64,000 nt of DNA from Pseudobdellovibrionaceae bacterium (GTDB lineage: Bacteria > Bdellovibrionota > Bdellovibrionia > Bdellovibrionales > UBA1609), in contig CANEZP010000020.1 of assembly GCA_947444305.1 (NCBI GenBank), positions 6,703-70,702 on the forward strand. The letters are read 5' to 3'. Made by a program: the position numbers and the translations under genes. Shown here one piece after another: positions 1 to 64,000 of the stretch; position 1 is the stretch's first letter; each line of letters begins with the position of its first letter. Under the pieces are notes generated by a model. That model saw nothing but the letters and a program-made list of their open reading frames with translations. It searched no databases and had not been told where the DNA came from.

Positions 1-1142
1 TCGTTCACTCAATGGGCCCCACGGCGCAACTCGATCAAGGTTCATTTAGCGATTACGATCTTATCCTTGCCGATAATTTTGCGCGTTGCTTGTCACGACG
101 GCCACCGAAACAATTGATTTATCTGGGCGGCTTAATTCCGAAGTCACCCGATCTTTCGAAACATTTGCGCAGCCGGCTCGAAGTCGAAGAAGTGTTCAAG
201 GAATACAAGCTGCCGACCACCGTCTTCCGCGCCGGGCTGATTCTCGGCGACGAAGGGTCGTCGTTTCAGATTCTGCTTAAGCTCGTCAATCGCTTACCTT
301 TTATGATCTGTCCTGCCTGGACAAAAACAGAGACAACGCCGGTCGATCTCGAAAGCGTTTTGCATACGTTAAGCGCGGCCGCACTCGATGAACGCCACCT
401 GAATAAGGTTTATGATTTGGCGGGCTGCCGGCCGCTAACGTACCTCGATATGATGCGCGAGACGGCGACGAAGCTCGGACGCAAGCGAGCGTTCATCAGC
501 GTGCCGTTCTTTACGCCGACGTTATCTCGCCTATGAGTAAGCCTCATCACGAATTCACCGAAGGGTTTGGTCTACCCGCTGATCGAATCGCTCGCGCACC
601 CGATGGTCGCGCGCGAAAGCCATATGTTCAATCAAGTTTCTTCCCGACGCTCTTACTCACAACTCTTAGACCTCGCCACGTTGAAAACGAAACGCAGCGG
701 CAGCTCATTTTTTCGGTTCCGGGCGCAAGGCAATACCGTACGCTCCGTGCAGCGTTTGAATCTACCCACCGGGAAGGATGCCGTTTGGGTCAAGCAGCGT
801 TACCTCACTTGGCTGCCTCGCTTTCTAGCGCCGCTAATTCTGGTGGACGTCGAAGGCTCGCGGATTACCTTCGCCTTACTCACCAAAAAGCTCAAGATGC
901 TCGAACTCTATCGCGACGAGGAAAGAAGCGATCGCGACCGGCAATTGCTCTACATCGTCGACGGGCGTTTAGTTGCGCAGAAGCAGGGCTGCTTAGAATT
1001 TCGGGTCGTGCTGAACCGTCGGTTCGTGCTCGCCTCAATCCACGAGTTCAGACCCGCGCTGCCCTGGTACCTCTACGTGCTCACGCAGGCTAAGCTTCAC
1101 CTCTGGGTAATGTCGGCTTTCGGCCGCGATCTAAAGTCGTAG
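1..1142 (+). pseudogene. NAD(P)-binding epimerase/dehydratase-family (atypical SDR) gene, 5'-truncated by the window, interrupted by an in-frame TGA at 534-536
   Basis: ORFs 12..536 and 567..1142 are in the same frame. Reading through gives ...TPTLSRL*VSLITNSPKGLVYPLIESL. Motifs VHSM, IYLGGL, HLRSRLEVE and RAGLILG are typical of this SDR-like family. Confidence 0.65.
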
Positions 1143-1269
1143 GACCGAAAGTTGCTTAAGCAAATCGTCTAAACTAAATGGATCTTATGTGCGCTCAGCG
1201 CGCCGATGATGTAATTTGTGTCGCCTCGTCGAAGATCTAAACGCAAAGCTGCCGAAGGCCTACGGACCG

Positions 1270-2076
1270 ATGAAGAGCGTGGTTGAACATCTGCAAAATG
1301 CCTCACGCCGCCTGAAGCGCGAGCGGCCCGGCATGAGTCTCCGCGCGGTCGCCGGCCGGCTGGACATCTCGCCGTCCTACTGGAGCAAAATTTTGCGTGG
1401 TGAGCGGGCCTTATCAAAGGCTCTGCTTCCCCGCGTAGTCAAAGTGCTCGCGATGGACGTGCAGCAGGTCGCCGAGCTTCAACGCTGTATCTTACAGAAT
1501 ATTGAGAACGAAAAGCTTGCGCCCGCGACGGGTTTAAATACGCAGACCGAGCAACGCTCGCCGGTGGCGGATTATAAGGAAATGGGAACTCCCGATTTTT
1601 GGATGCTTGAGGAATGGTTTCACATTCCCATTCTCAATGCGCTAACGCTATCGGCGCAGCCCACGATTGATGAAATCGCCCGGCGCTTAAAAATAGGTGT
1701 CGGTAGCGTCAACCTATCGGTTGCTAAAGCTATCGCGGCCGGCTTTCTGATCCGCACCGCCGGTGGCCAGTTGAAACGCACCGACTTGCAAGTAAGGTTT
1801 CCGACCAGTCGTTCGCATCCCGCGGTTCGTAAATTTCAGGGCGCGATGATCGGCAAAGCGCTCGAAGCGATCACCGCCGGCAAAGCCGCCGATCACTTTG
1901 AAGAACGATTGATTTCGTCGGTCTGTTTCGCGGGTTCGAAAGAAAAAATCCTGGCGGCGCGACTAATCCTTGAAGAGGCCATGTACCGCGCCGCGAACCT
2001 AATGGCCGGTGAAGACCAGCGCGAGACCGTCTACCAACTTAACGTTCAACTCTTCCCGCACGACCGAAAAGATTAG
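1270..2076 (+). CDS. TIGR02147/DUF4423-like HTH protein
   Basis: N-terminal HTH (SLRAVAGRLDISPSYWSKILRGER), central EEWFHIPI and C-terminal VYQLNVQLFP are typical of this family, which is expanded in Bdellovibrionota. ATG at 1270; the ORF is open from 1216. Confidence 0.8.
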   Translation: MKSVVEHLQNASRRLKRERPGMSLRAVAGRLDISPSYWSKILRGERALSKALLPRVVKVLAMDVQQVAELQRCILQNIENEKLAPATGLNTQTEQRSPVADYKEMGTPDFWMLEEWFHIPILNALTLSAQPTIDEIARRLKIGVGSVNLSVAKAIAAGFLIRTAGGQLKRTDLQVRFPTSRSHPAVRKFQGAMIGKALEAITAGKAADHFEERLISSVCFAGSKEKILAARLILEEAMYRAANLMAGEDQRETVYQLNVQLFPHDRKD

Positions 2077-2304
2077 CGAATAAGATAACCTAAATGATTC
2101 GGGCCCACCCGTGTCCACGAATGGACACGCTTCGTCGCTCGTCCCGGTCGAAAACAAAGAATACGGAATTTGGGGCAACGCCGGCTTGATGCGCTTCACG
2201 GACGGGACTTTAGAATTTATGATGACCGTCGGTACGCCCGTTCAGTTCCGCAGCAAAGCCATGATCATGCAGAAACAGCCTTAGTTTAGTCGACGGATTT
2301 TTCC

Positions 2305-2320
2305 GGGCACAAAACTTGCG
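2305..2320 (+). promoter_or_regulatory. sigma54-like -24/-12 promoter candidate
   Basis: GGGCAC-AAAAC-TTGC (GGCAC-N5-TTGC spacing), about 115 bp upstream of the 2435 start. Confidence 0.45.
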
Positions 2321-2434
2321 GTAGTTCCCCCATATCATTCCTCTCAAACCTGGCGTTCTCGGGAGAGTCATAAATCCCTCGGACGAACGGTTCGGGAGGA
2401 TAATTTGAACAACGTCATAAAGGGGGGAACTTTC

Positions 2435-2863
2435 ATGACAAAATATATTCTATTGGCGGCACTATCGTCGCTCGCCGCTTCGGCCTGGGCCATTGATTTG
2501 AGTGGGCGCGATGGTGCGTACCGATTAAGTGAAGATCGCTACGGAATGTGCACCGACCGGATCACCTTTTCTTCCGACACGGCGTCGAGCGTAACTTCGG
2601 TTTACGTCGGCTCGTGGAACTTTGCGCGCGTCGACGGCAACGCTTCGGTGCACGACGATAGTTCTTATCGTTCCGAAACGCGCAGCTTTAGTCGCGGCAA
2701 TAAGATCACGAAAGTTCGGTCCGTCTACGATAAAGGGAATCGTACAACCGCGACGCAGAAAACCGTGATGACGTTAGGCCGCGATAGTTTTCGCATTGTC
2801 GACCGCGACGTGGACGTTCCCGCGACGACGATCGACTGCACCTACGTTAAGATTCGCAATTAA
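2435..2863 (+). CDS. secreted hypothetical protein
   Basis: RBS AGGGGG, Sec signal MTKYILLAALSSLAASAWA, beta-rich mature region with two Cys. Confidence 0.75.
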   Translation: MTKYILLAALSSLAASAWAIDLSGRDGAYRLSEDRYGMCTDRITFSSDTASSVTSVYVGSWNFARVDGNASVHDDSSYRSETRSFSRGNKITKVRSVYDKGNRTTATQKTVMTLGRDSFRIVDRDVDVPATTIDCTYVKIRN

Positions 2864-3507
2864 TTAAATGCTTCGCCGCTCGCTGATTTTCTTTTCAAGG
2901 GCGGTGCGGCCGGCGCGCGGGCCGTTCCGCGGCGTAACGGTGTCATCAAGGCCGCGTTCGATGATGAGGCCGCGGATGCCGCGCGCGGTACCGTTGACGG
3001 GGTGAGGTCGATCACGACCCGGCCCGGTTTATTTTTATTCTTCAATTGGAAGACTTCCAAACGCATCGGACGCTTCAATTTCAAAACCATCGTGCCCGCT
3101 TTGTCTTCGGGATCTAAAGTCAGCGTCGCATCGGCGACGTAGGGACTGCGGCGAAACACGTTCTGCAATTGCGACTCAGAAATTTTAGAATAACGAAGTT
3201 GCGCCAGATCGACGACGACCCGGTTGTTCGCGGCGTCCATGCTCACTTGGAAATAGCCCGGGTTTAGGCCGGCGGGCTTCGATTCATGGTCGCCGAGATC
3301 GACGATCATGCGCTCGACCTTCGCTTTAGAGGAGTAAGACCGTCGTACGGCGAGCAACGATGAGCCGGTGCTCGCCCTCCCGCCGATAAACACGCCGTCT
3401 TTAACGTACGAGTTCGATTTTACGGTGAGGGTTCGTTTGTACGGTGTCATCGCGTGCACCCCAGTGGCGGCGCCGGCGAACATCAAGATCACGAAAAAAC
3501 GAAGCAT
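2860..3507 (-). CDS. secreted hypothetical protein, AMIN-like domain
   Basis: Signal peptide; repeated R-(V/M)-V/I-V/I-D-L strands (ERMIVDL, NRVVVDL, GRVVIDL) resemble AMIN domains. Confidence 0.6.
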   Translation of the reverse strand: MLRFFVILMFAGAATGVHAMTPYKRTLTVKSNSYVKDGVFIGGRASTGSSLLAVRRSYSSKAKVERMIVDLGDHESKPAGLNPGYFQVSMDAANNRVVVDLAQLRYSKISESQLQNVFRRSPYVADATLTLDPEDKAGTMVLKLKRPMRLEVFQLKNKNKPGRVVIDLTPSTVPRAASAASSSNAALMTPLRRGTARAPAAPPLKRKSASGEAFN

Positions 3508-3795
3508 GGAATACCCCCTTTTCTCATGATGCCCAGGTTGCGAGAGGGGTTCAATGGTCCTGGCCTATTTCATAGGCACTACTTTTCTCGCTATATATAA
3601 GGAGGAGGTGCCCCGGAGCCGCAAATGGGCTCTTGGCTAATGCCAGTACACACTCCATCGTTAAGTCATTGAAAATATTAAGCTTTAATGGATTTTAAAG
3701 GCATGTACAGAATCTATACCCCCTCCCCCTAGGCCCATTTGCGGCGCTACACAAACCCAGGATCCACTAGGTTGCCTTATAAATATTACATGGGG

Positions 3796-3811
3796 TGGCA
3801 CGGTCCTTGGA
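3796..3811 (+). promoter_or_regulatory. sigma54-like promoter candidate of lipoprotein 1
   Basis: TGGCAC-GGTCC-TTGGA, with a deviant -12 (GG for GC). Same context as 4665-4680. Confidence 0.45.
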
Positions 3812-3866
3812 ATACAAGATATTGAGAGCCAAGCGCTCATTTGATTTTTAATAGGGAGGGAGACCC

Positions 3867-4427
3867 ATGACACTTTTAACTAATAATACCGGACGCTTCT
3901 TGTTTGCAGCCATGTTGGTTGTTGGATTGGGCGCCTGCTCGAAAAAGAAAAACGGCAGCGTTGTTGCCGCTACGCCCGCAAGCTTGCAGTGTGTTTTCAA
4001 CGGAACGTCGTACGTTGTACCCGGAACCGCAACGCCCTGCTCGCCGCAAAGCCAATGTGTAATGAACCAAGCAGGTCAGTATTTGAATACGCTCGGTCAA
4101 GCTTGCACGCCTTATCAACAGGTGCCCGGCTATCCGAATCAATACCAAGGCTATAATCAACAGCAACAGCAACTTGGTTGCGGCTCTTACTACTACCAGT
4201 ACGGCGTTCAATATGTTCCAGTTTACCTCCAAGGTGGATTGCAGTGTGTTCGGATCGACTTGCTTCAAAATAACCAGCACGCGAGCTACCCGCCCAGCTA
4301 TTATCAAAGCGGTTACTACGAATATGGTTACGACTACTATTACGCTTACCCTCCCTACCAGGGTTCGGGCTGTCGTACGGAAGTCAGCTTTGGATCAGAC
4401 CTCGGCGGAATATCACTCTGCTTTTAA
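3867..4427 (+). CDS. Cys/Gln/Tyr-rich lipoprotein (paralog 1)
   Basis: RBS GGAGG, lipobox LGAC followed by SKKK, paired-Cys modules, Q/Y-rich low-complexity region. Confidence 0.8.
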   Translation: MTLLTNNTGRFLFAAMLVVGLGACSKKKNGSVVAATPASLQCVFNGTSYVVPGTATPCSPQSQCVMNQAGQYLNTLGQACTPYQQVPGYPNQYQGYNQQQQQLGCGSYYYQYGVQYVPVYLQGGLQCVRIDLLQNNQHASYPPSYYQSGYYEYGYDYYYAYPPYQGSGCRTEVSFGSDLGGISLCF

Positions 4428-4460
4428 TCACCTGATCACACTACATATATAGAGCTTCGC

Positions 4461-4493
4461 AAAGGCCTGGTGAAAACCGGGCCTTTTTCTTTT
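4461..4493 (+). terminator. Rho-independent terminator
   Basis: AAAGGCCTGGT-GAAA-ACCGGGCCTTT followed by a T-rich tail. Confidence 0.85.
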
Positions 4494-4496
4494 GGG

Positions 4497-4585
4497 GGCG
4501 CTTCCCACTGCCAGAGTCGGTCCCCACTGCTGGAAGTACCCCCCACTCCTGGGAGTGGGGGGCGCCCCCAGGAGTGGGGAGCGCC
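4497..4585. repeat. GC-rich palindromic element with 19-bp periodicity (REP/MITE-like)
   Basis: CCCACT at 4504, 4523 and 4542, then inverted AGTGGG at 4554 and 4573. The ends GGCGCTTCCCACT / AGTGGGGAGCGCC are near-perfect inverted repeats. Confidence 0.65.
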
Positions 4586-4664
4586 TTTCACGGCACTTTT
4601 GCTTCACGCTTCAACAATTTACGTCACCGGGATTGCATAAGATTCACGGTATTTGTTTAGGCGG

Positions 4665-4680
4665 TGGCACATGCCTCGCA
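4665..4680 (+). promoter_or_regulatory. sigma54-like promoter candidate of lipoprotein 2
   Basis: TGGCAC-ATGCC-TCGCA, with canonical GG-N10-GC spacing. Confidence 0.55.
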
Positions 4681-4749
4681 ATAAAGACTCCTGAACGAAC
4701 AAACTAATTTTATCGCCCACCTTATATGGTGGCGGAGGATGTAACTGTG

Positions 4750-5178
4750 ATGAACCTTAATTTAACCAAGATCACTTTGGCGATTCTGTGCATCGCGAGC
4801 CTGAGTGCTTGCGGAAAGAAAAAAGGCAATAGCGCAGTTGCGGCTGCACCCGCGGGTTACATGACCTGCACGACGGGCATCAACCCCTACACGCAGCAAC
4901 CTTGCCAAATCGGCACCCAGATTTACGCGGGCGCCGCGGGCACTTCGCAAGTGTGCACGACCGGGATCAACCCGTACACGCAACAGCCTTGCCAAATCGG
5001 TACGCCGATCATCGGTCAACAACAGCCTTACGGCTACGGTCAGCAACCCGGCTACGGCCAACAGTTTGGTGGCGGCTACGGTGGCGGAAATCCTTGCCAA
5101 CAGTACCAATATCAATACGGTGTTCCGTACTTCCCGCAAATGACTCAGTACGGAATGATGTGCGTACGCGCCGGCTAG
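4750..5178 (+). CDS. Cys/Gln/Tyr/Gly-rich lipoprotein (paralog 2)
   Basis: RBS GGAGG, lipobox LSAC followed by GKKK, two exact CTTGINPYTQQPCQIGT repeats, GYGQQ repeats. Confidence 0.8.
   Translation: MNLNLTKITLAILCIASLSACGKKKGNSAVAAAPAGYMTCTTGINPYTQQPCQIGTQIYAGAAGTSQVCTTGINPYTQQPCQIGTPIIGQQQPYGYGQQPGYGQQFGGGYGGGNPCQQYQYQYGVPYFPQMTQYGMMCVRAG
4867..5004 (+). repeat. intragenic duplication encoding CTTGINPYTQQPCQIGT x2
   Basis: 4867-4917 and 4954-5004 encode an identical peptide with synonymous codon differences. Confidence 0.9.
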
Positions 5179-5244
5179 TCGGAGCGTGATTCTGAAGAGC
5201 GATCTGTAGAATCCATCGATCAATAATCAATCAATCAATCGATA

Positions 5245-5282
5245 GCGAAAACCCTCGGTCATGCCGGGGGTTTTTGCGTTTT
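5245..5282 (+). terminator. Rho-independent terminator
   Basis: GCGAAAACCCTCGG-TCATG-CCGGGGGTTTTTGC followed by a T-run. Confidence 0.8.
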
Positions 5283-5314
5283 AGATGCCGCCCAACCGTG
5301 GTAAGAAATTGGGC

Positions 5315-7348
5315 ATGAATCCACTATTACAGCCCTCCAAATTAAAGAATTCGGCCGTCCCTTTTAACGATCTGAAAACGGAGCATTTCGCCGAGGCCCT
5401 CGACGCCTCGATCAAAAAAGGTCACGAAGTTTTGACCCAGATCAAAGAGAGCCCGGCTTCCTTCGACAACACCTTCCGCGGACTAGAAACTTGCACCGAA
5501 GAGATGGAATTCGTCTTCACGCTGTTCAGCAATCTGCTCGCGGCCAACACCAACGATGAGCTCCAACAACTTTCGATGACCCTCGGGCCGAAGGTCGCTT
5601 CGTTCGCGAACGACATCCTTCTCGACGGTATTCTTTTTAGCAAAGTCGAGGAAGTCTATAAGAACCGGCAGAGCCTCGCGCTGAACGCCGAACAAATTCA
5701 GCTGGTCGAAAAGGTTTACCGCGACTTCCAGCGCAGCGGCGCCGCCCTTTCCGTAGAAGACAAAACGAAGTTGCGCGCCTACGACGAAAAGCTTTCGCAG
5801 CTCAGCCCGAAGTTTCGCGAAAACGTACTAAAGGCCACTAACGAATTCGAAATGTGGATCGACAAAGAAGAATATCTCGCGGGCCTGCCCGCCTCCGCGC
5901 GCACCGCCGCGGCCGAAGCCGCCGACGAGAAAGGTAAACCCGGCCAATGGCTGTTCACCCTTCATCAACCGTCGTACGTCCCGTTCGTCACCTACTCCGA
6001 AAAACGTGAACTCCGCCAAAAGATGTACATGGCCTTCGCCTCGCGCGCTTACGGCGGCAAGTACGACAACCAAGATACGATTTTAGAGATCGTCCGTTTG
6101 ATGCAAGAGAAGGCCGCGTTACTCGGCGCTAAATCTTACGCCCACTACGCACTTCAATTGCGCATGGCCGAAACGCCCGAACAAGTGATGAGCTTTTTAA
6201 GCCGTTTGATGCGCGCTTCGAAACCGACCGCGCTAAAAGAAATCGAAGAAGTGAAAGCGCTCGCCAAAGAAATGGGCTTCGAGGGCCAATTCCAGGCTTG
6301 GGATTTCGGTTTCTACTCCGAAAAACTAAAACAGAAGAAGTACAATTTCGACGAAGAGAAATTGCGCCCGTACTTTAAGCTGGAGAACGTTATGGCCGGT
6401 GTTTTCGAGCACGCGCGCCGCCTGTTTGGACTCAGCTTCAAAGAAACTCAAGAATACCCGGTGTACCACGAGGACGTGAAAGTTTTCGAAGTGTACAAAG
6501 AGGGACCTGAAAAACAGCTCATCGGTCTATTCTACGCCGACTTCCACCCGCGCGCGTCTAAAGGTCAGGGCGCTTGGATGACCAACTTCTACGAACAAGG
6601 TGTCTTCCGCGGCAAAAAAATCCGCCCGCATGTTTCCATCGTGTGCAACTTTTCAAAACCGACGGCCGAGCAGCCCTCCTTACTCAACTTCACGGAAGTT
6701 TCGACTTTATTCCACGAGTTCGGTCACGCGCTGCACTCGCTTCTGAGCCAGGTTGAATACCGCTCGCTCGCGGGCACGAACGTTTATTTAGATTTTGTCG
6801 AGTTGCCCTCGCAGATTTTTGAAAACTGGGCCGAAGAGGAAGAATCGCTCAAGCTGTTCGCGCATCACTACAAAACGAATGAATTGATTCCGATGGACAT
6901 GGTAACCTCGCTGAAGAATTCGCAAAAGTTTATGGTGGGCTACACGGCCATGCGCCAAGTGAACTTCGCAACCTTGGACATGGCCTGGTTCTCGATGCCG
7001 CCCGCTAAAGGTGAGTCGGTCGGCGATTTCGAAGAGCGCGTAACTAAAGAGAGTCACTTGCTTCCCCGGGTTCCGGGAACGAATATTTCGGCAAGCTTCG
7101 GCCATATTTTTGGTGGCGGATACGCTTCGGGCTACTACAGTTACAAATGGGCGGAGGCACTCGATGCCGACGCGTTCGAGTTTTTCAAAGAGCGGGGGAT
7201 TTTTGATCCCGAGACCGCACAGAAATTCGAAGAGTTTATTCTTTCCAAGGGGGGCAGCGACCATCCCATGCGACTCTACGAAAAATTTCGTGGACGCTCG
7301 CCCGACCCGGAGGCTTTGCTCCGGCGTGATGGATTGCTTGAAAGCTAA
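5315..7348 (+). CDS. dcp: M3 family metallopeptidase (peptidyl-dipeptidase Dcp/oligopeptidase A)
   Basis: HEFGHALH zinc motif, DFVELPSQ, HIFGGGYASGYYSYKWAE, KGQGAWM. Confidence 0.9.
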   Translation: MNPLLQPSKLKNSAVPFNDLKTEHFAEALDASIKKGHEVLTQIKESPASFDNTFRGLETCTEEMEFVFTLFSNLLAANTNDELQQLSMTLGPKVASFANDILLDGILFSKVEEVYKNRQSLALNAEQIQLVEKVYRDFQRSGAALSVEDKTKLRAYDEKLSQLSPKFRENVLKATNEFEMWIDKEEYLAGLPASARTAAAEAADEKGKPGQWLFTLHQPSYVPFVTYSEKRELRQKMYMAFASRAYGGKYDNQDTILEIVRLMQEKAALLGAKSYAHYALQLRMAETPEQVMSFLSRLMRASKPTALKEIEEVKALAKEMGFEGQFQAWDFGFYSEKLKQKKYNFDEEKLRPYFKLENVMAGVFEHARRLFGLSFKETQEYPVYHEDVKVFEVYKEGPEKQLIGLFYADFHPRASKGQGAWMTNFYEQGVFRGKKIRPHVSIVCNFSKPTAEQPSLLNFTEVSTLFHEFGHALHSLLSQVEYRSLAGTNVYLDFVELPSQIFENWAEEEESLKLFAHHYKTNELIPMDMVTSLKNSQKFMVGYTAMRQVNFATLDMAWFSMPPAKGESVGDFEERVTKESHLLPRVPGTNISASFGHIFGGGYASGYYSYKWAEALDADAFEFFKERGIFDPETAQKFEEFILSKGGSDHPMRLYEKFRGRSPDPEALLRRDGLLES

Positions 7349-8226
7349 TGTCAGGCCGCGGAGTTACGCTTTATAAAAAGAAGATTTCAAACGTCGCCGT
7401 GGTGTTTCGCCGCGCGACGCCCGCCGCCCACGCTTCGGCGCGGGAACTTTGCCACTGGTTGCGCGATCGCCGCGTAAAGGTGTTTTCACACCCGGAGCAA
7501 AAGCTCGACGGAGCCGCTAAGCTTCGTAATGCGAAAGCACTCGACCTCGTCATCGTGCTTGGCGGCGACGGCACTTACCTCGAAGCCGTGCGTATGCTCG
7601 GGCCCGAGCGCGTGCCTTTGCTCGGAGTAAATATGGGCGGTTTAGGCTTTCTAACCGTCACGCGGGTGCAGGACTTATTCCCGATGGTCGAGTTGGCGCT
7701 CGAAGGTAAGCTCGAGATGAAGCGCCGCTCAATGCTTAACGTGCAAGTGCGCTCGGGCAACAAAGTGCGTTCGGAGTTTGCGTGCTTAAATGACCTGGTC
7801 ATCGAGCGCGGGCCGACCAGTCAGTTGATCCATTTGGCGATGACGGTCGACCGCTTGCCGATCACCACGATCAAGGCCGATGGGCTGATCGTAGCGACGC
7901 CTACCGGCTCGACGGCTTACAACTTGGCCGGCGGCGGGCCGATTTTACATCCCGAAGTGGACGCTTTGGTCGTCACGCCGATTTGCCCGCATTCGCTCAC
8001 CTCGCGGCCGTTTATCTTTCCGGACAAACGCAAAGTGCAGTTTTCGATCATCGGCGCGGGCAAGAAAGCGGTGCTCACGCTCGACGGTCAAAAGAAGGCG
8101 AAGATCGGACCGAACGACGAAGTCTGGGTCGATCGTCACCCCGATGACCATTTGTTCTTACGCAAGGTCGGGCACAATTTTTTCAGTCTGTTGAAAGAGA
8201 AACTGAAATTCGGCGAAAGGGCTTAA
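7348..8226 (+). CDS. nadK: NAD kinase
   Basis: GGDGT, ND, and DGLIVATPTGSTAYNLAGGGP motifs; lies upstream of recN. Confidence 0.95.
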   Translation: MSGRGVTLYKKKISNVAVVFRRATPAAHASARELCHWLRDRRVKVFSHPEQKLDGAAKLRNAKALDLVIVLGGDGTYLEAVRMLGPERVPLLGVNMGGLGFLTVTRVQDLFPMVELALEGKLEMKRRSMLNVQVRSGNKVRSEFACLNDLVIERGPTSQLIHLAMTVDRLPITTIKADGLIVATPTGSTAYNLAGGGPILHPEVDALVVTPICPHSLTSRPFIFPDKRKVQFSIIGAGKKAVLTLDGQKKAKIGPNDEVWVDRHPDDHLFLRKVGHNFFSLLKEKLKFGERA

Positions 8227-8238
8227 GAGGAGCACGGC

Positions 8239-9936
8239 ATGCTGATCGAACTGAAGGTTCAGAATTTTGCGATCATCGACAACCTTGCGCTCACCTTCGG
8301 TGAGGGTTTGAACATCTTGTCGGGTGAAACCGGCGCGGGCAAATCCGTGCTCTTGAAATCCTTAAGTTTACTCATGGGCGAAAAGGCCGAACCCGATATC
8401 GTGCGCACCGGAATCGACAACGCCGTGATCGAGGGCTACTTCGATCTGTCGGACCGCCCGGACGTACTGCACCAATTAGAGGAACTCGGTCTCGATATTT
8501 CGGACGAAACTTTGGTGGTGCGCCGGATTATTTCGACCCACGGCAAAGGCAAGGTTTACCTCAACGGCGCGCTCTCACCGCTCGCCTCTTTGCGTTCGAT
8601 CGTTGCACCATTGATTACGCTCACCGGACGCGCGACACCGCTGATCGAGATGACCGGGCAGCATGACAATCGTCATTTGCAGTCACGCGCGTATCACCTC
8701 GAGATCTTAGATTTGTATTCCGGCACGTGGAACTTGCGTACCGATTTCGAAAAAATGCACTCGCGCTTTTTTGCCATCGAATCCGACATTCAAAAATTGG
8801 AAGAGGCCAACCGATCGCGCGAGCAGCGTCTAGACTTTCTACGCTTCCAGCGCGACGAGATCGAGGCGTTAGATCTAAAGCCCAACGAGGAAGCCGAGCT
8901 CGAAGGCCGGGTTTCGCGCATGCGCCATTCGACCAGGTTGATCGAGTTCGTCGGCGCGAGCGTCGATGCGCTTTACGCCAACGACGAGGCCGTGATGGTG
9001 GGCTTACAAACGGTTCTGCAACGCGGTCAGGAGCTCAACGGCCTCGATCCGGAATTGGCAAAGCGACTGGCACCTTTGATGGAAGCTAAAACTTTGCTCG
9101 AAGACGGCGTCTACGAATTGCGCGACTACGGAAAAAACCTGGATGCCGACCCGGCCGAACTCAATCAGATGGAAGAGCGCTTGTCGGCCCTTCGCAAATT
9201 ACAAAAGAAATTCGGAAAAGGCGTCGACGAGATCTTAAAAGCGCACGGCGAAATCACCGAGGAAATTGAGTCGCTCGAAAAACACGACGAGAACATCAAA
9301 GAACTCAACGACGAGCGCGCAAAGCTTGAAAAGATGATGAAAAAGCTCGCTAAGGAACTGAACGAGCGCCGAAGCGTCGGGGCTAAACTCCTCGAGAAGG
9401 GCGTTAACGGCGAGTTACTTGATCTCAACATGAAGGGCGTCGCGTTTAGCGTGTCGGTCAAGTGGGCCGCGGCGTGGAGCTCGACCGGTCAGAACGAAGT
9501 CGAGTTCATGATCCGAGCCTCGAAAAAAGACGAACCGAAGCCACTCGCGAAGGTGGCCAGCGGCGGCGAATTGTCGCGAATATTATTGTCGTTAAAACGC
9601 GTCGTGGGTTCAAGCGACCGGCCACGCACCTACCTGTTTGACGAAGTCGACACCGGGGTCAGCGGGCAAACGGCCGAAAAAGTAGGCCGCAAATTAAAAA
9701 CGATCGCCAAGGGCCAGCAGTTGATTTGCGTCACGCATTTGCCGCAGGTCGCGAGCTTTGCCGACCAGCATTTCTTGATCGATAAGCGCGCGCAAAAAGG
9801 CGGCGGCCAGCGTATGTCCGTCACGCAATTGGGTAAGACGGAACGAATCGAAGAGATCGCGCGGTTGATTTCGGGCGAAAAGATTTCGAAGACCAGCTTA
9901 CAACACGCGCGCCAGCTGCTTGCCGAGTCGACCTAA
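8239..9936 (+). CDS. recN: DNA repair protein RecN
   Basis: Walker A GETGAGKS, coiled coil, SGGELSR, FDEVDTGVSG, THLPQVA. Confidence 0.97.
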   Translation: MLIELKVQNFAIIDNLALTFGEGLNILSGETGAGKSVLLKSLSLLMGEKAEPDIVRTGIDNAVIEGYFDLSDRPDVLHQLEELGLDISDETLVVRRIISTHGKGKVYLNGALSPLASLRSIVAPLITLTGRATPLIEMTGQHDNRHLQSRAYHLEILDLYSGTWNLRTDFEKMHSRFFAIESDIQKLEEANRSREQRLDFLRFQRDEIEALDLKPNEEAELEGRVSRMRHSTRLIEFVGASVDALYANDEAVMVGLQTVLQRGQELNGLDPELAKRLAPLMEAKTLLEDGVYELRDYGKNLDADPAELNQMEERLSALRKLQKKFGKGVDEILKAHGEITEEIESLEKHDENIKELNDERAKLEKMMKKLAKELNERRSVGAKLLEKGVNGELLDLNMKGVAFSVSVKWAAAWSSTGQNEVEFMIRASKKDEPKPLAKVASGGELSRILLSLKRVVGSSDRPRTYLFDEVDTGVSGQTAEKVGRKLKTIAKGQQLICVTHLPQVASFADQHFLIDKRAQKGGGQRMSVTQLGKTERIEEIARLISGEKISKTSLQHARQLLAEST

Positions 9937-10966
9937 CGAAAGCGGGCGGATCCTCGGTGCCGACCTCATCCGCTTCGTTTCTTTCTACGCAATCCTCGTT
10001 TTTCATTTAAGTTACGCCTTTTGGGCGCGCGACGGTCACATGGACGTCGCGGTCGACAGCCGGTGGCTCGATCCATTCGAGATTTACGCGCGCGCCTTGG
10101 TGTTTAGCGGTTTCACCGTCGTTTTTCTCTCGTTCTTTTTGTACGGTTTGAAACCTTCGCTTTCGAGCAAGTGGAAGTACCTTTGGCTGTTGCTGCTCGT
10201 GTTCCTCGTGGTGTGGACGTACGCGACCGAGGAAGTCACCGACGCGTGGGACATTTACCAATTTTTGCTCGCCACCGTCGCCGCGATCGCGTTCGTGCGT
10301 TGGGTTCGGCTGCCCGCGGCGGTGCTGGCCTTCGCGAGTTTTATTTTCGTGTCCGTGCCGTTTTGGAAGTTGGAAGTGCTTGGGCAAATACCGCAGGCGA
10401 TAAAACCGGCGCTGTTCGGGAATTGTACGACGCTCGCGTCACACGCCGACTGGCCGTTGTTGCCTTGGATCTTTTATCCGCTCTTAGGCTTCGCGATGGG
10501 TTCGCTGGTCCGTGAGAACCGGCCGGATTTTGCACGGATCTCCCGCGCGGAACTCGCCGTTTGGATCGCGGGCTCGTTGGCCGCTATTCCGATGATGGGA
10601 GCTTATTACGTCACGCCGCTCGGGACCGATTTCGGCTGTTACGTTTTTCGCCGGCCCCCGCTTGAGTTTTGGGCGCACCAAATCTGGATTTGGTTTTTAC
10701 TCCGCTTGTCGTTAACGACTGTGGTCCAGGAAAGCTTGCGCGCCCGCCGCGTGGTTAAATGGATTTCGCGCCGGCAAGTGAACCGGCGCTTCTTCCTTGT
10801 TTACTTCCTCCATTTCCCGCTCGTGTTCCTGGCGGCGGACCTCGCTCATCGTTTCGGAATCGTCTACCGCGCAACCACCTACATTGCCGCCTATTTCAGC
10901 ATCGTGCTTTCGCTCGAGGTACTTCCCGTTGTCATTGCCGAAATCTCGGCTAAGATAAAACGATAG
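9920..10966 (+). CDS. polytopic membrane protein (acyltransferase-3/HGSNAT-like)
   Basis: About 9-10 hydrophobic segments, N-terminal D-L-I-R...H motif, WPLLPW, YFLH. Confidence 0.55.
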   Translation: MPSRPNESGRILGADLIRFVSFYAILVFHLSYAFWARDGHMDVAVDSRWLDPFEIYARALVFSGFTVVFLSFFLYGLKPSLSSKWKYLWLLLLVFLVVWTYATEEVTDAWDIYQFLLATVAAIAFVRWVRLPAAVLAFASFIFVSVPFWKLEVLGQIPQAIKPALFGNCTTLASHADWPLLPWIFYPLLGFAMGSLVRENRPDFARISRAELAVWIAGSLAAIPMMGAYYVTPLGTDFGCYVFRRPPLEFWAHQIWIWFLLRLSLTTVVQESLRARRVVKWISRRQVNRRFFLVYFLHFPLVFLAADLAHRFGIVYRATTYIAAYFSIVLSLEVLPVVIAEISAKIKR

Positions 10967-10977
10967 GGGTAACAACG

Positions 10978-11412
10978 ATGGGAATCGAACAGCGCAGAAT
11001 CGCCAATTACGTAAAGATGGCGGGTCTATCAAAGGGTTATTACCTTCACGTTTTTGCGGGGGGCGTCGCGTTTCTAGGCATTCTTTTGGCGTACGCTTCA
11101 AGACTGTTGAGCGAAGTGAACGCCGCGGCGGCAACGATTTCGGATCCGGTGCTCTCGGCAACTTTGCAAGACTACCTGTTTATGATCGCGTTGATTTTTT
11201 TCCTTAGCTTTTTCGCTTTCGTGGCCAGCACCGTTTTCTACATGATCGTTTTAGGCCAGCGCGTGGGCGGGCCCGTCATCGCCATTTGCGCGTACATCCA
11301 AGAGCTGCAAGCGGGCAACTACGACGTCAAACGTGAACTGCGCAAGAACGATGAACTCGTCCCCATCATGACCGAATTAAAAATCTTGGCCGAGACTTTG
11401 AAGAAGCGCTAG
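10978..11412 (+). CDS. small 2-TM protein with C-terminal HAMP-like domain
   Basis: Two TM helices, then RVGGPV...LQAGNY...LRKNDEL. Confidence 0.65.
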   Translation: MGIEQRRIANYVKMAGLSKGYYLHVFAGGVAFLGILLAYASRLLSEVNAAAATISDPVLSATLQDYLFMIALIFFLSFFAFVASTVFYMIVLGQRVGGPVIAICAYIQELQAGNYDVKRELRKNDELVPIMTELKILAETLKKR

Positions 11413-12119
11413 CGATCGTAATCGAGTGAATCGAAAAGTTGCCTTGTGCGCGCCGGTTGCCGGCTCAACTCTTTGTCGACGACGAAGAGCATGTGGCTGT
11501 TTCCCGAAGATGAATTATAAAAGAAGACCGCTTGAAATTCCTGCCCGTCGTTGGTCACGCCTTTGAATTGCGTCGTCGGGCCGAGATTGCGGCTTTGCAA
11601 AGTGTCTTGCTTAATTTTGTCCAAACCCATTCCGCCGAACTGATCCTGCATCTCTAATCGCGCGCGTTCGGGGGTCATCTTACCGCGGCCCGAAATCAGG
11701 TAGAAATCGGGTTTGCCGTTTTTTAATCCCATTAGGATGCGCATGCCTTCGTTGTTGGCTTCGATGAAAGTGTCGTCTTCGGGAAGCGCGAGTTTTAAAC
11801 CCGAACCGGCGAGATAGTTTTTGGCGACGGCGACGCGGGTGTCCGCCTGGGCTTTTTGCGCGGCTTTGCGCATTTCTTCCTGTCGCTGAGTTACGGCCGG
11901 AGTTTCCTGTTGGTTCCAGGTTTTGCCTTTGTACGCGGGAGTCTTACGGACCGGAGGCGCGACCGCTACGGGCGCGGTCAGTTTTGGTGGAGGCGTCGCC
12001 GGCTTATACTGCGGCAACGGACGAAAAAATGTGTACATCGAGTACACGAGGAAAATTACGCCGACGAGGCCGACGACTTTAGGAACATGTTGATTCAAAT
12101 TATTCATCGAAACTTTCAC
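11409..12119 (-). CDS. membrane-anchored hypothetical protein
   Basis: N-terminal TM, Pro-rich linker, globular C-terminal domain. Start is 12119 or 12104. Confidence 0.7.
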   Translation of the reverse strand: MKVSMNNLNQHVPKVVGLVGVIFLVYSMYTFFRPLPQYKPATPPPKLTAPVAVAPPVRKTPAYKGKTWNQQETPAVTQRQEEMRKAAQKAQADTRVAVAKNYLAGSGLKLALPEDDTFIEANNEGMRILMGLKNGKPDFYLISGRGKMTPERARLEMQDQFGGMGLDKIKQDTLQSRNLGPTTQFKGVTNDGQEFQAVFFYNSSSGNSHMLFVVDKELSRQPARTRQLFDSLDYDR

Positions 12120-12159
12120 CTGTACTTGCGCCTGGCCTTAAGAATATCCTATCGGGGTC

Positions 12160-12996
12160 GTGCAAAGAAATCGATTTATTCTTTCCAATACAGGCTTTAG
12201 CTTGGTCAGCACCCTCATTGCGGTAGCCATCGGCGCGATTGTAGCGGCCCTTGTTGCGCAGGTGATTACCGAAGCCGTCGGCGGTCAGCGCGCCATCATC
12301 GACCGCGATGAGATGAGCGAGTTCACGCTTTACGTTAAATCCGTACTCACTAACGATCCATCGTGCATCCGAAGCCTGCGTGGACTCACCTTCCCCGTCA
12401 CGCCCGGTGAAACGGAATTTGAAATCGGCGGCGGCTACCAAGATCTAGTCGCCCCGATTAAAAAAGATTTTGAATTTGCGGCGAAAAAATTGATCGTCAG
12501 CAAACTCGCCATCTCAAACAAAGGCCTCGATCCCGTCGCGATGAACGCTTCGGTGACCGACGCCGCCGGTACGGTGACCGTGCAACCCGTGACCCGTTAC
12601 ATGGCGCGCATTCAGCTCGACTTGAAACACATCAACGGGTCCGGCTATCGCCCGCGCTATTTTGAAATCCCCGTACACGTCGACGCGGCAAACCGAATCG
12701 TCAGTTGCAACAACGAGTTCAACATCTCGGATGCGTGTGACGCTTTAGGTTTCGAATATAATCCGGCCGCCGCCCCGGGCGAACCGCTCTGTCAACCGAG
12801 CAAAGCTTGCATGTCGGGCGGATCTTACGGCTGCGGTTATACGAACCCGGCCACGGGCGGCTTCAGTTGCCCCGCAGGTTTCACGGAGTACGCCGCGGGC
12901 GCGCACAACATCGGCGCGGTTTCCTGCGGGAAGTGGTGCTGCCGTCCCACTCACTGCCCAACCTTTCATTGCTTAAAATGCAAAACGAGTCCGTGA
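12160..12996 (+). CDS. type IV pilin/pseudopilin-like protein with Cys-rich C-terminus
   Basis: Class III signal NTG|FSLVSTLIAVAIGAIV (Glu5 replaced by Ser); about 11 Cys in the C-terminal ~100 aa. Confidence 0.75.
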   Translation: MQRNRFILSNTGFSLVSTLIAVAIGAIVAALVAQVITEAVGGQRAIIDRDEMSEFTLYVKSVLTNDPSCIRSLRGLTFPVTPGETEFEIGGGYQDLVAPIKKDFEFAAKKLIVSKLAISNKGLDPVAMNASVTDAAGTVTVQPVTRYMARIQLDLKHINGSGYRPRYFEIPVHVDAANRIVSCNNEFNISDACDALGFEYNPAAAPGEPLCQPSKACMSGGSYGCGYTNPATGGFSCPAGFTEYAAGAHNIGAVSCGKWCCRPTHCPTFHCLKCKTSP

Positions 12997-13904
12997 AGAA
13001 TCAGCGGGGCAACGCTTTGTTGGCGGCGTTAGCGCTTAGCGCGTTCGTCGCCGTGATCGCGACAGAGATCTACCGGCGGGCCGACGTAACGGCGATGCGA
13101 AGCCAACAAGCGCAATTCAAAGATGAAACAAAAGTGATCATCGAAGCGTTCGCGTCCAATTTGCAAAATCCCGAGTCGTGTACGCGAATGCTCTTTGACC
13201 AAACGATCATACCCGGCGCGCAAACGCCCGTGACGTTAAATTACAAGTACGAACAACCCTCGTTTAATCCGGCCGAGACCACGATCGCCGACGAGGTTGA
13301 AGTCACGAACGGCATCGTCGCGCACACCGTTGAGGTTTTTGCCCAAGGCGTACCCGAACTCACCACGCGCGTTTTTCAAGAACCCACCCTTCTAAGACGC
13401 TACAAGGCTTCGCTTCGCACCACTTGGCGCAGTAAAAACATCGGCAAGCTCGCGATCGTCAACTGGAGTACGGACGTCATCGGTACCGAGCTCGGTCTTC
13501 CTTTTTACGTTTGGGTCGACGACGCTAACCGGATCAAAACTTGTTTCGGCGTAAATTCAGCCGGCACGGTTTGCAACATGGCGCTTGGCTATTACTACGT
13601 GGCGCCACCGGGTAGCCCGCCGTTGGCGCATCAATTTTCCTGCCGCCAAACCGGCGCGATGAGCACCGATCCCACGGGCGCCAATCCTCGCGGAGGTTGC
13701 CGGTTCGTCGGGCCGCGCCCGAACGGCACTTGCCCGCCCGATGCCTTCACCGCGCCGGGGGGCCAAGGATATTCGTGCATGGGGGGCGCTACGGCCACGG
13801 GGCCTTTCGGATTTAGTTTCGGTATGGGCGATCCGTGCCTGATGCAAGATGCCACCCCGTTCGGCATTTACACGCCGATGAATTACTGCGTGCAATGCGA
13901 CTGA
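12993..13904 (+). CDS. PilX/GspK-type minor pilin-like protein with Cys-rich C-terminus
   Basis: KNQRG|NALLAALAL prepilin-like N-terminus; GTGA overlap with the upstream stop (alternative ATG at 12978); Cys-rich tail. Confidence 0.7.
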   Translation: MKNQRGNALLAALALSAFVAVIATEIYRRADVTAMRSQQAQFKDETKVIIEAFASNLQNPESCTRMLFDQTIIPGAQTPVTLNYKYEQPSFNPAETTIADEVEVTNGIVAHTVEVFAQGVPELTTRVFQEPTLLRRYKASLRTTWRSKNIGKLAIVNWSTDVIGTELGLPFYVWVDDANRIKTCFGVNSAGTVCNMALGYYYVAPPGSPPLAHQFSCRQTGAMSTDPTGANPRGGCRFVGPRPNGTCPPDAFTAPGGQGYSCMGGATATGPFGFSFGMGDPCLMQDATPFGIYTPMNYCVQCD

Positions 13905-14536
13905 TTGCTTCTTCGCTCATCCTCGCGTTTTGCGGATTAGTTTACGAATTGGTCCTCGCGCAAACGATGTCGGTGCTCCTAGGAAATTCTTATTTGCAGT
14001 ACGGACTAACCATCGGTTTATTCATGGCCGGTCTCGGCGCGGGCGCTTACTGCGGGGAAGGATTTAAAGAACCGCGCTCGCGTCTGCTGCGCTTGCAATC
14101 CACTCTCTGCGTCGTCGCACCTTTGGGTTTTCTTACGCTTTGGCTGGCGGCACTTTGGTTGCCCGCGTTTTTATTGTGGCCGATGTCGTGCGCGCTCATC
14201 ACCACGATCGGATTTATCACCGGCCAAGAATTACCGCTGCTCATGCATTTGGCGGGCGAGGCCGGCCGGTTCCCCGTGTTATCGGCCGATTATTTCGGAA
14301 TGCTTTTAGCTTCCGTCGCATTCCCTTACTTTATACTTCCGCGTTTGGGCTTACTCGGGGGACTATGCACCGCCGCTTTGCTGAACGCCTTGTCTATCCA
14401 ATTGCTGATCGACGGCAAAGCTTTGCGGCAACGCTTGATCTTTACCGGCTTCCCGGCTGCACTAACGTTTCTTTTGCTCTGCGAGGAATTCATCTGGCAA
14501 TGGTTCAGCCATCGGTACACATCAGGCCTGCTTTAA
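13895..14536 (+). CDS. stand-alone membrane domain of the fused spermidine-synthase family
   Basis: FCGLVYEL...LLGNS..QY..TIGLFMAGLGAG, G-ELPLL and ADYFG motifs; about 7 TM segments. Confidence 0.75.
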   Translation: MRLIASSLILAFCGLVYELVLAQTMSVLLGNSYLQYGLTIGLFMAGLGAGAYCGEGFKEPRSRLLRLQSTLCVVAPLGFLTLWLAALWLPAFLLWPMSCALITTIGFITGQELPLLMHLAGEAGRFPVLSADYFGMLLASVAFPYFILPRLGLLGGLCTAALLNALSIQLLIDGKALRQRLIFTGFPAALTFLLLCEEFIWQWFSHRYTSGLL

Positions 14537-16641
14537 CCTTTGCACTGGCATTTTTATTCAGCGCCTGCGGTTTGTCTTACCAACAACTTCTTGTGTACGC
14601 GCTGTTCGACGTCAGCGGCAATTTTGTGCTCAGCCAGAGCTTGGGCCTCGGCGCATTCCTCTTCGGCATGGGACTGGGCTCCTGGCGGCCGGGCCGGGCT
14701 TCGTTCACTAAACTTTTCGTCGTCGAAATGTCGCTGGCGACCCTCGGCTTTTTGTCGGTCTTCTTGATCTACGCGGGCGAAGTGGCGCTCCGCTATTTTT
14801 ATCCCGCCTTACCGCAAGATCGTTTGTTCCTCGTTTTCCTGCCGCTGGTGACGCTGGCCGGATTTCTCAACGGTCGTGAAATCCCACTGCTCATGGGTTT
14901 GAGCCCGGTTGTCCCCCCCGCGCGTATTTTAGGCGTAACTTATTTGGGAGGATTGCTCGCCTTGGTCGCGGTGCCGGTGATCCTCTTGCCGGCGCTGGAT
15001 TTATCGCGCGCGGTTTTCGCGGTGGCGATCGTGAACTTTATTTTGTCGTGCGTCGTGGCCTGGTTTTTTATCCCGTCCCGCTGGGCGCAAGTTACCGCGT
15101 TGGTGCTCGCGGCGGCTTTGGTGCCGTGGCTTAAGTTCGAGCCGACGTGGCGGGACCTGCATCTTAAGTTTATCTATTTCCCCGTGCGCTATTCGAATTG
15201 GGACGATGCCGACAAGGACTGGTTAGCCTTCGAAAACATGGACGCACCGGTTCGCTTGCGTAGCCGTTACCAATGGATTGATCTTTTGCCGTCGGCTTCG
15301 AGCCGCTTCGGAGATGAGGAAAACTCTTTAAGTTTATATCTCGACCGTAAGTTTCAGCTTAACGCCTTAACCGAACGGCGCTACCACGAAGGCTTGGTTG
15401 AAGCCGGCATTCATCTCTTAGGGCACGCGCCGAAAAAAGTTTTGATCTTAGGCGGCGGTGACGGCCTGCTCGCGGCCTACCTACTCAAACATCCGGAAAT
15501 TACGGAAATCGATCTAGTCGAGCTTGATCCCGCCGTCTTAAAGATCTCGGCCGACAACGGTGAGTTGAAAAGACTTAACCGCGGTGCGCTTCGTGATCCT
15601 CGCGTCCACGTCGTCGCGGGCGACGCTTTCCATTTTGTACGCACGTCCGAGCAAAAGTACGACTTAATCTTTACCGACTTCCCCCTGCCCACCACTTATG
15701 AATTATCCTTACTCTACACGCGTGAGTTCTACGCGTTCACACGTTCTCGCCTTAGCCCCGATGGGCTACTACTGATGGACTTCGCCCTCCCCGATAAAAC
15801 GTTGGAGGGGCTAGCGGTGCTCGCGTCGACGCTGAAGTCGGCCGGCTTCGGCAACCCCCTCGCGTTCGGGCACGAAGATTTATTCTTAGCGATGGCGGCG
15901 AACGGCCGCGCGCTCAAATTTAATTACCGAGAGATTCAGTCGAACCGCATTCTCATGAGCGTCAATTCGCAGCGGGCGCCGTTCGAGCAAGCCGCCGCCA
16001 GGAATGCGCCGGTGAATAGCCTTTTCTTTCCCTACCGTTTTGATTTCATTTATCCCGACAACATGCCCGCGCGACGCTTCGATTCCGCGCTCAGACCGGT
16101 TTTTTACGAGCGCTACGCGGCTTTTCACGCCCAAGAATTTTTCGAAGCGGGCGCCTGGCCCACCGCTTTGAAAGAGGCGCTCACCAAAGAGATCGCGAAT
16201 CCCGCTTCGAGCGCCGACATTAAGTGGGAACATAGATTCGAAGGCCCGCGCAATTCGTCTATCTTGCATTGGTACGACTGTGACCACGCCGGCGAGTTGA
16301 AGCAAATCTGGCGTACGGTTTTAAATAAAGCGTTTCCGCCCGGTGATTGGTGCGGGATCACCTACGACGCCCGCGCGCAGACGTTCGTAACGCACACGAA
16401 GACCGGCGATGGCTTCGATTCTTCGGACGGCACCCGCATCGTTAGGACCAGCCAAGGCTTGGAAACCCGCCGCGACAACGAAGTTTTGTTCACGCGTTAT
16501 TTTTCCGAGCGGCAATTAAATTTGACCCCGGGTTCACGCGAACACGTTTTGATGAGTAAGATCTTCGAAGAATTCATGATTCTGCCGTCGTCGTTTACGA
16601 TGTCTTCTAAATTAAAAGTACGCGGCTTATTTTATCCGTAG
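14500..16641 (+). CDS. membrane-fused spermidine synthase-like (polyamine aminopropyltransferase fold) protein with C-terminal extension
   Basis: N-terminal TM domain, then SRYQ, E-RYHE, VLILGGGDG, VELDP, DPRV, GDAF, LYTREFY, plus ~200 aa of unassigned C-terminus. Confidence 0.8.
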   Translation: MVQPSVHIRPALTFALAFLFSACGLSYQQLLVYALFDVSGNFVLSQSLGLGAFLFGMGLGSWRPGRASFTKLFVVEMSLATLGFLSVFLIYAGEVALRYFYPALPQDRLFLVFLPLVTLAGFLNGREIPLLMGLSPVVPPARILGVTYLGGLLALVAVPVILLPALDLSRAVFAVAIVNFILSCVVAWFFIPSRWAQVTALVLAAALVPWLKFEPTWRDLHLKFIYFPVRYSNWDDADKDWLAFENMDAPVRLRSRYQWIDLLPSASSRFGDEENSLSLYLDRKFQLNALTERRYHEGLVEAGIHLLGHAPKKVLILGGGDGLLAAYLLKHPEITEIDLVELDPAVLKISADNGELKRLNRGALRDPRVHVVAGDAFHFVRTSEQKYDLIFTDFPLPTTYELSLLYTREFYAFTRSRLSPDGLLLMDFALPDKTLEGLAVLASTLKSAGFGNPLAFGHEDLFLAMAANGRALKFNYREIQSNRILMSVNSQRAPFEQAAARNAPVNSLFFPYRFDFIYPDNMPARRFDSALRPVFYERYAAFHAQEFFEAGAWPTALKEALTKEIANPASSADIKWEHRFEGPRNSSILHWYDCDHAGELKQIWRTVLNKAFPPGDWCGITYDARAQTFVTHTKTGDGFDSSDGTRIVRTSQGLETRRDNEVLFTRYFSERQLNLTPGSREHVLMSKIFEEFMILPSSFTMSSKLKVRGLFYP

Positions 16642-17391
16642 AAATTCTTCGACGGGCGTCAGGCGGCCTTCGCCGTTTTTCAGCTCAAATAATAAAGGTT
16701 CTTTGAGCCACGTGCCGGTATTGATCGCACGGATTGTCCCGTTACTTGCCGGCAAATTCAGCGCGGAATCCTCGGCGACGTGCACGTGACCAGAAACAAG
16801 GTAATCAAACGGCCGCTCCGAAAATACTTTAACTGCGTGCGCGCGAATTTTTGCGCGGGTCTCATCTTCCGTCGTGCTCTTCACGTTAGTTGTGTAATCG
16901 CGCGACGCGACCGAAGCGCGGCCGCCGAGCCAGGCGACGAAGCCGTTGGGCAAAAAGCGACCTAAGAACCGGAGCACCGGCGTGCGCAGCAACCAACGTA
17001 GAAACAAATAGCCGCGGTCATCGGGGTCCATTTGATCGCCGTGCTCCACGCGCACGGTTTTGCCGTCGAGCTCGAAAAAGGCGGCCTCGCCGTGAACGTC
17101 GAAGCCGAGCTTACGTTCCCAGTATAAACGTAAATCGAGATCGTGATTGCCTTCGAAGTAATGGATTTGGGTGCCCAGGCGTTTTAGCTTCATCAAGTCA
17201 TCGATGATCTCGCGGTAGGCATCGACGAAGTAATCGCGGTCGGCCACCCAGAGGTCAAAGATATCGCCGACCAGAAACAGATGTTCCGGCGGCTTCGCCT
17301 GGCAATGAACGACAAAACGCCGGAATAACCCGGCGCGCTCGTCGTTTGGACTTTTGATATGAATGTCGGAAACAAATAAGGCCTGGCTCAC
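16627..17391 (-). CDS. lpxH: UDP-2,3-diacylglucosamine diphosphatase
   Basis: Metallophosphoesterase motifs SDIH, GDIFD, GNHD, HGD, GHVH. Confidence 0.8.
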   Translation of the reverse strand: MSQALFVSDIHIKSPNDERAGLFRRFVVHCQAKPPEHLFLVGDIFDLWVADRDYFVDAYREIIDDLMKLKRLGTQIHYFEGNHDLDLRLYWERKLGFDVHGEAAFFELDGKTVRVEHGDQMDPDDRGYLFLRWLLRTPVLRFLGRFLPNGFVAWLGGRASVASRDYTTNVKSTTEDETRAKIRAHAVKVFSERPFDYLVSGHVHVAEDSALNLPASNGTIRAINTGTWLKEPLLFELKNGEGRLTPVEEFLRIK

Positions 17392-17434
17392 CTGGATGCT
17401 AACTTAGCATCGCGAAAATGAGCTGTCGCCTATC

Positions 17435-19132
17435 TTATTCCATCCCGTCGGGCTGTTCGAGATTGTGACCGCGCTTGCGGCGCAGGTACGAGGGCACTTC
17501 CAGGCTTTCGCTCTCAAACGGCGAACGTGCCGGTTCGGGAGTTAGGCGCTGGGGTGAATTCTCGTCCAAGCTCATCGAAAGCTGTTCGGGTTGCACATGC
17601 CCGTCGCGGCTAACCTGGCTTTCACGGTAAGCGCGGGCTTTCGCCAACAACGCTTCGCGCGGCAAAGATTTATCGCGCGTGCCCATGTTTTGCGGCGCCG
17701 GGTTCATCGGAAAGTGCGGCTGTTGTTGATGACCGTGCTGATGTTGCGGCGGATTCAACGGCTGGCTCAACGGCTGAGAATGCTGTTGGGTGTGCGAAGG
17801 CGAAGCTTGTTGAGGGCTAGGCTGATGCAACGGCTGCTGAAAGCTCGGTTGATGTTGCTGTTGATGCTGGTGCGACTGCTGTTGCGGCTGATGCTGAGAT
17901 TGCTGTTGCTGGGGCGCGGGCTGTTGAAAATTCGGCTGCTGGTACGCTTGTTGGTACGGGGGCGCCACGGGCTGCGAAGCTTGGAGCTCAGGGGGCAAAA
18001 CCGGCGCGGGCATAGCCATCGGCATTTCGGGTTGCGAAAGTTCGGGGCTCAGGCTGATGTTTTCGAAAGATTGGTTGCCCATATCTTGCTGCAGGCGCTG
18101 CATGCCCGCGTTCATCAATTGCGCTTCGGTAGCCGCGTGCAATTTGTTGATTTGATCGGTGTTGGTTTTTACCGCGTTGGTGCCGAAGCCGGTCGCGATG
18201 ACCGTTACGCTGACCGCGTCGCCCATATTTTCGTCGATGACCGCACCGAAAATAATTTCGGCGTCGGGATGAGCGGCTTCGGTGATCAAAGTTGAAGCTT
18301 CGTTCACTTCCCACAACGTCAAGTCGGCGCCGCCGGTCACGTTGATGATTATGCCGGTCGCACCGTCGATGCAGATATTTTCGAGGAGCGGCGAAGAGAT
18401 CGCTTGCGTTGCCGCTTCGACCGCGCGGTTGTCGCCGTTGGCCCAGCCGGAGCCCATGATCGCCATGCCTTTAGCTTGCATGACCGTGCGGATATCGGCG
18501 AAATCCAGATTGATCAGACCGCGGATGTTGATCAAATCCGAAATACCTTTTACGGCGTGGAGCAAAACTTGATCGGCCTTGCGGAAAGTTTCGAGCAAGG
18601 GCGTACGCTCGCTGGCTACGGTCAATAATTTTTGATTAGGAATAACGATCAACGTATCGACGTTCTCTTGCAGTTCGCGGATACCGTCGTCGGCGTGTTT
18701 CTTACGCTTTTTACCTTCGAAGATAAACGGCTTCGTGACGACCCCGATCGTGAGCGCGCCCAGCTCTTTGGCGATCTTTGCGACGATGGGTGCACCACCC
18801 GTACCCGTTCCGCCGCCCATGCCTGCGGTAACGAAGACCATGTCCGCGCCTTCAAGCTTCGCGACGATGTCGTTGTACGATTCGATAGCCGCGCGGCGGC
18901 CGATTTCGGGATTAGCGCCCGCGCCCAAACCTTTAGTCAGCTCTTTACCGAGATTGATTTTTCCTTCGGCTTTGTTGTGCGCAAGGGCTTGCCGGTCGGT
19001 ATTCGCGACCACAAATTCCACACCTTGTAGGCCACCCTCGATCATCGTTTGAACGGCGTTACCACCGCCGCCACCGATGCCGATGACCTTGATGCTCGCG
19101 CCGAAATTCGCGTTTTCTTCTAACTCAAACAT
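17435..19132 (-). CDS. ftsZ: cell division protein FtsZ with long Q/P/H-rich linker
   Basis: [25 protein letters not shown]-terminal LEVPSYLR; ATG at 19132 after RBS GGGGGAG. Confidence 0.98.
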
Positions 19133-19195
19133 GTTGTCTCCCCCTAAAGGAACAGGCCCAGGTATTAGGATGCGCAAACGTGCGCATCCGCAATA

Positions 19196-20425
19196 TCAGA
19201 TACCGAAAAGATTCTTCATTTTCGTAGTCCAATCCGAAACCTTCGGCTCGGGACGAAGGGCATTGCCCTTTTCCTGAACCGATAGTCCGTACATCAAGAG
19301 TCCGACGACCGTCGAGCACGAGGGTTGGCGAGCGACGTCGACAAGGCCTCCTACTTTTTCGGGCCAGCCTCTGCGCACCGGTACATCGAGAACGAAATCA
19401 CCCATCTCGACTAAACCGTGCAAAAGACTTCCTCCACCGGTAAGCACAACTCCGCTGCCCAGTTTCGTCAACAAGCCTTTTTCTTCCAAATCTAAGTGAA
19501 TCAGTTCGAGCGTTTCTTCCGCACGTGCTTCAAGCACCTCGCAAAGATCGCGGCGCATAAGCGTGCGCGGTTTACGGCCGCCGACGCTTTCGACTTCGAT
19601 GGCTTCGTCTTCGCTGACCATTTCGGGCAGCGCGCATCCGTATTTTTTCTTGAGCGTTTCGCCGTGATTTTGCGTCGTCTTTAAACCGATCGCTACGTCA
19701 TGCGTAAAGTTTTGCCCGCCGACCGGAAGTAGGCCGGTGTGAATGACCGAACCCTGAAAGAACGTGATGAGATCGCAAGTGCCGCCGCCGACGTCGACCA
19801 TCGTGACGCCGAGGTTTTTTTCGTCGGGGCTTAAAACCGCCATCGACGAAGCGAGCTGTTGCAACACGATGCCTTCGACTTTGAGGCCCGCGCGTTGCGT
19901 GCACTTCATCGCGTTTTGGATCACGGCGGTGCTGCCGGTAATAATAAAGACGCTGCTCTCTAAACGGACGCCCGCCATGCCGATCGGATCGAAAATGCCG
20001 ACCTGACCGTCGATGCGGAAATCTTGGGGCAAGACGTGAAGCACTTGACGGTCTTGCGGGATAGCGACGGCTTTCGCCGCTTCGATTACGCGATCGATAT
20101 CGTCTTGTTGAACTTCTTTATTACGGATGGCGATCATGCCGCTCGACGCGAAACTTTGAATGTGTTGCCCGCCGGTGCAAAGCCAAACTTCTTCAACGCG
20201 TTGGCCGGCCATTAATTCAGCTTCGTCTTTGGCTTTTTTGATGGCTTCGGACGTGGCGTCGATGTTGACCACGACCCCGTGGCGCATGCCCGAATTCGGA
20301 GCGGTGCCTATACCGATGATGTTTAGTCGGCCATTTTCGAACCGGCCTATAGCACAGGCGACTTTGGTCGTACCAATATCAAGACCTGCGATGACCTGAG
20401 CTTGCGATGTGGCGTCCTTTGCCAT
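19196..20425 (-). CDS. ftsA: cell division protein FtsA
   Basis: LDIGTTKV, DVGGGT, VLTGGGS; adjacent to ftsZ. Confidence 0.97.
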   Translation of the reverse strand: MAKDATSQAQVIAGLDIGTTKVACAIGRFENGRLNIIGIGTAPNSGMRHGVVVNIDATSEAIKKAKDEAELMAGQRVEEVWLCTGGQHIQSFASSGMIAIRNKEVQQDDIDRVIEAAKAVAIPQDRQVLHVLPQDFRIDGQVGIFDPIGMAGVRLESSVFIITGSTAVIQNAMKCTQRAGLKVEGIVLQQLASSMAVLSPDEKNLGVTMVDVGGGTCDLITFFQGSVIHTGLLPVGGQNFTHDVAIGLKTTQNHGETLKKKYGCALPEMVSEDEAIEVESVGGRKPRTLMRRDLCEVLEARAEETLELIHLDLEEKGLLTKLGSGVVLTGGGSLLHGLVEMGDFVLDVPVRRGWPEKVGGLVDVARQPSCSTVVGLLMYGLSVQEKGNALRPEPKVSDWTTKMKNLFGI

Positions 20426-20493
20426 ATGACCCTCGACGGGAATCTGTAAAATTCATTGTGAGTCTCGAGACTTCCCTGTCCCCTATCTAAAGG

Positions 20494-21240
20494 CTAGGGA
20501 GCTTTACGCACTCTGACAACAACTTTCTTTGAGAAGCGGGCGTCGATGACGCGGCCTTTAATGTTGCGTGAGTCGAGGTAGGACAGGACCTTTTGCACGC
20601 GTGAAACCTTAGGACCAAAGTCCGTATCACCCATTTGCACTTCGGCGTCCGCTCCGCTTAAAAAAACTTTGAAGCCGTCTTTTTTGGTGTGAATAATTTC
20701 GGAAACTTTGTTTTTTGCGATCAAGCCGTCATCGGGAAAGGTCTGCAAAAGTTCGAGCGCTTTCTCGCGCAATTCGGGTTCGTCGTTCAATTCCTCGCCG
20801 CGCAAAATAGGAAGATCGGGCGCGTCCGAAACCGGCAACGCGGGCAACAAGGTTGCGTCGGTCGCAACCGGATACACGCGGCCGTCCCGCGCGAGATATG
20901 CGAGCATCGGCGTGTGCGGCTCGATCTCAATCCGCAAGCGTGACGGGAATTCGCGGAACACCGCCGCCGTCTTCACGCGCTTGTCTTTGCTCGTCACTTC
21001 GAAAACGGATTTTAGCGGAACTTGCCAGAAGTAGCGGCCTTCGTAGACCTTAAATTGTTGAGTAAGACTCGCGCGAATGCGCTGAAACAATAGATCTTCG
21101 TTGGAACTTTTCGAGAGATCGATTTGCACCGACTGAATGCGCACCCACTGCGAATTGAAAATAAGGGTGCCGCCGGCAATGAGTATACACAAACAAAGGA
21201 TGGTGATCGGCCAGCGGAGCCAGCGTAAGAGCTTCAACAT
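20494..21240 (-). CDS. ftsQ: cell division protein FtsQ/DivIB
   Basis: N-terminal TM, POTRA-like REFPSRLRIEIE, C-terminal IDARF; upstream of ftsA. Confidence 0.85.
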   Translation of the reverse strand: MLKLLRWLRWPITILCLCILIAGGTLIFNSQWVRIQSVQIDLSKSSNEDLLFQRIRASLTQQFKVYEGRYFWQVPLKSVFEVTSKDKRVKTAAVFREFPSRLRIEIEPHTPMLAYLARDGRVYPVATDATLLPALPVSDAPDLPILRGEELNDEPELREKALELLQTFPDDGLIAKNKVSEIIHTKKDGFKVFLSGADAEVQMGDTDFGPKVSRVQKVLSYLDSRNIKGRVIDARFSKKVVVRVRKAP

Positions 21241-21252
21241 GCTCCAAGCGTA

Positions 21253-23625
21253 CTAAAATCTCTTCTCCCATTGCAAGACCAGCTTCCCGACTTGCTGGTG
21301 GTCTTCGGTGGGACTCCAGCTCGCGGTCAAGACCCAGCGGCGCGATACGCGTTTACGAACTTCAAGGTGCGCGGCGCGCTCCCAATTGGTACCGACCCCG
21401 GCCGTCAAACCGTCGGCCAACTGAACGGTCGCGGTGTAAACCTTCGTGACCGCGTTGTACGAAAAGCTACGGATGGGCGTCGTCGCGAAAGCCCACAGAC
21501 CGAACAACCCGATCGCGCGGTCGGCCATGGCGGCGTTCACCCCACCGGCGGTGTCGGCGTCGGCCGAAACAAGCTCGCCGCTAACCCGGTCAAACAACAA
21601 CACCGAAATGATGTCGGCGCGCTCGAGGTAAGGTTCACTGTTAAGGTTGATGATCGGTGAACCCGCGGTGCCCGCAATGTCGACGAAAATTTTGTAAGCC
21701 GTCTGATCAATGCGCAAACGGCCGCCGATCGGGAAATCACCGTCTTCGTTTTCGGTCAGCGTCATTTGCAAGCGCTCGAGCATTACTTTGCGGCGCAGGT
21801 AAGTCAGTGTGAACGGCTCAAGGCGCAACGAGCCTGATGACTCACCTTGCTTATTATTATTCACGTCGACGGTGATCGGCGCGTACGGGTCGGCCAACTT
21901 AGACAACAGTTTTACCGCGCCGGGATTTACCGTCTTAACATCGAAGAAAACCCGCATTTTAAAGGCCGAAGACTTTTTCGGTTCCGCTTGCTTGAAAACC
22001 AGTCGTGAATCGGTCTTGAGCGAGGGAATCCCGCGGATGGGATCGATCGGCGGCAATTCAATCTTCAGCTCTTTGATCAAGGTCTGCACGATGACGTCTA
22101 GAGATTTAAAATCACGCGTGAGGTTGAGCCGTACCGTCGATTCGATATCGATCTTCTGCGTGGGCGAGTTTAGCGCGACCTTGATGTCGACGGCGGTGCG
22201 GATCAACTTATCGTCGTGATCGACCGAACCCCGCGCGAGCAAAGAAATTTTGCCGTCGAGAATATCCAGCGGCGCGGGAATCATTACGTTACGCGCGTCT
22301 AGGAATTGCCTTAGCCCTTGGAAGCTCTGCACGAGCACGCTTGAGTCTAAACGCGGCTCAAGAATCCATTCCTCGCCTAATTTATTTACCTTCAGGTGAG
22401 CGTTCAGATTGACCGTTAGAAGTTTATTGTCGACGCCCTCGACGGAAAGTTTCGAATCGAGAACCGTAGTGCTGTCGGCCGGCTTGCCTAACAAGTGCTC
22501 AAGCCACGCGCGTCCTTCGTAGGTCACGACCAAGCGCTCGGGGATTTTGCAGCGGCAAGATTTTTCGAGCGGCGGCCGCATATCTTTATCGACGAAGAAT
22601 AAGTCGGCCGGAAACCAAACCTTGAAAGCCGCGGGACGTTCGCTCCATGCGTAACCGTTATCGAAAGGCACGCGCAGCTCAGCCTCGAGCTTCTCGATCT
22701 TCACCATCGGTCCGGGTATGTTGATCACGGGGGATTGAAGTTTAAGAAAAGCTTCGGCCGCCGTCATCGTCACGTTTAACTTCGGATGCGCTTTGATTTC
22801 TTTGCCCGGCTCACCGACCGCGAGATCCGATTCGGTTTCAAACTTCGCGGTCTCGCCTTGGTAAAATCCCGAAGCGGCCGTTTTAATCTTCCAGCCTTTA
22901 CCCGCGCCTTCGGCATCAAGCTTTAAAAAAGGCGCGGCAACGTCCAATTTCGTCGTGTCCGCCCAACCCTTCGCCGCAAATTTGTTCACGCCGTCCGCGA
23001 ACGTGACTTCGAAATCCGCCAGGGCTTTGTTCTGATCTTTGCCCGGCTTTGTAAGCTTCGCACTGATGATCGATTCCGATTTGCCGTCGCTAGAAAGCAA
23101 CGCAAACTTGGGCACTTGAAGATTCATGTTTTCAACCGTCAGCCACTTCGAACCGGTCTTCAGATATTCAAGGTAGGTTTGGAATTGTTCGAAAGGACTC
23201 TGCGCCGTTTTCGCCGCCGGTTCTTCGGCCGAGCTTCGGAACGAAGCGCTTTCGCCGGTCGCCACTTTTAACTCTCGGAAAGATAGCAAGGGCCCGGGCT
23301 GGAAGAAGCTCAGCGCGAATTTCATCGAAGCTTGCTCGACCGGGAGATGTATTTCCGGGCTGCCTTTATCGACGGTCAACTTTGCCGTCGACCAATCGAT
23401 TTCCCAATTGCGCCAAGTGACTCGCTTGGCGTCGAAATCCATTTGCTCCCATTTTATTTTTAGATCCGCGGGTAAAACATATTTTTCCGCCAGCGCGAAG
23501 GCTTTGCGGGGATTATTAACCGCCCAGAACACCGCGCCGGCGGTCGATAACAACAGTACGGCCACGAGGATTAAAACCGACGCGATCGCTACCTTTACCC
23601 GCCGTAACCAAACATCTTCCTTCAT
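21253..23625 (-). CDS. TamB/AsmA-like protein (DUF490-like C-terminus)
   Basis: N-terminal membrane anchor, beta-rich body, GTAGSP-I-LNSEPYL...DIISVLLF motif, terminal WEKRF; translationally coupled to the Omp85 gene. Confidence 0.7.
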   Translation of the reverse strand: MKEDVWLRRVKVAIASVLILVAVLLLSTAGAVFWAVNNPRKAFALAEKYVLPADLKIKWEQMDFDAKRVTWRNWEIDWSTAKLTVDKGSPEIHLPVEQASMKFALSFFQPGPLLSFRELKVATGESASFRSSAEEPAAKTAQSPFEQFQTYLEYLKTGSKWLTVENMNLQVPKFALLSSDGKSESIISAKLTKPGKDQNKALADFEVTFADGVNKFAAKGWADTTKLDVAAPFLKLDAEGAGKGWKIKTAASGFYQGETAKFETESDLAVGEPGKEIKAHPKLNVTMTAAEAFLKLQSPVINIPGPMVKIEKLEAELRVPFDNGYAWSERPAAFKVWFPADLFFVDKDMRPPLEKSCRCKIPERLVVTYEGRAWLEHLLGKPADSTTVLDSKLSVEGVDNKLLTVNLNAHLKVNKLGEEWILEPRLDSSVLVQSFQGLRQFLDARNVMIPAPLDILDGKISLLARGSVDHDDKLIRTAVDIKVALNSPTQKIDIESTVRLNLTRDFKSLDVIVQTLIKELKIELPPIDPIRGIPSLKTDSRLVFKQAEPKKSSAFKMRVFFDVKTVNPGAVKLLSKLADPYAPITVDVNNNKQGESSGSLRLEPFTLTYLRRKVMLERLQMTLTENEDGDFPIGGRLRIDQTAYKIFVDIAGTAGSPIINLNSEPYLERADIISVLLFDRVSGELVSADADTAGGVNAAMADRAIGLFGLWAFATTPIRSFSYNAVTKVYTATVQLADGLTAGVGTNWERAAHLEVRKRVSRRWVLTASWSPTEDHQQVGKLVLQWEKRF

Positions 23626-25358
23626 TAAAACTCCTGGCCAAAGCTAAGGAAGAAAACCCACTCTTGCGGATACATGGCGGTGTCCTGGTTTTCGTTATAA
23701 ATCCTTCCGCGCGCGGCCGACCCGCGCAAAGTGCCGAACGGCGAAGGCCAGCGTAACCCGAGACCCCACGAAGTAAAAATAGGATCATCGAGATTGGCCC
23801 GACCATCACCGAGCTTGGCGATGTCGTAGAGCACAAAGGGCTCGAGATGGTACGGCAGCTGTTCAATCAGCCGCATCTCGAAACCGGCGTAGCCCGCGGT
23901 AAGATAACCAAAATCATTGTTATTCAAGATTTTGCGTCCGAAGCCACGGAGGTTGTCGTCGCCCCCGAAAAATACGCGGTAATCACTAGGCAGTTTTTTT
24001 GCGTTCGGATCCCGAAGATCGGTCTTGCTGTTCACACTCGTAAGTTCGAATCGTGTGCCCAGCACCACCAACGGGGGCGAGAAGCCGCCGAGATTGAAGA
24101 GCTGCTTATAATTAAATTGGTATTTATCGACGTTCAAATAAGATCCGAGTTCGGCCCGTTGACCGCTGTAATCCAGGCTGGCCTGCCAGCCCTCGAACTG
24201 TGTTGATAAACCAGATTCATAGACATGATTCATCGCGAGCAATGAAGCATCGTAAGAAAGGAACAAGACGTCCCTGGGGCCTTTTCCCTTGACGGTATTG
24301 ACGTAGTTCAACGTCGGACCCGCGCGGCCGCGCCAGCGTACGCTCCACTTATCCCAGTTGCGGCCGACGTCGGCGCCCGCCTTGCCCGAGAGTTCTTCCA
24401 AAAAACGTTCGGTCTTGCGGGCCGTTTGAAAACGCGGGCCGAAGTAGCCTCGCTTAGTGAACGGTAGAATATAAAGTTCGGTCCCGAGATTGAAACGTTG
24501 GACCCGCGGCGAAGCGTACAGCGTTGCGGTTAGCGAAGACGCCCGGCCGTCTAACTTTGTATTTTTAAACCAAATATCCAGAAACGGGAATTCTTCGGTC
24601 GAGGCACCCACACCGAACCGGAACAGTCTTGGCCGGCCCACGTCGGCGCGCAAATGCAAATCGACCTGATCGCCCCGGCAAGACGAGGTGAAGTAAGCGC
24701 TTTGGATCAAACCGTCCGATAAAAGCCGGTTGACCGAAAGTTGTGTTTCGCGAACGTCGTACCAATCCCCCGCTTCGAACGCGAGGTATCTTGCGAGCGT
24801 GTCCTCGTCTAAATTGTCGAGCCCCGTACGGCGAATGCCCGCGACCGTCTGCCGAATACCCGGGTTAACCGAAACGTTGACGAGCCCGTCCCAAACTTGC
24901 GCTTTGACGTCAACTTGCGGGCAGGCATAGCCCTTACTCCGCAAGTCGGTATCGGCCCACTGATTGATTTCATCTAATTTTGCCGGCGTGATCGTTTCGC
25001 CGATGACTTTTCGTTTCTTACTACCTTCGAGCAATCCGTCGGCGCCATGAACCTTAAGATCTTTGAAAACGGTACGCGGGCCCGACCACACGTCGAGCCG
25101 GTCGCCGGTACGCTCGAAGCGCGGCGTGAGGTATCCACTCTCCTGCAAGAGAACATTTAACTGATACTGCGCTTGGGGTATCGGCACATCACGCCAGCCC
25201 TCGCCGCCTTTGGGGCTTCCGCAAACGATAACTTGTTCGTTAGAAGAGAGCTCAAGCCGGCCCTCCTTCAACGTAACGTTGTCGCATAATTTAGTTTCCT
25301 TGTGAGCACAGGATAAGAAGAGGAAACAGGGAATAAAAAGGGCGAGCGCGCGCATCAC
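23625..25358 (-). CDS. Omp85/TamA-like outer membrane protein with lipoprotein signal
   Basis: Lipobox-like FLSC, POTRA-like domains, FGGDDNLRGF, GLGLRWPSPFGTLR, C-terminal FSFGQEF. Confidence 0.85.
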   Translation of the reverse strand: MMRALALFIPCFLFLSCAHKETKLCDNVTLKEGRLELSSNEQVIVCGSPKGGEGWRDVPIPQAQYQLNVLLQESGYLTPRFERTGDRLDVWSGPRTVFKDLKVHGADGLLEGSKKRKVIGETITPAKLDEINQWADTDLRSKGYACPQVDVKAQVWDGLVNVSVNPGIRQTVAGIRRTGLDNLDEDTLARYLAFEAGDWYDVRETQLSVNRLLSDGLIQSAYFTSSCRGDQVDLHLRADVGRPRLFRFGVGASTEEFPFLDIWFKNTKLDGRASSLTATLYASPRVQRFNLGTELYILPFTKRGYFGPRFQTARKTERFLEELSGKAGADVGRNWDKWSVRWRGRAGPTLNYVNTVKGKGPRDVLFLSYDASLLAMNHVYESGLSTQFEGWQASLDYSGQRAELGSYLNVDKYQFNYKQLFNLGGFSPPLVVLGTRFELTSVNSKTDLRDPNAKKLPSDYRVFFGGDDNLRGFGRKILNNNDFGYLTAGYAGFEMRLIEQLPYHLEPFVLYDIAKLGDGRANLDDPIFTSWGLGLRWPSPFGTLRGSAARGRIYNENQDTAMYPQEWVFFLSFGQEF

Positions 25359-25396
25359 GCATTTGTACGTTTATCAGCGGCGGTCCTCAACCTTTT

Positions 25397-26302
25397 TTAA
25401 ATTTCTTTAGACCACCGGCCGAGGTACTTCACCTCAGTTTCGAAGATGACTCCGAACTGCTTTTTCACTTCGGTTTTTACGTGTTCGATGATGTTTTGCA
25501 CGTCCGTCGCGGTCGCGCCGCCGACGTTAACGATAAAATTAGCGTGTTTAGGTGAAACCTGCGCGCCACCTACCTTATAGCCTTTCAGACCCGCCTTCTC
25601 GATCAGCGCGCCGGCGTGGTGGCCCGGTGGGTTTTTGAAGGTACTACCGCAACTCGGGAGCTCGAGGGGCTGCCGCGCGAGTCTGTTCTTCGTCGCTTCA
25701 CGAACTTTTAGCGGTATCTGCTCGTCGGCTTCGTTGGGCCAACTCACCTGCGCACGCACGATGATACCGGGCTGCCATCCGTCGGTGTGCCGGTAGTGCC
25801 ATTGAGCTTCGTCTTTATTCAAGCGCCGCAACGGCAGCTCGGGCTTGGAGAGATCGATAAATTCAAACCAATCGGTGATCTCGGTAAACTCGCGGGGCGC
25901 GACTTTCTCGCCGATGCCGGCGTTCATGACGACGCCGCCGCCGATATCCCCCGGTAGTCCGCAGAGAAAGAGTGCCGGCGCCAGCTTTCGCTTCATGTAG
26001 ATCTTGGTTAACTCGGACTTCATCGTTCCCGCGAGTGCCACCACGGTGACACGGTCGCCCTCTTCTTTAACTTCACAGGCGTTGAGTTGCTTCATCGCGA
26101 TGACCAATCCTTCAACGCCTAAATCGCTGACGAGAACGTTCGTGCCACCACCGAGGATCGTAACCGGAATTTTTTTAGTTTGCGCGAAGCGGACCGCTTC
26201 GCGAACTTCCTCGATGGATTGTGGCAGGCAGAAGTAATCCGCCGGCCCGCCGATCTTCCACCAAGTCCAATCTTTGAGCGCGACGTTCTCGCGGATTTCC
26301 AT
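25397..26302 (-). CDS. murB: UDP-N-acetylmuramate dehydrogenase
   Basis: IGGPA, GGGTNVLV, MNAG, QP-SCGSTFKNP, HANFIVN. Confidence 0.97.
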   Translation of the reverse strand: MEIRENVALKDWTWWKIGGPADYFCLPQSIEEVREAVRFAQTKKIPVTILGGGTNVLVSDLGVEGLVIAMKQLNACEVKEEGDRVTVVALAGTMKSELTKIYMKRKLAPALFLCGLPGDIGGGVVMNAGIGEKVAPREFTEITDWFEFIDLSKPELPLRRLNKDEAQWHYRHTDGWQPGIIVRAQVSWPNEADEQIPLKVREATKNRLARQPLELPSCGSTFKNPPGHHAGALIEKAGLKGYKVGGAQVSPKHANFIVNVGGATATDVQNIIEHVKTEVKKQFGVIFETEVKYLGRWSKEI

Positions 26303-27660
26303 CAGGTGCCCTTGATCATGCTTTCGGTCATCTGTTCACCGAGCTTCGAAATATCACCCGCGCCTAACGTGAGCATGATGTCACCCGGTTTGAGGAAGTC
26401 GCGTACGGCATTCAACTGCGGATCTTCCTGGCGGGAGATAAAGCGGCGGTCTTTATGTACGATTTGTTCAACCAGCAGCGGTCCCGACACGCCGTCGACC
26501 GGTGCTTCGCCCGCGGCGTAAATGTCGGTCACGAACAAAACATCGGCGTCGGTAAAACATTTTAAGAAATCATCCCAGCAAATTTTCGTGCGTGAGTACC
26601 GGTGCGGTTGGAAGACCGTCACTAATCTCCGCTCGGGAAAGCGCTCTTTGAAACCGGCAAGCACGGCGCGCACTTCGGTCGGATGATGGCCGTAGTCGTC
26701 GTAGAAGTCTATTCCACGAATGGTGGCTTTGTGTTGAAAGCGGCGGTCAACTCCGCCGAAGCTACCGATGGCTTTCGCGGCCGTTTCGAAGGAGATTCCG
26801 GCCTGCATGCCCGCGAGGATCGCCGCGATGGAGTTAAGCGCGTTATGTTGGCCCGGCATCGAGGGTCGCATCTCGCCGCATTTTTTGCCCTCGAATCTGA
26901 CGTCCCAATGCGACTCCCGCTTTTCGATGACGTAATCATTGTGCTCTTGCAAACCGTAAGAGATCCAGCGTTTACCGAAGTTTTTAAACAGCTTCATCAA
27001 GTTCGCGTCGTCACCGCAAACGATCGCGACGCCGTAAAAGGGGATGCGGGTCGCGAAATCTAGAAACGCGTTCTCAAGGTTTTGGAATGTTTTGTAGTAA
27101 TCCAGGTGATCGTTATCGATGTTCGTGATGATCACGATTTCGGGGCTCAAGTGCGTGAAGCTGCCGTCGCTTTCGTCCGCCTCGGCGATCAACCAATCGC
27201 CCTTACCTAAAGCCGCGGTCGATTTAATCACGTCCAACCGGCCGCCGACGATGATCGTCGGATCGAGGCCCGCTTGCAAAAAGATCGATGAAGTTAAACT
27301 CGTCGTGGTGGTTTTACCGTGAGTGCCCGCGACCGCGATACCGCGTTTGAGATTCATGATTTCGGCCAGCGCTTCGGCCCGGCGGATGAGCGGAATCTTT
27401 TTTTTACGCGCGGCTTTGAATTCAACGTTGTCTTCTTTAACGGCGCTAGAATAAACGACCACTTCGCTTTCGCCGAGGTTGGCTTCTTCGTGCCCTCGAT
27501 AAACGGGGATGCCGATTTCTTTCAGACGCACGGTTTGCATATTTTCGCCGGCGTCGCTGCCGGTGACTTGCGCACCTAAATTGTGCAGCAGCTCGGCCAA
27601 GCCGCACATGCCGATACCGCCGACGCCGATGAAGTGAACTTTGGCCCTAGCGAGTCGCAT
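26302..27660 (-). CDS. murC: UDP-N-acetylmuramate--L-alanine ligase
   Basis: HFIGVGGIGM, GTHGKTTT, EADESD, DDYGHHPTE, FQPHRYSRT. Confidence 0.98.
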   Translation of the reverse strand: MRLARAKVHFIGVGGIGMCGLAELLHNLGAQVTGSDAGENMQTVRLKEIGIPVYRGHEEANLGESEVVVYSSAVKEDNVEFKAARKKKIPLIRRAEALAEIMNLKRGIAVAGTHGKTTTTSLTSSIFLQAGLDPTIIVGGRLDVIKSTAALGKGDWLIAEADESDGSFTHLSPEIVIITNIDNDHLDYYKTFQNLENAFLDFATRIPFYGVAIVCGDDANLMKLFKNFGKRWISYGLQEHNDYVIEKRESHWDVRFEGKKCGEMRPSMPGQHNALNSIAAILAGMQAGISFETAAKAIGSFGGVDRRFQHKATIRGIDFYDDYGHHPTEVRAVLAGFKERFPERRLVTVFQPHRYSRTKICWDDFLKCFTDADVLFVTDIYAAGEAPVDGVSGPLLVEQIVHKDRRFISRQEDPQLNAVRDFLKPGDIMLTLGAGDISKLGEQMTESMIKGT

Positions 27661-28738
27661 TTGCTTCGATCCTTTCGACAAACTTTTCGACCAGCGCCCG
27701 CGCGGCGCGCGGATGATGGAAGGTCCGTACCGCCTCGCCCATTTGGCTGAGACGCGCCGGATTCGCTTTGAGATCCAGGATTTGATCACGAAGCCCGGCC
27801 GGTGTCAGATCTTTTTGCACGATCATAATCGCCGCGTTTTTCTTCACTAAAGATTCGGCGTTTTTCTTTTGATGGTCGTCGGCGGCGAAGGGAAACGGAA
27901 TAAGGATGGATGGCTTAGCGCAAGCGGCGAGCTCCGACAACGTGCCCGTGCCCGAGCGGCAAATCACCAAATCGGCTTTTTGATATTGGTGGCCCATGTC
28001 ATGAAGGTATTCACGCAAATCCACTTTCGAAATCGCGTCGCCGTACAAAGCTTTAATCCGTTCGAAATCGGCCGCGCCGGTTTGGTGAATGAACTCGATC
28101 TGCGCGAGTTCGGGGCCGCCGGCCTTGATCATTTCGGCCGCGGCGGTGTTCAGACCGCGCGCCCCCTGACTGCCGCCGAAGATCAAGACGCGGAATTTGC
28201 CGTCGCCCGTTTTCGTCATCGGCATTTCTTCGATCTCTTTGCGAACGGGCATTCCCGCCACGTGGACCACGCCCTTGAGCAGCGCACGGGCTTCATCAAA
28301 AACCACCCAGGCTTCGTCGACAAATTTCGAAAGAATTCGGTTCGCCATGCCGGGCATCGCGTTGGGCTCCCAAATGGCGGTGCGGTATTTGAGCATCGAA
28401 GCCATCAATAGTAACGGGCCCGAAGCGTGACCACCGACGCCGAGCACGAAATCGGGTTTTTCTTTACGCAGGAGCATTATGCTTTTGATCATTGCCCACG
28501 GTAAAAGCAAAACGGTTTTGATTCGCTCGGCTTTACCGACGTTTGAGTTAAGGCGGCCGACCGGCAGATGGTGAACTTTAAATCCCTTAGCGGGAATGAT
28601 TTTATTTTCGAGGCCGTGCGCGGTGCCGACGAATTCAATTTGCACCGCGGGCCGGTAAGTTTGAAAAGCTTCGGCCATGGCGAGGGCGGGATAAATATGC
28701 CCGCCCGTTCCACCCGCCGCGATCAAAATTTTGGACAT
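27647..28738 (-). CDS. murG: undecaprenyl-PP-MurNAc-pentapeptide GlcNAc transferase
   Basis: GGTGGHIYP, GGSQGA, HQTG, DDHQKKNA. Confidence 0.98.
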   Translation of the reverse strand: MSKILIAAGGTGGHIYPALAMAEAFQTYRPAVQIEFVGTAHGLENKIIPAKGFKVHHLPVGRLNSNVGKAERIKTVLLLPWAMIKSIMLLRKEKPDFVLGVGGHASGPLLLMASMLKYRTAIWEPNAMPGMANRILSKFVDEAWVVFDEARALLKGVVHVAGMPVRKEIEEMPMTKTGDGKFRVLIFGGSQGARGLNTAAAEMIKAGGPELAQIEFIHQTGAADFERIKALYGDAISKVDLREYLHDMGHQYQKADLVICRSGTGTLSELAACAKPSILIPFPFAADDHQKKNAESLVKKNAAIMIVQKDLTPAGLRDQILDLKANPARLSQMGEAVRTFHHPRAARALVEKFVERIEANATR

Positions 28739-28750
28739 CTAAGGTGCTTC

Positions 28751-29863
28751 CTATTCAATCTCTTTTTCTCGAAAGTTGAGTGGAACAATAGACTCACGCT
28801 CGAGATTGAGCAACCATCCAATCAACAGTCCGGTGCAGATCAGCGAACTTCCGCCGTAGCTGAGCAAGGGTAAAGTCAGACCCTTCGTGGGCAATAATCC
28901 CAGCGCAACGCCGCAATTAATAAATACCGAAATCGAAAGTAAAAGCGAAAAGCTCAAGGCCATCGCTCGCTCACGGTAGCGTTGTAAATGTAGTGCAATT
29001 TGAAAACCCCGGAACACGATGAAGCCGTAGACCATCATGAGAATAAAAAATCCGATAAAGCCCATCTCCTCGCCGAGTACGGCCAAGGTGAAATCGGTAT
29101 GCGCTTCCGGCAGGAAAAACAATTTGCCTTGGCCCTGCCCAAGTCCGCGCCCGGTTAAGCCACCCGAGTAAAAGCTGAGTAAGCTTTGGATGACCTGAAA
29201 ACCTTTTTCGGCGGGATCGGCCCACGGGTTGATGAAGGCTTCCACCCGCATGCGGCGGTACGGCGTCGACATCACCATGTACGCCAGCGTCGGAATCGCG
29301 AGCGCCGCGCCCGTCACGAGCACGCGCCAACGCAGACCGAAGGCCACGAGCAGACTAAACGCGAGCAGTAAAATAATAACGAAACTGCCGAAATCCGGCT
29401 GCGCCAAAAGCAACGCCAACGGCATGAACGCCGCGCCCACCTTCAACAACCAATTGCGGTCGATGTTACCGCGCGCGTAATCGGCGATGAGCGTCGCGAG
29501 CACAAAAGGATAGGTGACCTTTAGCAATTCGCCGGGCTCGAAACGAAAACCCATCGGCAGATTTAGCCAGCGGTAAGCTCCGCCCACTTTCGTTCCGAGG
29601 CCGGGCACGAATGTCCCGATCACCGCGATGATCGCGACGCCCCACAAGGCCCAGCCCAGCCGCATCGCGTTTTTCCAGCTAATGTAAGATGAGCCGAAAA
29701 CGACGAACACGAACGCGACCGAAAACAAGAGTTGTTTACGAAAGAAAAAAAGCCCATCGCCGTAAACCTCGGTCGCAAAAATATAGCTGGAGCTATAAAC
29801 TTGCACGAGACCCAAACCCACCAGAAAAAACACCGAGAGAAGAATGCCGCGGTCTAAAATCAT
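28751..29863 (-). CDS. ftsW: SEDS peptidoglycan polymerase FtsW
   Basis: GAYRW, QPDFG, LPEAHTDF, LPTKGLTLPLLSYGGSS. Confidence 0.96.
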   Translation of the reverse strand: MILDRGILLSVFFLVGLGLVQVYSSSYIFATEVYGDGLFFFRKQLLFSVAFVFVVFGSSYISWKNAMRLGWALWGVAIIAVIGTFVPGLGTKVGGAYRWLNLPMGFRFEPGELLKVTYPFVLATLIADYARGNIDRNWLLKVGAAFMPLALLLAQPDFGSFVIILLLAFSLLVAFGLRWRVLVTGAALAIPTLAYMVMSTPYRRMRVEAFINPWADPAEKGFQVIQSLLSFYSGGLTGRGLGQGQGKLFFLPEAHTDFTLAVLGEEMGFIGFFILMMVYGFIVFRGFQIALHLQRYRERAMALSFSLLLSISVFINCGVALGLLPTKGLTLPLLSYGGSSLICTGLLIGWLLNLERESIVPLNFREKEIE

Positions 29864-29974
29864 ATCCCTAAAGCTTAGGATCGTTAGAACGGAAAAGGTA
29901 GCCTCCCCGCGGGGCGCAAGGCTAAAGGCCTGCTGCGCTTTTAGCGTCTGCCAAAAGCGCATAAATGCGCAATC

Positions 29975-31750
29975 ATGGCCAAGGTGAGATATTGGTCCAT
30001 CGCCCTTATCGTTGGTTCCTGCCTGGCGGTGTACGGCGTTACGCTCGCCGGCGAATTTTTAGCTTGGGACGACCGGCAGCATTTCTTTTTGAATCCGCAT
30101 CTGGTGGCGGGTGAATTTCAGTTCTTTTGGACGAACGCCTACTACGGATTTTTTGCTCCGGTCACCTACACGGTTTGGACCACGCTCTTCCAGATTTCTC
30201 ACGAGCCTTGGCCGTTTCACCTCCTCAACTTAATCCTTCATACGTGCAACGCCCTTTTTGTTTTTTCACTGATTAAGGCGTTGCTCAAAACCGACGACCG
30301 AACCGCCGCCCTCGGTGCGCTCGTGTTCGCGCTTCATCCGCTACAGGTGGAGCCGGTGGCATGGATTTCGGGCGGCCGGGATCTGATGGCGGCATTCTTC
30401 GGACTGGCCGCGATGCGGACACTGCTAATTGGCTGTCCGGAGGTGCAAATGGCGGGTGGGTTGGCTCTGAATGGACGGAGTTTGTCTGTACAGAGTTCGG
30501 AGGACAGCACTCTGTCTGTACAGAGTTCAAATACACAGACTCTGTCTGTACAGAGTGCGATAGAACAGACTCTGTACAACCAGAGCTCCGATATCCCGAC
30601 TCTGTACAAACAGAGCTCCGAAACCCCCACTCTGTACAAACAGAGTCCGAAAATTCCGACTCTGTACAAACAGATCCCTTTATTCGCCACCGTGCTTTTC
30701 ATCCTCGGGCTCCTCGCCAAACCATCCCTCGCCGCGCTTCCCTTCGCTTTATTCGCCTTCGATGTTTGCCGGGGCCGGACGGCGTTCCGCCGCCGGACAC
30801 TTAGTCTTTGGTGCACGCTCAGCGCCGGATTGTTAGCGTACACCTTGACCCTCCAGGCCCCATATTCCGACCCACGTTTAACGGCGACTTTTTTCGAACG
30901 CGCGCTTGTTGCCATCGATGCCGCCGGTTTTTATTTAAAATCGTTCCTCTGGCCGTGGCCGCTCAGCTTTAGCTACGACCGGCAGATCGCCGAAGTGTTG
31001 AGCGAGAAGTCGTACTTGCGGGCCGCTGTCTTTTTATTTTTAGGCGCGCCCGTCCTCGTGCTTCTTGCATGGAGGTTCGGCAAGATCGTTCCCGCAAGTC
31101 TCGCGTTCGCAGTAGTTTTGCTCCTGTCCACGTTAGGTTTTGTTCCTTTCGCGGGTCAGGTCCAGTCCACCGCTTTTGACCGGTACATGTACCTTACGCT
31201 CGCCGCCGCGGCGCTCGTTACCGCTACCGTTGTTCGCGGGAAAGCTTCGCGCTTCGCGTGCATCGTACTAATCAGCGTGATGGCCGCGCTCAGTTTCTCG
31301 CGGGCGCGCGACTGGCTCAATGATCGCAATTTGAACGAAAGCGCAATCGCGATCAACCCCCGCAATTACATTGCCCTCAATAATCTTGCGATTTACGAAA
31401 TCTCGCAGAAGCAATTCAAAACCGCCGAAATTTATCTGCGCCGGGCTTGGGTGGCGAGACCGAAGCATGCGCTCGCGCCGGCGAACCTCGCGCATGCGCT
31501 TTGGTTGCAGAATGATGTCGGCTCGGTCCTCAAAGAAATTCTGCCGCTGACCGGTGACGAGCACTTTCTCACGTACAATGCGCGTGAGCCCGAATCACTC
31601 GCGCTTATCTTTCGCATGACTGCCCGGGCGTTAACCGCCACCTTAGATCATGACGGCGCCCGGAAAAATTACCTCAAGGCGCTTCACTACGGCGCAAGCG
31701 ACGCCGGTTTGCAATCCGAGTACGGCCTCTACCTGCGTGAGAACCAATAA
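29975..31750 (+). CDS. TMTC-like GT-C membrane glycosyltransferase/TPR protein carrying an in-frame repeat insertion
   Basis: WDD motif, FHLLNLILH, FALHPLQVEPVAWISG, LAKP, DRYMY, C-terminal TPR-like helices. Confidence 0.8.
   Translation: MAKVRYWSIALIVGSCLAVYGVTLAGEFLAWDDRQHFFLNPHLVAGEFQFFWTNAYYGFFAPVTYTVWTTLFQISHEPWPFHLLNLILHTCNALFVFSLIKALLKTDDRTAALGALVFALHPLQVEPVAWISGGRDLMAAFFGLAAMRTLLIGCPEVQMAGGLALNGRSLSVQSSEDSTLSVQSSNTQTLSVQSAIEQTLYNQSSDIPTLYKQSSETPTLYKQSPKIPTLYKQIPLFATVLFILGLLAKPSLAALPFALFAFDVCRGRTAFRRRTLSLWCTLSAGLLAYTLTLQAPYSDPRLTATFFERALVAIDAAGFYLKSFLWPWPLSFSYDRQIAEVLSEKSYLRAAVFLFLGAPVLVLLAWRFGKIVPASLAFAVVLLLSTLGFVPFAGQVQSTAFDRYMYLTLAAAALVTATVVRGKASRFACIVLISVMAALSFSRARDWLNDRNLNESAIAINPRNYIALNNLAIYEISQKQFKTAEIYLRRAWVARPKHALAPANLAHALWLQNDVGSVLKEILPLTGDEHFLTYNAREPESLALIFRMTARALTATLDHDGARKNYLKALHYGASDAGLQSEYGLYLRENQ
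30479..30676. repeat. 7-unit, 30-bp-period array of 18-bp palindromes with 12-bp variable spacers; orientation flips after unit 3
   Basis: Cores start at 30479, 30509 and 30539 (ACTCTGTCTGTACAGAGT; first unit degenerate) and at 30569, 30599, 30629 and 30659 (consensus ACTCTGTACAAACAGAG[C/T]). Confidence 0.9.
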
Positions 31751-31824
31751 GGCACCTTGTACATAATCGCCGAAGCGGAATAAGCGTTTGACCCCGGCGC
31801 AAGGATGCCGCACATACGAAGCTT

Positions 31825-32658
31825 ATGTACATTGGACTTCTGATTCTCACCTCGCTGTTCGCGCCGCTACGAGCTTCGGCGAACGAAACTTTCCGTCTCA
31901 ACTTCTCGCCGACCTGCCGGGATTGGTTGGCGCCGCGGTGGGAGCAAAATATGCGAATGCTCAATAGCATCGTCACCGGATCGGGCGAGATTATTCTCCT
32001 GACCGAAGCGGAACTTTTTCGCTTCGTCGACCTGCCACCCGCGCGGCCGCACCCATATCACCGGAGCGTTTTTGTATTGTTGCCCGCAACCGCTAACCAT
32101 ACCCTGCGGAGCGCGGCGGCCACCTACTCCGACAACCCCACGAAGTATCTCACCTTCGGTCATGATCACCGCTGGCTCGCGACTCATCTGCCAAACGCGA
32201 CGGATGAATTACCTCAGCATCTGCTCGTGCTCAATCATCCAGGAAGCGTTGCGATCGCGCGCCATGAGTTAACGCACGCCGAAGATTTCTCGGAGATCTA
32301 TAATTACGCTTTAGAACGCTTAGGACCCGGCACTAAAAAGACTTTGCTGATCAGAATGAGCGTTTTTCTTCTCATCACCGAACTGCGCGCTTACGCACTG
32401 GAGTTCCGTTTGATGCCGGAGGGCGCACACGCCCGGGACCTCGTCGCGACGGCGGCGTTGATCTTGGAACCGATGATCGAGGAGAGCCGCGCAAGTATTC
32501 CCCCACAAGATTGGGATTCCCTGCTAAACCGCTTGGGCGTAAAGGATCTTTCGCGTGACGGCATCGTTCGGTTATTCCGTTCGAACAGACCCATCCCGTC
32601 GTGGAAGGACATGCTGGACGGACTCGGGCCGGATGTCGTTCAGGAGCTTGAACCTTAG
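31825..32658 (+). CDS. secreted hypothetical protein with HExxH motif
   Basis: Signal peptide; RHELTHAE with downstream TELRAY, a zincin-like arrangement. Confidence 0.6.
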   Translation: MYIGLLILTSLFAPLRASANETFRLNFSPTCRDWLAPRWEQNMRMLNSIVTGSGEIILLTEAELFRFVDLPPARPHPYHRSVFVLLPATANHTLRSAAATYSDNPTKYLTFGHDHRWLATHLPNATDELPQHLLVLNHPGSVAIARHELTHAEDFSEIYNYALERLGPGTKKTLLIRMSVFLLITELRAYALEFRLMPEGAHARDLVATAALILEPMIEESRASIPPQDWDSLLNRLGVKDLSRDGIVRLFRSNRPIPSWKDMLDGLGPDVVQELEP

Positions 32659-32665
32659 CCACTCC

Positions 32666-32700
32666 AAAAAAAACCGGCCCCGTGGACACATCGGGACCGG
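32666..32700 (-). terminator. Rho-independent terminator of the RR-HPF-like operon
   Basis: CCGG...CCGG GC-rich stem preceded on the + strand by A8 (U-tract on the - strand). Confidence 0.7.
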
Positions 32701-32731
32701 CTAGGAATATACATCCCACTTTCGTAATTAA

Positions 32732-33091
32732 TTATAAGGCTAAATCAAAATGACGTGCGCGCGAGCGGCGGTTTAAATCCCGGCGTTGCTCAACCATCTT
32801 TTGCAACTGAGTCTTCACCGCGCCTTCACATTCGGAGATAGTCGACCAGAAGTCTTCGCCGGTTTCTTTGGCAAAGATTTTCCGGTGCAGTGACGGCGAC
32901 CACAACGACATATGAATTTCGAACATGGGCCCACCGAGCTCGCTCGGTCCCGCAACCGCCGAGATGAACAAATCCATCACGAGATCGCGTTCGTTGCCCA
33001 ATTTGCCGAACCTTTGCGCGACCGCTTGGCGAACGATGCCTTCGAAGTCAGGTTCGATATCGAGATGGCGAATGTGCGTACGTACTAACAT
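32732..33091 (-). CDS. HPF/RaiA (S30AE)-like protein
   Basis: Pattern I-RHLDI...helix...strands...IFAKETGEDFWSTI..C...VKTQLQK resembles HPF (RH-E...A-A...DLY-AID...L-RQL-K). Confidence 0.6.
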   Translation of the reverse strand: MLVRTHIRHLDIEPDFEGIVRQAVAQRFGKLGNERDLVMDLFISAVAGPSELGGPMFEIHMSLWSPSLHRKIFAKETGEDFWSTISECEGAVKTQLQKMVEQRRDLNRRSRARHFDLAL

Positions 33092-33139
33092 AAATCCCCC
33101 TAAAAAAATTTGAGTTAACGTTAAATTAAAAGCTATAAC

Positions 33140-33445
33140 CTAAAAACGATTTCCTGCCGACCAGCTACGAACCTTCTCCCACGCTTGGTTCAGCGCCCTT
33201 TCGGAAGCGATGAACGGGCTGCGCGAAGTTGAGTTCAGCACAAACTGCAAACCTTCCGAAGCCAGCGCCATGGCGACCTTGAACTGATCGCCCACCCGCG
33301 AGATATGCACGAGTAAGGTGCTGTCGGACGGCGCCCTCTGCAGCAGGCGTTCGGCATCAAGCTGCATCGATTGGGTTAGATCTTCACCGATCGCTAACCG
33401 GCTTACGTCGGTCTCGACGATCATCTTCATGTTCTCGAGATTCAT
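33140..33445 (-). CDS. small HPF-fold-like hypothetical protein
   Basis: 101 aa with a beta-alpha-beta-beta-beta-alpha pattern (APSDS...FKVAMAL...FVLNSTSRSPFIASERAL...VRSW). Confidence 0.45.
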   Translation of the reverse strand: MNLENMKMIVETDVSRLAIGEDLTQSMQLDAERLLQRAPSDSTLLVHISRVGDQFKVAMALASEGLQFVLNSTSRSPFIASERALNQAWEKVRSWSAGNRF

Positions 33446-33447
33446 AA

Positions 33448-33924
33448 TTAATTTCCTCCCTGGCGCGCGAGTTCGAGAATGTCATCGACGACTTCTACGC
33501 ATCGCTTAGCCGAAAGTGGTTTCTGTAAAAACACGGGACAGCCAAAATCTAAACTCATCAATAAATTATCTTTCGACAACGGCGCGCCGCTGACGAAAAT
33601 GAAGTTCGCGACTTCTTCGCCGTAACGATTCCACAGGTCCACGCCCGTGCCGGTGCCTTCCAAGAACACATCGGCGATCACGAGATCGTAGGGCCGGCCC
33701 ATGCGGTAGCGCGAGCGAATCATTTCCTCAGCTTCTTCTTCGGTCGCCGCCCAATCAATCTTCGGAGTGGTTCCGTGAAGCGAAAACACCTTTTCCCAAA
33801 ACGGCCAGAAGGCGCGGTCATCCTCGACGACCAGTACGCTCGGGGCTTCGCGCCCGACCAGACGAAGGATAGCTTCCTTCGGTTGGATAGTAATTTCGGG
33901 TTGTTTGATCATTGTTGTTTCCAT
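33448..33924 (-). CDS. single-domain response regulator
   Basis: VLVVEDD, DLVIADVFL, FVSG, FLQKP. Confidence 0.85.
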   Translation of the reverse strand: METTMIKQPEITIQPKEAILRLVGREAPSVLVVEDDRAFWPFWEKVFSLHGTTPKIDWAATEEEAEEMIRSRYRMGRPYDLVIADVFLEGTGTGVDLWNRYGEEVANFIFVSGAPLSKDNLLMSLDFGCPVFLQKPLSAKRCVEVVDDILELARQGGN

Positions 33925-33980
33925 AACTCTCTCCCTGTTCCCAGTTACCTGTTGGCGTTCATGATTATTTATCGGGGCGA

Positions 33981-34011
33981 GGTTTCAAACTGGATTGAAG
34001 GCGGATTGAAG
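33981..34011. promoter_or_regulatory. 11-bp-period direct repeats (OmpR/PhoB-type box candidate) in a divergent promoter
   Basis: GGATTGAAG at 33992 and 34003, with a degenerate GGTTTCAAA at 33981. Confidence 0.55.
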
Positions 34012-34042
34012 ATATCGCAACATCTGTTAGTCTCATCCTGAG

Positions 34043-34735
34043 ATGGCCAAACTCCTCTGCGTCGAAGACACCAAAGAATTCCAGATCTATTTGGGGAGCA
34101 TCCTGAAAGAGCACACGCTCACGTTCGCCGGCTCCGTCGCCGAAGCGATCCAGGTCGCGTCGGGCGGCGGAGAAATGTTCGACTTGATTCTGTTAGATAT
34201 CTCACTTCCCGACGGCAACGGGATGAAGGTCTTGCCGCAACTCAAAGAGTTTTTCCAGGCCCGTCCGATTCCGATCATCGTCCTCAGCTCAGACGACGAC
34301 ATCCTCACGAAAGTCGCCGCCTTCGGCATCGGGGCCGATGACTTCGTGGCCAAACCGCCCAACCCTAGCGAACTGAAAGCGCGCATCGAGGCGCGCCTAC
34401 GTTGGGCGAATTCACAACCGTCTCGCAAGAGCCGGCTGAGCGTAAAGGATCTCACGGTCGATCTCGAAAAAATGGCGGCCGAAATCACGCTCGACTCAGG
34501 ACTACACTTGGCGCTTGAACTCACACCTTTCGAATTCAAAATTCTAACTTTACTGATCGGCAGGCCCGGCCAGGTTTTCTCGCGCGACCAGATTATCGAA
34601 CGCGTTTGGGGCCACGGTAAACACATCACCGCGCGCACCGTCGACGCCCACGTCAGTCACCTGCGCAAAAAATTAATAAAGAGCGCGGTGCAAATCGATA
34701 CCGTCCTCAGCGCCGGCTATAAAATCTGCGCTTAA
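34043..34735 (+). CDS. OmpR/PhoB-family DNA-binding response regulator
   Basis: VED, LLDISLPDG, GADDFVAKP, LTPFEFKIL, RTVDAHVSHLRKKL, GY. Confidence 0.93.
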   Translation: MAKLLCVEDTKEFQIYLGSILKEHTLTFAGSVAEAIQVASGGGEMFDLILLDISLPDGNGMKVLPQLKEFFQARPIPIIVLSSDDDILTKVAAFGIGADDFVAKPPNPSELKARIEARLRWANSQPSRKSRLSVKDLTVDLEKMAAEITLDSGLHLALELTPFEFKILTLLIGRPGQVFSRDQIIERVWGHGKHITARTVDAHVSHLRKKLIKSAVQIDTVLSAGYKICA

Positions 34736-34742
34736 TAAAACG

Positions 34743-35165
34743 TTAGCTTAGAAGATATTTACCCAGCCCGGGGCAGCAGGCCGCGATGGTGGTTTTTATT
34801 TCGGCGCCTAGCTTTTCGAAGTTTGCGATGCCATCGGCGAAAGACGCAGGGTCCGGATTTCGCCGAAGGCCCCCGTCGAGATCACGCCCTTGCCGCCCCA
34901 ACCCCACGAACCCGAGCAGCTCGGCCGAGCCGGCGACCTTGTGAAAAACCCGGCACAGGATATTCACATCTTCGGCGGCGGCGACATCGACCAGCGCCGC
35001 GGCCAGCGTTTGGTCGAAACGCGCGAGGATATTGAGGACCGTCTTTTCGTCCGTATCTTCGAGCAGAGTCAAAAATCTTTCGCGCTCGAAACCGGGCCGC
35101 TTTTCCATCGCGAGATAGAGATTCTTTAACTCGACATCATGAAGATCAGGACCGGCGTTTCCCAT
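34743..35165 (-). CDS. Hpt histidine phosphotransfer protein
   Basis: FHKVAGSAELLG motif, all-helical, 140 aa. Confidence 0.8.
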   Translation of the reverse strand: MGNAGPDLHDVELKNLYLAMEKRPGFERERFLTLLEDTDEKTVLNILARFDQTLAAALVDVAAAEDVNILCRVFHKVAGSAELLGFVGLGRQGRDLDGGLRRNPDPASFADGIANFEKLGAEIKTTIAACCPGLGKYLLS

Positions 35166-35188
35166 AGATTCATATATACTAAATTAAT

Positions 35189-37666
35189 ATGCCGCTGGGT
35201 ACAGAACGAAAGTCTTGGTTGAGACGTGAATTACGCATGCCCGTGGCCGCGTTCCTGTTCGGCATCGTACTCACGCTTGCGGTAGCCATTTTGCTACACA
35301 AGGCGGAACGCAAAGCGCAAGAGCGTGATCTTTACGCCGAGGCCACCGAATTCTTCCGGCACATGGACTTGCTCGCCTTGAATAGCGTTTTAAAAATTCA
35401 GGCCTACGAAGAAAATGCACCGGCCCGCAGCCTTATGCTCGAAGTGCTACGCCACACGATCTTCCAGCGCGCTTCGATCTTCTTGCTCGAAAAAGATTTG
35501 GACGACGACGGCCTACCCGTCCTTACCCGCAAGCGAATGGTGGAAGTCGAAAACGCGACCCTGCAAAAAACGAAAAGTCCGCGGATGCGTTCGCCTACGT
35601 TGCGCAGAAACATCGGCAGCATGGTGCCCGACGGCGAATACAGCCGCATCGTTATTCATCACGACTCGGGCTCGGAAATTTTGAGCGTCGTCCTACGGTC
35701 CACGAAGGGCCGGAATGAATATCTGGTTTTCTCGACCCCGCTCCGTGCGCTGATCTCCGAGATCCGCTGGAAATCGGATTCGGCCATTCTTATCAGCTCG
35801 GACAACGCCGACGTAAAATGGCTTATAAATACTTGGCGCGAAAAGGAGCCTCAGATTACCAACGCGCCCGGCGAAGTCGCGCAATTCACGCAAGCCCGCC
35901 CGCGCTTGGTAGCGAGCCACGTCCTCGCCAATTCCGAAATCAAGCTGAGTTGGTATTACGGTACGGTCGTCGGTCTCTCCGGTCTTACGCTCATAGCGCT
36001 TGGCTCCGGCATCCTGATTTCATTCTTGGCCGCGCTGCTGATCTTCTCGCTACTCGCGCAAAACTCTCGCATTTCGGAACTCGTTATTTCGCGTACGCGC
36101 GAACTCGCCGTGGCCTTACACGAAGCGCAGGAAGCAAACCTTGTTAAAACCCGCTTCTTAGCCAACATTTCGCACGAAGTTCGCACGCCGCTGAATTTAA
36201 TCTTAGGCATGCTTGATTTGTCGGCCGAGCGTTCGACCGACGCTAAACTCAACGACTACATCAAAAGCATGCGCGCGGCGGGCGATCACTTGTTGGGATT
36301 AATTACCGATTTGTTGACGATGTCGCAGGTAGATCCCGTTGATCCGCAGATAAAGAACGTGCGGTTTGAATCCTTAGCGTTCTTCGAAGAAATTGCGCGC
36401 ATCATCGGTCCGAGCGCCCGCAAAAAAGGACTTCAATTTGAATTTGAGATCGAACCTTCGGTTCCGGGTCAGCTGCGTGGAGATCCGGCGCGCTTACGCC
36501 AAGTCGTAATGAATCTGCTGCGTAATTCGGTCAAATACACGAACGCCGGTTTCGTCTCGTTGCGGATTCGGTCCGCGCCGTCGACGAAGGCCGAGGAGTT
36601 CCGCTTGGCGATCGACGTTAGCGATTCGGGCGTAGGTATTCCCAAACGTCACCGTTCGGATGTCTTCAACCGCTTCTTCCAACTCGAAAGCTCACGGCGC
36701 TTCGCCGAGGGCGGCGTGGGCCTCGGTCTTTCGATCGTGAAGGAATTGGTGGATAAGATGAACGGTAAGATCCGTCTTGAATCCACAGAGGGGCGTGGTT
36801 CTACGTTCACCGTTGACCTCGCGTTGGCCGTGACCGATCGCACGTCGTGGACGGAAAACTTCAAAGCCGACGGCCGCTCAAAAGTCCTTGCGGTCACGCG
36901 CCGTGCTTCGCTGATTCATCTGCTTGATCACTTAGCGAGCGCGGGACACGTTGAGGTCAAACAAGAATCGCGAAACCTAAGTGATGGTTTAGCGAAATCA
37001 GATTTGCCGAATTTTGATAAAATCATTGCCGATTCGGGCTTTGAACGATCAACGCTCGTTCCGTCCTTGTTACCTACGGACCTCACTTCGTTCGTCGTGC
37101 TGGACAGCGACGACCGCCTACCCGGTGAGATGAGAACAAACGGCGCCGTGATCATCGATGACGCTCCGGTTTTACCGAGCAATCTCCTCCGTGCCCTGAA
37201 TTTTAAAATGGTGCGTGAACAAAAGCCGGCGGACGAAAAGATTGAATTCAGCGCCCTGCCGCTGCCGCAGAACTCGCGGCCCGAACGCCTGCGCTTGGTG
37301 ATCGCCGACGACGACGAGGGCAACCGTTACCTGATGAAGTCTTACCTCGAGGGCAGCGGCTGGGACATTGAGTTCGCGAGCAACGGCGAAGAAGCCCTCA
37401 ACGCGTGCATCATGCGCCCGGCCGATATCTTGATCGTCGACTTGCGCATGCCCGTGATGGACGGCTTCCAGACCGCCGACCACCTGCGAGCGTACGAATC
37501 GACGAACAACCGTTCCGCGACAAAAATCATCCTCGTTACCGCCGATGCCCTGCCCGAAACCAAGCAGGAAGCAAAAAGCCACGCCATCGATATGCTCCTC
37601 ACCAAACCGCTCCGCAAAAAGCATTTGTTCGAAGCGATTTCAAACTCCCGCACCGCCGCTTCGTAG
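35189..37666 (+). CDS. hybrid sensor histidine kinase/response regulator
   Basis: Two TMs flanking a periplasmic domain, H-box SHEVRTPL, N-box NSVKYT, DSGVGI, GVGLGL, C-terminal receiver (ADDD, DLRMP, KP). Confidence 0.93.
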   Translation: MPLGTERKSWLRRELRMPVAAFLFGIVLTLAVAILLHKAERKAQERDLYAEATEFFRHMDLLALNSVLKIQAYEENAPARSLMLEVLRHTIFQRASIFLLEKDLDDDGLPVLTRKRMVEVENATLQKTKSPRMRSPTLRRNIGSMVPDGEYSRIVIHHDSGSEILSVVLRSTKGRNEYLVFSTPLRALISEIRWKSDSAILISSDNADVKWLINTWREKEPQITNAPGEVAQFTQARPRLVASHVLANSEIKLSWYYGTVVGLSGLTLIALGSGILISFLAALLIFSLLAQNSRISELVISRTRELAVALHEAQEANLVKTRFLANISHEVRTPLNLILGMLDLSAERSTDAKLNDYIKSMRAAGDHLLGLITDLLTMSQVDPVDPQIKNVRFESLAFFEEIARIIGPSARKKGLQFEFEIEPSVPGQLRGDPARLRQVVMNLLRNSVKYTNAGFVSLRIRSAPSTKAEEFRLAIDVSDSGVGIPKRHRSDVFNRFFQLESSRRFAEGGVGLGLSIVKELVDKMNGKIRLESTEGRGSTFTVDLALAVTDRTSWTENFKADGRSKVLAVTRRASLIHLLDHLASAGHVEVKQESRNLSDGLAKSDLPNFDKIIADSGFERSTLVPSLLPTDLTSFVVLDSDDRLPGEMRTNGAVIIDDAPVLPSNLLRALNFKMVREQKPADEKIEFSALPLPQNSRPERLRLVIADDDEGNRYLMKSYLEGSGWDIEFASNGEEALNACIMRPADILIVDLRMPVMDGFQTADHLRAYESTNNRSATKIILVTADALPETKQEAKSHAIDMLLTKPLRKKHLFEAISNSRTAAS

Positions 37667-37760
37667 AGAACTTACCAAATCCGCTTACCCGCAGTCTTAT
37701 TTTGCCTCCGGCACGCGGAAGGTATTGGATTGAAGCTTAACCAACTTCTACGGGGGATTT

Positions 37761-38192
37761 ATGAAGTTATTGATCTTGGTTTTATCGTTGCTCACGGCCG
37801 CTTCGGCGCACGCCAAAAACTATTCGTTCAAGGGCGACGACGCTCGTAAACTGATGGAGACTTTGGCCGGCGCCGGCTTCGAAGTCTCTAATGCCCAACA
37901 AGAATGGGGCGGCAAGACACTAGTCATTCACACGAACGAAGTCTTCTGCCACTACACGGCCGTCTCCCACCCCGATGACTGGATGTCGAACGTCGACTGC
38001 TACAAAGGCACGGACCAAAGCGGCCCGAAACTAGCGAACCCGTTAGCGCTGGCCCAAGCGTTAGCACCCTACGCCACCCAAGAGGCGGGACTCGGCAACC
38101 GCTGGCTCAACGTGAATAGCGTTTCGTGCTCGCTCGTTTACGACAAACGTAAATACGACTGCGTGATCTCAGCGGAAGAAAGCCCGCGCTAG
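37761..38192 (+). CDS. secreted hypothetical protein (4 Cys)
   Basis: RBS GGGGG, signal MKLLILVLSLLTAASAHA. Confidence 0.75.
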   Translation: MKLLILVLSLLTAASAHAKNYSFKGDDARKLMETLAGAGFEVSNAQQEWGGKTLVIHTNEVFCHYTAVSHPDDWMSNVDCYKGTDQSGPKLANPLALAQALAPYATQEAGLGNRWLNVNSVSCSLVYDKRKYDCVISAEESPR

Positions 38193-38222
38193 AGCGGCGC
38201 GCGCAGCGCGCCGGTATCTAAA

Positions 38223-39605
38223 TCACTTGAATTTATTGATGATCTCTTTGAAGTAATTCCCACGCTCGACGTACGAGTCGAACATGTCGAACGACGAGGC
38301 GCCGGGCGACAGCAACACGGTGTCGCCGATGCGTGATTTTTGGTAAGCGATTAAAACCGCTTCTTCAAAAGTACCGATCAGGAAGGTTTCGCTGAAATCG
38401 CCGATGTCGCGATTGATGCGCTCTTTAGCTTCACCGACCAGAATCAAGGTCTTCACCTTGCGCTGAATTTTATCGCGCAGGGGCGCGTAGTTCAGGTTGG
38501 TCTCTTTACCGCCCATGATAAGAATCACGTTCTCGTCGAAGGCGTCGAGGCCGCGCAAAACCGCGTGCACGTTGGTGGCTTTTGAATCGTTAAAGAATTC
38601 TACGCCCCCGACTTTGCGGACGTATTCAAGGCGGTGGGGCATGCCTTTGTAGCTATCGATCGAGCGCTGGATGCTTTCGTGCTTAGCGCCGTGTTCACGC
38701 GCGGCCAAGATGGCGGCCATGATGTTCTCGTACGAGTGCTTGCCCTTCATCTTCATGTTTTCGACGTTGTAGTATTCGATCTCGGGACCGGTGCGCACGC
38801 GGATCGAATTTTTGATCGTGACCGCGCCGCCGATGTTCATGATTTGCGGTTCGAGCGAAGGTTTGCGCGAGAAATAGAAAATGCGGCCGCGCTGAACCAT
38901 CGGATCACGCGCGAGTTCAACGACGGCGTTGTCGTCGGCGTTCAAGATCGAGGTCGTGCCCTGATTGGTGTTCAAAAAGATTTTACGTTTGGCGTTCACG
39001 TACTCTTCCATCGTGCGGTAACGGTCGAGGTGATTTTCGGCCAAGTTCATGAACACGATGTTCTTCGGATTAAACTTCTGTACGTGTTCCAATTGGAAAG
39101 ACGAGACTTCGACCACGAGAACTTCGGCACGGTTATCGGCCATCAAATACTCGCACAAAGGTTCGCCGAAATTACCGCCGACCCACGATTTCACGCCCGA
39201 TTCGAGCAAAAAAGTATGAATCAGGTGCGTGGTCGTCGTCTTACCGTTGGTGCCGGTGACCGCGATCATCGGTTCTTTGATGAATTGCGAGCAGAACTCC
39301 ATCTCGCCGGTGACGTACACGCCTTGCGAGCGAGCGTAGTCGAAGATTTTAAGGTGAGGGGGCACGCCCGGGCTCAAGACGATGAGATCTTGGTTCAAAA
39401 AAGTTTTGGGCGTGTGGCCACCGAGTTCGAGCGTTACGGGTAAACCGTCGAGCTTTTCGAGGTGACCCGAAAGCTCGGCCTTCGATTTGTGATCGGAAAC
39501 GGTAACGACCGCGCCGTGTCGGCACAGGAACTTCGACAACGTGACGCCGGTTTTGGCAAGGCCGACGATAAGAACGCGTTTGCCGCTAAGTTCGCTAAAT
39601 TCCAT
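38223..39605 (-). CDS. murD: UDP-MurNAc-L-Ala--D-Glu ligase
   Basis: SPGVP, GTNGKTTT, EVSSFQL, HRLE, NDSKATN, LLSPGASSFD, ERG. Confidence 0.98.
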   Translation of the reverse strand: MEFSELSGKRVLIVGLAKTGVTLSKFLCRHGAVVTVSDHKSKAELSGHLEKLDGLPVTLELGGHTPKTFLNQDLIVLSPGVPPHLKIFDYARSQGVYVTGEMEFCSQFIKEPMIAVTGTNGKTTTTHLIHTFLLESGVKSWVGGNFGEPLCEYLMADNRAEVLVVEVSSFQLEHVQKFNPKNIVFMNLAENHLDRYRTMEEYVNAKRKIFLNTNQGTTSILNADDNAVVELARDPMVQRGRIFYFSRKPSLEPQIMNIGGAVTIKNSIRVRTGPEIEYYNVENMKMKGKHSYENIMAAILAAREHGAKHESIQRSIDSYKGMPHRLEYVRKVGGVEFFNDSKATNVHAVLRGLDAFDENVILIMGGKETNLNYAPLRDKIQRKVKTLILVGEAKERINRDIGDFSETFLIGTFEEAVLIAYQKSRIGDTVLLSPGASSFDMFDSYVERGNYFKEIINKFK

Positions 39606-39649
39606 GGACGCTCCGGTTCCTGGGAGGGCATGACCCTCCCCACTTCAGA

Positions 39650-40729
39650 CTATCTAAGTTTGAGAGTGGCTAATGACAGAACCGCGAGCAGGATGGAGAT
39701 AATCCAAAAACGAACGATGATCTTCGTTTCGTCCAATCCCTTGAGCTCGAAATGGTGGTGTATCGGCGCCATTTTAAAAATACGACGGCCTGTCAGTTTG
39801 AAAGAAATAACTTGTGTGATCACTGACAGCGCTTCTACCACAAAAACGCCTCCCAACACCAACAACAAAAGTTCGTTTTGCGTGATAACGGCGGTGATCC
39901 CGACGAAACCCCCTAGGGACAGGCTTCCTACGTCACCCATAAAAACTTGGGCGGGGTAAGCGTTGAACCACAAAAATCCCATGCCCGCGGCCACAACGGC
40001 ACCGGCAAGGACGCAAACTTCACCCGTACCGGCCATATACGGAATGGCGAGGTATTCGGCGATTTTGGCATGACCCGCCACGTAAGCAAAAATGGCTAAA
40101 GTAAACGCGCTGACCATGACCGGCACGATCGCGAGCCCGTCCAAACCATCGGTCAAATTCACCGCGTTAGCGCAGCCCACCACGACGAGCGCCGCGAAAG
40201 AAACGTAGGCAAAAAAGCCGATATCGAGATTCGCTTCTTTGAAGAACGGGAACGTCACCACGGTGGGTAAATGGTTGTGATACGCGAGAAGACCGATCAC
40301 CACGCCCGCGATCAAGAATTCGGCGGTGAGGCGGACTTTGCCCTTAACTCCCTTAGAATTCTTTTTGCTGACCTTTAACCAATCATCCCAGTATCCGATC
40401 AGGCCGAAACCGAACGTTACGATCAAAACTGCCCACACGTAAGGGTTGAGGAGATCCACCCATAACAACGTCGGGATGAGAATGCCGAGCAGCATGAGAC
40501 CACCACCCATGGTGGGCGTGCCCTGTTTTTTCTTGTGCGTTTGTGGGCCGTCGTCGCGGATGCTCTGGCCGAAATGTTTATTGCGCAGATGCTGGATAAA
40601 ATAAGGACCGACGAAAATGCAAACGAAGAAGCCGGTGAAAAAAGCGGTGAAAGTACGAAAAGTGATGTAGCGAAAAACATTGAGCGCGTTAAAGACATCG
40701 GAATTTTCGTAAAGCCATTTGTACAACAT
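39650..40729 (-). CDS. mraY: phospho-MurNAc-pentapeptide transferase
   Basis: [36 protein letters not shown]. Confidence 0.98.
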
Positions 40730-40744
40730 AGGAAGATTTCCTTA

Positions 40745-42184
40745 CTAACCCGGCTTCTTACCGAGCGGGGTGCTCAATGGCCAGCCATCGAGGACATGTT
40801 CGAGTTCCATTCCGCGCGAACCTTTGATCGATATCAGGTCGTCGCTCTTCAATAGTTCAAGCATTTTTTGGGCGAGCCCTAAATCCACTTTCGGACTCGC
40901 GAAGAAGGGTACGCCTTTACGTGTTTTTTCGAAACCTTTTTGAAACGCTTTTGCAAATTCGCCGACGTAGTAGACCGCTTCGAAAGGAACGCTCGCCGCG
41001 CGCTCGCCCGCTTCTTCGTGCGCCTGCGCGCTGAATTCGCCGAGCTCACGCATATCACCGAGCACTAAAAATTTGCTGCCCGCGACATCCATTTCAAAGA
41101 GATTTTTAAGCAGCGCTTGCACGCTGTCGGGATTGGCGTTGTAAGCATCAAACAAAACGCGCGCGCCGTTTTTAAGCGGCAGTATTTGATTGCGCCCCCA
41201 CGCCGAATCTTGAATAGACGCTAAGCCAGACCAAATCTGCGGTGCGGTCAGACCCGCCGCGAGCGCGAGTGCCGAAGCGGCCATTAGGTTGACGACATTA
41301 TGCCGCCCCAGAATGCGCACCGAAACTTCACCCGGTACCCCGGCGATCGTGCCTAAAAGATCGAGCCCGTCCCAGTTCATACGTTGCGCACGGAGGTGAA
41401 CGTCGGCGGAGGCTTTAAAAGACGAAAATTGAATTTGTTTCGAAGTCGAGCGCGCTTGCATGCGCATCGTCCACTCGTTATCGGCGTTGAAAACGTGCAA
41501 GGCTTTAGGGCACGCGACGTAGATTTCTTCCTTAGCGTCGGCGATCGCTTGCTGTGAACCGAGCTCACCGATGTGCGCGCGGCCGACCGTCGTCGCCGTT
41601 ACGATATCGGGCTCACTAATTTGGCAAAGCCGCCAAATCTCGCCGGCGTGATTCATGCCCATCTCTAAGATAAGATGCGTATGTTCGGGCCCCGCGTCGA
41701 GGATACTTAAAGGAACGCCCCAGTGATTATTAAAGCTGCCCTTGGACGCGTGCACCGCGAAGTGAGACTTCAGAATCGTGTAGGTAAACTCTTTGGTCGA
41801 AGTTTTGCCGTTCGAGCCGGTGATCGCCAATACTTTAAAACCATGTTTGCGACGCCAGAATAATCCCAGCGATTGTAGGCCCTGTAAGGTGTTCGCGACT
41901 TTTACGAAACTCGCCTTTGACTTGAGCGTTTCCCATTCGTCGCGCCACTCGCTGATGAGTACGGCGTGCGCACCCGCCTCGACCGCCTTCACGACAAAAT
42001 TATGACCGTCGAAATTATCACCTTTGAGCGGAATGAAGAGCTTGCCCGCGAGCGATCCTCTGGAATCGGTGCCGACCTTCTGGAAATTTTTGTGCGGTTC
42101 GGAAATAATTTGCCCGCCGGCGGCCTGGGCCAGCTCCTGAACCGTGCAATTCCAGCTTTTGATGTTTCCGTTGACCGCGCTCAT
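40745..42184 (-). CDS. murF: UDP-MurNAc-tripeptide--D-Ala-D-Ala ligase
   Basis: ITGSNGKTSTKE, NNHWGVP, EMGM, DAYNANP, GDMRELG, KGSRG. Confidence 0.97.
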   Translation of the reverse strand: MSAVNGNIKSWNCTVQELAQAAGGQIISEPHKNFQKVGTDSRGSLAGKLFIPLKGDNFDGHNFVVKAVEAGAHAVLISEWRDEWETLKSKASFVKVANTLQGLQSLGLFWRRKHGFKVLAITGSNGKTSTKEFTYTILKSHFAVHASKGSFNNHWGVPLSILDAGPEHTHLILEMGMNHAGEIWRLCQISEPDIVTATTVGRAHIGELGSQQAIADAKEEIYVACPKALHVFNADNEWTMRMQARSTSKQIQFSSFKASADVHLRAQRMNWDGLDLLGTIAGVPGEVSVRILGRHNVVNLMAASALALAAGLTAPQIWSGLASIQDSAWGRNQILPLKNGARVLFDAYNANPDSVQALLKNLFEMDVAGSKFLVLGDMRELGEFSAQAHEEAGERAASVPFEAVYYVGEFAKAFQKGFEKTRKGVPFFASPKVDLGLAQKMLELLKSDDLISIKGSRGMELEHVLDGWPLSTPLGKKPG

Positions 42185-43659
42185 AGCATTTCCGTTAAGA
42201 CTTTGACGTCTGAGAAATCGAATTTTTTGTCGCCGATGATTTGATAATCTTCGTGCCCTTTTCCGGCAACCAAAATGACATCACCTTCACGCGCGGTTTG
42301 CAAGGCTAACGCTAAAGCTTTTTTGCGATCGGGTTCACTCTCGAGATGACCCGCCCAAGCTTGCGGCACGCCGGCGCGAATATCGGCGATGATTTGCAGC
42401 GGATCCTCGCTACGCGGATTGTCGCTGGTGATGATCAAACGATCCGAAAATTCGCTCGCGGCTAACGCCATTAACGGGCGTTTGCCTTTGTCGCGATCGC
42501 CGCCGCAACCGAACACGGTAATGATCTTAGCTTTTGAATTTCCTTTAAGTTGTTTGAGCGCACGACCCACCGTTCGAACGGCGTCGTCGGTGTGCGCGTA
42601 ATCCACGAAGATGTGCAGATTTCTTTGGTTCACAACTTTTTCAAGCCGGCCGGGCGCGCCGTAGAATTCAGCGAGCGCTTCTTTCGCGGTTTGCAACGAG
42701 CAACCGGTCGCGAGCGAGGCCGCGAGCGCCGCGACCGCGTTGTAGATGTTGTGTTCACCGGTGCACGGTAAGGCAATCTCGGCGGTGCCGCGCGGGGTTT
42801 TTACTTCGAAGAGACTTCCGTTCAAATCTTCTTTGATCACCCGGAATGAAAAATCGGCGTCCGTCCCGCGGCCGTACCACCAGACGGTGCTGCCTTCGCG
42901 AACTTTCGTTTTCTTGATCCAAGGGTCATCGGCGTTGAGCACGGCGACCGAAGCCCACTTGGATTTGCCGAGCAGCTCGTTAAACAAGCGCTCCTTCGCG
43001 GCGAAGTATTTCTCCATGCTAACGTGATAGTCCAAGTGATCGCGGGTAAAATTGGTGAACACCGCCACGGCGAAGGGCAGGCTCTCGACCCGCGCTTGAT
43101 CAAGAGCGTGCGACGAGACTTCGAAGGCCGCGGCCCGGGCCCCCGCGTCCGCAAATTCGCGAAGCCGCAAATTCAAAGTTAACGGGTCCGGCGTCGTCAG
43201 CTGGCTAACCCACTTACGCTCCAATAAATGGTGATCGATCGTTCCGATCACGCCGCAAGGCAAGCCAAACCGGTTTAGGATTTTTTCGATCATGTACGTG
43301 ATGGTCGTTTTGCCGTTGGTCCCGGTCACGCCGATGCAAAATAAATTTTGCGCGGGGTCGCCGTAAAATTGCATCGCCAATCGGTCGAGCGCGTGGCGCG
43401 TGTTCGGTACTTTGAGAACGGCGCCGGTAAATGCCGGGCTGATGTCCGCGTCATCTTCAACGATCAGCGCGAGTACTTTGTTTTGCGCGGAAAGCTCGGG
43501 CAAAAATTTATGCCCGTCGGCGGAATGGCCTCGGATCGCGACGAACACGGTACCGGCATCGCAGCGCCGCGAGTCCTGCGTGAGCGAAGTAACCTCTACG
43601 TCGCCGGCGGCGCCGAGTTTTGCTTCCGGAAATGGCGACAACAATTGCGCTAGCTTCAT
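42181..43659 (-). CDS. murE: UDP-MurNAc-dipeptide--mDAP ligase
   Basis: GTNGKTT, TTP, EVSSH, DHLDYH, DYAHT, GCGGDRD, DNPR (mDAP-type), AGKGHE. Confidence 0.98.
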   Translation of the reverse strand: MKLAQLLSPFPEAKLGAAGDVEVTSLTQDSRRCDAGTVFVAIRGHSADGHKFLPELSAQNKVLALIVEDDADISPAFTGAVLKVPNTRHALDRLAMQFYGDPAQNLFCIGVTGTNGKTTITYMIEKILNRFGLPCGVIGTIDHHLLERKWVSQLTTPDPLTLNLRLREFADAGARAAAFEVSSHALDQARVESLPFAVAVFTNFTRDHLDYHVSMEKYFAAKERLFNELLGKSKWASVAVLNADDPWIKKTKVREGSTVWWYGRGTDADFSFRVIKEDLNGSLFEVKTPRGTAEIALPCTGEHNIYNAVAALAASLATGCSLQTAKEALAEFYGAPGRLEKVVNQRNLHIFVDYAHTDDAVRTVGRALKQLKGNSKAKIITVFGCGGDRDKGKRPLMALAASEFSDRLIITSDNPRSEDPLQIIADIRAGVPQAWAGHLESEPDRKKALALALQTAREGDVILVAGKGHEDYQIIGDKKFDFSDVKVLTEML

Positions 43660-43687
43660 CACGCTCCCCTAGAACCCGGAGCACAAT

Positions 43688-45619
43688 TTAGTCCGGATTC
43701 TCCAACACTAAAGTAACGCGGTGGCGTCCGGCAACTAAGGATCCGGATTGGGGGATGGTGCGCACAACGACGCCGTGGCCGCGCACTTCGATCTGACTCG
43801 ATTGCGCGCGCACGCGGGTGAGCGCTTCGCGCAAAGTCATCCCGAGTAGATTCGGAAAAGTGCCCGCCGCTTCGTCGGCCGCTAGAATCTTAAGATCGTT
43901 GACCGCTCGCGCTTGCAATTCGCTGCGGCGTTTTTCGGGCGTCTGCCCGCGAACCATGTTGTTCTCGGTAAAAAGAACCGGCGGCAGGCCCGCGCGGCGA
44001 ACCATGTACTGCGCGATGCGCGAGAACACAGGCGCGGCAACTTGGCTGCCGTAGTAAGCTTTTTTCGGATCATCGATCGTCACCAAGATCACGTAACGCG
44101 GATTATGCGCGGGTACGAAGCCGGCGAAGCTCGAGACGTAAGAGTTAGGGATGTACCCCCCCTTAACCGCGTCGACTTTTTGCGCGGTGCCCGTTTTACC
44201 GGCGACGTGATAGCCGGGAATGCGCGCGTTCCAACCGCTCGCTTTTTCCTCCGTGGCCGCGGTGAGCATCAGACGCATGGTCGCGGCGTCGGCGGAGTTA
44301 AGTACGCGGCGGATTTCTTGGGCGGTCAACTCTTGCGCTTCTTCTTGACCGGGCCGGCGGATCTTCCTGACGAGCAAAGGCTTTTTAAGCAAGCCACCGT
44401 TCGCGATCGCGCCGTAAGCCGCGACCATCTGCATGGGGGTCACCGCGATCCCGTGGCCGAACGAAATATTGCTCATGAGATGCGGCCGCCAAGGCAATGG
44501 ATTGACGATACCGCGCGCTTCGCCGGGTAAATCTAAACCCGTCTTCGCGCCGAAACCGAAATCGGTCAGACCTTGAAACAATCTTTGCGCGCCGAGATCG
44601 AAAGCAATCTTAGCCGTACCGATGTTGCTCGAGAAAGCGAGGATCTCGGTGACGTTCAGCCACTCGAACTTTTCCTTCTCCATCGCCTCTTTGATCCACT
44701 TGTCGCCGATTTTCCAGCGCCCGCCCTCGCAAAAGTACCTCGTCGAAGGGCGAACTAAATTTTCGCGAAGCGCGCTCGCGATCACGAAGGTCTTCATGAT
44801 GCTGCCGGGCTCGAAGGCGTCGGCCACTAAACGATTGCGCAAATTATTAAGCGGTAGATTGGCCATCGCTAAAATCTCGCTGGTCTGCGCGTCCATCACC
44901 ACGCCCATCGCGGAGGTCGCGTCGAACTTTTCGACCACCGAGCGAAGTTCTTGCTCCAAATTAAACTGTGCTTCGTAATCGATCGTTAATTCCAGGTCGG
45001 CGCCGTCGGGCACTTCGGTCAACGACCGGCCGTCGGCGAGCAGCGGGCGGCCGCGCGCGTCCCTCGGCAATAAGACTTGTTTAAGCTGCCCTTCGAGATC
45101 TTTATTAAATTGCAGTTCGAGCCCTTCGAGCCCGCCGCCCTCGCTGCCCACGAAGCCTAGCACTTGTGAAAGCAAGCCCCCGTTCGGGTAAACGCGTTTA
45201 GGCTCTTCGATAAAACCTAAACCGGGCTCGTCCCACTTTTTAACTTTGTCACGCTCGGCTTCGGACATTTGGCGTTTGAGCCAGATGAAGCGGCGTTGTT
45301 TTTCGCGCAAGCGTTTGCGAGTGTTTTTTTCGGGAAGGTTAAATTCTTTCGCGAGCCGCTTCGCCAAACGGTAGGGATCTTCGATTAATTTTGGATCCGC
45401 GAAGAGCGAGTACGCGGGCACGCTCGCGGCCAACTCATTCCCCTGCCGATCGACGATCGCGCCCCGACGTGTGCGGATTTGCAACGCGGTTTCGAACTGC
45501 CGCTTCTTTAAAGCGTCGAGTCTCGAATCGGGCAGCATTTGCAACATTCCGGCGCGTACGATCAGCACGCCCCAGAGAACTAGAAAACACGAGAAGAGTA
45601 CGAGAATGCGGCTGCGCAT
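43688..45619 (-). CDS. ftsI: class B penicillin-binding protein FtsI with PASTA domain
   Basis: RGAIVDR, RVYP, EPGSIMK (SxxK), SSN, KTGT, C-terminal PASTA-like domain. Confidence 0.95.
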   Translation of the reverse strand: MRSRILVLFSCFLVLWGVLIVRAGMLQMLPDSRLDALKKRQFETALQIRTRRGAIVDRQGNELAASVPAYSLFADPKLIEDPYRLAKRLAKEFNLPEKNTRKRLREKQRRFIWLKRQMSEAERDKVKKWDEPGLGFIEEPKRVYPNGGLLSQVLGFVGSEGGGLEGLELQFNKDLEGQLKQVLLPRDARGRPLLADGRSLTEVPDGADLELTIDYEAQFNLEQELRSVVEKFDATSAMGVVMDAQTSEILAMANLPLNNLRNRLVADAFEPGSIMKTFVIASALRENLVRPSTRYFCEGGRWKIGDKWIKEAMEKEKFEWLNVTEILAFSSNIGTAKIAFDLGAQRLFQGLTDFGFGAKTGLDLPGEARGIVNPLPWRPHLMSNISFGHGIAVTPMQMVAAYGAIANGGLLKKPLLVRKIRRPGQEEAQELTAQEIRRVLNSADAATMRLMLTAATEEKASGWNARIPGYHVAGKTGTAQKVDAVKGGYIPNSYVSSFAGFVPAHNPRYVILVTIDDPKKAYYGSQVAAPVFSRIAQYMVRRAGLPPVLFTENNMVRGQTPEKRRSELQARAVNDLKILAADEAAGTFPNLLGMTLREALTRVRAQSSQIEVRGHGVVVRTIPQSGSLVAGRHRVTLVLENPD

Positions 45620-45620
45620 T

Positions 45621-45980
45621 TTATTGCGGCATCGCTAACTGACTGCCGGCCAATTGAATAATCTGGCCGGTACGGGCGTCGTTTAAGGTCAAATGCCGAA
45701 CGGCGTATTTGCGCACGAGTTCGGGGCGCGTGAGTTGCGCGTACTCCATGCTCATCAAGCGGTAACGATCGCGAAGCGCGCGGTATTCCTGGCTCGCTTT
45801 TAAAGTTTGGTAACCCATGCGGCGTACTTCCATCTTCAGAAGTACGAGTGAGAAAAGAGTCGCGACGAAGATGAGTACGCTAAAGAACGGTAAGAATTCG
45901 GTGAACTTAGTCCCCGCTATCTTCCTCGGCCCCGGGCTTTTTGTATCCGGATTTTTTGTCTGCGTACTTGTCTCTAACAT
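45621..45980 (-). CDS. ftsL: FtsL-like cell division protein
   Basis: Single TM plus coiled coil, located between rsmH and ftsI. Confidence 0.7.
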   Translation of the reverse strand: MLETSTQTKNPDTKSPGPRKIAGTKFTEFLPFFSVLIFVATLFSLVLLKMEVRRMGYQTLKASQEYRALRDRYRLMSMEYAQLTRPELVRKYAVRHLTLNDARTGQIIQLAGSQLAMPQ

Positions 45981-46857
45981 CGTTGTTCACCCCTCGCTGA
46001 AAGACCCTTAGCTTTGCGCTTCGTGAGCGTGGATTTGCGCTTTCTTCTTCGCGCGTCGGAACGACCACTTTTTTGAACAGTGGATAGCCCAATCCCCAAC
46101 CCTCTTTGAAAGCATACTTTACGATTCGGTCTTCGAGAGAGTGAAATGTGATTATTATCAAACGTCCGGATGGGCTTAACGCGCGCATCAAGTCGGGCAA
46201 GCAAGACTCAAGTCCGGAGAGTTCGTTGTTTACCGCCATACGTAGAGCTAAAAAGAAACGCGTGGCCGGGTGGTGTCCCTTACGCGACCAACCTTCGACC
46301 CGTTCGATCAGCGAAGCGAGGTCACGGGTCGTAACGAAAGGTTTCTCTTTGCGGTCGTTGACGATTGCGCGCACCACCCTTTGCGGGCGGCGGATTTCGC
46401 CGAGTTTAATAAACAAATCATTCAGCTCGACTTCGGGCCAGGTGTTCACAACGTCGGCGGCCGAATATTTCAAAGTTTGGTCCATGCGCATGTCGAGCGG
46501 CCCGTCGTGATAAAAACTAAAACCACGGGCGGCTTCATCGAGCTGCGGTGAACTGACGCCCAGATCTAGCAAGATCACGTCAAAACCCTCTGGCGGCGCG
46601 CCTTTCAGCGAAGCGACGTTGTGGAAATTGAAGTGCTGAATCGAGAAACGGTCTTCCGTGATTTCGGCGGCGAACTCTTTTTGGGCGTGCTCAACCGCGG
46701 CTAAATCTTGATCGATGCCGTACACTTTCGCCTGAGGCATCGCCTCAAGCATCGCGCGGCTGTGCCCGCCCCGGCCGAAGGTTCCGTCCAACACCGAGCG
46801 AGGTCGATTTTTTTGCGCAAATTTCAGGACTTCCTCGAGCAGAACCGGCTTGTGCAT
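45907..46857 (-). CDS. rsmH: 16S rRNA m4C1402 methyltransferase
   Basis: HKPVLL, DGTFGRGGHS, DLGVSSPQLD, RGFSF, FHSLEDR, NPRSRSAKLR. Confidence 0.98.
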   Translation of the reverse strand: MHKPVLLEEVLKFAQKNRPRSVLDGTFGRGGHSRAMLEAMPQAKVYGIDQDLAAVEHAQKEFAAEITEDRFSIQHFNFHNVASLKGAPPEGFDVILLDLGVSSPQLDEAARGFSFYHDGPLDMRMDQTLKYSAADVVNTWPEVELNDLFIKLGEIRRPQRVVRAIVNDRKEKPFVTTRDLASLIERVEGWSRKGHHPATRFFLALRMAVNNELSGLESCLPDLMRALSPSGRLIIITFHSLEDRIVKYAFKEGWGLGYPLFKKVVVPTREEESANPRSRSAKLRVFQRGVNNDVRDKYADKKSGYKKPGAEEDSGD

Positions 46858-46904
46858 AGAAATTCAGTAGCATGGATTTTTGGTTAAGGTTAGCCTGATA
46901 AAGC

Positions 46905-47936
46905 ATGATGATGGAATGTCCGCGCTGCGGTTTTTCGCAACCGAAAGATCAATATTGCGCCAGCTGTGGCGTGAACGTGGACCATTTGTTGGCGAAACCC
47001 AAACCCTTCTGGTCACGGCTGCTCGCCAATCCGAATTTTCACCTTTCGCTCATCGGCGGCCTCATCGTGCTCGTCGTCGGTTGGATTTTCTTCACGCAAT
47101 CGGCGCTCGTAAACCGCGAGGTACGCCGTGTTCTCGATTTGCCGGTCTCCTCCCGCAACGCCGGCGAACCCGGGGATCCGTTGAGCAAAGCTATACCGGA
47201 GCAATTTGACATCCTTGAAGAGGCCGAAGACGAGAACGAGGATCAGGCCGCGCCCGTGCCCGCCGCCGCGGTCGGCGCCGTCGGTGTCGGCGAAAGCCGC
47301 ACACCCGAAGAAATTTTAGCGGCCGCGGTCGGGGCGCCTCCCCCTCCCGGTTCGAAAGCGGCGGTGGCGGCCGGCGATCCGCAGACGATTCAGATTCTTT
47401 CGTGGGAAGTGCCGCGCGAAACTTTGACCGCGCTCTTTACTTCCGGCCAGCGGGTGGGCGAAGGCCTCGGCGGCCGTTCGTACGCGTGGGCCCAGGGCGC
47501 GAAGGTGCTCGAAACTTTACAGACGACGGGCCAAGCGTTGGGCGCCGGCAAAGTGGCGCCGCTCGCCGCGAACGCGCAGCTATTTCAAATTACGCCGCCG
47601 ACCGCTCCCGAAATGTTTCAGTTCGACATCGCGATTCAGGTTACGAAATTTGAAAATAAGGAAGCGACGCTACGCTGGGCGATCAACTACGCCCTTCCGC
47701 AACCCGAGCCGCCCGGCCAGGCCGCGCCGGCCATGCGGCAAGTGCTCGAAGGAAGCTTCACCGGCAACGGCACGCTCACCGCGCAAAGCTTAGTGATGAT
47801 CGTCATGGAACCGATGAATCGCGTCGCGCGCGAAGATTACCTGACGAAGGCCGGCGAGGGCCCGTGGTCGGTCTTCGCTTCGCCGGAATTTCGCTCGGGG
47901 CTCACCGACTGGGTCATGGTCATTCAGTTAAAGTGA
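46905..47936 (+). CDS. hypothetical membrane protein with N-terminal zinc ribbon
   Basis: CPRC...CASC, one TM, acidic/Pro-Ala linker, periplasmic domain. Confidence 0.75.
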   Translation: MMMECPRCGFSQPKDQYCASCGVNVDHLLAKPKPFWSRLLANPNFHLSLIGGLIVLVVGWIFFTQSALVNREVRRVLDLPVSSRNAGEPGDPLSKAIPEQFDILEEAEDENEDQAAPVPAAAVGAVGVGESRTPEEILAAAVGAPPPPGSKAAVAAGDPQTIQILSWEVPRETLTALFTSGQRVGEGLGGRSYAWAQGAKVLETLQTTGQALGAGKVAPLAANAQLFQITPPTAPEMFQFDIAIQVTKFENKEATLRWAINYALPQPEPPGQAAPAMRQVLEGSFTGNGTLTAQSLVMIVMEPMNRVAREDYLTKAGEGPWSVFASPEFRSGLTDWVMVIQLK

Positions 47937-48470
47937 TTTTACGAATTCCAAAACTTCTTCGGCGTGGCCGTCGACTTTGACCTTGCGCCACTCCTTAACG
48001 AGCTTGCCGTCTTCGCCGATGACGAAGGTGGAGCGCTCGATGCCGCGCACTTGTTTGCCGTACATGTTTTTCATTTTAACGACGTCAAAGATTTTGCAAA
48101 GGGTTTCGTCTTCGTCGCTGAGCAGATCGACTTTGTACTTTTGATTGAGTTTGAATTTCTCGTGCGACTTCATTGAGTCGCGAGAGATGCCGAAGACTTC
48201 CGCGCCGAGCGCTTTGAACTTGGGCAGTAGCCTTGAGAAATCTTGGCCCTCGGTCGTGCAACCCGGGGTCGCGTCCTTCGGGTAAAAATAAAGAACGACT
48301 TTCTTGCCCTTTAATTCTTTGAGCGACACGGTTCGCTCGCCGGTCGACGCCGCTTTGAATGCGGGCACGGTTTTCCCGACGAGGGTAGAAATTGGGCTGC
48401 TTAATTTAGCGGCAGCTTTTTTAATCGGCTTCTTCACGGTTTTTTTAGTCGCGGTCGTAGTTGTTTTCAT
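47928..48470 (-). CDS. bcp: BCP-type peroxiredoxin
   Basis: YFYPKDATPGCTTE, GISRD, RSTFVI; Lys-rich N-terminal extension. Confidence 0.93.
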   Translation of the reverse strand: MKTTTTATKKTVKKPIKKAAAKLSSPISTLVGKTVPAFKAASTGERTVSLKELKGKKVVLYFYPKDATPGCTTEGQDFSRLLPKFKALGAEVFGISRDSMKSHEKFKLNQKYKVDLLSDEDETLCKIFDVVKMKNMYGKQVRGIERSTFVIGEDGKLVKEWRKVKVDGHAEEVLEFVKSL

Positions 48471-48559
48471 GACCGCGTTGTTACCATAAATTTTCCGCTT
48501 TCCTCAAGCCGCCGATTGCCCTAGCCTAGGCGCTTACTTTTAGGGATAGGGAGAATTGG

Positions 48560-49177
48560 GTGAACGACGGATTTACGCGTCCGCAGCCGCATAGCGGGTG
48601 GATTGAAGTCATCGTGGGCTGCATGTTCAGCGGCAAGACCGAAGAATTGATTAAACAAATGCGCCGGGCGCACATCGCGCGCCAACGCTGCCAAACTTTC
48701 AAACCGCAGATTGACTCGCGCTATTCAAAAACCGAAGTCGCTTCGCACGATCAAAACCGGCTCGCGGCGTTTCCCGTTGACCAAGCCGCCGAAATTCCGC
48801 CGCTCGTTCACGCCAACACCATGGTCGTTGCGATCGACGAGGGACAATTCTTCGGCCCCGAAATCGTCGATATCGCCACCTTGCTCGCCAACTCGGGCAA
48901 GCGGGTCATCATCGCCGGTCTCGACACGGATTGGCGAGGTCGCCCGTTTGGCCCCATGCCCCAATTGATGGCCGTCGCCGAGGTCGTTCGCAAGCAACAC
49001 GCCATCTGCCGCACTTGCGGAAGTCCCGCGACACGCACCCAGCGCATGACTTCTGCGACCGAGGATATCTTGGTGGCCTCTTCCGACGCTTACGAGGCCC
49101 GTTGCCGGAAGCATTTTGACCCCGAATTAGGCATGCATCCCTTGACAGAACGCGCGCAAAATTTAAATTTGTCATAA
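48560..49177 (+). CDS. tdk: thymidine kinase
   Basis: GCMFSGKTEEL, IDEGQFF, AGLD, zinc-binding Cys residues, YEARCR. Confidence 0.96.
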   Translation: MNDGFTRPQPHSGWIEVIVGCMFSGKTEELIKQMRRAHIARQRCQTFKPQIDSRYSKTEVASHDQNRLAAFPVDQAAEIPPLVHANTMVVAIDEGQFFGPEIVDIATLLANSGKRVIIAGLDTDWRGRPFGPMPQLMAVAEVVRKQHAICRTCGSPATRTQRMTSATEDILVASSDAYEARCRKHFDPELGMHPLTERAQNLNLS

Positions 49178-49191
49178 TCTAGGAGACGACC

Positions 49192-49719
49192 TTGGAAAAC
49201 TTGCGCCTTTCGCCCTTAATTTCTGAAGATGAGATCCGCAACCGGGTGGTCAAACTCGGCGCCACCATCACCGATAAATTTAAGGGCAAGGACGTCGTGG
49301 TCGTGGGCGTACTCAAAGGTTCGTTCATGTTTTTCGCCGATTTGATCCGCGCGATCGATACGGATTTATCCTGCGACTTCGTGGGCGTAAGTTCCTACTC
49401 CGGCACCCAATCTTCGGGCGAAGTAAAAATCAATTTAGATTTAAGCCGCTCAATCAAAGGGCGCCACGTGGTTTTGGTCGAAGACATCGTCGACACCGGT
49501 TTGACCATGAACTACCTGCGCCGCCACCTGGAGAACCATAAACCGCAAGCTTTGCTTACGGCGTCCTTATTGCTTAAACCCGACGCCTTAAAAGAAAAAT
49601 GCGAAGTGGATTTGGTCGGCTTCAAAATCCCGAACGACTTCGTCGTGGGCTACGGTTTGGATTACCAAGGCTACTTCCGCAATCTGCCGTACATCGCGCA
49701 GGTTTCAAATATCAATTAG
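49192..49719 (+). CDS. hpt: hypoxanthine phosphoribosyltransferase
   Basis: LKGS, VEDIVDTGLT, FVVGYGLDY, RNLP. Confidence 0.96.
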   Translation: MENLRLSPLISEDEIRNRVVKLGATITDKFKGKDVVVVGVLKGSFMFFADLIRAIDTDLSCDFVGVSSYSGTQSSGEVKINLDLSRSIKGRHVVLVEDIVDTGLTMNYLRRHLENHKPQALLTASLLLKPDALKEKCEVDLVGFKIPNDFVVGYGLDYQGYFRNLPYIAQVSNIN

Positions 49720-49774
49720 TTCGGTATACAAATTTAGTTTGCCGCAATTCGCCCGTCGTTCGATAAGTGCGTGA

Positions 49775-50064
49775 AATGACTGATGACACAACGTCTCTTT
49801 TCCAGAAAAGAAAAGACGCGTTATCTCCGCTTTCAAGAGGGCTAATCTCGTGTGCGCGAGATTTATCCATCCATGCGAAGGCCATCTCGCCGCCGTCCAC
49901 GGCGTCGAGACCGAAAAAATTAACTCGGATTTTATTTCTTAAGACACTCCGCCCGGAAGGCGGAGGGGAACCACTCTCATGGATGGAAGATCTTCGCGCC
50001 GCACAGATGGGGTAGTCGGAGACCAAACCCTCAAGCTACTATGTCCAAAATCGGACATAGTAGC
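49775..50064. ncRNA. candidate structured ncRNA of unknown family
   Basis: Five hairpins plus a 10-bp long-range helix (49866-49875 with 49978-49987) within a 360-bp gap between convergent genes; ends in a 12-bp perfect stem at 50035-50064. Confidence 0.4.
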
Positions 50065-50079
50065 GATAGGTCAAAAAAA

Positions 50080-51408
50080 CTATTCCAGCTCCGCGCGGGC
50101 TTGGCTCTCTTGCACCAACGGGACCCGCAGGATGTGCTTGCGGGATAAAGGCGTGCGGCCCTTCCAGACGGAGTCGGTCACGTGGGGGTTCAAGATCTTG
50201 GCGAGTTCGATGTCGTTGTTAAACCACTTCAGCATGTCTTTGACGTTTTTGTTCTGCACCAATTTGATTTCGGCGCCGCGCACTTCGGGCATAACTTCGA
50301 GAGGACCGAAATATTTTTCGGCGTTGCGCTCGACATCGACGGCGGCCAAAAAGCTTGCGTAAAAGCTAGCCGAGGCAAAACCGAAACGGCCACGGCGGAC
50401 GTCGGTCAGTTCGGCTAAATCGGTGGTGCCCATCTTTTCCGTCAAACGGCGTACGCCCGAGGGACCGTGGTTGTACGCGGTCACCGCCAGCGGCCAGTGT
50501 TTCAGCATCGTGTAGTTGTCGCGCATCTTGCGTGCGGCCGAAGCGGTCGCGCGCAAAGGATCGTTGCGTTCGTCGGCCGAGCCGTCGAGGCGCATGTACA
50601 TGCGCGCCGTCGAACGCATGAATTGCCAAATACCGCTGGCGCCGACCCGGGAGCGGGCGCGTAAGTTGAAAGAACTTTCGACGAACGGCAAACGGGTCAG
50701 TTCAACCGGGACGCCTTCGCGGCGGAAGATGTCTTCCATCTGTTTTATGTAGCGGCCGCTTGAGTAAATTCCGTTGATAAACTGATTGCGCTGCCCGAGT
50801 TGAAAGCGCAAACGCCCTTTGCGTCCCGCTTCGATGAACTTGCGGGGTTGGTCGACCTTCGCGAACATTTCCCAGTAGCGTAAGTCTTCGCCGGTTAGAC
50901 CCTCGGCCGTTTTTGATTCACCTACGCGTTTTAAACGCGCGGCGATTTCTTTTTTCTTTTCGTCGACACGTTTGCGACGCGCTTTTTCGCGCTGTCTATC
51001 GGTCAAATCTTTTTGCGCCGTTATGTCGCCGAAGTCGATGCTTTCGTAAATGATGTGCACGTACTGGCTGTCGTGCAAGATTCCCTGGTCGGACGTGTAC
51101 TTGGTGTAAATGTCTTTCCAAAATTGTACGCGCTCTTCCATGCCTTTGGGCACGGCGAAAGCTTCGGGCGTCCAACCGAGGGCATTTTCTTGGCCCGTGT
51201 ATACCGGCGGCGACCACTTCGGGTTCAGCGGCGTGAACTCCAATTTCTCCTCGGGCAAAGGCATAACTTCTTCGGTTTGCAAAAGAGGTTCGCTCTCGCC
51301 GAGTGAGGTGATGCCGTCATCGGGAGTCATCTCTAAAGCGAACGCACATACGCCGATGCCGGAAGCAACCGCGACCACGGAAATCCATTTCCATTTATTT
51401 TTTAGCAT
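50080..51408 (-). CDS. lytic transglycosylase (SLT/MltD-like)
   Basis: LPFVESSF, GASGIWQFM, AVTAYNHG, LNP. Confidence 0.9.
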   Translation of the reverse strand: MLKNKWKWISVVAVASGIGVCAFALEMTPDDGITSLGESEPLLQTEEVMPLPEEKLEFTPLNPKWSPPVYTGQENALGWTPEAFAVPKGMEERVQFWKDIYTKYTSDQGILHDSQYVHIIYESIDFGDITAQKDLTDRQREKARRKRVDEKKKEIAARLKRVGESKTAEGLTGEDLRYWEMFAKVDQPRKFIEAGRKGRLRFQLGQRNQFINGIYSSGRYIKQMEDIFRREGVPVELTRLPFVESSFNLRARSRVGASGIWQFMRSTARMYMRLDGSADERNDPLRATASAARKMRDNYTMLKHWPLAVTAYNHGPSGVRRLTEKMGTTDLAELTDVRRGRFGFASASFYASFLAAVDVERNAEKYFGPLEVMPEVRGAEIKLVQNKNVKDMLKWFNNDIELAKILNPHVTDSVWKGRTPLSRKHILRVPLVQESQARAELE

Positions 51409-51411
51409 TAC

Positions 51412-52824
51412 TTATTGCACCAGCTCCGTGGCCAACTGGTCAAACAGCCGTCGGACCAGATCTCCTTGTTCGGCCTTTCCGTTGAATATGAAGGCGAAAG
51501 CCTGGACCGACCCATCCTTGTGTCCAGCATAACCAGCGAGCGCGACCACCCCGGTGAGAAGCCCCGTCTTCGCGCGTACCCAACCGGTCGCCGGCGAATT
51601 CTTCATTCGGTTTTTCAAAGTGCCGTCGATCCCAGCGAGCGGCATCCCGCTCATGAACTCGGCGAAGGTGGGAAAGTTTTGTTGCTGCTTCGCCAAGACC
51701 ATCGCGAGATCCACCGGGCGGATCCTGTTCTTGCGGCTTAAACCGGATGGGTTGAGCAGAATAAATTTCTTCGGATCGAGGCCCATATCTTCAAGATTGT
51801 CGCGGATGATCTTCATGCCGCCGTCCAACGTCGCGGGAACGGTGCCCGCCTGCGCCGCTAAATTTTTGGTCAACATCTCGGCCACGAAGTTGTTAGAAAA
51901 CTTAAGCATGTCGGCGACGTGAAGGCTTACCGGTTTGGACTCGGCCTTCGCCAGCAGCGTGGCTTTTTCCGGCCGTTTGCCCGCTTTGACTTTGCCGCTT
52001 ACGGTGATGCCACGTTGTTCGAGAAAGAAAACCAAATTATTTCCGGCCCACTCGTCGGGGTCGTCGATATTTTTAAATACCGCCGCTTCATTGCTGCCGA
52101 GACCGATCGTCCCCGACACGCGAACCGTATTGCCCGAGCGCGAGACGTCCAAGTTCGTGCCGGTTTTGTTCACGGTCTTGGCGCGATTGTCGATTTTGAA
52201 ACCATTCGCGATCGGATCGAGCACGACCTGCGGCGCCTGCCCGACTTGTGCCGGACGAATGAAGATATTGATCGAATTCCAATTAAAGGACATAGCGCCG
52301 ACGGGAGCGTCGTAAGCGCGGTCGACCCGCTCGGGATCGCGGCTCGGATCCGAGCGCACGCTATCGAAATCGCTGTCGTCGACGACGATGTTGCCCTCGA
52401 CTTTTTTGATTCCCGTGCGCACGAGCTCGTTCACCAAGAACCACATGCTCTCGCTAACGAAGCCCGCGTCGCCCCCGCCCTTCAAAACTAAATCGCCGTC
52501 GAGTACGCCGTTCTTGACCGAACCCGAAGACCAAAGCGTCGTTTGGAATTTGAAACTCGGTCCCAACTTTTGTAATACGGCGGCCGCGGTCGCGATCTTC
52601 GTGACCGACGCGGGAATGAACGCTTCGGTCTCGTTTAAGCCGTAAATCATCCGTTGCGGCGTGGCCCCCAAATCGACCACCGCCAAGCCCAATTTCGTTT
52701 GCGGAACCGAGAAAGATTTGAGCACCTTCGAAAGACGCGCGTTGAGGTCCTTATTGTCCGCATTTTTCTGCGCGAAGGCGGGAATACCGAAAATCATTGC
52801 GGCGAGAAGAAGGATTCTGGACAC
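51412..52824 (-). CDS. dacB: D-Ala-D-Ala carboxypeptidase/endopeptidase PBP4 (S13)
   Basis: PASVTK, SNN, SGLSR, DGTL, AKTG; GTG start after GAGG. Confidence 0.93.
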   Translation of the reverse strand: MSRILLLAAMIFGIPAFAQKNADNKDLNARLSKVLKSFSVPQTKLGLAVVDLGATPQRMIYGLNETEAFIPASVTKIATAAAVLQKLGPSFKFQTTLWSSGSVKNGVLDGDLVLKGGGDAGFVSESMWFLVNELVRTGIKKVEGNIVVDDSDFDSVRSDPSRDPERVDRAYDAPVGAMSFNWNSINIFIRPAQVGQAPQVVLDPIANGFKIDNRAKTVNKTGTNLDVSRSGNTVRVSGTIGLGSNEAAVFKNIDDPDEWAGNNLVFFLEQRGITVSGKVKAGKRPEKATLLAKAESKPVSLHVADMLKFSNNFVAEMLTKNLAAQAGTVPATLDGGMKIIRDNLEDMGLDPKKFILLNPSGLSRKNRIRPVDLAMVLAKQQQNFPTFAEFMSGMPLAGIDGTLKNRMKNSPATGWVRAKTGLLTGVVALAGYAGHKDGSVQAFAFIFNGKAEQGDLVRRLFDQLATELVQ

Positions 52825-52853
52825 GGCCACCTCGATTGCTATCATTGAGTCGC

Positions 52854-54368
52854 ATGACGCTTAATTTAAGACCCATTTTTCTTTCCCCGCTACTGATTTT
52901 TGCCGGCCTCCTCGTTTCTTCGTGCACGGGCGGCCGGAAAACTCCGCCCGACACGCTGGTCGTCGCCTTGGGTGCGGCGCCTTCGACGCTGGACCCGCGC
53001 TTTGCGACCGACGCGAACGGTATGCGCATCGGCGGTCTGATTTTCAATTCGCTCGTCAGGCCCGGAACGGATTTTAAGCCCACGGCCGACGGCGCCGAAT
53101 CGTGGTCATATAAGGACCACGCCTTCATCTTCGAACTTCGCAAAGGCCTAAAATTCCACAACGGCCGTGAAGTGACACCCGAAGATGTTTTGTTTTCGTT
53201 CGAACAGTACCGGCTGCCCGCCTCACCGTTCGCGTCGATATTAGATTCGGTAACCGGCGTCGACGCGGTAAAAGCCGGGGACGGGCACATCACCGTCACG
53301 CTGAAAGTTAAAAACTATTCCGACAAATTCTTGGTGAGTGATTTACCGGGAGTAAAGATCCTACCGAAAGAAGAAACGCTTAAGGCCGGCCCCGACTTCG
53401 CGAAGGTCTTGCTCGGCACGGGCTCATACAAATTCGTTAGCCAAGATTCGTCGAACGTCCACCTCGAAGGCGTCACGGCAAAAACTAAAAAACTAAATTT
53501 TAAAATCATCCGCGACGATTTCACTCGCTACCAAAAATTATTGAAGGGCGAAGTCGATTTAGTCCAAAGCGATATTCCTCTCGATAAGGTCGACGATTTT
53601 GAGAAACGCCAAGACGAATTTCAGGTCATTCGCTTCCCTGGCTTGACGATGACTTACGTGCTGCTCAACTTTAAAGATCCGGCTCTCAAAACGAAGGAAG
53701 TCCGGCAAGCCCTTTCACAAACGCTGCAGCGCCAAGACATCATTACGCACAAGTTGAGGGGCCTGGGGGTTGAGGCGACCTCGTTGCTCACGCCGAACAA
53801 TCCCTATTTCAACACGGAGCTGGTGAACCCGGCGTTCAATTTGGCGGCGGCGAAGAAGACAATCGAAAAGCTCGCGCTCGCCGGTAAAAAGCTGACGCTG
53901 AAGACGTCGAACCAACCGGCGGCGGCCGACAACGGCAAGGTCATCGCGCATCAGATGTCACAGTCGGGTTTAAACGTCGAATTACAAACTTACGAATGGG
54001 CCACCTTTTACGATGACGTAAAGAAGGGTAATTTCCAAATGGCGACGATGAAGTGGGTCGGTACCATTGATCCCGATCTTTACCGCATCGCTTTTCACTC
54101 GAAAGAAACTCCCCCGGGCCGCAACCGTGGTTCGTATTCGAATGCCAAGCTCGATCCCTTACTTGAAAAAAGCGCCGTGACCGAAGACCTTGGCCAACGC
54201 AAAAAAGTTATGCTCGAGATCCAGAAGATCGTGCACGAGGACCTCGTGATGATTCCCCTGTGGTACGACCAACAGGTCGCGGTCGCTCGCAAAAACATTT
54301 TAGATTATCACCCCGTGCAAACCGGCGAATTTCAACCGTTCGCCGAGATTAGAAAGTCGGATCAATGA
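52854..54368 (+). CDS. family 5 (peptide/nickel) ABC substrate-binding lipoprotein
   Basis: Lipobox VSSC, TLDP, LRKGLKFHNG...DVLFSF, GTGSYK, VRQAL. Confidence 0.9.
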   Translation: MTLNLRPIFLSPLLIFAGLLVSSCTGGRKTPPDTLVVALGAAPSTLDPRFATDANGMRIGGLIFNSLVRPGTDFKPTADGAESWSYKDHAFIFELRKGLKFHNGREVTPEDVLFSFEQYRLPASPFASILDSVTGVDAVKAGDGHITVTLKVKNYSDKFLVSDLPGVKILPKEETLKAGPDFAKVLLGTGSYKFVSQDSSNVHLEGVTAKTKKLNFKIIRDDFTRYQKLLKGEVDLVQSDIPLDKVDDFEKRQDEFQVIRFPGLTMTYVLLNFKDPALKTKEVRQALSQTLQRQDIITHKLRGLGVEATSLLTPNNPYFNTELVNPAFNLAAAKKTIEKLALAGKKLTLKTSNQPAAADNGKVIAHQMSQSGLNVELQTYEWATFYDDVKKGNFQMATMKWVGTIDPDLYRIAFHSKETPPGRNRGSYSNAKLDPLLEKSAVTEDLGQRKKVMLEIQKIVHEDLVMIPLWYDQQVAVARKNILDYHPVQTGEFQPFAEIRKSDQ

Positions 54369-55279
54369 ACCGTCCGCTCTTACTCTGCGTCGATGATGAA
54401 AGCGCGATTTTACAATCACTCGAGAGAGTTTTTAAGGACCAGTTCCGCGTACTCACCTCGGAATCACCCGCCGAAGCGCTCGAAACCTTGCGACTCAATA
54501 CCGATTGCGCGATCGTTCTCAGTGATTACCGCATGCCCGGAATGAACGGCGTAGAATTTTTAAGACACGCACGCACGATCGTGCCGCTGACCTCACGCGC
54601 GATACTTTCCGGCCAAATTGATTTGTCGCAAATCAGCGAAGCGATCAACAACGGCGACATCCATAAGTTTTTTCTCAAACCTTGGGAGAACGAGTACCTC
54701 GCCCTACAAATGCAGGAAGCTTTGCAGATGCACCGTACGCTGCGCGAGAAAGCGCATTACGAGCGTCTGGCCATCACCGATCCCGTTACGCAATTGACGA
54801 ATCACCGTTTCTTTCAAGATCAAGTGCGGTTAGAGATCCGCAAAGCGAGTGACGCGAAATCACCGTTATCGCTGATGATCGTCGACGTCGATCACTTCAA
54901 AGGTTTCAACGACCGCTTCGGGCATCCCGAAGGCGACCGCTTACTGTTTAAGCTTGCGGGTTTTTTGCAAGATACGGTCAAGAACCGCGGCTACGTTTCA
55001 CGTTACGGCGGCGAAGAATTCACCGTGATCCTTCCCGGCTTTGATACCGCCGAGGCCACGACTTTCGCGAACGAAATTCGCTCGAAGCTTGAACAGACTC
55101 CGCTGGCCGGACCCACGTCGAGCCCAACTTTCGTCACCGTTAGTTCTGGTCTGGCTTCGTATCCTCAACACGGAATCAACGCGGCCGACCTGATTGAATC
55201 GGCGGACAAAGCGCTTTATCAAGCCAAAAGGCAAGGCCGAAACCAAGTCGCGATTGCTGCGCCGTCTAAGCCCGGCTAG
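54365..55279 (+). CDS. REC-GGDEF diguanylate cyclase
   Basis: VDDE, SDYRMP, KPW; DVDHFK, NDRFGH, RYGGEEF, ADKALYQAK. Confidence 0.93.
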   Translation: MNRPLLLCVDDESAILQSLERVFKDQFRVLTSESPAEALETLRLNTDCAIVLSDYRMPGMNGVEFLRHARTIVPLTSRAILSGQIDLSQISEAINNGDIHKFFLKPWENEYLALQMQEALQMHRTLREKAHYERLAITDPVTQLTNHRFFQDQVRLEIRKASDAKSPLSLMIVDVDHFKGFNDRFGHPEGDRLLFKLAGFLQDTVKNRGYVSRYGGEEFTVILPGFDTAEATTFANEIRSKLEQTPLAGPTSSPTFVTVSSGLASYPQHGINAADLIESADKALYQAKRQGRNQVAIAAPSKPG

Positions 55280-55290
55280 AATTTAAGGAT

Positions 55291-56226
55291 ATGAAAAAAC
55301 GCGATTGGCTCTTAGTCATCTCCCTTGTTCCCGCAACCTGGATCTTCGATCAACTGACCAAAGCTTGGGCCATGTCTTCGCTCGCGGAATTAAAATTCTA
55401 CGGTTTTTTTGGTTTGGTTCTGCACCACAATCCCGGCGCGATCCTCGGCACGTTTGCCGATCTCCCGCCCGTTTTGCGCGTGGTGAGTTTATCAACCGGC
55501 GGCGCATTTTTAATCACGATCTACGCGGCTATCCAGTACTTGTTGCCGTCACGCTCGCTTCCGCTACGCGCGGGCATGTCGCTCTTGCTCGGCGGTATTT
55601 TAGGTAACGTGACCGACCGTATCGTTTACGGCGCGGTCACCGACTTCCTCGTGTTCGGCAGCCGTCAACTATCGACGCCCGCCTTCAACGTAGCCGACGC
55701 CGTTCAGTGGGTCGGCTACCTGCTCGTCGTTTACGGACTCGTCCGCGACGGCTCACTCTTCTGGCCCGACGCTAACGTTCGCAAAACGATCTGGGTGAAT
55801 CCCCGCTTTCAATTGCGCTTTTGTTTCACGATGGTCGCGATCGGCGCGTGCTTCTCGATCGTCAGCGGCGTCTTTGCTTATACGTTTTTAAAAATTACGA
55901 TCGACGATCTCGTCGTCGGCCCCGCCCGCATGATGGAAAAACGTTTCCTCGTGCCGTTCTTGCAAACTTACATCATCATCGCGTTCGGCTTTATGGCGAC
56001 CCTATTCGCGCTCGGCCGCATCCTCTCGCACCGGATGGCCGGCCCGATCTACGGGTTCGAAAATTACCTGAAAGATTTAATGCGCGGTAAGGACCGTAAG
56101 TTCCGCGTGCGTCAAGGCGATGAATTCAAACACCTCGAAGACCTCGCCGACCAAATGCGCCCGCTCATCGCCGCCGCCGTCGCCGAAATCCAACGCGAAG
56201 AAGAAAAACGCCTAAAGTCGGTTTAG
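55291..56226 (+). CDS. lspA: signal peptidase II fused to a 2-TM/HAMP-like domain
   Basis: DQLTK, NPGA, GNVTDR, VTDF, FNVAD, followed by NPRFQ-TM-TM-SHRMAGP...RQGDEF. Confidence 0.8.
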   Translation: MKKRDWLLVISLVPATWIFDQLTKAWAMSSLAELKFYGFFGLVLHHNPGAILGTFADLPPVLRVVSLSTGGAFLITIYAAIQYLLPSRSLPLRAGMSLLLGGILGNVTDRIVYGAVTDFLVFGSRQLSTPAFNVADAVQWVGYLLVVYGLVRDGSLFWPDANVRKTIWVNPRFQLRFCFTMVAIGACFSIVSGVFAYTFLKITIDDLVVGPARMMEKRFLVPFLQTYIIIAFGFMATLFALGRILSHRMAGPIYGFENYLKDLMRGKDRKFRVRQGDEFKHLEDLADQMRPLIAAAVAEIQREEEKRLKSV

Positions 56227-56245
56227 GGCTGAATACTTTCAGCCC
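56226..56245. terminator. hairpin between convergent genes
   Basis: GGGCTGAA-TACT-TTCAGCCC. Confidence 0.55.
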
Positions 56246-56251
56246 GCAATA

Positions 56252-57100
56252 TTAAATCGGGGCTATCGTCACGGCCGAGATGTGTTCTAAGAAATAGCGT
56301 TTCGGGCGAATGTCGTCGCCCTCGTTGTTTCCTTCGGTCGCGACTAAGTAATCGCCGTCGGGATTTCGCACTAAACCCATCGGAAATACCTTGCGCGGCT
56401 CACCGGGCCGCGACCCGGATTCATAAACTAAAATAATTTCGCGCTTATCACGCAGCGCACGTACCATCGCGCGGAAGTGATCGCGTTCGGTTAATTCATC
56501 GACCGAAAAACGCTTCCAAGGCAGATGCGTGTTCTGAAAACCCATGATGTCGGACAGCTTCGCTTCGCGCCCTAGCTTTTCGAAATACTTCATCGCGACC
56601 GCTAAGCAAGTCTTTGCGTCGTCGAGCGCACGATGCGCGGCCCCAGCTTCAACGCCGAAGTGTTTGGCCAGAGTCGCCAAGCGATGATTCGAAACGTCGG
56701 CGTTGATCGCGCGGCTAATGAGGCTGGTACAAAACCCGGGATTGTCGGGCAAAAGCATGCGCGCTTTTTCGAATTCCCAAGTCAAAAAGCCCATGTCGAA
56801 CGGCGCGTGGTGAGCCAGGATGAAACCGTCTTTGATGAACTCGTGAAACTCGGCCAGCTTATGCTGAAGCAAAGGCGCGGTTTCGACCATTTCGTTCGTG
56901 ATGTTGTGAATCGCGATGACCTCATCCGACATACGGACCGCAGGCTTCAACAGCGTTTGGTAAGTGCCGACGATCTCGCCCGCACGCCACTTCACGGCGG
57001 CCATTTCACAAATTTCGGCGTCGAGCGGGTATTTGCCCGTCGTCTCTAGATCAATGGCTACGAAAGTCGTCTCGAACCATAGTTTTTTTAGGATTTCCAC
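56252..57100 (-). CDS. DEDDh (DnaQ-like) 3'-5' exonuclease with C-terminal WYL-like domain
   Basis: DLETTG, HAPFDMGF, HRALDD; C-terminal I-LVY...RKVFP...YLVA...RYFLEHI. Confidence 0.85.
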   Translation of the reverse strand: MEILKKLWFETTFVAIDLETTGKYPLDAEICEMAAVKWRAGEIVGTYQTLLKPAVRMSDEVIAIHNITNEMVETAPLLQHKLAEFHEFIKDGFILAHHAPFDMGFLTWEFEKARMLLPDNPGFCTSLISRAINADVSNHRLATLAKHFGVEAGAAHRALDDAKTCLAVAMKYFEKLGREAKLSDIMGFQNTHLPWKRFSVDELTERDHFRAMVRALRDKREIILVYESGSRPGEPRKVFPMGLVRNPDGDYLVATEGNNEGDDIRPKRYFLEHISAVTIAPI

Positions 57101-57210
57101 CCCACTGTCTTGCCTCAATTTCGTCCGCCTAGCAACACCTGGACTATCTCGGGGGTCAGATTTGGCTTTATCCTAGAAGTAATCCCGGCAGATAACCACG
57201 GAAGGCTAAC

Positions 57211-57633
57211 GTGAATCGATTCGCAATCACTTCGCTCATTACTCTGATTACCTTGTTTAGCATTCCTTCCCAGGCTGAATTGATTTGTAAGTGGACCGCT
57301 CAGGGTACGGACGTAAACTTTGCTTCGGACGAAATTTTTTCGAAAAAGCCGACGCTCGAGAAAGAAAACTGCGGAACGAACGGCACGCCGACGTGCACGG
57401 GTTACATCTATTGCAGCGATAACAAGACGGGAACTCCGGCCGCCCCGCCCGAGGCCGGCTTCGCGGCCTGTGAAGCCGTCAAGGTCGAGGGCAAATGGCG
57501 ATGTCCCGACGCGCAGACCTGTCACGACGACGTAAACGTGATCGTCAGCAATCTTCCGCGCATCCCTTCTAAAGCCGCCGCGGCCCCGGCCGGCGCGAGC
57601 GACGGCGGCGCGGTTCGCGAGGGCACCAAATGA
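57211..57633 (+). CDS. secreted Cys-rich hypothetical protein
   Basis: Signal peptide, 7 Cys; ATGA overlap with the next gene. Confidence 0.7.
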   Translation: MNRFAITSLITLITLFSIPSQAELICKWTAQGTDVNFASDEIFSKKPTLEKENCGTNGTPTCTGYIYCSDNKTGTPAAPPEAGFAACEAVKVEGKWRCPDAQTCHDDVNVIVSNLPRIPSKAAAAPAGASDGGAVREGTK

Positions 57634-57920
57634 AGTCGATCATTTTTAGCGCAATTACGTTCATCGCGAGCCCGGTCTTCGCGGGCGTAAGCCCCGGTCA
57701 CATCTTTATGTGCAAGGTCACCGGCTTCGATAAAAAAGAAGTGAAGGGCCAATGCGATCCTTCCCGGCCGAAAGCGTTAATGAAAATCCCGCGCGAGTGG
57801 CTTGCGGAAGACAACCAGGTAAAAATGAATAAACGTGTGAAGTTTATCTTGGACGACAAACAGTACGGACAATGGCTCGCGATGAACAATCTCGAAATGC
57901 CGAAGGGAAAATCAAAATGA
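57630..57920 (+). CDS. small secreted hypothetical protein
   Basis: Signal peptide, 2 Cys; ATGA overlaps on both sides. Confidence 0.7.
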   Translation: MKSIIFSAITFIASPVFAGVSPGHIFMCKVTGFDKKEVKGQCDPSRPKALMKIPREWLAEDNQVKMNKRVKFILDDKQYGQWLAMNNLEMPKGKSK

Positions 57921-58276
57921 ATAAATTGATCTTACTTTTGGTATTCGCGCCCGTTACGGCTTTTGCGGCAGGCCCCGCGACCCCGGCCCCCGCCACTCCA
58001 ACGATCCCGGCCCCGGCCGCGGCACCCGCCGAGAACTGCCGCTTCTCCAAGAAAGCGGCCGAGCACAATATGATCACGGTTCGCGGCTGCAACGACCGGA
58101 TCTGCAGTCACGTCGTGATCTGCGGAAAGACGGCGAAGACGGTAACTTGCAAAATGCCGAACGGAACTTGTGACGGGTACACGGCGAACGAATGCGTCGC
58201 TAAAGCGGCGACGACCGAAGCCGAGTTTGATACGGTAGACCGCCGGCCGAAAAAGCCGGCCGCCGTAACTAAATGA
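57917..58276 (+). CDS. secreted Cys-rich hypothetical protein with Pro-Ala linker
   Basis: Signal peptide, PATPAPATP linker, 7 Cys. Confidence 0.7.
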   Translation: MNKLILLLVFAPVTAFAAGPATPAPATPTIPAPAAAPAENCRFSKKAAEHNMITVRGCNDRICSHVVICGKTAKTVTCKMPNGTCDGYTANECVAKAATTEAEFDTVDRRPKKPAAVTK

Positions 58277-59170
58277 TCATTTCTTTTTAGATTCGGGCTT
58301 CTTTTTCTTCGTCGTCATCTTATTCACGAAGTTATTGTAAACGTTCATCGACTCGTCATCTTTGCCGAGCACGGCGCCGAGTTTGCGTGGTTTCGAGCCG
58401 TCGGATTTTAATTCCTTCTGCTTGATCTGCACGCGGATGTAGCCTTCTTCGGGGCGCCCGTCTTGACGGCGGGTCGCGGGCTTCACTTCGCTGCGGGCGT
58501 GCAAGTCCACGCTCTGGCTTTCGAGTTTACCGTTGATCTGACCCATCGTTAAATCCAAACGCTTCTCGGCGATCTGCTTAGCCAGGGCTTCGTTCTGCCC
58601 CCGGACCGTGTGCAAATAGACGACCGAATCCATTTTCACGTCGGCGTCTTCTAGGCCGGCGGTGAATTTGTTCAGCTTATCCATAATGCCCGCGAACGCC
58701 GCCTTAGGCGTAGCCGTGCCGTCTTCGAAGATCTTGCTCTCCGGAAACTTCATCTCGATCGTATCGCCCGTTACTTCCATGCCGGTCGCAACGTCACCGA
58801 GCTCTTCGCTCAGCGCCGACATGACGATGTTCTTAGAACCCATCGACAGGAAATTCGGCGTGTGATCTTGCGGCGTCATGAAGTCTTGCAAGACCTTCAA
58901 CGGTTCGTTGATGATGTCGAGGAACAATTTCTCGAGCGTCAACTCAACCCCGTAGTTCGAAAAATTATATTCGATCACCGACGGCGTAGAGAAATATTCG
59001 GAAACGTTCTTCTTCTGTTCCGGAGCTTGGGCGAGGAGCCACATCAAAAGAAAGAAGGCCATAAGAGCCGTCATAAAGTCGGCGAATGCCACTTTCCACG
59101 AACCGCCGTGCGCACCGGCCGCGGCGATCGTGATTTTCTTTACGACGATTATGGGTTCTTTTTCAGCCAT
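58277..59170 (-). CDS. motB: flagellar stator protein MotB (divergent C-terminus)
   Basis: HGGSWKVAFADFMTALMAFF with the conserved Asp; follows motA. Confidence 0.88.
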   Translation of the reverse strand: MAEKEPIIVVKKITIAAAGAHGGSWKVAFADFMTALMAFFLLMWLLAQAPEQKKNVSEYFSTPSVIEYNFSNYGVELTLEKLFLDIINEPLKVLQDFMTPQDHTPNFLSMGSKNIVMSALSEELGDVATGMEVTGDTIEMKFPESKIFEDGTATPKAAFAGIMDKLNKFTAGLEDADVKMDSVVYLHTVRGQNEALAKQIAEKRLDLTMGQINGKLESQSVDLHARSEVKPATRRQDGRPEEGYIRVQIKQKELKSDGSKPRKLGAVLGKDDESMNVYNNFVNKMTTKKKKPESKKK

Positions 59171-59176
59171 GACTGA

Positions 59177-60037
59177 TTACGCCGCTTTCTTCGCATCTTT
59201 GGTCGCGGCATCCATCTCTTCGAACGTTGGACGCTCGGAGGGAAAGATCGTGCGACGGGCAAATTCAACGCAAACTAGCGGGGGCGCTCCGCGCTGGAGT
59301 GAAACGAGCGCGGCTTTGATAACCATAAGGTAGCGGCCTTCGGCGGCGATATCGTTACCCATTTTCGTGGCGACGGGACCGACGAATCCGTAGGCGGCCA
59401 AAACCCCCAAGAACGTTCCGATCAGTGCCGCGGCAACTGAGTTACCGATGACTTGCGTACCTTGATCGAGCAAGGCCATCGTGTGAACGATACCTAGAAC
59501 GGCCGCGACGATCCCGAGACCGGGAAATGAATCCCCGACCGACGCGATCGCGTGCTGGGCCGCGTGCTCTTCTTCGTGCGCGACTTTAATATCTTGATCA
59601 AGTAAATCGTCGACGTCGTACTGCGAGAGATCGGCCGACAAAGTGATCTTCATCGTATCGCACAAAAAATCCACCGCGTGGTGATTCTTAAGGAACGCGG
59701 GATACGACTTGAAGATTTCCGACGAATTCGGTTCTTCGATGTGTTTCTCGACCGCTTGCGGACCGTCTTTACGAAAGATCTGAAACAACTGAAACATGAG
59801 TTGCAAGAGTTCGACGTATTCTTTTTTGCCGGGGCCTTTGCCGAGCAAACCTTTGATCGCCATGCTGAACGCGCGCTTCACGGTTCCGATTGGGTTCGCG
59901 ATGATCATCCCGCCGATGGCGGCACCGAAAATGATCATAACTTCGAACGGCTGCCACACGACGTGCAAGTGTCCACCCGCGAGTACGAACCCGCCGAAAA
60001 CTCCCACCAACACGATTAATATGCCTACAAATCCCAT
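59177..60037 (-). CDS. motA: flagellar stator protein MotA
   Basis: QPFE, PGLGIVAAVLG, ALIGTFLG, VEFARR; ATG after GAGG. Confidence 0.95.
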   Translation of the reverse strand: MGFVGILIVLVGVFGGFVLAGGHLHVVWQPFEVMIIFGAAIGGMIIANPIGTVKRAFSMAIKGLLGKGPGKKEYVELLQLMFQLFQIFRKDGPQAVEKHIEEPNSSEIFKSYPAFLKNHHAVDFLCDTMKITLSADLSQYDVDDLLDQDIKVAHEEEHAAQHAIASVGDSFPGLGIVAAVLGIVHTMALLDQGTQVIGNSVAAALIGTFLGVLAAYGFVGPVATKMGNDIAAEGRYLMVIKAALVSLQRGAPPLVCVEFARRTIFPSERPTFEEMDAATKDAKKAA

Positions 60038-60165
60038 GTTACCTCTCGCTGAAGACGCGATTCTCTTGTTCATTTCTTCGGTAAGATGAGCCATGAACTC
60101 AACGCAGACGTAGGCCGGGTCCGGGTTCCCGGCGCGCAGACCTTCGTCCGGCGTGGATCAGGACT

Positions 60166-60300
60166 TTTATTTAAGAGGCGTCGAAATGAACAAATGGATC
60201 GCGACGAGGAAGCTATTGGCTTTCGTTTTTTTAATTTGAGATCAAAACTAAGGCAAACGCGTACAGGCCGATTTGTTCATTTCGACGCCTTTCGAATAAA
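60166..60300. repeat. inverted repeat pair (20 bp perfect, 27/30 extended) flanking 75 bp
   Basis: AGGCGTCGAAATGAACAAAT at 60176-60195 and ATTTGTTCATTTCGACGCCT at 60271-60290. Confidence 0.9.
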
Positions 60301-60302
60301 CG

Positions 60303-61736
60303 TTATCGGGTGACCTCGACCAATGTCCGGAAGTCGGCGCGGTTTGCGGAATGGGCGGTCAGCTCGCCTTTTAAATGTCCGGCGTTGAAGCTGCCCTCAA
60401 AGATAACGAAATTATGGGAGCCCGTGCTTACCCGCCGGCGGGAATTGTAGAAGCGGTGTTCGTGTCCGGGAAAGGAATACGAATGCATCGCGCTCGTGAT
60501 GAGTTCGAAAGTCGGATAACCCAACCGGTCCGCTTCGATATCCATCACTTCCGAATAATGGACGTCGCCGGACACAAAACAATAAAGCGCGGACGAGGCG
60601 CCGAGCGCCGCTAGAAAATCTCGGAAGTTTTGCGCGTAAGATCCTTCGAACGATTCCCCGGATTGGTAAGCGCCGAAAAAGACCGAACCGGTGAGAAGCC
60701 ACGTCGGCCTCCCCGCCTGCGCTAAGGCTTCGGCGGGCTCAGGCCCACCGGTCGCGACGCCCGCGGCGGACGGCCCGCTGGTCACAACGCCCGCCCCGCC
60801 GGACAGTAGCCAGCGTTCTTGTTCATCACCGAAAATTTTGGCGTTCGGGCTTACGCCCGGATCGCGGAAGCTGCGGCCGTCTAAAAACACGAAGTCGGCG
60901 CCGAAAGCCGACCAGCGGCGCGCGATGCCCGGGCCCGCCGCCAATGACGGACGCGGACTTTGCGCGAAGAATGTTTCGAAGGTGATCAGCGAGGCCGCGG
61001 CCGCGGGGAAATCGCGGTACGCGTTGTCGGCACCGAAATCGTGATCGTCCCAAGTTGCGAGCACCGGGCGCAAACGCCGCTGGAAATAAAACAGCACGCG
61101 TTGGCGCGTTAGCACGTAACGCTCCCACAATTGTTTTTCGTCGGCGGGATTTTTATTTATGAAAGAAGTCCGATCGGCGTAGACATTGTCGCCCAGAAAC
61201 AAAACGGCTTCGGGTTTTTGCGCTTCCAGGCGGTGCCAGATATCGTCCCGGTGGAGTAAGTCGAGCATGCACGACACAAACGCCAACCGCACGCGCCGGG
61301 GATTGAGATCAAGCGCCGCGAACTCACGTTCGTCGCGCAGGACTCCCCGCGCATCGCGCACCCGCAGCAAATACAAAACGCCGAGTTGCAAACCGTCGAC
61401 GGCCACTTTGTGCACGGCCAAGCCCGAAAACTTCCGGCTCACGATTTCGATCGCGAGCGTTGGGGAAGTCGCGAATTGGTGAATTTCGCCGGGAGAAGAC
61501 AAACCGTCGGCGCGCGTGACCGTGATCGTCCACGCATCAAGCTTCGGGAGAACGACGGAGAATTGCGCCGAGGTTTCGTCGGTCATGCCCTGCAAAATTG
61601 AGAAACCTTTTTTATCTTGTTCGCGAAAGAGGAAAGAGTCGGCAACTTCGCCCCGGGGCACGGCGCCCGCCGCGGCCGCGGCCGAGGCGGTTCCCGCCAG
61701 TAACGAGCCCAAAAAAGCGCGACGATTCGAAGCCAT
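60303..61736 (-). CDS. phoD: Tat-exported alkaline phosphatase D family protein
   Basis: SNRRAFL twin-arginine signal, SC, LGDNVYAD, TWDDHD, LDGRSFR, SGDVH. Confidence 0.85.
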   Translation of the reverse strand: MASNRRAFLGSLLAGTASAAAAAGAVPRGEVADSFLFREQDKKGFSILQGMTDETSAQFSVVLPKLDAWTITVTRADGLSSPGEIHQFATSPTLAIEIVSRKFSGLAVHKVAVDGLQLGVLYLLRVRDARGVLRDEREFAALDLNPRRVRLAFVSCMLDLLHRDDIWHRLEAQKPEAVLFLGDNVYADRTSFINKNPADEKQLWERYVLTRQRVLFYFQRRLRPVLATWDDHDFGADNAYRDFPAAAASLITFETFFAQSPRPSLAAGPGIARRWSAFGADFVFLDGRSFRDPGVSPNAKIFGDEQERWLLSGGAGVVTSGPSAAGVATGGPEPAEALAQAGRPTWLLTGSVFFGAYQSGESFEGSYAQNFRDFLAALGASSALYCFVSGDVHYSEVMDIEADRLGYPTFELITSAMHSYSFPGHEHRFYNSRRRVSTGSHNFVIFEGSFNAGHLKGELTAHSANRADFRTLVEVTR

Positions 61737-61784
61737 AATTCCCCCCGGAATGACGGCAATCTATCGTGTAACGCTTAGTGTCGT

Positions 61785-62294
61785 CTACAGCTTTTTCAGG
61801 CGCGCGATCTCTTGCACCGTCGCCTTAAGTTCACTGCGGGTGTTCATGATTTGCATTTCTTGTTCGCTAATCAATCTTTGCAGTTGGTTCATGCGAACCT
61901 CGAAGGCTTGCACGACCGAGGCGTGGCGCTCGACCATCTCTTTGACGATGTTTTCCGAAACCTTGCGCTCATTCACGCGCGAGACGACCTGCGCGATTTT
62001 GTTGTTCATATCGAGCAAGCCGGACTGGAGTTGCTCGTTCTGCGCTTTAAAGTGCCCCTGCACACGCTCAAAACGCTGTTTGTTTTGCGCGACGACGTCT
62101 TCGGTCTTGGTACGCATGGTTTCGGCGATGGATTCGAATTCTTTAATCCGCTTGGAGATGTTTTCGATATGAAGGTGGAGTACGCGCACTTCGTCGGCCT
62201 TCGCGAAAGTGACCGGCGCTTGCGTCCCCGCCGTTTCGCGTTCGCTCGAAGCGTTGGTATTGCCAAAAAGTTCCCGGTTTAATTCTCGAGCCAT
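61785..62294 (-). CDS. coiled-coil hypothetical protein
   Basis: RBS GAGG; heptad-like helical sequence. Confidence 0.75.
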   Translation of the reverse strand: MARELNRELFGNTNASSERETAGTQAPVTFAKADEVRVLHLHIENISKRIKEFESIAETMRTKTEDVVAQNKQRFERVQGHFKAQNEQLQSGLLDMNNKIAQVVSRVNERKVSENIVKEMVERHASVVQAFEVRMNQLQRLISEQEMQIMNTRSELKATVQEIARLKKL

Positions 62295-62359
62295 GCGCTA
62301 CCTCACTGCTGTTCACTTTGCGGTGGACGAAAGTCGGTCTTCCACTCTATCGTTGGATT

Positions 62360-63316
62360 ATGACACCAGTGAGTCACTTCGCCCAGTATCTTTTGAAACA
62401 GGATCCGCAGAGAAACCCGGCGCGCCTCACTCTTTATAATTTCCTGAAACACGTCATGGAGCCGAATCTGCCGTTCACGCCGGCGGTAGTTCAAGCTTTC
62501 TACGCACGCGTGTTGCAATTCGACCATTGGCAAAACGACTCGCAGAACATGTCTACGGTAGTGAAAACCGACCTGCAAAATTACCTCAGCCAATTTGCGC
62601 TTGAGGGTGAGGCCGAAGCTTGGGCGCATCTTCGCCACCCCGACAGTTTGCAAATCGTAACGCTCAAACAAACCGGAGATCTCGAAGAACTCATCGAAAC
62701 CGAACACGCAGCCAGACAAAAGTCCGGGGACGCGATTCGCTCGGTGCGCATGAACGATTCGCAAATCTTGGTTTTGATCTTGTCGCCTTCCGGCAGCCTC
62801 GAAGCGAAAGTTTATTCAAACATGGCGCTGGTGTGGGGTTCCCGATTGCGCTTAACCGCGCCGGTCACCCAGCTTTATTACTCGTCCGACTTGGAACTTA
62901 TGCCACACGTTCGGCAGGTGCTCGAGGGGTCCCTCCTGACCACCCACTGCTTTCACGTCGACGTCGAAGGCGTTCATGGTCTGATCACGCGGGGCTACAC
63001 CTTCCAAAAGTTTGAAACCTTCATTCGCGCTCGCTTGGCCGACACCCAAGATCTTTTTGCGTCGTTAAAGAAGGTCGAACGGCACTTCATCAACCCGCAG
63101 AGTGACCCCTACTACCAGGAAATGGTTACCCGGCTTGAACGCGCGAACCGGCTGTTGGGCGTACAAAACCACGAGGGCCTACTTGAGGCCGAACGGACAC
63201 TAAACAAGGGCCGCTTGATTCTCAAAAATGTTTTTCCCAATGACAGACTGCTGACCCTTTTGGTAACTCATCTGGATTATGGCATTAACCAAAAGCGGGC
63301 CCATCCGGCTCAATAA
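62360..63316 (+). CDS. hypothetical protein
   Basis: 318-aa ORF with coding-like composition; overlaps the start of rluB. Confidence 0.75.
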   Translation: MTPVSHFAQYLLKQDPQRNPARLTLYNFLKHVMEPNLPFTPAVVQAFYARVLQFDHWQNDSQNMSTVVKTDLQNYLSQFALEGEAEAWAHLRHPDSLQIVTLKQTGDLEELIETEHAARQKSGDAIRSVRMNDSQILVLILSPSGSLEAKVYSNMALVWGSRLRLTAPVTQLYYSSDLELMPHVRQVLEGSLLTTHCFHVDVEGVHGLITRGYTFQKFETFIRARLADTQDLFASLKKVERHFINPQSDPYYQEMVTRLERANRLLGVQNHEGLLEAERTLNKGRLILKNVFPNDRLLTLLVTHLDYGINQKRAHPAQ

Positions 63317-64000
63317 ATACCTCGCCGATTGCGGCGTGGCCTCTCGCCGGGGCGCCGACGAATTAATCACCGACGGCCAAGTTCAAGTAAACGGCAAGAC
63401 GGTCTACGAATTGGGTGTCCGCGTGGACCCCAGCATGGACCGCATCGTTTTGAACGGCAAACCGGTGCGCGCGCCGCTTGAACAAAAGATCTACGTCATC
63501 TTCCACAAACCCGAAAAAGTCTTAACCACCATGAGCGATCCCGAAGGCCGCCCCACGGTTGCCGACTTCATGGAGAAATTGCCCGTACGCGTGTTCCCCG
63601 TCGGTCGTCTGGATTGGGAAACCGAAGGTTTGCTCCTGCTTACGAACGACGGTGATTTTGCGCAAAAGGTTCAGCACCCTCGCGAAGAAATCCCGAAAAC
63701 TTACCTCGCCAAACTCGACGGCCAGCCCAGCGAAGTGCATCTACAAAAGCTATTGAGAGGCGTAACGATCCCCGGTGGCCGCGTAAAAGCTTTGCACGTC
63801 GAGCGCGTCCGCATCGGCGAATCGAAGCAGTACGACTGGGTCAAGATCGTGATCAACGAAGGTAAGAACCGTCAGGTTCGTTACATGTTCCAAAAGATCG
63901 GCTACGACGTTAAGAAACTCCGCCGCGTAGCGATCGGTCAGCTAACGTTGGGCTCATTACAAAAAGGCGACTACGCCTTCCTCGAAGCGTCGATGCTCGC
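63279..64000 (+). CDS. rluB: 23S rRNA pseudouridine synthase (RluB/RsuA family), 3'-truncated
   Basis: Not in the ORF track (no stop in window). Hand translation gives MALTKSGPIRLNKYLADCGVASRRGADELI (S4 domain), HKP, VGRLDWETEGLLLLTNDG, EGKNRQVR. Confidence 0.9.
   Translation, partial: MALTKSGPIRLNKYLADCGVASRRGADELITDGQVQVNGKTVYELGVRVDPSMDRIVLNGKPVRAPLEQKIYVIFHKPEKVLTTMSDPEGRPTVADFMEKLPVRVFPVGRLDWETEGLLLLTNDGDFAQKVQHPREEIPKTYLAKLDGQPSEVHLQKLLRGVTIPGGRVKALHVERVRIGESKQYDWVKIVINEGKNRQVRYMFQKIGYDVKKLRRVAIGQLTLGSLQKGDYAFLEASML

What the first reader, a model, noticed from the sequence alone, without database searches (positions are those of the whole stretch)
30430..30680. In-frame array of palindromes inside a TMTC-like glycosyltransferase gene, with a mid-array inversion
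Seen: seven 18-bp hairpin cores (ACTCTGT-N4-ACAGAGT) at an exact 30-bp period, separated by six different 12-bp spacers (TCGGAGGACAGC, TCAAATACACAG, GCGATAGAACAG, TCCGATATCCCG, TCCGAAACCCCC, CCGAAAATTCCG). Units 1-3 are in the reverse-complement orientation of units 4-7 (the reverse complement of unit 2 matches unit 6 at 17/18), which explains the peptide switch from TLSVQS to TLYKQS. The array is stop-free in several frames on both strands and adds about 80 aa between two TM helices. Inference: the pattern is constrained at DNA/RNA level rather than protein level. It may be a selfish palindromic element tolerated in coding DNA (compare Rickettsia palindromic elements and REP/BIME arrays), a recombinase/protein binding-site array, or a repeat-spacer RNA template. 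I do not recognise the family.
Basis: partly seen in the sequence, partly recalled or inferred. Interest (0 to 1): 0.75.

Follow-up and report, generated by a model that had tools for sequence, protein, structure and literature searches.

The report
Dispersed palindrome array inside a gene
The seven in-frame hairpin repeats in this membrane-protein gene are one local expansion of a palindrome family scattered over the whole genome, whose reference copies sit in and just upstream of a family of twelve nuclease genes, so it is DNA-level "passenger" sequence that the protein merely tolerates in a floppy loop.

Summary
Seven ACTCTGT-N4-ACAGAGT cores lie at an exact 30-bp period (30479-30676), in frame in a 591-aa GT-C-like membrane/TPR gene.

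The array is not a local oddity. The same palindrome occurs 37 times (1 mismatch or fewer) in this genome, against 0 for a reversed control. Most copies are in apparently intergenic arrays with periods of 26, 30, 31 and 23-46 bp.

All 12 paralogous HNH-nuclease genes carry a family palindrome inside their coding sequence. Ten of the 12 also have a matching variant upstream.
- The internal copy forces the rare Arg codon AGA in 12 of 12 paralogs.
- It shows stem covariation in 12 of 12.
- The N-terminal domain of these proteins has a ParB/KorB-like DNA-binding fold and is predicted to form a dimer.

The sister species has exactly one in-frame unit at the same loop of the orthologous gene. Ten other homologues have none. 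A second locus, def-fmt, shows the same pattern (16 of 18 genomes empty).

Best reading: this is a REP-like, DNA-level palindrome family cognate to HNH/ParB-fold proteins. A unit was seeded in a disordered loop and then expanded in tandem.

None of the 24 RAYT-like genes has such a palindrome within 1.5 kb. Binding and mobility are inferred, not shown.

The parts
29975..31750 (+). Host gene: a 591-aa multi-pass membrane protein with C-terminal TPR repeats (GT-C/TMTC-like by lead only).
   Evidence: Pfam gives only TPR_17, below its cut-off. The AF2 model has pLDDT 82.4 and pTM 0.81. Foldseek hits TPR proteins and the archaeal oligosaccharyltransferase AglB (TMq 0.37-0.39). The atlas lists membrane+TPR clusters, including a TMTC_DUF1736 cluster at 0.98.
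30430..30478 (+). Leading part of the insert (CPEVQMAGGLALNGR) with no recognisable unit. It has no counterpart in homologues.
   Evidence: See the alignment. It evolves fast between strains: 7 substitutions fall in 30428-30467 in run X4.
30479..30556 (+). Sub-array A: units 1-3 (cores 30479-30496, 30509-30526, 30539-30556), loop CTGT, peptide (S/T)LSVQS.
30569..30676 (+). Sub-array B: units 4-7 (cores 30569-30586, 30599-30616, 30629-30646, 30659-30676), loop ACAA (the flipped form), peptide TLY(N/K)Q(S/I).
   Evidence: The core is the same as the internal palindrome of the HNH gene at G000:C2:383976.
30479..30676 (.). Whole 7-unit array. Pairwise identity is 0.88 for stems and 0.44 for spacers. 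As a single strand it can fold on itself.
   Evidence: Identities are. ssDNA fold: -47 kcal/mol, z = -8.9, 0 of 200 shuffles as stable. In the AF2 model the only segment with pLDDT below 50 is residues 158-224.

Best explanation
The array is one locus of a lineage-specific, DNA-level palindrome family with core (G)AACTCTGT-N4-ACAGAGTT(C). Sub-types differ in the centre and in one stem position.

The reference copies of this family belong to a multi-copy gene family (12 paralogues here). Each encodes an N-terminal ParB/KorB-like helical DNA-binding and dimerisation domain fused to a C-terminal HNH nuclease. Every such gene has a palindrome in the DNA that codes its inter-domain linker, and most have 1-9 copies of a matching variant a few hundred bp upstream of the start.

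I propose that the palindrome is the recognition site of dimers of these proteins: an operator, and possibly also a cleavage site. Solo copies have been seeded at other places in the chromosome, mostly after gene ends. Seeded copies then expand by tandem duplication of core plus spacer.

In this gene one unit entered a short loop between two membrane helices, in frame, before G000 and its sister G010 split. In the G000 lineage it grew to 3 + 4 units in the two loop orientations. It is kept because 30 bp preserves the frame, the unit carries no stop in that frame, and the encoded Ser/Thr/Gln-rich stretch is a disordered loop.

Shown:
- the anatomy of the array;
- its genome-wide distribution;
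- the linkage to the HNH genes;
- codon and stem covariation;
- empty and single-unit orthologous sites.

Inferred:
- protein binding;
- the mode of spread;
- neutrality for the host protein.
For: Dispersal.
- G000 has 37 sites at 1 mismatch or fewer, against 0 for the reversed control, and 64 sites at 2 mismatches or fewer.
- Further arrays lie at C2:33467-33783 (11 units, period 30), C2:319641-319887 (9 units, periods 23-46), C7:184958-185159 (period 26) and C22:17045-17248 (7 units, period 31).

HNH linkage.
- tblastn finds 12 full-length paralogues at 39-57% identity.
- With the broad pattern, 12 of 12 have a palindrome inside the gene, against 0 of 24 Y1_Tnp matches within 1 kb. Genome-wide that pattern gives 72 sites, against 7 for its reversed control.
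- Upstream and internal variants agree by sub-family: TTCTGTGCGCACAGAA, CTCTGCGCGCGCAGAG, CTCTGTTTAAACAGAG and CTCTGTACAAACAGAG.

DNA-level constraint inside the HNH genes.
- The conserved Arg is AGA in 12 of 12 paralogues. AGA makes up 3.6% of Arg codons in 639 long ORFs.
- CTC (Leu) pairs with a following G-initial codon in 7 of 7 cases, and TTC (Phe) with an A-initial codon in 5 of 5.

Same architecture elsewhere.
- Loci L035, L036 and L040 have both an upstream and an internal copy. L043 has the internal copy only; just 64 nt of its upstream flank are held.
- In G003 the same architecture uses a different palindrome, ACAAGTCCCGGGACTTGT, at -440, -255 and +782. That genome has 8 sites and the reversed control has 0.

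Protein.
- The AF2 model has pLDDT 87.9.
- Residues 15-136 are nearest to ParB-DBD/parS 6s6h (Z 8.0, rmsd 6.2, 106 aligned), KorB 8qa8 (Z 7.1) and 1r71 (Z 6.3), and Spo0J 1vz0 (Z 6.7). The C-terminal domain matches HNH folds.
- Homodimer prediction: score 0.79, best of 3 controls 0.06. The mark was reached by 20 of 30 proteins solved as pairs of one chain and by 1 of 23 solved as single chains. These counts hold only roughly because my own alignment was used. The runs share at least 92% of contacts and the partner pLDDT is at least 75.

Orthologous sites.
- The G010 orthologue (52-60% aa identity) has one unit, AACTCTGTTTAAACAGAGT = TLFKQS, in the same loop and the same codon phase. Ten further genus homologues have none.
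- def-fmt: 16 of 18 genomes have the genes abutting, G010 has one unit and G000 about nine.
- EF-G/CBS spacer: 11 units in G000. None in the four genomes where the upstream flank could be read (G010, G016, G009, G005). G001's contig ends 6 nt upstream of the gene, and only G010 keeps the EF-G neighbour.
- Downstream of ald: G000 has 7 units and G005 has two single copies with its own loop type. None in G010, G009 or G016, nor in the 77 nt held for G001.

Loop types. The commonest loop of the dispersed copies in each genome is also found at one resident HNH gene: TTAA in G010, ACGT in G005, ACAA in G000 and G009.

Host protein. The insert is the only segment of the model with pLDDT below 50.
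Against: - No binding, cleavage or transposition has been observed.
- The fold matches are of middling strength. The tool warns that Z below 8, or below about 13 for helical proteins, can be a common arrangement. Foldseek found no PDB match at E <= 0.001.
- The palindrome variant tracks HNH phylogeny, which simple co-inheritance of gene plus flank would also give.
- HNH genes exist in genomes without this palindrome. G015 has 18 matches and 0 sites, and there I found only weak shared upstream/internal words.
- For two of the 12 paralogues (C7:33420 and C5:275018) the upstream copy was found only with the relaxed pattern.
- Between two strains about 95% identical, cores changed at 8 of 126 positions and spacers at 9 of 72. 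This difference is not clearly significant, and the whole array (17 of 198) evolves faster than its flanks (12 of 403). Present-day constraint on this particular array is therefore weak.
- The conserved TTGACG upstream of the HNH genes was not called a promoter by the consensus scan. 'Operator' is therefore an inference.
- G010 is a fragmented assembly (about 500 contigs). A collapsed array there cannot be excluded.
Confidence: 0.6

Rival explanations
1. A classical REP/BIME-type element, mobilised in trans by one of the genome's many RAYT-like (Y1/HUH) transposases. The HNH genes would merely be frequent landing places.
For: G000 has 24 matches to Y1_Tnp PF01797, 20 of them over the cut-off. 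The solo copies sit in REP-like places, after stops and next to terminators. A GC-rich hairpin module is shared by the upstream regions of HNH genes and of at least 7 of the 24 Y1 genes.
Against: None of the 24 Y1 matches has an ACTCTGT-type or broad-family palindrome within 1-1.5 kb, whereas 12 of 12 HNH genes do. The palindrome lies at a fixed, codon-constrained position inside every HNH gene, with stem covariation. That is not what random landing gives. The hairpin associated with the Y1 genes is a different, GC-rich one.
Confidence: 0.12
2. A structural hairpin acting in RNA or single-stranded DNA (transcript stabiliser, processing site or replication pause), unrelated to the HNH proteins.
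For: The single strand folds much better than shuffles (z = -8.9). Stem covariation fits base-pairing as well as it fits a symmetric protein site. Many solo copies lie at 3' ends of genes.
Against: The stem sequence is conserved rather than freely compensated across species. Several units carry A-C mismatches on the sense strand: units 4 and 5 here, and the transcribed strand of the C2:33467 array. No Rfam family matches. I have no RNA data.
Confidence: 0.12
3. A selected peptide repeat (TL[SY][VK]QS-x4) of the membrane protein. The palindromes would then be a by-product.
For: The frame is kept over 7 units and the period is a multiple of 3.
Against: The same DNA occurs in apparently intergenic arrays with periods 26 and 31, and in another frame in the HNH genes. 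The peptide changes at the loop flip while the palindrome is kept. Ten of 11 homologues lack the repeat altogether. The region is predicted to be disordered and evolves faster than its flanks.
Confidence: 0.03
4. An assembly artefact, or a CRISPR-like repeat-spacer array.
For: None beyond the repeat-spacer look.
Against: The six spacers are all different, so the array can be assembled unambiguously. A contig from another study spans it without gaps. An 18-nt repeat with 12-nt spacers inside an ORF is far below the CRISPR sizes I recall.
Confidence: 0.02

Closest known systems
REP/BIME elements with their RAYT transposases (recalled: enterobacteria, Pseudomonas)
   Same: A short palindrome dispersed in tens of copies, mostly extragenic and near gene ends, often clustered. 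It is species-specific in sequence and linked to a multi-copy or domesticated nuclease-type gene that carries the palindromes next to itself.
   Different: The linked gene is an HNH nuclease with a ParB-like DNA-binding domain, not a Y1/HUH transposase (0 of 24 against 12 of 12). One copy lies inside the partner gene's coding sequence. The arrays are head-to-tail with fixed periods rather than alternating BIME pairs. I did not look for a conserved 5' GTAG (recalled feature).
Rickettsia palindromic elements (RPE). Recalled. PMC1779305 and PMC10969869 appeared in a search listing only and were not read.
   Same: Palindromic selfish DNA inserted in frame into protein-coding genes and tolerated as an extra surface or loop segment.
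   Different: As I recall, RPEs are single elements of about 100-150 bp. Here an 18-bp core with a 12-bp spacer is repeated 7 times in tandem. The taxon is different and there is no sequence relation.
Operator and centromere sites of ParB-family proteins: KorB OB sites on RK2, sopC of F (recalled as 12 x 43 bp, each with a 16-bp inverted repeat) and parS. PMC11790492 was seen as listing and abstract start only.
   Same: A 13-16-bp palindrome that occurs in several dispersed copies or regular tandem arrays. It is bound by a dimeric protein whose DNA-binding domain is the fold nearest to this HNH family's N-domain.
   Different: The fold hits cover only the DNA-binding domain, so no ParB CTPase/Srx domain was seen. 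The protein carries an HNH nuclease instead. The sites are chromosomal, in at least 5 arrays, and one array is in a coding region. There is no partition ATPase context.
Auxiliary operators inside coding regions (lac O2 in lacZ, gal OI in galE; recalled)
   Same: An upstream site plus a cognate site within the transcribed or coding region of the regulated gene.
   Different: Here the internal site is 650-780 bp into the gene and shapes its codons. Looping or roadblock is only a conjecture.

Membership tests
REP/BIME-RAYT system | Short palindromes dispersed in many, mainly extragenic, copies | tested here: met
   37 sites at 1 mismatch or fewer against 0 for the control. Of 64 sites at 2 mismatches or fewer, 42 lie away from the HNH genes.
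REP/BIME-RAYT system | A RAYT (Y1/HUH) gene flanked by the same palindromes | tested here: not met
   0 of 24 PF01797 matches have such a palindrome within 1.5 kb.
REP/BIME-RAYT system | Conserved GTAG-type tetranucleotide 5' of the hairpin (recalled feature) | not tested
   I made no targeted test. The flanks listed show GAA/TTC extending the palindrome.
Rickettsia palindromic elements | In-frame insertion of a palindromic element into an otherwise conserved protein-coding gene | tested here: met
Rickettsia palindromic elements | A single element of about 100-150 bp belonging to the RPE sequence families of Rickettsia (recalled) | tested here: not met
   The unit is 18 + 12 bp repeated 7 times. 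The closest HNH relatives that carry names are Bdellovibrionales MAGs.
ParB/KorB/SopB-type protein with palindromic site arrays | ParB-type helix-turn-helix DNA-binding domain | tested here: inconclusive
   VIA-align: 6s6h Z 8.0, 8qa8 Z 7.1, 1vz0 Z 6.7, 1r71 Z 6.3, 3mkw Z 4.5. Foldseek: ParB and Noc chains at E 0.09-0.5. These values are middling for a helical domain.
ParB/KorB/SopB-type protein with palindromic site arrays | Dimeric protein | tested here: met
   Prediction only. Score 0.79, best of 3 controls 0.06. The mark was reached by 20 of 30 solved homodimers and 1 of 23 solved monomers.
ParB/KorB/SopB-type protein with palindromic site arrays | Specific binding of the protein to the palindrome | not testable with these tools
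   Needs EMSA, DAP-seq or ChIP.
ParB/KorB/SopB-type protein with palindromic site arrays | N-terminal ParB/Srx CTPase domain | not tested
   The fold hits cover only the DNA-binding domains. No Pfam ParB hit appeared among the listed families.
DUF222-HNH ('13E12 repeat') proteins | Pfam DUF222 (PF02720) N-terminal to HNH | tested here: not met
   PF02720 is not among the 25 families listed (of 40 matched) for the 41 family members scanned at E <= 1, while HNH matched 41 of 41. The atlas gives a DUF222-named Bdellovibrionota cluster at 0.94 in which 12% of members carry the domain. That is a lead only.
CRISPR array | Repeats and spacers each of some 20-70 nt, outside ORFs, usually with cas genes (recalled) | tested here: not met
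   An 18-nt core and 12-nt spacer inside an ORF. I ran no search for cas genes.
GT-C / TMTC-like glycosyltransferase (host gene) | Match to a curated family model (e.g. TMTC_DUF1736, PMT_2) | tested here: not met
   Pfam gives only TPR_17 at 18.7 bits, below its 24.4 cut-off. NCBIfam gives only a weak PilW match.
GT-C / TMTC-like glycosyltransferase (host gene) | GT-C membrane fold plus a luminal/periplasmic TPR domain | tested here: inconclusive
   Foldseek: AglB 3wak and 7e9s with TMq 0.37-0.39 over 567-599 columns, plus many TPR hits. The atlas lists a TMTC_DUF1736 cluster at 0.98. A WDD motif is invariant in 11 homologues.

The most novel reading that the evidence does not exclude
ParB-fold/HNH nuclease genes form a new kind of selfish system in Bdellovibrionales. 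Each gene carries its own recognition palindrome in its control region and in its linker-coding DNA, and it seeds copies of that palindrome around the chromosome, for example through break-and-repair at or near the site. The copies then expand into arrays, even in frame inside genes. This would be an HNH-based counterpart of the REP/RAYT relationship.
Probability: 0.3. Interest if true: 0.8.

Novelty: new variant of a known kind. Interest (0 to 1): 0.62.

Why it matters
If the link holds, three things follow.
- It adds a second kind of partner, an HNH nuclease with a ParB-like DNA-binding domain, to the short list of proteins known to go with dispersed bacterial palindromes.
- It offers a clean natural example of DNA-level elements shaping codons inside genes, with AGA forced in 12 of 12 paralogues.
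- It shows how such elements enter and expand in coding DNA without killing the gene.

It also flags a Bdellovibrionales-specific multi-gene family that is currently annotated only as 'HNH/McrA'. That family comes with a testable DNA site.

Tried and rejected
- Rfam scans of six loci (two with solo sites or arrays, three HNH loci and one Y1 locus) gave only chance-level rows.
- The first metagenome pattern scan (two ACAA units) found nothing. The looser scan gave 9 loci. Two look related: L096, 7 units at a 27-bp period after a GC-rich hairpin, and L101, two ACGT-type units. The other 7 look unrelated, four of them AT-rich arrays. No HNH homologue was found in any of the nine by tblastn. This scan neither widened nor narrowed the picture.
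- Five paper searches returned nothing on an HNH family tied to palindromic arrays: Bdellovibrio + HNH endonuclease + palindromic; HNH endonuclease/REP/multicopy; DUF222 + HNH; RPE/in-frame; KorB/operator/palindromic/ParB/HNH. I saw listings and abstract starts only and read no paper.
- Pfam and NCBIfam name only the HNH domain.
- The sigma-70 consensus scan did not call the conserved TTGACG upstream of the HNH genes, and it found no promoter-like site around the array.
- Sequencing runs: apart from X1 (possibly the source) and X4, the runs hold only small shares. X2 and X3 cover parts of the stretch with contigs that end inside or next to the array. There is no usable RNA evidence.
- In the G015 HNH loci I found no clear cognate palindrome, only short shared words at other positions.
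- I considered a larger true inversion (arms with spacers) and dropped it. The inverted-repeat arms are 72-81% complementary only because of the cores.
Full report
**The observation**

The window holds seven copies of ACTCTGT-N4-ACAGAGT, starting at 30479 and repeating every 30 bp. Mismatches to the pattern are 2, 0, 0, 2, 1, 0 and 2. Dinucleotide shuffles of the window give 0.05 such sites on average, and none of 100 shuffles reached seven.

- The six 12-nt spacers are all different and read exactly as reported.
- The array lies in frame in ORF 29975-31750 (591 aa), where it is read as (S/T)LSVQS-x4 three times and then TLY(N/K)Q(S/I)-x4 four times.
- Units 1-3 carry loop CTGT and units 4-7 carry ACAA. 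Because the stem is its own reverse complement, this 'inversion' is defined by the loop alone. The spacers are not inverted copies of each other.
- Four of six frames are stop-free over 30430-30680.
- Stems are 0.88 identical pairwise and spacers 0.44.
- As a single strand the array folds at -47 kcal/mol, z = -8.9.
- A 1068-nt contig from a different study (run X4) covers 30250-30850 with 31 substitutions and no gaps. The seven-unit structure therefore exists outside this assembly. Run X1 also holds it, but may be the source of this DNA.

**The host gene**

Pfam gives only a sub-threshold TPR hit. An AlphaFold2 model built on 11 homologues has pLDDT 82.4 and pTM 0.81. Its only segment below pLDDT 50 is residues 158-224, which is the insert.

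Foldseek finds TPR proteins, and for the membrane part the oligosaccharyltransferase AglB at TMq 0.37-0.39. The protein atlas lists membrane+TPR clusters, including a TMTC_DUF1736 cluster at 0.98. 'GT-C/TMTC-like' is thus a reasonable lead, not a demonstrated membership. Hydrophobic windows at residues 137-155 and 236-254 bracket the insert.

**The array is not a local curiosity**

In the whole assembly (G000, 4.17 Mb, 29 contigs) the pattern occurs 37 times at 1 mismatch or fewer, against 0 for the reversed control, and 64 times at 2 mismatches or fewer. Other arrays are:

| Location | Units | Period (bp) | Setting |
|---|---|---|---|
| C2:33467-33783 | 11 | 30 | between an EF-G-like and a CBS-like gene |
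| C2:319641-319887 | about 9 | 23-46 | between def and fmt |
| C7:184958-185159 | 9 | 26 | upstream of the HNH gene C7:185461 |
| C22:17045-17248 | 7 | 31 | downstream of an alanine-dehydrogenase-like gene |

Periods that are not multiples of three, in stretches where the only ORFs are those opened by the repeat itself, show that the repeat is not a coding device. Single copies sit just after stop codons and beside terminator-like hairpins. The def-fmt array shows the same flip as the window array: three units with (C/T)TGT loops are followed by units with ACAA-type loops.

**Linkage to a nuclease gene family**

Three genes next to palindromes proved to be paralogues. tblastn found 12 full-length copies at 39-57% identity (alignment A1). 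Pfam sees only a C-terminal HNH domain.

Every paralogue has a palindrome of the family inside its coding sequence. It encodes [LF]C..R just before the conserved PLTAAQ.HAV-HNH part.

- That Arg is AGA in 12 of 12 paralogues, although AGA is 3.6% of Arg codons in 639 long ORFs of this genome.
- The outer stem pair covaries. CTC is followed, after the Arg, by a G-initial codon in 7 of 7 cases, and TTC by an A-initial codon in 5 of 5.
- One sub-family has a second internal copy at +472, read in another frame as ALRAQK.

Upstream of the genes lies a conserved layout: a GC-rich hairpin module, then one to nine palindromes, then a conserved TTGACG, a leader of about 200 nt, GGAG and ATG. The upstream palindromes are of the same variant as the internal one in each sub-family.

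With a broad pattern, 12 of 12 HNH genes contain a site. That pattern finds 72 sites genome-wide, against 7 for its reversed control.

**RAYT-like genes are numerous but not linked**

PF01797 (Y1_Tnp) gives 24 matches in G000, 20 of them over the cut-off. None has a palindrome of this family within 1-1.5 kb. At least seven of them share the GC-rich hairpin module with the HNH upstream regions. That module has about 28 blastn matches in the genome. It is a second, different repeat family.

**The protein**

An AlphaFold2 model of the paralogue whose palindrome equals units 4-7 (41-sequence alignment A2) has pLDDT 87.9. It consists of a helical N-domain, a low-confidence linker (a 10-residue block with mean pLDDT 52) and an HNH domain. 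By my reckoning from coordinates, the palindrome is encoded around residues 218-224, at that linker.

The all-against-all structural search puts residues 15-136 nearest to:
- the ParB DNA-binding domain on parS (6s6h, Z 8.0, rmsd 6.2, 106 aligned);
- KorB (8qa8, Z 7.1; 1r71, Z 6.3);
- Spo0J (1vz0, Z 6.7);
- SopB (3mkw, Z 4.5).

Foldseek lists ParB and Noc chains at E 0.09-0.5 and finds nothing at E <= 0.001. By the tool's own caveat these values are middling for a helical domain.

A homodimer prediction scored 0.79 against 0.06 for the best of three controls.
- The mark was reached by 20 of 30 solved homodimers and 1 of 23 solved monomers. These counts are only rough here because my own alignment was used.
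- The runs agreed in at least 92% of contacts, and the partner pLDDT was at least 75.
- The interface is symmetric and lies in the N-domain.

A symmetric dimer with a ParB/KorB-like DNA-binding domain is what one expects for a 16-bp palindrome. Binding itself is not shown.

**Relatives**

Record titles of the nearest named HNH loci are Pseudobdellovibrionaceae and Bdellovibrionales MAGs. A profile search found 191 family members at E <= 1e-5, named only 'HNH endonuclease/McrA' where named at all.

- Among 40 relatives, only six same-genus genomes have 7-24 sites (G001, G004, G005, G007, G009, G010). G014 has 2, and the other genomes have at most one, the same order as the controls (0-3).
- The HNH family is found in 15 of 18 genus genomes. 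The three without it (G006, G011, G016) also have no sites. However, G015 has 18 HNH matches and no such palindrome.
- Loci L035, L036 and L040 repeat the upstream-plus-internal layout. L043 shows the internal copy only, with just 64 nt of upstream flank held.
- In G003 the same layout uses a different palindrome, ACAAGTCCCGGGACTTGT, at -440, -255 and +782. That genome has 8 such sites and the reversed control none. Two pairs of these sites flank single unrelated genes.
- The commonest loop of the dispersed copies in each genome is also present at one resident HNH gene: TTAA in G010, ACGT in G005, ACAA in G000 and G009.

**Empty and occupied orthologous sites**

| Locus | G000 | Sister G010 | Other genomes |
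|---|---|---|---|
| Membrane/TPR gene loop | 7 units | 1 unit, AACTCTGTTTAAACAGAGT = TLFKQS, same codon phase | 10 homologues (27-39% overall identity): 5-15-residue loop, no palindrome |
| def-fmt junction | 341-nt spacer, about 9 units | 162-nt spacer, 1 unit | 16 of 18 genus genomes: genes abut |
| EF-G/CBS spacer | 11 units | none | none in G016, G009 or G005; G001's flank not held; only G010 keeps the EF-G neighbour |
| Downstream of ald | 7 units | none | G005: two single copies of its own type; none in G009 or G016, nor in the 77 nt held for G001 |

G010 is the sister species (its def protein is 89% identical). Its orthologue of the host gene is 52-60% identical, and a gene next to it in G010 matches window 38187-38963. 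Overall, sites are gained or lost between species and arrays expand within a lineage.

**Present constraint on this array**

Present constraint is weak. Between the window and X4, the array changed at 17 of 198 positions (cores 8 of 126, spacers 9 of 72), against 12 of 403 in the flanks. Two of the core changes restore pairing in unit 4 (my tally from the differences listed).

**Reading**

I read the array as a tolerated, in-frame, tandemly expanded copy of a DNA-level palindrome family cognate to the ParB-fold/HNH genes.

Shown:
- the anatomy of the array;
- its dispersal over the genome;
- the gene linkage;
- codon and stem covariation;
- single-unit and empty orthologous sites.

Inferred:
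- that the HNH proteins bind, and perhaps cut, the palindrome;
- that this drives seeding of new copies;
- that arrays grow by slipped or unequal duplication;
- that the insert is neutral for the host protein.

**Rivals and what is in print**

The rival explanations are mobilisation by RAYT, an RNA or ssDNA hairpin function, a selected peptide repeat, and an artefact or CRISPR-like array. They are weighed in their own sections. My five paper searches found no description of such a system (listings and abstract starts only). The comparisons with REP/RAYT, RPE, sopC/SopB, KorB operators and lac O2 rest on recall.

Noticed in passing
G000 contigs: C7:185461-186501, C7:33420-34376, C15:28362-29300, C3:4359-5306, C16:49393-50334, C13:125940-126890, C2:237860-238906, C2:383253-384272, C1:322537-323490, C18:16285-17289, C5:274053-275018, C17:23313-24302 (not in the window): Twelve paralogous genes of 313-349 aa, each with a helical ParB-like N-domain and an HNH domain. 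Each has a cognate palindrome in its linker-coding DNA, and most have palindromes upstream. A more distant thirteenth copy lies at C6:83975-84769.
   Followed up: yes
G000, e.g. C13:125540-125640, C1:116406-116505, C14:65406-65492, C6:63863-63944: A conserved module of about 100 nt (GC-rich hairpin TCTTGCGGCCGCGGACGGCCGCAAGA followed by AGCCACTCTCAAGGACGG) has about 28 blastn matches. It precedes both the HNH genes and at least 7 of 24 small Y1_Tnp (RAYT-like) genes. On the opposite strand it scans as a terminator. No Rfam match.
   Followed up: partly
G000:C2:325540-325700: Five tandem terminator-like hairpins (AAAGCCGGAGCGATCCGGC...) directly follow a single palindrome after a stop codon. 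This genome is rich in tandem extragenic hairpins of several kinds.
   Followed up: no
window 31825-38187: In the sister genome G010, the contig that carries the 3' end of the orthologous membrane/TPR gene continues into a gene that matches window 38187-38963 (96% aa). About 6.4 kb between them may therefore be specific to G000, or rearranged.
   Followed up: no
L082 (G003:C1:100852 and 101536) and L083 (G003:C1:244533 and 245361): In G003, copies of that genome's HNH-cognate palindrome bracket single unrelated genes: a 180-aa His-rich protein and a 232-aa methyltransferase-like protein. The arrangement is cassette-like.
   Followed up: partly
G000:C7:126493 and C7:128337: Two GCGC-centred palindromes with similar left flanks of about 15 nt lie 1.8 kb apart and bracket two ORFs. 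They may be the ends of an inserted segment.
   Followed up: no
G000:C3:5450-5560 (upstream of the C3 HNH gene) and the CT-rich tracts upstream of several HNH genes: A run of the heptamer CAATTCT repeated about 12 times, and CT-rich low-complexity tracts, lie between the hairpin module's far-upstream part and the palindromes.
   Followed up: no
L096:1202-1379 (metagenome contig): A 27-bp-period array of seven GCTCTGTTCCAACAGAG units follows a GC-rich hairpin. This resembles the layout upstream of the HNH genes, but no HNH homologue is present in the 1.7 kb held.
   Followed up: partly
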